From Planctomycetota bacterium (GTDB lineage Bacteria > Planctomycetota > MHYJ01 > JACPRB01), in NCBI GenBank assembly GCA_035309205.1, contig DATGFI010000637.1:1-27234 (forward strand): 27,234 nucleotides of DNA. The letters are read 5' to 3'. The position numbers were made by a program, and so were the translations under genes. Of this stretch, positions 1 through 27,234 are shown piece after piece (within the stretch, counting starts at the first letter, position 1; each line of letters opens with the position of its first letter). Below the pieces are notes generated by a model, which was given only the letters and a program-made list of their open reading frames with translations, had not been told where the DNA came from and did not search any database.

Positions 1-536
1 GTCTGGAGGAGGGAGAGAAAGGCTCCCTCCAGCACTACCCCGCTCTGCTTGACAACGAAATGCTCCCAGGTGACGCGCCAGGCGATGGCGAAGGGCGAGG
101 CTCCGGCTTGGACGCCCAGCACGAGGTCGCGGTCGTGCAGCGGGAGTCGGGGGGCGGTCATCATCCACAGGGTGAGAAAGAGGACCCCGGAGAGGACGAT
201 GATGCCGGGAATGAGCGAGAGCACCAGACCGGCGAACTTGCCCAGGAGAAAATCGGAGCGCTGAATTGGTTTGGACAGCAGCGTGACGGCGGTGCGGTCC
301 TCGAGTTCCTGGGTGACGACGAGCCCGGAGGTGACCACGAGGATGACGAATCCCCAGAAGGTGATGGTCGCCAGGCCCATCTCGCGGACCATGTTGATTT
401 CCTGGTAGAACGAGAAGAGCGTGAGGAACTTCGAGCAGAAAATGGCGAGTGCAAACGTGAACAGAAGGATGTAATAGAGTGGGCGGCGGGTGATGTCGCC
501 GTAGGTCGCCCCCGCGAGGACGCGGATATTGCGCAT
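1..536 (-). CDS. ABC-2-type transporter permease (partial, runs off the left edge)
   Basis: Hand translation from ATG at 536 is open to position 1: MRNIRVLAGATYGDITRRPLYYILL...VTQELEDRTAVTLLSKPIQRSDFLLGKFAGL. It has several hydrophobic helices and the 'E..T...LLSKPI.R..FLLGKF.G' signature of ABC-2 permeases. It is missing from the ORF track, presumably because its stop lies outside the window. Confidence 0.75.
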   Translation of the reverse strand, partial: MRNIRVLAGATYGDITRRPLYYILLFTFALAIFCSKFLTLFSFYQEINMVREMGLATITFWGFVILVVTSGLVVTQELEDRTAVTLLSKPIQRSDFLLGKFAGLVLSLIPGIIVLSGVLFLTLWMMTAPRLPLHDRDLVLGVQAGASPFAIAWRVTWEHFVVKQSGVVLEGAFLSLLQ

Positions 537-578
537 GTATTATGGGTGTCCGGTCTCCCCGGGACCTCCGGGTCTCAT

Positions 579-613
579 ATTATAGCGCCAAACCCCGGCC
601 ACGGTGCTATAAT
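579..613. promoter_or_regulatory. Back-to-back sigma70-type -10 elements for the permease (-) and parB (+)
   Basis: ATTATA at 579-584 is TATAAT on the - strand. TGcTATAAT at 605-613 is an extended -10 on the + strand. Confidence 0.6.
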
Positions 614-669
614 CCTTTCGGTGCGGGTCTCCACGGCCCGCCGGGGTTTTAGAGAGAGAGGGGATTCAC

Positions 670-1524
670 ATGTCTCAATTCAAACGTCTCGGTATGGGTC
701 TTGGCGCGCTCATCGGCGGAGAGTCCGAGCCCGCCGGTGCAACCGCCGTCAAAGTCGCGCCCGATTCCGTCTCCACCATGGAGATCAACACGATCCGGCC
801 CAACCCCTATCAACCGCGCACCGAATTCGATCCGAAAGAGATTGAATCTCTATCCGAGTCTTTGAAGAAAGACGGGCTCCTCCAGCCGGTCGTGGTACGG
901 CCCGCGGGCGCCGGATTCTATCAGCTCGTCGCCGGCGAGCGACGCTGGCGGGCCGCGAAACTTGCGGGTCTCGCGCGCATTCCCGTTGTCGTCCGCCAAG
1001 TCGACGATAAGAAGATGCTGGAACTCGCACTCGTTGAAAACATCCAGCGCCGCGACCTGAACCCGATGGAGAAGGCGCGTGCGTTCAAGCAGCTCATGAC
1101 CCTCAATTCCTGGACGCAGGACCAGACCGCCGATGCGCTTGGCATGTCCCGGCCGAGCGTCGCCAACTTCATCCGGCTCCTCGACCTGCAGCTCGAAGTC
1201 CAGGAAGCGGTGTCCCGCGGAGCGATCACAATGGGTCACGCGCGCGCTCTGGCTGGCGCGAGCCAGCGTGCGAACCAGCTCCACCTTCTCAAGCAGATCT
1301 TGCAGGACGACCTCTCAGTCCGCGCGCTGGAGAAATTGATCGGGCCAAAATCCGGAAGCTCGTCGAAGTCGACGAAAAAGGCCGAGCCTTACCTGAAGGA
1401 GTTCGAGCAGAAACTGATGGACAAGCTCGGCGTGCGTGTCCAGATCCAGCCTGACTCGATCGTCATCAGCTACGCATCGAAGGAGGAGCTCACGCGCGTG
1501 CTCAAGCGCCTCGACGTCATCTGA
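670..1524 (+). CDS. parB: Chromosome partitioning protein ParB (Spo0J family)
   Basis: N-terminal ParA-binding peptide KRLGMGLGALIG, IRPNPYQPR, CTP-binding AGERRWRAA, ALVENIQRRDLNPMEKA, HTH GMSRPSVANFIRLL and MGHARAL. Cognate parS sites lie downstream. Confidence 0.96.
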   Translation: MSQFKRLGMGLGALIGGESEPAGATAVKVAPDSVSTMEINTIRPNPYQPRTEFDPKEIESLSESLKKDGLLQPVVVRPAGAGFYQLVAGERRWRAAKLAGLARIPVVVRQVDDKKMLELALVENIQRRDLNPMEKARAFKQLMTLNSWTQDQTADALGMSRPSVANFIRLLDLQLEVQEAVSRGAITMGHARALAGASQRANQLHLLKQILQDDLSVRALEKLIGPKSGSSSKSTKKAEPYLKEFEQKLMDKLGVRVQIQPDSIVISYASKEELTRVLKRLDVI

Positions 1525-1545
1525 GGATCCGGGCCAGAACTTTCT

Positions 1546-1585
1546 ACCGTCCGGCGGATCGATTCCGCCGGACGGTTTTTTGTTT
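1546..1585 (+). terminator. Rho-independent terminator of parB
   Basis: 13-bp perfect stem ACCGTCCGGCGGA / TCCGCCGGACGGT with loop TCGAT, followed by TTTTTGTTT, 21 nt after the parB stop. Confidence 0.88.
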
Positions 1586-2265
1586 CTGGTCGAGCTTGTG
1601 AGCATCGTTGCGGCGGCCGTCTGATCAAGAACCTGGATGCTTCCGAGGCTTCCGGCTCAAGGATGTTTCAAGTCGTGTGATCAGCAACGATGCCCAGCGA
1701 TCCTACCGCGATCTCCTGGCGCGTCGATTCCGGGTTCTGGTGAAGATGCCGGTGCTCGGAGCCGGGGCCCTCGGGTTCATTCGGGTGGCTGGGCCGTACC
1801 AGTGTCGACGCGGTGCTGTCGGGTCACTCGGCGATGGGCCGTCGCAGGATCGAACGGACCGCGGCGACGCTCGTGGTGACTTCGATGCGCAGTCCGACGC
1901 GGTGAGGCTCCGGGCAGATCGCGAGGATCTTCAGACTTGCAGTCCTCCACGGTCCGCGGGTTCGGCGATCTTGGAGGGCTGCGTCGGTCCAGAGTCGGTT
2001 CGAGAGCGAGGGATGACGAGGCCCCTCCAAATCCCAGAATCAAGAAAGTCTCCGACCCTGATCGCGAACAGAAGGTGAGGGGTCTGAATGGCCATCTCCG
2101 CTTCGACAGATCCGACTCTGGGGTTCAGCCTCGAGTCTCCTTTCCCGAAGTTCGATTCTCTGGAACTTCCCCGCCGATCGGTCGATCGCGGCACCGGGCA
2201 CCGGCTTCTCGCCGTCGAATCCCGGCTTGGGGATTTCGATGATTGCGGTCCCTGGGATCGCGGGT

Positions 2266-2281
2266 TGTTCCACGTGGAACA
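2266..2281. promoter_or_regulatory. parS site (isolated, perfect)
   Basis: TGTTCCACGTGGAACA, the canonical chromosomal parS palindrome; it extends to 18 bp with T/A flanks (2265-2282). Confidence 0.92.
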
Positions 2282-2283
2282 AT

Positions 2284-2685
2284 TCATTGGGAGGGCTGTG
2301 AAGGATGCCCGGCCGCCCTGAGCCAGGTCTCCGCTTCCGCGGCCGTACGGAAGACTCGCGTTTCCCAACCGGGGATTCCGACCAGCATCTCCCACATTCG
2401 CGACAACCCGAACAACTCATCCTTCGGGGCGACGATCGCGATGGCTGTCCGGGGAATCAGGCGCATCAGGCGCTTGTCGACTTCGCTCAGGCGGCGTACG
2501 TCGTCGGCGCTCACTTCTACCTTCGTCACCTGGTCGAAGAGCACGAGGGTGAGTCGGACGTCGCGTATATCGTTACCGCATTTCACGAGCTTCCGGGTGG
2601 CGTCGATGATTTCGGGCGCGGTCAGAACTCCGCTGCCGGTGAAGACGAGGAGACTGCCTTCGTTTCGCAGTTCGGTGGTATACAC
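2284..2685 (-). CDS. STAS/SEC14 (SpoIIAA-like) domain protein, 133 aa
   Basis: GTG start at 2685 preceded by GGAGG. Sequence ...TGSGVLTAPEII...LVLFDQVTKVEVSADDVRRL...RTAIAIVAPKDELFGLSRMWEML...TRVFRTAAEAETWL matches the 'A.V....FGL.RM......VF....EA..WL' SpoIIAA-like pattern. Confidence 0.68.
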   Translation of the reverse strand: MYTTELRNEGSLLVFTGSGVLTAPEIIDATRKLVKCGNDIRDVRLTLVLFDQVTKVEVSADDVRRLSEVDKRLMRLIPRTAIAIVAPKDELFGLSRMWEMLVGIPGWETRVFRTAAEAETWLRAAGHPSQPSQ

Positions 2686-3261
2686 CCTGATCCTCCCGCT
2701 CCCCGGTCGCCGGGAATCAGGATACCTACCTCGGGTACCCGCTTCAACAACGGCGACGGATCGACGGAGCTGTCGTCCCACCTCTCAGGACGAAGAGGCT
2801 CCATGCACTGGAACACTCTTCGCGGCAGATCACCTTGGTAATGCCGCACCGATCTTGGAATCGATGCATTGCTGCGGATGGGAGAACAACAGCCAGGGAT
2901 TGCATTTCCTTCTCAGTCGAACGGGGTTTTCCTGTTAGGCGAACCTGCCCTTCTCACGATCTCGTCACATCCAGTTGGGAACGAGCCCTGCGATGCAACC
3001 TTCGCAGAGATTGACGATTTCATGTGTCCACTGAAGAAGTCGGGACGCAGTCCCGATCTTCGTTCCTGGGCTCCGATTGATGCACCCTTTCCAACCGATT
3101 CCGCCCCACCGGCCCGATCTCGGGGATTTCGATCGACTTCTTAGAACTCTCCGGCTCGATGCTGCGATCGGCTGACATCGGCATTCAGGATCGGAAGGGG
3201 AAGGAGGCTTGGCAGTCGCTGAACCGCGGAGCTTCCGAAGGAGAGGGGGTTGGAGGCGGGA

Positions 3262-3277
3262 TGTTCTCTGTGGAACA
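3262..3277. promoter_or_regulatory. parS-like site, 3 mismatches
   Basis: TGTTCTCTGTGGAACA. Confidence 0.5.
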
Positions 3278-3354
3278 GCGGGCGGGATGGAAGCGGACAA
3301 GAACAACTCGCTGAGCCGGGGAACTCCAGAAGAAGTGGCGGTGGGGGGGCGGAA

Positions 3355-3370
3355 TGTTCCACGTGGAACA
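3355..3370. promoter_or_regulatory. parS site, perfect
   Basis: TGTTCCACGTGGAACA. Confidence 0.92.
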
Positions 3371-3446
3371 TCGAGCGGGATGGAAGCGGGCAAGGACAGC
3401 TCGCTGAGCCGGGGAACTCCCGAAGAAGTGGCGGTGGGGGGCGGGA

Positions 3447-3462
3447 TGTTCCACGTGGAACA
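3447..3462. promoter_or_regulatory. parS site, perfect
   Basis: TGTTCCACGTGGAACA within the 20-bp palindrome GATGTTCCACGTGGAACATC (3445-3464). Confidence 0.92.
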
Positions 3463-3542
3463 TCGAGCAGGATGGAAGCGGGCAAGGACAACTTGCTTGC
3501 TGAGCCAGGGGGCTCCCGAAGGCGAGGAGGTTGGGGGCGGAA

Positions 3543-3558
3543 TGTTCCCTGTGGAACA
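3543..3558. promoter_or_regulatory. parS-like site, 2 mismatches
   Basis: TGTTCCCTGTGGAACA. Confidence 0.6.
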
Positions 3559-3633
3559 TCGGCCGGGTGGGGCGAGTTACGAACAACTCGCTAAGCCGGA
3601 GAGCTCCCGAAGGAGACCGGGTTGGGGACGGGA

Positions 3634-3649
3634 TGTTCCACGTGGAACA
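3634..3649. promoter_or_regulatory. parS site, perfect
   Basis: TGTTCCACGTGGAACA within the 20-bp palindrome at 3632-3651. Confidence 0.92.
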
Positions 3650-3725
3650 TCGAGCGGGATGGAAACGGGCAAGGACAGCTCGCTGAGCCAGGGGGCTCCC
3701 GAAGGAGACCGGGTTGGGGGCGGGA

Positions 3726-3741
3726 TGTTCCCCGTGGAACA
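3726..3741. promoter_or_regulatory. parS-like site, 1 mismatch
   Basis: TGTTCCCCGTGGAACA. Confidence 0.75.
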
Positions 3742-3817
3742 TCGGGCGGGGTGGGGCGAGTTACGAACAACTCGCTAAGCCGGGGAGCTCCCGAAGGAGA
3801 CCGTGTTGGGGACGGGA

Positions 3818-3833
3818 GGTTCCACGTGGAATA
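3818..3833. promoter_or_regulatory. parS-like site, 2 mismatches at outer positions
   Basis: GGTTCCACGTGGAATA. Confidence 0.72.
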
Positions 3834-3850
3834 ACAGACTGCGGGGACTC

Positions 3851-4291
3851 TTATTTTTTCTTCGCGCCGGGGACCTGCTTGATGCGGACCGCCGTGTCGC
3901 GGAAGATCTTGGGATGGGAGGAGCTCTTATCGGGCTCGGGCTGCTTGCCGCCTTTCCACGGGCTCGACAGGAAGTAGTCGAACGGGAAGATCTCGTGACT
4001 GTACTTCCCAAGCGCGCGCATGAACCCGTTGGCGTGGATGTTCAGCCAGCCAAAATTGGTCTTGATGTAGATATCGACGTCGTCGCCTCCCTGAGGAAAC
4101 GACTTCACGACCAAACCCAGATGTTCGGATCCGTCGGCGATTCGGACCACGGCGGAGATGAGTCCCACGTCCTCGCCCGCGAAGCCGACCGATTCTTTGA
4201 CGTTGGGATTCGGTTCGCCGTCCTGGCCGGGCTCGATGATCCAGACCTTTCCGGCCAGCACATCCTCGGCGGTAATCTCGTTCAGCTTCAT
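3851..4291 (-). CDS. Hypothetical protein (146 aa)
   Basis: ATG at 4291 overlaps the region just past the nth stop. Globular-looking composition (MKLNEITAEDVLAGKVWIIEP...) and GC3-biased codons; no family recognised. Confidence 0.68.
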   Translation of the reverse strand: MKLNEITAEDVLAGKVWIIEPGQDGEPNPNVKESVGFAGEDVGLISAVVRIADGSEHLGLVVKSFPQGGDDVDIYIKTNFGWLNIHANGFMRALGKYSHEIFPFDYFLSSPWKGGKQPEPDKSSSHPKIFRDTAVRIKQVPGAKKK

Positions 4292-4304
4292 AGGTTCCCC
4301 GACG

Positions 4305-4958
4305 TTACGCAATCTTTCCCGCCGACGGACACTCCCCGGCGATCGGGCACTCTCCGCACTTCGGCTTCCGCGCGGCACAAATTCGGCGGCCGTGCCAGAT
4401 CAGCCGATGGGAGAATGTGATCCACTCCTCCATCGGCAGAAGCTTCATCAGGTCTTGCTCAATTTTCTTCGGATCGTCCTCGCGCGTCAACTGAAGTCTG
4501 CGGGAGATCCGATGGACGTGAGTATCGACCACGACTCCCGAAGCTTTGTGGAACCAGGTCCCGAGGACGACGTTCGCTGTCTTTCGCGCGACGCCCGGCA
4601 GCTCCAGGAGCTCCTCCATGGTTGACGGCACTTGCCCGTCGTGCTTCTCGACGATCATCTTCGCCGCACCCTGGATGCTCTTTGCCTTGTTGCGATAGAA
4701 GCCCGTGGATCGGATGTCCTCCTCGAGGGCCTTGATATCGGCTTCGGCGAAATCCCTCGCGGTCCGGTACTTCTTGAAAAGCGCCGCCGTCACAATGTTC
4801 ACCCGGTGATCAGTGCACTGCGCGGAAAGGATCGTCGCCACGAGCAGCTCCAGCGCGCTGCGATGGACGAGCGCGCACGTTGCGTCGCCGTAAACGCGGG
4901 CGAGCGTGCGGAGGATCTTCGTGAGCCTCTCAGGCGTTGAGGATTTCGAGGACTTCAT
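4305..4958 (-). CDS. nth: Endonuclease III
   Basis: LLVATILSAQCTD, HhH LPGVARKTANVVL, VVDTHVHR and the 4Fe-4S motif CAARKPKCGECPIAGEC. Start placed at the ATG at 4958, which overlaps the polX end. Confidence 0.96.
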   Translation of the reverse strand: MKSSKSSTPERLTKILRTLARVYGDATCALVHRSALELLVATILSAQCTDHRVNIVTAALFKKYRTARDFAEADIKALEEDIRSTGFYRNKAKSIQGAAKMIVEKHDGQVPSTMEELLELPGVARKTANVVLGTWFHKASGVVVDTHVHRISRRLQLTREDDPKKIEQDLMKLLPMEEWITFSHRLIWHGRRICAARKPKCGECPIAGECPSAGKIA

Positions 4959-6630
4959 CCAGCTCCCGGGTGTTGAGCACATCCATCTTTTCCAGCCAGG
5001 CCCGCCGTGCGGTCGCGATGCCGTACTCAATGTTCTCCAGGTCAGCAGTCGAATGCGCGTCCGGGTTGATTGCGAGCATCACGCCGAGCTCCTTCGCCCG
5101 GCGGCAATGAACCCAGTCCAGATCAAGACGATTGGGATAGGCATTTAGCTCCACGATCTTGGAGTGTTTTTGCGCCGTTTCAAGAACGCGGCCGAGATCG
5201 AGTTTGTAGCCGTCGCGGCTCAGCAGCAGGCGGCCCGTGGGATGGCCGAGGATGTCGAAGTGCTCGTTCGCGATGGCCTTGCATACGCGGTCGGTCATCT
5301 CCTTTTCGGACATCTCAAATCGGGAGTGTACAGAACCAATCACGAAGTCCAGCCGGCCCAGGATCTCCGGATTCAGGTCGAGAGATCCGTCCGGGAGGAT
5401 GTCGCATTCCAACCCCTTCAGAATTCGGAAGTCATTCCAATTCCGATTGAGCCGGTCGATTTCCATCATTTGCTTGGCGAGGCGATCCTCATCCAATCCA
5501 TTGGCATAGGCCGCGGCCTTGCTGTGATCTGAGAGGCCCATATAGCTCAGGCCCATGGAACGGGCTTTCTCTGCCATGGCGTCGATTTCGGCGCTGCCGT
5601 CACTCCATGTGGAATGAGTGTGGAAGACTCCTCTAAGGGATTTGAAGTCAATAAGTTGCGTTGGAAGCTGACGTTCGATTTCCCCGGTGTTTTCCCTCAA
5701 CTCGGGGGGGACATAGGGCAGGCCCAGCGCCTTGTAGAGCCCCGCCTCGTCGGGAAGTTCAATATTATTGGCTCCCTCCATGAGGCCGTATTCATTGATC
5801 TTCAGGCCCTTTTTCTGGGCGAGCTGGCGCAGGCTGACGTTGTGCTCTTTGCTGCCGGTAAAGTAAGCCAGGGCGGCAGGGAACTGGGCGTCCGTGACGA
5901 CGCGAAGATCGACCTGCATCCCCGACGTCATCCGCACGCTGGTCTTGGTATCGCCCTTCCCGAGGACCTCGGCGACTCCGTCGGCCTTGAGGAAGTGTTC
6001 CATCACGGCGGCGGCATGGTCGGAGCTGGCCAGGAGGTCAACATCCCTCACGACCTCCTTCCAGCGGCGCAGGCTCCCGGCAATGCTTACCCGCCGAACG
6101 GTCTCATGGGCCCTCAGATGCTCGACCAGGCGCCGCGCAACGGGGAGGGCGTCGCTGAGGAGATACTGTCCCGCGTTCTTCTGCAGAAACTGGATGCCCT
6201 CGAGGATCTTCTTCTCGGTCTTTTCCCCGAACCCTTTCAGGGAAGCGAGCCGGTGCTCCGCCGCTGCCTGCCGAAGCCCCTCGATGCTGCTGATGCCCAG
6301 ATCCTTCCAGACGACGCGGGCCTTCTTTGGCCCGAAGTTGGGAATCGCGAGCATCTCGAGTACGCCGGGCGGCACGTCCTTGCGGAGGTCCTCATAGTAG
6401 TCCATCTTCCCGGTGGTAACGAGCTGGCTGATCTTCTCCTCCAGCGCCTTTCCGATGCCCTTGACCTCGCCGAGCTTCTTCTGCTCGATAAGGGTTCGCA
6501 GATCGCCGGGGAGGCTCTCGAGGGCGCGGGCGCCATTTTGGTAGGCGCGGACTTTGAAGGGGTTTTCGTCCTGGATCTCGAGAATGCGCGCGATCGTCTC
6601 CAGGATCTCGACGACCTGCGGGGTATTCAT
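4930..6630 (-). CDS. polX: DNA polymerase X / PHP 3'-5' exonuclease
   Basis: ENPFKVRAY, HhH GIGKAL, AGSLRRWKEVVRDVDLL (catalytic DxD), YFTGSKEHN, and PHP motifs HTHSTWSDG, SDHS, HPTGR and DAH. Confidence 0.95.
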   Translation of the reverse strand: MNTPQVVEILETIARILEIQDENPFKVRAYQNGARALESLPGDLRTLIEQKKLGEVKGIGKALEEKISQLVTTGKMDYYEDLRKDVPPGVLEMLAIPNFGPKKARVVWKDLGISSIEGLRQAAAEHRLASLKGFGEKTEKKILEGIQFLQKNAGQYLLSDALPVARRLVEHLRAHETVRRVSIAGSLRRWKEVVRDVDLLASSDHAAAVMEHFLKADGVAEVLGKGDTKTSVRMTSGMQVDLRVVTDAQFPAALAYFTGSKEHNVSLRQLAQKKGLKINEYGLMEGANNIELPDEAGLYKALGLPYVPPELRENTGEIERQLPTQLIDFKSLRGVFHTHSTWSDGSAEIDAMAEKARSMGLSYMGLSDHSKAAAYANGLDEDRLAKQMMEIDRLNRNWNDFRILKGLECDILPDGSLDLNPEILGRLDFVIGSVHSRFEMSEKEMTDRVCKAIANEHFDILGHPTGRLLLSRDGYKLDLGRVLETAQKHSKIVELNAYPNRLDLDWVHCRRAKELGVMLAINPDAHSTADLENIEYGIATARRAWLEKMDVLNTRELDEVLEILNA

Positions 6631-6636
6631 GGGCGC

Positions 6637-7053
6637 CTAGTCGCGATAGATCTCGTGGCAGACATCGCACTTCGCCTGCAATCGCTCGAGGAGATACTCG
6701 CGCTTCTCCTTGCCCTCCCAGGGAACGCCTTCAAAGTCCTGCTTGACCTTGAGGTCGAAGACGTCGAAGAGGCCCTGAAGTTTCTCCTCCTCGTCTTCGT
6801 CCCTGCGGTACTGGAGTGCCTTGGCCTTGACCATGGTCTCGCGGATTACCGCGAGCTTCTTCTTGATGTCGGCCTCGGGCTTCTCCTTCTCGATATCCTC
6901 CTTGATGCCCTTGAACGTCTTGCCGTTCTCCTTCATGAGGCCGGTGAATTTCTTGGTGAGTTCGGGGGTCTTGCCGCGGTCCTTCTTGTCCTGGGAGGAG
7001 ACGGGATCGGAGAGGAGGGCGAGAAAACAGATCCCGCTCAGGAGTTTGTTCAC
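6637..7053 (-). CDS. Secreted class II c-type cytochrome (cytochrome c'/c556-like)
   Basis: Signal-peptide-like N-terminus, all-helical charged body, and a single CxxCH (CDVCH) at the extreme C-terminus as in four-helix-bundle cytochromes c'. Confidence 0.7.
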   Translation of the reverse strand: MNKLLSGICFLALLSDPVSSQDKKDRGKTPELTKKFTGLMKENGKTFKGIKEDIEKEKPEADIKKKLAVIRETMVKAKALQYRRDEDEEEKLQGLFDVFDLKVKQDFEGVPWEGKEKREYLLERLQAKCDVCHEIYRD

Positions 7054-7107
7054 GCGCGGGATCGTATCACAGCGCGTACGCCGAGTAAAGATCGCACGCC
7101 CGGGCGC

Positions 7108-7857
7108 TCAGATCTGGTACATGTCCTTGAAATGGGGCAGGTCAAACGTGATCGACCGTTTCGTGCCGCAGTCCTTGCACTGCAGATCCAGCCGGTCATA
7201 GGGTTCGCCCGCCGAGCTTTGGCAGAGGGCCTGCAGCTTGACATCGAATTTCTCTGCGCCGCACTGGCATTTGAGGCGCATGACGACACTGTATTCGCGG
7301 GCGACGTCGCTGAAGTGCCGCGTCACGGGCTTCTCCCGCGTCGTCACATAGCGTTCCAGGATTCCCAGCAGGTGGTGCACCATGGCGGTCTCGAGCGCGG
7401 GTACTTCGAACCCGTGGCCTTCCTCCGCGACGGGGTCGAAGGCCTGGATCGCAGAGTAGAGCATGAAGTGGACGACGTACCCCACCGGATACTGCGGCAG
7501 CTCCTTGGCGCCCGGTGTCAGCTTGGCTTCGAGCAGCTCCAAGGCCCGGGAGTCGGGCTTCTTCCTCGCGCGCTCCGTATAGGCGGAGAGAATGGTTTTC
7601 AGCGAACGCAACAGCCGTTCGTCGAGCGCGTCGACCACCTGGATGCCCTCGTATTCCTGCACGCTGAAATGCTCGCCGGCCGCACCTACGTAGCGCGAGC
7701 GGAGGTTCAGCACCGCGCAGGATGCGGCAATCACCGTCGCGGCGGAGGTCAGTTTCTTGAGGGTCTCGTCCGTCTGCGACTCGATCGCCCGCGCGTGTTG
7801 TTCGATCAGCTTTTTCGCCTGGGGCGACAGGTCCATCTTGTCGGCGGAGCGGCTCAC
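7108..7857 (-). CDS. Hypothetical protein with C-terminal Zn-ribbon (CxC...CxxC)
   Basis: CQCG...CKDCG near the C-terminus after a helical N-terminal region. The GTG start overlaps the upstream stop (7854-7857). Confidence 0.75.
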   Translation of the reverse strand: MSRSADKMDLSPQAKKLIEQHARAIESQTDETLKKLTSAATVIAASCAVLNLRSRYVGAAGEHFSVQEYEGIQVVDALDERLLRSLKTILSAYTERARKKPDSRALELLEAKLTPGAKELPQYPVGYVVHFMLYSAIQAFDPVAEEGHGFEVPALETAMVHHLLGILERYVTTREKPVTRHFSDVAREYSVVMRLKCQCGAEKFDVKLQALCQSSAGEPYDRLDLQCKDCGTKRSITFDLPHFKDMYQI

Positions 7858-9170
7858 CGGGGTGATTTCTCCTCGATCAGCTGTTTTACGGATGGCTTCA
7901 GGAAATGAAAGGGTTCCACGGAGACTTCCGGCTGGTCGAAGGATCCTTTCAGCACCACGGGCGTCAAGGCTCCCTTGAAGATGTTGGACAGCAGATCGAT
8001 CGGAGCGCCGATGACGGGGATTATACTATTCCAGTCGCTCTTGCCAAGCCTCGGCACGAACACGATCTCCATCCAGTCGCCGGTCAGTCCGCAGATGCCG
8101 TCGCCGAAGAGGCTGACCGGGTATCCGAGGAAGTGCATCTTGTCCACCCGGATTTCGCCCTCGCCTGCCGTGAACTCCAGCACCGCCGAGTCGATTTTCC
8201 GGTCCGACACCTTCGTCAGCGTCAGGAGGTGGATAATTCCCGAGAACGCGGGGACCTCCCATAGATCGCCATCGGTCACCTCGCAGTGACCCGAACAGAT
8301 CGGGCGGCCGGCCCGGCGCTCGTCGAAGGTAAGCGCGAGGACGCCGTTGAAGCGGCCGGTCATCGGATGCGTGATGAAGGGCGCTCCCTCGGCCATCCTG
8401 GAGACGTCGGCGTCGACGACGTCGACCATCAGCTTCCGGACGGTGAACGGATGGGTCTTCGGCACCTCGATGTCGCCGGTCATCTTTCCGCCATAGAAGT
8501 CGCCTCGGAAGGGATGCACGAGCAGGCGACCGTCGACGCGGGTGAGGCGCGTGTGCACGGACGTGATGCGCCACGTCACCTCCTTACCGGTGGGCCCCAC
8601 GAACGTCACGTTGATAATGCCGTCGTGAATGTGCACCCCGTTTCGGGGAAAACCCTCGTCGGGCCGCAGGTAGTCCTTCCACGGGTCCTCCTTCGACTCG
8701 ACCTGTTCGGCGGCGGCCCGGGGAGCCTGCTGGAAGGCCCACTCGACGTTCCACTCTCCGCCGGTTTCGCGCCGGACGAAGATCTCGGGCTGGAAGAGGT
8801 CGACGCGCATCACCTTGAGGTGCGGGTCGCGAAGGGGGATTCCGTCGAGCGATAGCCGCAGGCGCGAGGCGCGGAAGAAGAGGCGCCGCGTCCCGCCGTG
8901 ATGGGTGTAGGCTTCGGCGTCGTGAAGGATGATATCCCCCTGGCCGTCCACGGTCACGGCGCCGATTGTCTCCACGGCCGCGCTCCCCAGGTCGTTGTAG
9001 ACGCGCTGGGCGTAGCCGTGGACCAGGCGGTGATAGACGATGTCCCGGGCGATCCAGTAGGCGACCGCCAGGAAGAGGAGAGCGAACAGGAGGATCAGCC
9101 AGCGGGCCCGGTAATCGCGCTTTTGGGCCTGACTAAATTCGGCTCGTTCGAAGCCCCGGGATTTCGCCAT
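7854..9170 (-). CDS. AsmA-like membrane-anchored protein
   Basis: Single N-terminal TM helix (WLILLFALLFLAVAYWIA), beta-rich body, 'P.IFVRRETGGEWN' motif, and a C-terminal AsmA_2-like 'PVVLKGSFDQPEV'. Confidence 0.7.
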   Translation of the reverse strand: MAKSRGFERAEFSQAQKRDYRARWLILLFALLFLAVAYWIARDIVYHRLVHGYAQRVYNDLGSAAVETIGAVTVDGQGDIILHDAEAYTHHGGTRRLFFRASRLRLSLDGIPLRDPHLKVMRVDLFQPEIFVRRETGGEWNVEWAFQQAPRAAAEQVESKEDPWKDYLRPDEGFPRNGVHIHDGIINVTFVGPTGKEVTWRITSVHTRLTRVDGRLLVHPFRGDFYGGKMTGDIEVPKTHPFTVRKLMVDVVDADVSRMAEGAPFITHPMTGRFNGVLALTFDERRAGRPICSGHCEVTDGDLWEVPAFSGIIHLLTLTKVSDRKIDSAVLEFTAGEGEIRVDKMHFLGYPVSLFGDGICGLTGDWMEIVFVPRLGKSDWNSIIPVIGAPIDLLSNIFKGALTPVVLKGSFDQPEVSVEPFHFLKPSVKQLIEEKSPR

Positions 9171-9176
9171 AGTTTA

Positions 9177-9205
9177 ATTATAGTCGACGTCCGCACCGCT
9201 ATAAT
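9177..9205. promoter_or_regulatory. Divergent -10 pair (TATAAT on both strands), probably leaderless or near-leaderless starts
   Basis: ATTATA at 9177-9182 (- strand TATAAT) lies 6 nt from the ATG at 9170. TATAAT at 9200-9205 lies 9 nt from the ATG at 9215. Confidence 0.65.
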
Positions 9206-9214
9206 GGGGCGAAG

Positions 9215-11533
9215 ATGGGGACGATACCCAAGTCCGTCGGGAAGTACCAGGTCCTTGGCGCCGTGGGCCGGGGCGGCATGGGCGAGGTCTTCAAGGCCTA
9301 CCAGCCCGACTTGCACCGCCACGTCGCCATCAAGACGCTCCTCTCCGGCGAGCAGGCATCCGAGGAATTCTTGCAGCGTTTCCATCGCGAGGCCCGGATG
9401 GCTGCGATGCTCTCCCATCCGAACATCGTCCCGATCTACGACATCGGCGCCGAAGGCAAGCTCCACTACATCGTCATGGAGTATGTCGAAGGCCGCTCCT
9501 TCAAACAGCTCCTCGAGGAGAAGCGGCTCGACCCGGACAAGAGCCTCCGCATCGCCTACACGGTCGCCCGCGCCCTCCAGTTCGCCCACGACCACAAGGT
9601 GATCCACCGCGACATCAAGCCCGCCAATCTCATCCTCGACAAGCAGGGCCGGGTCAAGATCCTGGACTTCGGCCTTGCGCGCTCCCTGGACGGGAAAGGG
9701 CTCACGGCATCCAGTTCAATGGTGGGCACCCCGTATTACATGTCGCCCGAGCAGGCCTTCGGCGCCTCCGAGGAGCTGGATCATCGCACCGATTTGTACT
9801 CGCTCGGAGCCGTGCTGTATGAGATGCTGACCGGCCGGCCGCCCTTCGAAGGAGGGACGGTCCTGGCGATCCTCCGGAAGATCGAGGATGACGACCCCGC
9901 GCCCGCCGGAATATCCGCGCGGGTCGACGCGATGGTGGCCCGAGCGCTGGCCAAAGATCGCGAACGCCGATTCCAGTCCGCCGCCGAGATGGCCGAGGCC
10001 ATCCGGGCCTGCCTTTCCGAGGGGAGCGCGCCCGAATCACCGGTGTCGACGTCGGCACAGGCTCCCGCCGTCTTCCAGGTCCGGCAACGGACGGTCTGGA
10101 CAGCCGCGAGCCTTCTGGCCGCAGCCTTCGCCGGCATTGTCGCCTGGAGCTTCTGGCCGAAGCCTGCTCCTGCGCCTCCGCCTCCCGAACCGCAGAAGAT
10201 CACGACCCGCGGGGCTCCGCCGCCCGACCCCGCGGTCGAGCTTCAGGCCCTCCTGGCGCGCAAGACCGATGTCCCGACCGCGGAATTGAAGAAGTTCCGC
10301 GACGATCCTCAGCTGCGCCGCCTGATCGCGGAGCACTACATGAAGCGCGGCCAGTTCACCCGCGCGCTGGAGGACCTCCGGGGCTACGAGAAAGCCATCA
10401 TCGAGCTCGCCTCCGCCCGCGCGCTTCAGCGCTTCATTTCCCCGGCCCTTTTCAGGGTGTCGATCGCCCAGCCCCGCGATATGAAGGGCCCCGAAGCCTT
10501 CCTCATGGCCGCCTTGGGAAGGCACCTGGAGGGCAAGCAGGATGCCGCCCGCCAAAAGCTCAAGGCCGCGATCAACAACGACGCGCTTCCGGCCCACGCC
10601 TTGCTGGTCCGGGCCCACATCGATCTCCTCGATGTCCTTCAGAATCCCGCGGACGAGGGCTCAAAGAAGGTCCTGGCGGATCTTCGCCGGGAACTGGATC
10701 GGGCGAACGAGCTCTACCTCCTGCCGCTGCGGGCCATCGCGGCTCAGCTGGCGGGCGACGGGTCCGCGGCCCGGGACTGCGCGAACCTCCTGCTCCGTTC
10801 GGCGCCCAGCTCGGCGGAAACCTTCCTGACGAGCGCGATCCTCTTCCTCAAGGCCGGACGCATTGATTTGGCCGCCGATGAGGTCGAGGAGGCGGTCCGC
10901 ATGGATTCGAAGTCCTGGGACTCGTCCATCCTCCGCGTCTACCTGCGCTGGCTGGAAGTGCTGAACGATCCTGAGAACGAGCGGCTGGAAACGTCGGCCG
11001 AGGGGAAGATGGATCTCGCCGAAATGCGCGAGGCCCTGGACGAGCGGCTGAAGCACGACCATTATCCGGCGGCGCTGCTTCTCCGCGCGGCGCTGTCGTC
11101 CCTGGACGGGAAGTGGGAACCGGCGGAGGAGGATCTGGGCCGCCTGGGGAGGCGCATCAACGACCGCTGGGATCTGATCACGGTGGACCACGAGCGCCTC
11201 GCCGCCTTCGCGTGGGCGGCAGGCTCCCGGAGCAAGCTCCTGTCGGTGACGGCGGACCTGCAGCTGCACCTGGGGCGGCGGATTCCGGCCCTGGCAACGT
11301 CCGAGCTGATCACCGGAGAGGAGCTGCCCGAGGAGGAGCGCCGTGAGCTCCTTCGGAACAACCACATGCGGATGGCGCGTCTGCACCGGAGCCGACTGGA
11401 CAAAGCGCTTTGGCATCTCGAGCAGGCGCTCAAGCTCGGCCAGCCGCCCAAGGACGTGCGGGAAGACAACGAGCTTGGCGAACTGCGCCAGCGCCCGCCC
11501 TTCGACGCGCTCCTCAAGCGATATGAAAACTGA
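9215..11533 (+). CDS. Hanks-type Ser/Thr protein kinase with TM segment and C-terminal TPR-like region
   Basis: GRGGMGEV, VAIK, HRDIKPAN, DFGLAR and GTPYYMSPE motifs; TM segment AASLLAAAFAGIVAWSFW; Pro-rich linker; helical repeats. Confidence 0.93.
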   Translation: MGTIPKSVGKYQVLGAVGRGGMGEVFKAYQPDLHRHVAIKTLLSGEQASEEFLQRFHREARMAAMLSHPNIVPIYDIGAEGKLHYIVMEYVEGRSFKQLLEEKRLDPDKSLRIAYTVARALQFAHDHKVIHRDIKPANLILDKQGRVKILDFGLARSLDGKGLTASSSMVGTPYYMSPEQAFGASEELDHRTDLYSLGAVLYEMLTGRPPFEGGTVLAILRKIEDDDPAPAGISARVDAMVARALAKDRERRFQSAAEMAEAIRACLSEGSAPESPVSTSAQAPAVFQVRQRTVWTAASLLAAAFAGIVAWSFWPKPAPAPPPPEPQKITTRGAPPPDPAVELQALLARKTDVPTAELKKFRDDPQLRRLIAEHYMKRGQFTRALEDLRGYEKAIIELASARALQRFISPALFRVSIAQPRDMKGPEAFLMAALGRHLEGKQDAARQKLKAAINNDALPAHALLVRAHIDLLDVLQNPADEGSKKVLADLRRELDRANELYLLPLRAIAAQLAGDGSAARDCANLLLRSAPSSAETFLTSAILFLKAGRIDLAADEVEEAVRMDSKSWDSSILRVYLRWLEVLNDPENERLETSAEGKMDLAEMREALDERLKHDHYPAALLLRAALSSLDGKWEPAEEDLGRLGRRINDRWDLITVDHERLAAFAWAAGSRSKLLSVTADLQLHLGRRIPALATSELITGEELPEEERRELLRNNHMRMARLHRSRLDKALWHLEQALKLGQPPKDVREDNELGELRQRPPFDALLKRYEN

Positions 11534-12053
11534 GGAGTTCGAGGCCGAGGTCGCCCCGCACCGCGACTCGCTCTCCCGGTTCGTCTCCATGATGGTCGGA
11601 CGTGAGGCGGAGGACATCGTCCAGGAGGCGATCGCCACCGCGTTTCGCGATGCGGCCAAGTTCGAAGGCCGCTCGAAGTTTTCCACCTGGCTCTACGGGA
11701 TCGCGCTTAATCTCTGCCGGAAGTACCTGCGGGACCGATCCCGCCACGCCTCCGCGGCCAGCCAGGAGGTGCTCGAGGCCCAGCCGGCGCGTGGTCGCGG
11801 GGTGCTGTCGAGCGTCATTCGACACGAGATGGCCGAGCGGCTGGAACTCTCGGTGGGACGTCTGCCCACCTCCATGCGGGAGGCATTCCTGCTCCGCTAC
11901 GTCGACGCCATGGACTATCCGGAGATCTCGTCGATCACGGGCGTGTCCGAGGGGACGGCGAGGGTGCGCGCATTCCGGGCCCGGGCCCTCCTCCGGGGGG
12001 AGCTGGGCGCCGTGGTGGATACGGTCTGGCTCGAGAAGGACCCCGAGCCTTAG
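11523..12053 (+). CDS. ECF RNA polymerase sigma factor
   Basis: ATG at 11523 overlaps the kinase stop by 11 nt. Region 2 EAEDIVQEA...FEGRSKFSTWLYGIALN; region 4 LPTSMREAFLLRYVDAMDYPEISSITGVSEGTARVR. Confidence 0.9.
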   Translation: MKTEEFEAEVAPHRDSLSRFVSMMVGREAEDIVQEAIATAFRDAAKFEGRSKFSTWLYGIALNLCRKYLRDRSRHASAASQEVLEAQPARGRGVLSSVIRHEMAERLELSVGRLPTSMREAFLLRYVDAMDYPEISSITGVSEGTARVRAFRARALLRGELGAVVDTVWLEKDPEP

Positions 12054-12667
12054 CTCCTTCGGGGAGCTGGAGCGTAGACGCAGGCGCGGCCGCCGCTGGC
12101 GAGGTGGTCGGTGCGGTCCAGGGGCCCGCCCAGGACGGCCTCGAAGAGCTTCTTCTCGAAGCGACAAACCTGCGGGAACTCCCGGGCGATCGCCGCGATG
12201 GGGCAGTGGTGCTCGCTCATTCCCTTGCCTTCCGCGCGGGCCATGTAGCCTTCGTCGGCGCGGATCTTCGCCAGCTCGCGCCATTTCTCGGCGACGGACA
12301 TTCCCGCGAGCCGTTTCTTGTACGTGCCGATGAGGGCCCGCGTGCGGCGGTCCAAGAGCTGGTCGATCTTCTTCTCGCCATCGACGTCGCGGAGCTGTCG
12401 CAGGAGCGCCAGGGCGAGGGGTCCGTAGGCCTGGGGAAATAGGGCCTCGGCCTTTTCGCTCAGGGCGTAAAGATGCGTGGGGCGGCCGACCTCGCGCTTC
12501 TCGACGCGGACGCGGAGGAGCCCCTCGCGCTGGAGCATGGCCAGCTGCTGGCGGACCGCGGTCCGGTGGACTCCGCGAAGCTCAGCCAGGCGCGGGACGT
12601 TCAACGGGCCGTGGATCTTGAGCAGGTCGAGGATCGCCGGCCGGTCGGCCTCGGTAAATTCCCGCAT
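12050..12667 (-). CDS. SufR-like HTH transcriptional regulator (predicted Fe-S binding)
   Basis: N-terminal winged HTH (RTAVRQQLAMLQREGLL...GRPTHLYALS), GY motif, and C-x12-C-x27-C (HHCPI...QVCRFE...RACVY), the spacing seen in actinobacterial SufR. Confidence 0.8.
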   Translation of the reverse strand: MREFTEADRPAILDLLKIHGPLNVPRLAELRGVHRTAVRQQLAMLQREGLLRVRVEKREVGRPTHLYALSEKAEALFPQAYGPLALALLRQLRDVDGEKKIDQLLDRRTRALIGTYKKRLAGMSVAEKWRELAKIRADEGYMARAEGKGMSEHHCPIAAIAREFPQVCRFEKKLFEAVLGGPLDRTDHLASGGRACVYAPAPRRS

Positions 12668-12712
12668 GAATGGATTTTAGCTCGAATTCCGTTTTGGTGC
12701 AACAGAAGTTTC

Positions 12713-12745
12713 TTGAGTTTATCCAATATAAACAGTATATACTGT
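12713..12745 (+). promoter_or_regulatory. Candidate sod promoter overlapped by a 14-bp palindrome
   Basis: TTGAGT (12713-12718), 17 nt, then TATATA (12736-12741). The palindrome ACAGTATATACTGT (12732-12745) covers the -10, in an AT-rich divergent intergenic region. Confidence 0.55.
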
Positions 12746-12779
12746 CTTAAGTGATTTCCGCTGCTGAGGAGGATGCAAG

Positions 12780-13367
12780 ATGACGATCGAACTGCCCGCC
12801 CTGCCGTACGCGATGGACGCGCTCCAGCCGCACCTGTCGAAAGAGACCCTGGAATATCATTACGGAAAGCACCACAAGACCTACGTGGACAAGCTGAACT
12901 CCTTCCTGCCGGGGACGAAGTACGAGAAGATGACGCTCGATGAGATTGTCAGAGGCTCCGTCGGCGAGGCGAAGATCTTCAATAACGCCGCGCAGATCTG
13001 GAACCATACCTTCTATTGGAGCGGGCTCTCCCCCAGGGGCGGAGGCGAGCCGAAGGGGGCGATGGCCGACGGCATCAAGACGGCCTTCGGGTCGGTCCCC
13101 GACTTCGTGAAGAAGTTCAGCGAAGTGGCCACGGGGCTGTTCGGGTCGGGCTGGACCTGGCTCGTGCGGAAGAAGGACGGCTCGCTGGACATCGTTCCGA
13201 CGAAGGACGCCGCCAATCCCATGACCGACGGAATGAAGCCGCTGCTGACCTGCGACGTGTGGGAGCACGCGTACTACATCGACTACCGGAACGCCCGTCC
13301 GAAGTACGTGGAATCGTTCTGGAAGCTGGTGAACTGGGACTTCGTCGAGAAGAACCTGAAGGGCTAG
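12780..13367 (+). CDS. sodB: Superoxide dismutase [Fe]
   Basis: LEYHYGKHH, FNNAAQIWNH (AAQ is the Fe-type signature), FGSGWTWL and DVWEHAYY; RBS GAGGAGG. Confidence 0.95.
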   Translation: MTIELPALPYAMDALQPHLSKETLEYHYGKHHKTYVDKLNSFLPGTKYEKMTLDEIVRGSVGEAKIFNNAAQIWNHTFYWSGLSPRGGGEPKGAMADGIKTAFGSVPDFVKKFSEVATGLFGSGWTWLVRKKDGSLDIVPTKDAANPMTDGMKPLLTCDVWEHAYYIDYRNARPKYVESFWKLVNWDFVEKNLKG

Positions 13368-13471
13368 CGGCCGCCTCCGGGGGTTCGGCGGGGCCCGGCC
13401 GGGTCTCTTCTCCGGGGCCGCGCCCAGCTCATCGTTGCATCCCCGGCGCCCTTTCGTGTTTCATAGGGCCC

Positions 13472-14836
13472 GTGCAGGTCACGATCCGCCTGGAAAGCCG
13501 CGCCAAGGACGTCGAGCGCTGGAGCCGCGGCGATGCTCCCGCCACGCTCGTCAAATCCAACAACGGCCGCAGCGTCTGGCGCGTCGCCCTGGGCAATCCC
13601 GGACTCTTCGTCAAACGCTTCCCCCCCGAGCTCCTCCGGGACCGGGCCCGAAAGGAAGCAGAACTGCTCGACGCCCTCCATAAAGCCCGCATCCCCTGCC
13701 CGCGGCTCGTCGCCGTTGCCCGCGATGCCGAAGGCTCGTATCTCCTCACGGAGGAAATTCCCGACGCCCGGCCCCTCGGCGAGGTCCTCCAGCGGCCCGG
13801 CCCCCAGGCCCGAATCCTCCTCGGAGACCTCGGCCGCCTCGCCCGCCGGCTCCAGGACGCCGGCTTCGACCACCAGGACTTCCACGTGGGCAATGTGCTC
13901 GTCCGCGAATCCGACCTCTACGTCATCGACGTCCACCGCGCCACCCGGAAGACATCCCTTTCCCGCGATCGACGGCTCGACGGCCTGGCCTTCACGGCCA
14001 TGTCCTTCGTCGAAATCCGTCCCCTCACCGACGTCCTCCGCTTCTTCCGGGCCTACGGACTCCCCTCGCGCCAGGACTGCGTCGAGGTCTGGAACCGGCT
14101 CCGGAAGCGCCATCATGAATACTTCCTCGGACGACAGAAACGGGCGTTCAAGGATGGCAGCGGCTTCGGCCGGCAGGGAACGGTCTTCTACCGCAAGGGC
14201 ATTGACCTGGACCAGCTCCTGCGTCGGATCCAGGCCGGGAAGCGCGAAATCATCCGGAAGACCAAGAACGAGAGCCTCGAACGCGTGGACGGCACCCTCT
14301 TCGTGAAGACCACCACCGCCTCGCGCGCCAAGCGAATCTGGGAGAATGCTCATGGCCTGGCACTCCGCGGCATCGACACCCCGAAGCTCTGGGCCTGGGA
14401 CCGCACCTGGGTCGCCGGAGAATGGGTCGACTCCGTGGATCTTCACGACTACATCCGAACGAGGTACGGCGGCCTCGGCCGACGGGAGCGGCTCGCCTTC
14501 CTCTTCCGACTCGCCCGCCTGATCCGCCGTTTCCACGATTACGGCTGCTACCATAGGGACCTGAAGGCCGGCAACATCCTGGTCGGGGAGGGGCGGATCC
14601 TGGTCATCGACCTGGATCCCGTTCGATTCAGCGACAACGTGCCCGAGAACGGGCGCCGCTACAACCTTGCCCAGCTGAACGCCGCGGTGACCCCGCCCCT
14701 CACGAAGACAGATCGCCTCCGCCTTCTCATCTACTACCTCGGGAACTGCACGTCCTTCAGGGAGCGTCGCGCGGACTGGGTCCGCGACATCATGGCCGCC
14801 ACCCGGGAACGAATGCACCGGTGGCCGCCGACGTAG
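13472..14836 (+). CDS. Lipopolysaccharide kinase (Kdo/WaaP/InaA family), two tandem kinase-like domains
   Basis: Two catalytic-loop motifs, HQDFHVGNVL...IDVH and HRDLKAGNIL...IDLD, plus 'NLAQLNA'. GTG start at 13472 is inferred. Confidence 0.8.
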   Translation: MQVTIRLESRAKDVERWSRGDAPATLVKSNNGRSVWRVALGNPGLFVKRFPPELLRDRARKEAELLDALHKARIPCPRLVAVARDAEGSYLLTEEIPDARPLGEVLQRPGPQARILLGDLGRLARRLQDAGFDHQDFHVGNVLVRESDLYVIDVHRATRKTSLSRDRRLDGLAFTAMSFVEIRPLTDVLRFFRAYGLPSRQDCVEVWNRLRKRHHEYFLGRQKRAFKDGSGFGRQGTVFYRKGIDLDQLLRRIQAGKREIIRKTKNESLERVDGTLFVKTTTASRAKRIWENAHGLALRGIDTPKLWAWDRTWVAGEWVDSVDLHDYIRTRYGGLGRRERLAFLFRLARLIRRFHDYGCYHRDLKAGNILVGEGRILVIDLDPVRFSDNVPENGRRYNLAQLNAAVTPPLTKTDRLRLLIYYLGNCTSFRERRADWVRDIMAATRERMHRWPPT

Positions 14837-14891
14837 GCCTTGCTTTGTCTTCACCCGGAAGTATGGTAGGAGACTCTTCTGAGGGTCCGCC

Positions 14892-16001
14892 ATGAAGATC
14901 CTGGTCACGGGAGGCGCCGGATTCATCGGCTCCCACCTCGTTCGCAGCCTCCTTTCCCAGGGCGAGTCGGTCGTGGTCTACGACAACCATGATCCCCAGG
15001 TCCATCGCAAGAAGGTCAAGCCGGCGCGGGCGCCGGGACTGAAGACCGTCATCGGCGACGTCCGCGATCGACGGACGCTCGCCGCCCAGGTGAAGAAAGT
15101 CGACGCCGTCGTCCACCTGGCGGCGGCGGTGGGCGTGGGGCAGTCCCAGTACCAGATCCGTCATTACGTGGACGTGAACCTGAACGGCACGGCGACGCTG
15201 CTGGACATCCTCGCCAACGACAAGCACAACGTGGGCCGCATCGTGGTCGCCAGCTCCATGTCCGCCTACGGCGAAGGCGCCTACGAGTGCGCCCGGTGCG
15301 GCCGCGTCCGTCCCGGCCTTCGCAGCGATGAAGCGATGCGGAAGGGAAAGTGGGAGCCCGTCTGCCCGGCGTGCGGAGGGGCGCCCAAGCCCGTGCCGAC
15401 GAGGGAGAGCGACCGCTTCCTTTCGAACTCCATCTACGCGGTGACGAAGATGGGACAGGAGGAACTCGTCCTCAATTACGGCCTGGCCTACGGGGTTCCG
15501 TCGCTGGCCCTGCGCTTCTTCAATGTCTTTGGCCCCGGCCAGTCCCTTTCGAATCCCTACACCGGGGTCGCCGCCATCTTCATGGGCCGCCTCAAGAACA
15601 GGCGCGTCCCCGTCCTTTATGAGGACGGCCTCCAGTGCCGCGACTTCACGAGCGTCCACGACATCGTGCAGGCGATCGAGCTTTCGATCCGGAAGCCGAT
15701 GGGCGAGCACCGCATCTTCAACGTCGGCAGCGGAGTGCCCACGCCCATCAAGTCGGTTGCCGAGACCCTGGCCCGCTGCTACCAGTCGGATCTGGAGCCG
15801 TCGATCGTGAGGAAGTTCCGCAGCGGCGATATCCGCCACTGCTACGCGGACATCGGTCGGATCACGGAGTCGCTCGGTTATCGCCCGAAAGTCTCGCTCG
15901 AAGAGGGAATGCGGGAGCTGGTGGATTGGGCGCGCTCGGTGGACGCGAAAGATGGCTTCGAGCAGGCCCAGCGCGAACTCGCGCGACGGGGGCTGGTCTA
16001 G
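14892..16001 (+). CDS. NAD-dependent epimerase/dehydratase (extended SDR) with CxxC...CxxC insert
   Basis: TGGAGFIGS, HLAAAVG, YAVTK (YxxxK), LRFFNVFGPGQ, RDFTSVHD and GDIRH motifs; insert CARCG...CPACG. Confidence 0.92.
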   Translation: MKILVTGGAGFIGSHLVRSLLSQGESVVVYDNHDPQVHRKKVKPARAPGLKTVIGDVRDRRTLAAQVKKVDAVVHLAAAVGVGQSQYQIRHYVDVNLNGTATLLDILANDKHNVGRIVVASSMSAYGEGAYECARCGRVRPGLRSDEAMRKGKWEPVCPACGGAPKPVPTRESDRFLSNSIYAVTKMGQEELVLNYGLAYGVPSLALRFFNVFGPGQSLSNPYTGVAAIFMGRLKNRRVPVLYEDGLQCRDFTSVHDIVQAIELSIRKPMGEHRIFNVGSGVPTPIKSVAETLARCYQSDLEPSIVRKFRSGDIRHCYADIGRITESLGYRPKVSLEEGMRELVDWARSVDAKDGFEQAQRELARRGLV

Positions 16002-16082
16002 ACCGGGCGGGGCCTCCCCGGGCGTCTCCCGGCCAAATCCGCTGTCAATTCGCCGGCCCTCCCTATATAGTTGAAGCCCGGC

Positions 16083-16262
16083 ATGGAATACGGCAGAACC
16101 CCGCGCACCGAGGTGGGGATCCCTCGTCCCCCTTCGGATGAGCTCTCGAAGGCTCTCCTCGGCGAGGATTCCCGCCTCGATCGGAGCGCTGACCCCCTCT
16201 TCCGCGTCTTCCCCGGTCCGGGACTCCCGCTCGGAGGGGCGGACCGCCTCCTCGAGCTCTAG
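16083..16262 (+). CDS. Small hypothetical protein (59 aa)
   Basis: Fills the gap between the epimerase and GT4 on the same strand, with GC3-rich codons. A -10-like TATAGT lies at 16066-16071. No motif recognised. Confidence 0.4.
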   Translation: MEYGRTPRTEVGIPRPPSDELSKALLGEDSRLDRSADPLFRVFPGPGLPLGGADRLLEL

Positions 16263-16278
16263 CGCCCGGATTGTCCGC

Positions 16279-17238
16279 ATGCGCGTGCTGATGCTCACCC
16301 ATTCGTCGGACACTCCCAGCACCCGCCACCGCATCCTCCCGCTTCTTCCGCTCTTTCGACGCGACGGCGTCGACGTCGAACATCTCGAGATTCCGTCCGG
16401 CCTGGTGGACCGCTGGAGGATTCTTCAACGGGCGCCCTCGTTCGACATCATCGTGCACCAGAAACGGCTGCTTCCGGCGTGGCAGATGCGGGCGCTTAAG
16501 ACTCATGCCAAGGCGCTCGTCTACGACTTCGACGATCCCATGGTCTACGCGCGACGGGGCGGGGCGATCGCGCTCTCCTCGACTCGCGTTGCCCGCTTCC
16601 GCGCCGCGATGGCGGCGGCGGACGCGGTCGTCTGCCATGCCGGCTCCGACGCGCTCGCGCGGGAATATGGCGCGTCAAGAATCGTGGTGATCCCCACGCC
16701 GGTCGACCTGGCGCGCTGGCCCATGAAGACCTCCTGGGCGTCCTCCGAATTGACGCTGGGCTGGCTCGGCACCGCGGCGAATCTTCCCAATCTGAAGGAG
16801 ATCGCCCCGGCGCTGGCCGGTCGAAAGCTCCGGATCGTGGCTGACGCATCGGTCGACCTGCCCGGGGTGGCGGTCGAGTATGTCAAATGGAACGAGGCCA
16901 ATGAGGCCCAAGAGGTGCGGGCTTTCGACGTCGGGATCGCGCCGTTGCCCGACGACGTCTGGAGCCGCTTCAAGATGCCCTTCAAGATCGTGCCCTACCT
17001 GGCCTCGGGAGTCCCGGTACTCGCGACGGCCCTGGGGGCGGTGTCAGCAGTGATCCGCGACAACGAAAATGGACTTCTGGCGGGCGACTGGAAGACCCAG
17101 ATCGCGAGGCTGGAAGATCCCGCGCTTCGCGAGCGGCTGGGCCGCCAAGGCCGCAGGACGGCCGAGGCGGACTTTACGATCGAAGCGGCCTATTCGAAGT
17201 GGAAGGCCTTGTTCCGATCGCTGGCCGACCGCTCCTAA
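16279..17238 (+). CDS. Glycosyltransferase family 4 (GT-B)
   Basis: MRVLMLTH start, VYDFDD, LGWLGT, and FDVGIAPL...FKIVPYLASGVPVLAT...VIRDNENGLL. Confidence 0.87.
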   Translation: MRVLMLTHSSDTPSTRHRILPLLPLFRRDGVDVEHLEIPSGLVDRWRILQRAPSFDIIVHQKRLLPAWQMRALKTHAKALVYDFDDPMVYARRGGAIALSSTRVARFRAAMAAADAVVCHAGSDALAREYGASRIVVIPTPVDLARWPMKTSWASSELTLGWLGTAANLPNLKEIAPALAGRKLRIVADASVDLPGVAVEYVKWNEANEAQEVRAFDVGIAPLPDDVWSRFKMPFKIVPYLASGVPVLATALGAVSAVIRDNENGLLAGDWKTQIARLEDPALRERLGRQGRRTAEADFTIEAAYSKWKALFRSLADRS

Positions 17239-18450
17239 CTACTTGGCGATTTGCCGGATCTCCCCGAGCAGGGCCTCGTCGGGGGTCCCCGACTTCAGGC
17301 GCTCCGCGAATTCAGCGACGCCCGGCCTCTTCGCAGACCGGTCCACCGCGTCGATCAGGAGCGGGCGCAGCCCGCTGCGGCGGAGATCGTTGGCGATCCA
17401 CAGGTCAAATTCACGCCCCGCGACGACGACGGCTTCCTCGAGATAGCGTCGCAAGGCGTCGAATTCGAAGAGATCGCCCCGGAACGTTTTCCCACGCTTG
17501 TGATCCGTGTAGTAGCTGCTGGGGCCGTCGAACTTGCCTTCTCTCCAGGTGAACAAGGACATGGACACGGCAAGGTCCCCGGCCGTGAGGGCAATTTGGA
17601 GCGCGGCGGCCGGGAAGAGTCCCGTGGTGCTAAAGCCGTTGGCTCGTGCTTCCATCCGGCGCGCCTCGGCGATGAGCCCCTTCTCCCGGGCCTTGAAGAG
17701 CTCCACCGTGGTGCACGAGGCCTCGGCGCGGGCTACCAGGTCGCGCGCCTCAGCCGAAAGCTGGGTCAGCTCAGCCAGCTGAGGCTCAAGCCGCGACAGC
17801 AGGCCGTCGTCCCACAGGAAGGCAACGAACGCCCACTCCCGATCCGACTCCCTGATCCGGAACTGGTTCAGGACGGGAATCTCCTGAGCCTCGTCCGGAG
17901 CCCGGAAGACCACCCTCGCGATCCCCGGCGGAGGGGCATCCCATTCCACGGTGAAGCCGCCGCCTTCCAGGCGGGTCGGATTGGGGAAGGTCGAAAGCGG
18001 ATTCTCCTCGAGGCGGCCCTTCACCAGGCGGTTCGCGGCCGGCACCAGCAGGGCGTGGAACACGGTCCCTTCCGGTAGAGGGGAATGTCCCTCAAAGCGG
18101 AGCCTCCCGACCGAATCGGCCCCTTTCGCGGTCTCCAGGACGCCGGTGAGAAACTCATTGCCGCCGGTCATCCGGACCGCGGTTGAGGACGGGGGGCGCT
18201 CCTGGGCCTCCTTCGAAAACGGGACCGGACGGGTCCCTGCAGGGAACTCGCTGCGCATGGCCCCGTACACCAGGGCGCAGACCAGCAGCGCGGCGGCGGC
18301 GATGGCAAGGCCACGGGAACGACCGGTGGGATTCGATTCCGCGGCGCGCAGGAACTCGGCGCGGGCGCGCAGGGTTCTCTGGCTGTCCACCGGCAACGCC
18401 GCCTGCCGGACCAGCCGGCCAAGATTCCTCTCGAAGAGATCAGAGCTCAT
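17239..18450 (-). CDS. Single-pass membrane protein, putative anti-sigma factor
   Basis: Start overlaps the ECF stop by 11 nt. Short cytoplasmic N-terminus, one TM helix (GLAIAAAALLVCALVYGAM), and a large C-terminal domain of unknown family. Confidence 0.6.
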   Translation of the reverse strand: MSSDLFERNLGRLVRQAALPVDSQRTLRARAEFLRAAESNPTGRSRGLAIAAAALLVCALVYGAMRSEFPAGTRPVPFSKEAQERPPSSTAVRMTGGNEFLTGVLETAKGADSVGRLRFEGHSPLPEGTVFHALLVPAANRLVKGRLEENPLSTFPNPTRLEGGGFTVEWDAPPPGIARVVFRAPDEAQEIPVLNQFRIRESDREWAFVAFLWDDGLLSRLEPQLAELTQLSAEARDLVARAEASCTTVELFKAREKGLIAEARRMEARANGFSTTGLFPAAALQIALTAGDLAVSMSLFTWREGKFDGPSSYYTDHKRGKTFRGDLFEFDALRRYLEEAVVVAGREFDLWIANDLRRSGLRPLLIDAVDRSAKRPGVAEFAERLKSGTPDEALLGEIRQIAK

Positions 18451-18970
18451 CGTCGCCTCCTTCGATCAGCCGTTCGCGAAGGGCTTCGCGGGCGCGGTGC
18501 AATCTGGACTCGATCGCCTTCTCGGTCTCGCCCAACGCCCGGGCGATCATCCGGATCGGCATGTCCTGGAAGTATCGGCGCAGGAGGACGTCGCGCTGCC
18601 CGGCCTGGAGGGACTCCAGCGCCCGGCGGACCGCGCCGATCATGTCGGCACTCCGGAGGATGTCGTCGGGGAGTTCCTCGCGGTCGATCGACGCGAGCGC
18701 GTCCTGGACGCGGTCGCGGGTCCGGTCGGCTCGGCGCCGCGTGCGGACCCGGTTCCGGGCGATGCCCAGAAGCCAGGCGTCCAGCGGCGCATCGCCGCGA
18801 TACTGGCCGCGATTGCGCCAGGCATGGAGGAGGGTTTCCTGGACGAGGTCGTCGACGTCGGCCGAGGAGGCGCCACTGGCGGAGGCGATGAAGCGGAAGA
18901 CGCGGGGATAGAACTCGTCGAAGAACGCCGCCGGATCCGATTCCAATCGCAGGATCGCGAAGTTCAGCAT
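18440..18970 (-). CDS. ECF RNA polymerase sigma factor
   Basis: YPRVFRFI...DVDDLVQETLLHAWRNRGQYRGDAPLDAWLLGIARN; region 4 QRDVLLRRYFQDMPIRMIARALGETEKAIESRLHRAR. Start placed at the ATG at 18970. Confidence 0.88.
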   Translation of the reverse strand: MLNFAILRLESDPAAFFDEFYPRVFRFIASASGASSADVDDLVQETLLHAWRNRGQYRGDAPLDAWLLGIARNRVRTRRRADRTRDRVQDALASIDREELPDDILRSADMIGAVRRALESLQAGQRDVLLRRYFQDMPIRMIARALGETEKAIESRLHRAREALRERLIEGGDDEL

Positions 18971-19070
18971 GGCTAACCGGTAGTTGCGCGATTGGGCTCG
19001 ATCCCTCGAAAAATCCGTCGTCCGACTGAATTCTACCCCGGGCGCCGGTCCGGGATGGCAAGATGGGGGT

Positions 19071-20678
19071 ATGAAGAACCTGGGGGCCGCGGCTGTCATG
19101 CTCCTGGTCGGCTGCGCCGTTCCTGCGGAGCGGCGGGTGGACGAGGTGCGGCTCCGGGCTCTGGACACGCCGGACCGGGTCCGCCGGGAGCTGGCCTTCC
19201 AGGATCTCCTGCGCGGGGAAGGGGCGCCCGTTCCGCTCCTTCGCGCGGCCCTAGGCATGGGCGCGGAACACGGATTCCCGGCGGTGGCCCTGCTCTACGC
19301 GCAGGGCCGGGGCGACGCTGCGCCCCTGGAACTGCGGGCCCGGCATCTGGCGGCCTTCGAGTGGCCGGCCGATCCCACGGGGGAAAACGCCGTGGTCGAG
19401 CCGTACGTTCGTGCCGCGGTCGAGCAGGATCTAGCGAGGGCCGGAATCGCCGCGCTGCCGATTCTAGCGCGGGTCCTCGACGGCGAGGCCGTGACGGAGG
19501 CCGCGCAACTGAGGGTCGCCCGCGTGATGCTGAGAATCGGCGGCCGGTCGGCGGCGCGGGAGTTCGCTCGCTTGCTCGACTCGGACAACGCGCAGGAGAC
19601 CGCAGCCTGCGCGCTCCTTTACATGGGTCGTCAGGAGCTGTCGCTTCGGCTGGCGTCGCCGGAGGCGAGGGTCGTCGCGGCGAAGAAATGGTGGGAGCTC
19701 GCGGCGGACTTTCCGGAGAGCGAATGGATCCGCGAGGCTGTCGACACGCTCGCTTCACGTTACCAGGCGAAGGATCCCGAGGGAGTGCGGCCGGTCCTCG
19801 AACAGCTCGTCGGAAAGCCCGTGGAGGATCCGAAGGCCTGGATGGAGGAGAATCGGGGCTGGCAGCCCGCGCCCGCTCCGCTCAAACCCGAAGAACTGCT
19901 CCCGTCGCTCTCCCTCGACCGGTCCCGCGCCTACGACGCCAACCGTCGGCTCGAGGAAGCCACGGGGATCCACGTCTTCATGCCGAAGCTCGAGCGGCTC
20001 TCTGATCTCTGCTCGGCGCTGCGCCTGTGGCAGCCGCCGGCCGACCTCGAAGCGCGCTGGCGCCGGGTGCTCCAGGCTCCGCTCCTTCGCCTGTCGATCG
20101 CCGTCATCGGGATGTCCCCTCGCACCGAAGATCACCGGATCCGCTGGGCTTATGAAACCCACTTCCATCCTCTGGAGGAGGATTCCGGCGAGCTACGGAT
20201 CGAGACCGAGACAGAGAACTACACCCTCTTCGTGCAGTCGCTGGAGCTGGGGACGCGGATCCTGGCGAGCGAAGCCCACGCCTTGCGGGGGTCCTGGACC
20301 GGAACGGTGCGGGAGTTCCGGGAGAGCCGTCCCCTGGTGATGTTTTCCGAGCCTTTTCGGGCCGCGCTCGTCGCCGTGGTCGAAGAAGTCTCGTCCCGCC
20401 GTTCCCCGCCTGCCCCGTCGGTGGCGCAGGCGGAGTGGCGCGCCAGGCTATCGTCCTGGAAGGACTCGCCCGATGCGCTGCGAGCGCTGGCCTACTTCCA
20501 GGATCCCGCGGACCTTCCCTTGCTGCGGGAACGCAAGGCGGGGGCCGCTCTGCTCCTCCTGGGCGACCCGGCCGCGCTCGACCTGCATCCGGGCCTCCGG
20601 CCGCACGAAATCGATCTGGCGCTGCCGAAGGCCGAAGACCCCCGAGTCCGGGCCTACCTCGAGGCCCTGAAGCGCTAG
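19071..20678 (+). CDS. Hypothetical lipoprotein, HEAT/ARM-like helical regions
   Basis: MKNLGAAAVMLLVG-C lipobox-like signal, Ala/Leu-rich helical repeats, and biased codon usage. Confidence 0.68.
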   Translation: MKNLGAAAVMLLVGCAVPAERRVDEVRLRALDTPDRVRRELAFQDLLRGEGAPVPLLRAALGMGAEHGFPAVALLYAQGRGDAAPLELRARHLAAFEWPADPTGENAVVEPYVRAAVEQDLARAGIAALPILARVLDGEAVTEAAQLRVARVMLRIGGRSAAREFARLLDSDNAQETAACALLYMGRQELSLRLASPEARVVAAKKWWELAADFPESEWIREAVDTLASRYQAKDPEGVRPVLEQLVGKPVEDPKAWMEENRGWQPAPAPLKPEELLPSLSLDRSRAYDANRRLEEATGIHVFMPKLERLSDLCSALRLWQPPADLEARWRRVLQAPLLRLSIAVIGMSPRTEDHRIRWAYETHFHPLEEDSGELRIETETENYTLFVQSLELGTRILASEAHALRGSWTGTVREFRESRPLVMFSEPFRAALVAVVEEVSSRRSPPAPSVAQAEWRARLSSWKDSPDALRALAYFQDPADLPLLRERKAGAALLLLGDPAALDLHPGLRPHEIDLALPKAEDPRVRAYLEALKR

Positions 20679-21457
20679 AAGCGGACGCCGGCGGTGAGGA
20701 AGATGCCGCTGATGTCGAGGTGGATGTCGAAGCGGTTCGATCCGCCGTGCTGCAGGTCCACCTGGGCTAGCTTATAGCCCACGCCAGCGAAGACCCAGGG
20801 CAGCGGCTGCACCGTGGCCTCGGCGTACGCCTCCAGATAGTCCGCCTTGTTGTCTCCGTACCTGAAGGCCAGCCCCAGGACCTCCACTTCGGCCCGGACC
20901 GTGTCGAAGAACGTCGCGGTGACGTGAGCCCCCAGGGTCGGGAGTCCGACGACGCCGGAATCGCTCCCCCTCGAGCCGCCCCCCGAGATCGATCCATCTC
21001 CCCGAAGGATGCGGACTCCCGCCGAGGCTGCCAGTTCCAGCTTGACCAGGGGGCCGATGGGGATGGTGGGAAAGGCGAATTCGTAGGTGAGATAGCCCAC
21101 ATCGAGGGTGAAGGCGCTGTCGACCTGGGTGGCGACGTTGAAAGTCTGACCGGCGAAGTCCACGGTGCGCGTCAGGGTTTCGCTGCCCGAGTCGTGGGCC
21201 TGCCACCAGCCTGCATAAATCCGGCCGAGTACCGGGAGATGAAGGTAGGCTTGGACCTCGGTGGTCCAGTTTCGGTTGCCCAGGCCCAGGTCGTCAGCAA
21301 GGTCGACCTTGGTGAAGTTGCTGTTGTTGTCCTGCGCTTCGGCGGTGCCGGACATCCGGGCGAACCATTCCCGGACGCGGATGCCCACCGTTTCGTCCTG
21401 GGCCAAGGCAGGAGCGGCCGTCAAGAGCAGAAAGGCCGCCGTAGCGAAGGGTCTCAT
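20675..21457 (-). CDS. Outer-membrane beta-barrel protein
   Basis: Signal peptide ending APALA-Q, alternating amphipathic strands, and a C-terminal GIFLTAGVRF (terminal Phe, BAM signal). Confidence 0.78.
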   Translation of the reverse strand: MRPFATAAFLLLTAAPALAQDETVGIRVREWFARMSGTAEAQDNNSNFTKVDLADDLGLGNRNWTTEVQAYLHLPVLGRIYAGWWQAHDSGSETLTRTVDFAGQTFNVATQVDSAFTLDVGYLTYEFAFPTIPIGPLVKLELAASAGVRILRGDGSISGGGSRGSDSGVVGLPTLGAHVTATFFDTVRAEVEVLGLAFRYGDNKADYLEAYAEATVQPLPWVFAGVGYKLAQVDLQHGGSNRFDIHLDISGIFLTAGVRF

Positions 21458-21493
21458 CCTTACCTCCCATACCCCCGAATTATAGCGCGGAAT

Positions 21494-22819
21494 TCAGATT
21501 TGTTCAGCCCGGACAGGCTCCTGCCGTCCCGCAAGTCGAAAGGCGATCAAGCAGCTCAGGCTGGCCAGGAGCAGCGCGAAGGAGAAAATCGTATAGGCCA
21601 GCTGCTTGGTCCCCACGGCCTCGGAAACCCGCCCAAAGGCGGGGAGGGCGGCGGTATCGCCCAGGCAGTGAAGAATAAAGACGGCCAGCGCGTAGGCCAT
21701 GGCCCTTTTCTCGGCTGGGACGGAATTGGCGATCTGGGTGTTGACGGCGGGCATGCAAAGGAAGTAGCAGAAGGCGCCGATGCCCAGGGCGGGAAGTGCG
21801 ACGTGCATGTCGCGGACGCTGAATCCGACCAGCATGAACGGGAAGCCGACGACGAAAGCCAGGCCGGCCAACAGAGCATAGGCGCCCCGGGAACGGCTCG
21901 CCATGCGATCGCCGATGAATCCCGACGATGCATTGCCGAGCGCCCCGGCCACCAGGGCGATGCTGGCGAGGGACAGGGTGGCCTTGTCCTTGCTGAGCCC
22001 GCGCTCCACCTCGAAGAAGCCCACTCCGAAATGGAGAAAGGGCTGGAGGAACATCACCGCGAAGGCCTGCGCGAGGATGATGAACAGCAGGGTCCGGTTG
22101 GAAAGCAGGTCCAGATAGGGCTTGATGCCTTTGACGGGCGGAGGAGCTCCAGGGTGCGCTCCTGGGTCGGCGCCGGAGCTGGACGGAACGCCGAGATCCG
22201 CGATTTTGGCGGGCGGGACCTGGTCGGAAGTCGGGGCTGTCTGCGGCTGGTCCTCGGCCGAGCTGGGATCGACGAGCCTCCAGATGAGGGCGGCAACGAT
22301 GAACCCCGGAGCACCGGCGATGTAGAACGCCGCGTGCCAGCTGAGATGCTCGGTGATCTGCGCGCCCGCGATGTAGCCGGTAGCGCCTCCCAGCGGCAGC
22401 GCGAGAAAGAAAATCGAGAGCACCCTCCCCCGCACTTCCCTGGAGAAATAATCGCTTAACAGCGTTGGCCCGATCACGAGGCAGCCTGCCTCCCCGACGC
22501 CGATGAAGAAACGGGTCACGTAGAGGACCCACTTGTTCGGCGCCAGGCCCGAACCCACGGTCGCCAGAGACCAGATCAGGACGCAGAGGGCGAAGACGAT
22601 CGGCCGACGGACCCGCGCGATCAGGTGCCCGACGATCGGGGCGAAGACCATGTATCCGAGGGTAAAGGCGCTGCCGATGTAGCCGAATTCCGTCGCCGTG
22701 ATTCCCAGCTCAAGTCGGAGCTGCTTCTCCATGGTCGCCACGACCTGGCGATCGAGATAGCTCAGGAAATTGGCGAAGAAGATGACGGAGAGAGCGTAGC
22801 GAAGGTAGCTCTTGGTCAC
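21494..22819 (-). CDS. MFS transporter (spinster-like)
   Basis: NFLSYLDRQ, FFIGVGEAG, DYFSREVRGRVLSIFF, GDRMASRS and about 12 TM segments. GTG at 22819 is preferred over the ORF-track ATG at 22855 because a TGgCATACT -10 lies 8 nt upstream. Confidence 0.9.
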   Translation of the reverse strand: MTKSYLRYALSVIFFANFLSYLDRQVVATMEKQLRLELGITATEFGYIGSAFTLGYMVFAPIVGHLIARVRRPIVFALCVLIWSLATVGSGLAPNKWVLYVTRFFIGVGEAGCLVIGPTLLSDYFSREVRGRVLSIFFLALPLGGATGYIAGAQITEHLSWHAAFYIAGAPGFIVAALIWRLVDPSSAEDQPQTAPTSDQVPPAKIADLGVPSSSGADPGAHPGAPPPVKGIKPYLDLLSNRTLLFIILAQAFAVMFLQPFLHFGVGFFEVERGLSKDKATLSLASIALVAGALGNASSGFIGDRMASRSRGAYALLAGLAFVVGFPFMLVGFSVRDMHVALPALGIGAFCYFLCMPAVNTQIANSVPAEKRAMAYALAVFILHCLGDTAALPAFGRVSEAVGTKQLAYTIFSFALLLASLSCLIAFRLAGRQEPVRAEQI

Positions 22820-22887
22820 GGGCCGAGAGTATGCCAGATGAGCCGCCGGTGCCACAACCTTTCCGCGCGACGGCGAGCGATTCGCCC

Positions 22888-23385
22888 CTAGCTCAGGGCG
22901 ATGCGGCGGAGCTTCTTCTCGATCGAGGTGTCGATCTTTCCGAACTGGACGCCAAACACAGTGGACCCGTTCGTGAACAGCCGGACGATCTGGCCCTGGA
23001 TCTCGATGTCGTCGACCGGTTTCTGCATGGGACGGATGCCGACCGTGAAGGGAGTCACGGGAAGGGAGCCGGTAGGCAGCGCGACATCGCTGAGCCGGGC
23101 GCCGCCGAGGGAGATGTCGCGGATGGTGGCGACGCCCTGGTCGTAGAGGGAGCCGTCCTTGTGGTAGACGTAGAGTTCGGCGCCGAGGGAGATGTCCTTT
23201 CGGGGAAATCTCCGGCGATGGGCGTATTTCAGGCGGCCGAAGTCATAGCCCATGTCCCGCGCGATCCTGAAGACCTTCTTGATCGTCTCCTTGCGGAAGA
23301 CCGGGCCGGAGCGTCGGTTGAGGATTTTGTTGACGCTGGACACGTCGAGTCCAACGCGCTGGGCGATTTCGACCTGCGTGACCAT
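22888..23385 (-). CDS. LacI-type HTH - PilZ domain fusion protein (putative c-di-GMP-responsive regulator)
   Basis: N-terminus VTQVEIAQRVGLDVSSVNKILN...ETIKKVFRIARDMGY fits the LacI HTH pattern. It is followed by both PilZ motifs, RxxxR (RRFPR) and DxSxxG (DISLGG), and the PilZ-type end GVQF; RBS GGAGG. Confidence 0.8.
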   Translation of the reverse strand: MVTQVEIAQRVGLDVSSVNKILNRRSGPVFRKETIKKVFRIARDMGYDFGRLKYAHRRRFPRKDISLGAELYVYHKDGSLYDQGVATIRDISLGGARLSDVALPTGSLPVTPFTVGIRPMQKPVDDIEIQGQIVRLFTNGSTVFGVQFGKIDTSIEKKLRRIALS

Positions 23386-23445
23386 CCCATTCCCTCCGAA
23401 GTAACCCCTCTCTCCGACTCTGTACCTCTGTACAAGGCCGCCCGC

Positions 23446-23474
23446 AAGATAGGCTCATCCGGAGGGGAAGTCAA
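23446..23474 (-). promoter_or_regulatory. Sigma70-type promoter for the HTH-PilZ gene
   Basis: On the - strand: TTGACT (23474-23469), 17 nt, then TATCTT (23451-23446). Confidence 0.7.
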
Positions 23475-23481
23475 GGAGTTC

Positions 23482-23499
23482 ATGGGTAAATCTACCCAT
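23482..23499. promoter_or_regulatory. 18-bp palindrome, candidate operator
   Basis: ATGGGTAAA|TCTACCCAT (one mismatch from perfect), 7 nt upstream of the -35 above and between the divergent genes. Confidence 0.55.
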
Positions 23500-23620
23500 A
23501 GATCAGGGGGCAGATGGGCGAAATAAAAGAATCGATTTTGTTTGCGCCCGGGGAGCATTTCTATTGTAATCAATCAACTTTCCGCCGGTTGGCGGCGGCA
23601 TGAATTTTGGGGTTGAGAGC

Positions 23621-23932
23621 ATGTACAGCGACAAGCAGTTGACGTGTGTGGATTGTGGCACGGCGTTCACCTTTACCGCGGGCGAGCAGGAGCGGTTCGC
23701 GCAGCTCGGGTTCACGAACGAGCCCAAGCGGTGCGCCCCTTGCCGTGCGGCGAAGAAGGCCTCCGGTGGCGGGGGTGGCGGTGGCGGCGGCGGTGGTGGC
23801 GGCATGGGCGGCCGCAAGGAAATGTTCGACGCGGTTTGCGCCGCGTGCGGCAAGCCGGCGCGGGTTCCGTTCAAGCCGCGCGGGGACCGGCCCGTCTATT
23901 GCAGCGATTGTTTCGGTCAGCAGAGGAGATAG
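23621..23932 (+). CDS. Zinc-ribbon protein with poly-Gly linker and CxxC-x17-CxxC domain
   Basis: DKQLTCVDCGTAFTFTAGEQ...NEPKRCAPCR, then G13, then CAACGKPARVPFKPRGDRPVYCSDCF. Alternative start at 23600. Confidence 0.88.
   Translation: MYSDKQLTCVDCGTAFTFTAGEQERFAQLGFTNEPKRCAPCRAAKKASGGGGGGGGGGGGGMGGRKEMFDAVCAACGKPARVPFKPRGDRPVYCSDCFGQQRR
23765..23803 (+). repeat. (GGN)13 glycine-codon tract inside the Zn-ribbon gene
   Basis: ggtggcgggggtggcggtggcggcggcggtggtggcggc. Confidence 0.85.
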
Positions 23933-23944
23933 GAGGAGAAACGA

Positions 23945-24205
23945 ATGGCAGCGAAAAAGGCGAACAGCGCGTTCATGAAGCCCCTTCAGCCCAGCGACGA
24001 GCTGGCGAAGGTGACCGGACCCAAGCCTCTTCCCCGCAGCGAGGTGGCCAAGAAGCTCTGGGTCTACATCAAGAAGAACGGGCTTCAGGACCAGAAGAAC
24101 AAGCGCATGATCAACGCCGACGACGTGCTGAAGGCCGTTTTCAACGGCAAGAAGCAGGTCAGCATGTTCGAGATGACGGCGCTCGTCTCGAAGCACCTCA
24201 AGTAG
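23945..24205 (+). CDS. Stand-alone SWIB/MDM2 domain protein
   Basis: FMKPLQPSDELAKVTG...PRSEVAKKLWVYIKKNGLQDQKNKRMINADDVLKAVF...SMFEMTALVSKHL; RBS AGGAG. Confidence 0.92.
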   Translation: MAAKKANSAFMKPLQPSDELAKVTGPKPLPRSEVAKKLWVYIKKNGLQDQKNKRMINADDVLKAVFNGKKQVSMFEMTALVSKHLK

Positions 24206-24220
24206 TCTTTCGTTTCAACC

Positions 24221-24244
24221 GCATGACCCCCTCCGGGGTCATGC
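24221..24244 (+). terminator. Hairpin after the SWIB gene (possible terminator, no U-tract)
   Basis: 10-bp perfect stem GCATGACCCC-CTCC-GGGGTCATGC. Confidence 0.5.
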
Positions 24245-24269
24245 TCTACCCTGAACCGGAGAAAAGTTT

Positions 24270-24298
24270 TTGACCCCGTCCCCGGGAGGTGGTACAGT
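24270..24298 (+). promoter_or_regulatory. Sigma70 promoter, predicted leaderless mRNA
   Basis: TTGACC (24270-24275), 17 nt, then TACAGT (24293-24298) with an upstream TG; the ATG lies 6 nt downstream. Confidence 0.7.
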
Positions 24299-24304
24299 CG
24301 AGGC

Positions 24305-25006
24305 ATGAGATACTCGCTGATCCTCCTCCCTTTCCTGGCCTCGGGCCTCGCCGCCCAGGACGATATCTGGAAAACCCTCACCAAAGGGGACCGGGTGGCC
24401 GTGACGTTCCGCAGCGGCAACTCGATCCAGGGACAGCTCACCTCCAAGCCCGCCGATCCCCGTCTCCCGGAAGGGACACTGGATGTCTCGCAACTGAGCG
24501 AAATCACCCTCGACGTGAGCCTGGAATATCCCGGTCTTAACGGCACCCTCAGCATTCCCCGCAAGGAGATCAAGGAGATTCGCAAGCTTCAGACCCTGGA
24601 CAAGGCGACCCTGGATCGGATCAACGCCGAAATCGCCCGGATCCGCCAGCAGGCGGCGGCCGATGAAGCCGCGCGCCGGACGGCCGAAACCGAGAGGGAC
24701 GCGGCCACGAAAAAGGCCCGGGCTGACCTCGAGAAGTTCGACAAACACAGCGCGGATGTGAAAAACAAGGGAGCCGCCGCGGTGAAGGATCTCGAGGATC
24801 TTCAAAAGGGACTGGACCTCCTGAAGAAGTTCCCGCCGGGACAGTTCGGGCCCGATACGGCCAAGGCCGTGGCGGACAAGGCTCTCCGCAAGCAGCCCGT
24901 CACCGCCGCCGAGTCGGAATTCCTCGATCCGGAGAACTATCGACTCTGGATGAAAGCTTACGAGTATCAGATGGCCCAGGATAAGGAGAAGAGCGACGGG
25001 AAATAG
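24305..25006 (+). CDS. Secreted hypothetical protein with coiled-coil region
   Basis: Signal peptide MRYSLILLPFLASGLAA-Q, a small beta domain, then a coiled-coil-like stretch (AEIARIRQQAAADEAARR). Confidence 0.72.
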   Translation: MRYSLILLPFLASGLAAQDDIWKTLTKGDRVAVTFRSGNSIQGQLTSKPADPRLPEGTLDVSQLSEITLDVSLEYPGLNGTLSIPRKEIKEIRKLQTLDKATLDRINAEIARIRQQAAADEAARRTAETERDAATKKARADLEKFDKHSADVKNKGAAAVKDLEDLQKGLDLLKKFPPGQFGPDTAKAVADKALRKQPVTAAESEFLDPENYRLWMKAYEYQMAQDKEKSDGK

Positions 25007-25136
25007 CGGCATCCAGCGCCCGGCGGCGGGCTAAAGGACAGGGATCCCGAGCGGATCTTTCTCCCGTACCCCGCCGTCCCCGATCTCAGGCTCATCGGGA
25101 CGGCGTCTGTGCCACCCTCTTCACGTCCCCTGCCGC

Positions 25137-27203
25137 ATGATCTACAAGGGCATTACCCTGGATCCCTTCCAGGAGCAGGCCGTTCACATCATCAACGACC
25201 AGGAGTCGCTGATCGTGGCCGCGCCGACCGGCGCCGGAAAGACGCTGGTCGCTGAGTATGCCATCGAGAAGTGCATGGCCGAGGGCGCCCGCGTTCTTTA
25301 TACCGCCCCGATCAAGGCGCTTTCCAACCAGAAGTTCCGTGACTTCAGCCAGATCTACGGCGACCGCGTCGGCATCAAGACCGGCGACGTCACTCTCAAC
25401 CCCGACGCGCAGGTCATCCTGATGACGACCGAGATCTTTCGCAACACGATCTTCGAGTCGCCGGAGGCTTTCCACGACGTGCGCTATGTCATCTTCGACG
25501 AGATCCACTACCTTGACGACATCGAACGCGGGACGGTCTGGGAGGAGTCGATCATCTTCGCCCCGGAACACATCCGTGTTCTCTGCCTTTCCGCGACGGT
25601 GCCCAACCTCGAACCGCTCTCGCACTGGATCCAGACCATCCGGCCCACGCCGAAGCTGCATGTCATCATCGAGCGAAATCGGCCGGTTCCGCTCAAGCAC
25701 CAGCTGTTCGTCCCGGGGCTGGGCCTGAAGCACTTGAGCGACCTGAAGAAGTACGAGCAGGGAGACATCCGCCAGTACTATCAACGCGTCGATCCGAACG
25801 CGAATCCCAACCGCTGGCGCTCCTGGATGATCGATCATCTCGCGGAGGCGAAGCGGCTGCCCGTCCTGTGGTTCGCATTCAATCGCCGCGAGTGCGAGCA
25901 GTTCGCCTCCCTCGTCCAGCGGCCGCTGCTGGCGTCCGATGAGCGCGCGAAGATCCTGGGATTCTTCGACGAGCTGCTGCGGAAGTTCGACCTCGTCCCG
26001 GACGCAACGACGGAGCACCTTCGACGCCTGCTGGAGAAGGGCGTGGCCTACCACCATGCGGGCCTGCTCCCCACCCTCAAGGAGGTGATCGAAAGGATCT
26101 TCACGACCGGGCTGATCAAGCTCCTGTTCGCGACGGAGACTTTCGCGGTGGGCGTCAACATGCCCGCCCGGACCGTCGTCTTCAATTCGATCTTCAAGTT
26201 CGATGGGAAGCGGCTCGGGCCGATCAAGACCCGGGAACACCACCAGATGTCGGGGCGCGCCGGCCGGCGGGGCATCGACGAGATGGGCTACGTCTACAGC
26301 GTCGTCGAGTGGCCGCACATGCGGGTGTCGGACGTCGAGCGGGTGATCGAGGGAGAGATCGAGCCGATCCGCTCGCAGTTCAACCTGTCGTACGCCACGC
26401 TGCTGACCCTGTGGTCCCACCTGGGGAACAAGATCTATGCGGCGGCGGAGAAGTCGTTCGCGAACTTCGACCCGCGGCGACGCGGGGAGAAGCTCTTCCA
26501 GAGCAAAGTGACCCAGATCCGCAAGCGGCTCTCGCTGCTCAAATCGATGGCCTACATCCGCGACGGGAAGCTGACGCCCAAAGGCGAGTTCGCGCGGCAG
26601 ATCCAAGGCTACGAACTGCAGGTCACCGAGCTGGTCTTCCGCGGCTTCCTGAAGGAGCTGTCCGAAGAAGAGCTCGCGGTGCTCTTCCACGCCATCGTGT
26701 ACGAGGCGAAGAAGGCCGACTGGGCCCGGAAGTACGATCACGGCCGCTTCAAATGGCTGAGGAAGGCGGCGTACGCGATCGTCGACGACATCGGCCGTGC
26801 CGAGGAACGCGCGGAACTGGAGGACCGGACGAAATCCCTCGAATTCAAGCTGGCGGGGGCCGTCAACGCCTGGGCCAAGGGCTGCACCTGGGCCGAGCTC
26901 GAGGCTCACACCGGCGCCTCGGACGGCGACATGGTCCGCTTCTTCCGACTCGCGCTGCAGCTGCTCAAGAATACGATGTACGCCCTGCCGAAGGAGGATC
27001 TGCTTCGGGAGAAGCTGCGCGGGGCGGCGCGGAGAATCAATCGGGATGTCGTGGATGCCGAGCGGCAGCTGCGCATGGGAACTCAGGAAGCTCCCCAGGA
27101 AGCCCCCGCAGCGGGCGAAGCGGCCCCCCCGTCTCCCGCCCCGATGGCGGCCCCGCCGACGCCTCCCCCGGAGCCGGGAATCGACGGCGGCTTTCCTGGC
27201 TAG
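25137..27203 (+). CDS. Ski2/HelY-like DEAD/DEAH-box RNA helicase with DSHCT-like C-terminus
   Basis: APTGAGKT, YTAPIKALSNQK, DEIH, LSAT, HHAG, ATETFAVGVN, QMSGRAGRRG, and C-terminal W..G...GDMVR. Confidence 0.94.
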   Translation: MIYKGITLDPFQEQAVHIINDQESLIVAAPTGAGKTLVAEYAIEKCMAEGARVLYTAPIKALSNQKFRDFSQIYGDRVGIKTGDVTLNPDAQVILMTTEIFRNTIFESPEAFHDVRYVIFDEIHYLDDIERGTVWEESIIFAPEHIRVLCLSATVPNLEPLSHWIQTIRPTPKLHVIIERNRPVPLKHQLFVPGLGLKHLSDLKKYEQGDIRQYYQRVDPNANPNRWRSWMIDHLAEAKRLPVLWFAFNRRECEQFASLVQRPLLASDERAKILGFFDELLRKFDLVPDATTEHLRRLLEKGVAYHHAGLLPTLKEVIERIFTTGLIKLLFATETFAVGVNMPARTVVFNSIFKFDGKRLGPIKTREHHQMSGRAGRRGIDEMGYVYSVVEWPHMRVSDVERVIEGEIEPIRSQFNLSYATLLTLWSHLGNKIYAAAEKSFANFDPRRRGEKLFQSKVTQIRKRLSLLKSMAYIRDGKLTPKGEFARQIQGYELQVTELVFRGFLKELSEEELAVLFHAIVYEAKKADWARKYDHGRFKWLRKAAYAIVDDIGRAEERAELEDRTKSLEFKLAGAVNAWAKGCTWAELEAHTGASDGDMVRFFRLALQLLKNTMYALPKEDLLREKLRGAARRINRDVVDAERQLRMGTQEAPQEAPAAGEAAPPSPAPMAAPPTPPPEPGIDGGFPG

Positions 27204-27234
27204 GAGCGTGTCTGGCTAATCGTTTTTGAAGGCC

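Follow-up and report, generated by a model that had tools for sequence, protein, structure and literature searches.

A 92-bp repeat with one parS site in every unit lies downstream of parB in a Planctomycetota bacterium, and the question that it raises is whether we are looking at the centromere of the chromosome in locally amplified form, a passive product of duplication, a platform for some other factor or a fault of assembly. The window analysed here is the whole 27-kb contig (27,234 nucleotides) of a metagenome-assembled genome (MAG; 797 contigs, 66% complete), to which a soil MAG of Planctomycetota is the closest relative in public data.

Searching the window with the parS pattern TGTTNCACGTGNAACA, tolerating up to three mismatches, returned eight sites against 0.27 expected, a count that none of 100 shuffles reached. 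All eight are recognizable as the 16-bp palindrome, four of them perfect and four with one to three mismatches. A preliminary description of this DNA had reported seven tandem cores; all seven are present (3, 0, 0, 2, 0, 1 and 2 mismatches, from left to right), and the perfect site at 2266 is additional (Table 1). The cores of the array are 93, 92, 96, 91, 92 and 92 bp apart and, as had been described, the DNA between them is repeated too: Tandem Repeats Finder calls a single array (3216–3831) of period 92, with 6.7 copies, 80% matches and a score of 691. With an nhmmer profile made from the units, seven and no more are detected in the window (E-values 1e-23 to 2e-18), with none further to the left than 3188. 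The first unit scores 63.8 bits versus 73–81 for the other six, in keeping with the decayed left end noted earlier. Site density is seven in 0.65 kb for the array, or eight in 1.57 kb with the 2266 site included; the GC skew of the array's plus strand is 0.33.

Table 1. Positions of parS sites, repeat units and neighbouring genes in the window
Feature	Position	Strand	Remarks
parB, canonical chromosomal ParB, 284 aa	670–1524	+	GERRWRA and ENIQR CTPase motifs in translation
Intrinsic-terminator-like hairpin ending the parB transcript	1546–1576	+	13-bp stem with 10 GC pairs, then a T run
Isolated perfect parS, TGTTCCACGTGGAACA	2266–2281		Just beyond the stop codon of the minus-strand gene 2284–2685
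Small gene between the lone parS and the array	2284–2685	-	Minus-strand coding-type GC3 pattern
Array	3188–3833	+	Seven tandem units of 91–96 bp: 75–80-bp purine-rich spacer, then 16-bp parS core
parS core 1, TGTTCTCTGTGGAACA	3262–3277		Three central mismatches; in the decayed first unit
parS core 2	3355–3370		Perfect
parS core 3	3447–3462		Perfect
Higher-order repeat	3463–3833	+	Two dimers of 184–187 bp, 3463–3649 and 3650–3833
parS core 4, TGTTCCCTGTGGAACA	3543–3558		Two mismatches, one being A-to-C at half-site position 6
parS core 5	3634–3649		Perfect
parS core 6, TGTTCCCCGTGGAACA	3726–3741		One mismatch, A-to-C at half-site position 6
parS core 7, GGTTCCACGTGGAATA	3818–3833		Two outer mismatches
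Conserved gene, 3' end abutting the array	3851–4378	-	Coding GC3 0.78; likely start near 4291

The array is non-coding, given a period that is not a multiple of 3, units of unequal length (91–96 bp), flat GC content over codon positions 1, 2 and 3 in the two open reading frames (ORFs) that span it (versus 0.65, 0.40 and 0.78 in real genes of the window) and no Pfam match to either of these or to the other local ORFs; the earlier statement that this is not a protein repeat holds. It is not a CRISPR array, since the whole 92-bp unit repeats, spacers included, and an Rfam scan of the entire window matched no family. A dispersed repeat or mobile element is likewise ruled out: the 76-bp spacer has no copy in the assembly outside the array, and in relatives the unit profile matches the 16-bp core alone, with the spacer absent. 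No G-quadruplex motif was found on the array's G-rich strand, and folding of the spacer is too weak for a conserved hairpin (z from +0.6 to −2.9). Helical phasing was also discarded, as 92 bp equates to 8.76 turns and gives no simple same-face layout.

Could a short-read assembler have mis-expanded the repeat, or joined it chimerically? The source MAG is fragmented, and a 619-bp contig of another Planctomycetota genome (G088, below) carries nothing but a parS cluster, evidence that arrays of this sort can interrupt an assembly. We nevertheless hold an artefact to be extremely improbable. Two unrelated studies (soil, 2017; mine, 2024) each have a public run that contains the stretch, and independent k-mer (Logan) contigs of both runs tile the array, no piece having more than one mismatch—in run X1 over 2800–3336, 3307–3383, 3356–3429, 3570–3662, 3635–3783 and 3754–4300, and in run X2 over 3116–3336, 3307–3429 and 3485–3661. 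The units diverge from one another by 7–39% and are individually identifiable; the contigs of the two studies give unit-specific sequence and reproduce five of the six junctions, 3430–3484 being the only stretch that no long piece bridges. Depth over unit-specific pieces is about that of the flanks, doubling approximately for a 32-mer common to two units, and no deletion joints were seen in the independent contigs across the array. We regard both the array and the order of its units as genuine and are less sure of the precise copy number.

The array starts 1.66 kb downstream of the canonical parB, matching the distance of about 1.7 kb first given. The parB product has strong Pfam matches (ParB_N 2.5e-35, HTH_ParB 9.9e-33, ParB_C 9.6e-07), and the closest solved structures are those of Caulobacter ParB (6T1F, 6e-50) and B. 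subtilis Spo0J (6SDK). There is no parA beside parB, whose upstream neighbour is a divergent ABC-2 permease; ParA-type ATPases occur alone on contigs C574 and C173, away from parB and parS. Genomes of the genus encode four ParB_N-domain proteins each, including one placed divergently beside dnaA and one on contig C571. No parS was found at the loci of these ParB-domain paralogues or of the ParA genes. Across the assembly, sites with at most one mismatch are confined to this contig, save one 1-mismatch site on contig C495; the array is the main, and apparently the only, parS cluster of the assembly, a possibility that the preliminary description had raised.

Synteny with a 328-kb contig of a congener (G003) places the locus on the chromosome. 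GC skew is positive throughout that contig, with no switch over the 141 kb before the locus or the 186 kb after it, and dnaA lies on a different contig from the locus. Proximity to the origin is not evident in so fragmented an assembly, and an origin at the parS locus itself is rejected for the genus on the strength of this uniform skew.

The other six species of the genus all retain parB and the block of genes downstream (69–81% DNA identity). Each has one to three parS, all at the same locus, and the 92-bp repeat is absent from all six, which makes the array a species-level amplification; that copy number can vary, as proposed beforehand, is evident at least between related species. The gene at the right edge of the array (18 bp from its stop codon) is found next to the parS site or sites of every one of the six congeners (64–80% identity, tblastn). 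It has no Pfam or NCBIfam match, and its Atlas record begins at residue 30. Core 7 is the positional counterpart of the relatives' parS that abuts this conserved downstream block: synteny with the nearest relative, G001, begins at window position 3819, equivalent to L018:5389, and the G001 parS is at L018:5388. The lone site at 2266 also has an equivalently placed parS in G001 (L018:4812). The interval downstream of parB is short in G003 (about 150 bp) and longer in G001 (1.9 kb) and the window (2.3 kb). Other duplications are seen here: in G006 the 3' end of parB is directly repeated over 70 nt, along with additional copies of parS, and G003 has a 66-bp perfect palindrome flanked by two parS; the spot after parB is prone to duplication. 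We also looked in JGI metagenome contigs for versions of this array with a different number of units. Neither of two scans gave a contig with more than one unit-type match, and 79 of the 80 candidate loci scanned were without any parS, marking the matches as chance.

Comparison of the units suggests how the array was built. The spacers form two subtypes that alternate at the right end, each of the two dimers there comprising an A-type spacer with a variant core and then a B-type spacer with a good core. Dimer-to-dimer identity is 89.9%, versus 75–77% with the preceding pair; identity is 91% between units 2 and 3 and only 61–66% between unit 1 and the others. Because a monomer copy, a dimer copy and a distant first unit can be told apart in this way, the array must have grown stepwise, by no fewer than one monomer and one dimer duplication, and it has a left edge that is old and decaying. 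The tandem-duplication origin put forward for it, with one parS per unit, is supported. Over the seven units, mean pairwise divergence is 0.119 for the parS cores versus 0.264 for the spacers, and no other 16-column window of the unit diverges as little as the core. This contrast fits purifying selection on parS, the test being a weak one with seven related units. The spacer has a second stretch of low divergence (0.16–0.19), around GCTGAGCC...GGAGCTCCCGAAGG, which includes a 10-bp palindrome in some units.

Three of the seven cores, namely all those mutated centrally, have the A-to-C change at half-site position 6; parS and the Noc site are told apart by this base and one other (PMC7383237). 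Two of the three trace to a single mutation carried along in the dimer duplication. We read these cores as probable weakened parS and not as sites for another protein, because the change is one-sided and two of the three derive from that one dimer-copied mutation. A Noc-site reading was rejected: the changes affect one half only and G is kept at position 1, and the variant cores lack the palindromic A1 and C6 in both halves that would mark an interleaved parS/Noc array.

Dense chromosomal parS clusters are already known. Myxococcus xanthus has 22 (to 24) parS in approximately 3 kb (3.05 kb), located 4 kb upstream of parAB and 35 kb from oriC, and its ParB binds both the cluster and a single site in electrophoretic mobility shift assays (EMSA; Iniesta 2014, PMC3899335). 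Like this cluster, the window's array belongs to a large GC-rich chromosome and packs parS at 7 or more per kb beside par genes, the density of a Myxococcus-type cluster being about 7 or more per kb. The consensus, of the form TGTTCCACGTGGAAC(A/G), is near-identical, with TGTTCCACGTGGAACG in M. xanthus versus an ending in AACA in the window. The placement is different, downstream of an orphan parB rather than upstream of a parAB operon. The window also has only seven plus one sites, and the seven form a regular 92-bp satellite with repeated spacers, which may be a further difference.

In layout the array can be set beside sopC of plasmid F, which comprises 12 direct 43-bp repeats, SopB binding one 16-bp inverted repeat per unit; its relatives, found only on enterobacterial plasmids, range from 3 to 17 copies, a number called unimportant, one repeat suffices and the end repeats are degenerate (PMC3177203). 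Common to both are head-to-tail direct repeats with one ParB-family palindrome per unit, placement downstream of a ParB-family gene, a copy number that differs between relatives and degenerate end repeats. However, sopC combines a plasmid replicon, a type Ia SopB, a 43-bp unit and the motif TGGGACC-PuPy-GGTCCCA, whereas the array is chromosomal and has a 92-bp unit and the canonical chromosomal parS motif. With a different motif, a different protein type and a chromosomal location, it is sopC-like in architecture and not of the sopC family; it belongs to the chromosomal parS class. Within that class, Caulobacter has at least five parS clustered near ori beside parAB (PMC5815017), a locus termed 'tandem parS sequences' in a further paper (PMC4368675). 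The parS sets of B. subtilis, Caulobacter crescentus and P. aeruginosa share the 16-bp motif and the CTPase type of ParB with the window, but have unrelated sequence context and are spread over kb to hundreds of kb. To our knowledge, none of the canonical chromosomal sets has been described as a periodic repeat array. Our literature search, whose scope did not extend to the parS-number survey of Livny et al. 2007, found no description of a regular satellite-like chromosomal parS array, of parS in Planctomycetota or of a parS cluster downstream of an orphan parB. The array is a neat example of a dense cluster and not a new kind of system. The preliminary description, which saw regular iterated centromeres as better known from plasmids, is partly undercut by the published M. 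xanthus cluster and by the recurrence of dense clusters in Planctomycetota.

This recurrence was seen in a sample of 401 Planctomycetota genomes, where cluster counts are lower bounds. Two perfect parS 76–106 bp apart occur in 12 genomes (the window's included) and three perfect parS at 28–58-bp spacing in six; pooling both searches gives 13 genomes, 12 besides the window's, five of which have at least five clustered sites. Clusters in G374, G231, G107, G088, G256, G314 and G418 range from 3 to 24–26 copies of the perfect palindrome in 0.1–1.1 kb. That of G374 has 24–26 sites in 1.1 kb upstream of parAB, in a 177-bp tandem repeat of 91% identity; in this closed genome a GC-skew flip, coinciding with a DnaA paralogue, is found 90 kb away. 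G231 has nine sites, including a 63-bp tandem repeat (4.3 copies, 90%). The eight perfect parS of G107, upstream of parB, are in non-repetitive DNA, so multiplicity itself can be maintained. At each of the seven loci where the neighbouring genes were examined (G088 and G418 left out), the cluster immediately precedes parAB or an orphan parB. All use the same perfect palindrome as the window, those checked lying beside parB but upstream and not downstream of it, and G374 and G231 have tandem repeats like its array; they differ from it in unit length, in having unrelated spacers and in belonging to other families. Given these different unit lengths and unrelated spacers, we conclude that the Planctomycetota clusters arose independently.

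We consider it probable that the array is the centromere of this chromosome, locally amplified, and that it offers multi-site ParB loading in the manner of sopC. An ancestral parS between parB and the downstream convergent gene would have been copied with about 76 bp of flank by repeated unequal recombination or slippage, monomer duplications coming first and the 184-bp dimer later, to give seven head-to-tail units. Every intact parS would be a binding site for a dimer of the ParB encoded nearby and would catalyse, with CTP, the closing of that dimer to a sliding clamp. With four to five good sites in 0.6 kb and one 0.95 kb off, the rate of clamp loading would be roughly proportional to site number, and the multiple sites would nucleate one large partition complex, as the 43-bp sopC repeats do on plasmid F. 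In vitro, more parS give faster ParB loading and stronger condensation, DNAs with 7, 13 and 26 copies condensing and those with 1, 2 and 4 not (PMC8299390). We infer ParB binding and a dosage effect because motif and protein are conserved and in view of the M. xanthus EMSA (PMC3899335) and the single-molecule work (PMC8299390); the extra copies may or may not bring a selective advantage. The high-capacity nucleation or condensate platform of the preliminary description goes too far, its backing being in-vitro results on artificial multi-parS DNA (PMC8299390). Against an amplified centromere stand the sister species, which manage with one to three sites, and a parA that is not adjacent; the three A-to-C cores may, moreover, be poor sites. 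In model systems, one parS or one sopC repeat is enough (PMC4368675; PMC3177203).

In the main rival reading the array is a neutral by-product of duplication-prone DNA, one or two sites doing all the work, the extra units being decaying passengers and copy number being functionally meaningless. The direct repeat of G006 and the palindrome of G003 at the same spot suit this view, as do the absence of the array from six congeners, the distance of unit 1 from the rest, the three cores mutated at a specificity base and the precedent of sopC, with its 3–17 copies, held unimportant, and its sufficient single repeat (PMC3177203). Yet divergence in the cores is about half that in the spacers, three cores are still perfect in units 7–39% apart, and perfect sites occur in unrelated spacers elsewhere in the phylum, as in the dense G107 cluster. 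Perfect 'passenger' sites would be bound and load ParB in any case, which makes the neutral reading hard to tell from an amplified centromere; we regard it as unlikely. That the repeats serve another factor, be it a ParB paralogue on the CCCGTG/CCTGTG cores or a regulator on the spacer block around GCTGAGCC...GGAGCTCCCGAAGG, in a mixed or regulatory platform for the flanking genes, is very unlikely. The genus does have four ParB_N-domain proteins per genome, one beside dnaA and one on C571, and the spacer does have its second stretch of low divergence with a palindrome in some units. But the variant cores, altered on one half with G at position 1 kept, are not palindromic sites of another specificity, and two of them go back to one mutation duplicated with the dimer; spacer hairpins are weak, and neither relatives nor the rest of the genome have a homologue of the spacer.

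If the array is an amplified centromere, then a chromosomal centromere can adopt the repeat-array form usual for plasmids like F, here in a little-studied phylum, and such arrays would arise quickly through local duplication, since sister species range from 1 to 8 sites. Nothing in the array alters the present understanding of ParABS. It is conceivable, though we are doubtful, that Planctomycetota repeatedly and independently build satellite-like parS arrays (7 to 24–26 copies) by parB, with copy number as a fast-evolving dial for ParB loading. Many Planctomycetota divide without FtsZ. Were such a dial to operate, centromere strength would be tuned via repeat expansion and contraction, and the genus, having 1, 2, 3 and 8 sites in sister species with an orphan parB, would be a natural dosage series for it. 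The natural series of 1, 2, 3, 8, 9 and 24–26 clustered parS parallels the artificial multi-parS DNAs of the single-molecule work and would permit a direct test of the effect of site number in cells.

Between the terminator-like hairpin after parB and the lone parS at 2266 are some 680 bp without a convincing gene, and about 500 bp of non-coding DNA separate the small minus-strand gene 2284–2685 from the array. This gene, which has no Pfam match, is conserved in G001 (49% identity over 124 aa, E-value 7e-39, tblastn). As a lead only, its product is possibly SpoIIAA/STAS-like: it has an Atlas feature match of 0.95 to 'SpoIIAA family protein' clusters, in a record that begins at residue 33.

The locus that carries the window array has undergone parS duplication in sister species of the genus too. 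One of them, G003, has a 66-bp palindrome between two parS sites, with a centre (TGTTCC-GGAACA) that resembles parS minus its central ACGT. Together with the flanking parS, this palindrome is a separate, inverted route of parS multiplication at the same locus as the window array. In another species, G006 (L017:4773–5092, contig C120), the parB 3′ end is duplicated as a 70-nt direct repeat (87% identity, copies 140 bp apart), a further local duplication at the same spot; three perfect parS are present in this interval, spaced by 166 and 39 bp.

The ~680 bp that separate the parB terminator of the window from its first parS (1590–2265) show no coding signal and no Rfam match. Nor does this segment have a homologue in G001, the nearest relative, where the equivalent interval is ~1.3 kb of unrelated sequence. 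In each of the seven species compared within the genus, the gene at 3851–4378 directly adjoins one or more parS sites; its product has no match in Pfam, NCBIfam or Atlas.

Coordinates of the gene flanking the window array and of parS-related features in other genomes
Feature	Location	Details
Conserved protein gene	Window 3851–4378	Minus strand; ~146–175 aa
Palindrome, G003	Within L016:5019–5129 (G003:C2:142018–142128)	33+33 nt, zero spacer; perfect
parS cluster, G374	L035:10082–11200 (G374:C1:8050081–8051199)	24–26 sites in 1.1 kb; immediately upstream of parA-parB
parS cluster, G088	L032 (G088:C15, 619-bp contig)	Five perfect; spacings 91, 94, 139, 123 bp
parS cluster, metagenome	L055:1196–1339 (Ga0326735_1006425)	Four sites in ~145 bp; spacings 47, 35, 46

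Dense parS clusters also occur in Planctomycetota outside the genus. G374 is a closed Planctomycetota genome of 9.2 Mb; its array is 90 kb away from a GC-skew flip at ~7.96 Mb. The position of the flip matches that of a DnaA-like gene, a second one and weaker than the best DnaA match, which is at 5.35 Mb. The five sites of G088, also from Planctomycetota, take up nearly the whole of their contig. The assembly was probably broken by this array, which may be longer than the contig shows. The metagenome cluster was a chance find among pattern matches.

The canonical parB of the window (within 1–1524) is an orphan. The next gene upstream is divergent and encodes an ABC-2 permease. In the same genome (G000), the ParA-type ATPases stand alone, on contigs C574 and C173. 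Genomes G107, G104 and G120 likewise have parB without an adjoining parA. Elsewhere in G000 (L156:1505–4563, contig C139), dnaA lies head-to-head with a divergent ParB-like gene (ParB_N 2e-13, HTH_ParB weak), with no parS near the pair on this contig. The same pairing is repeated in G003, on contig C55.
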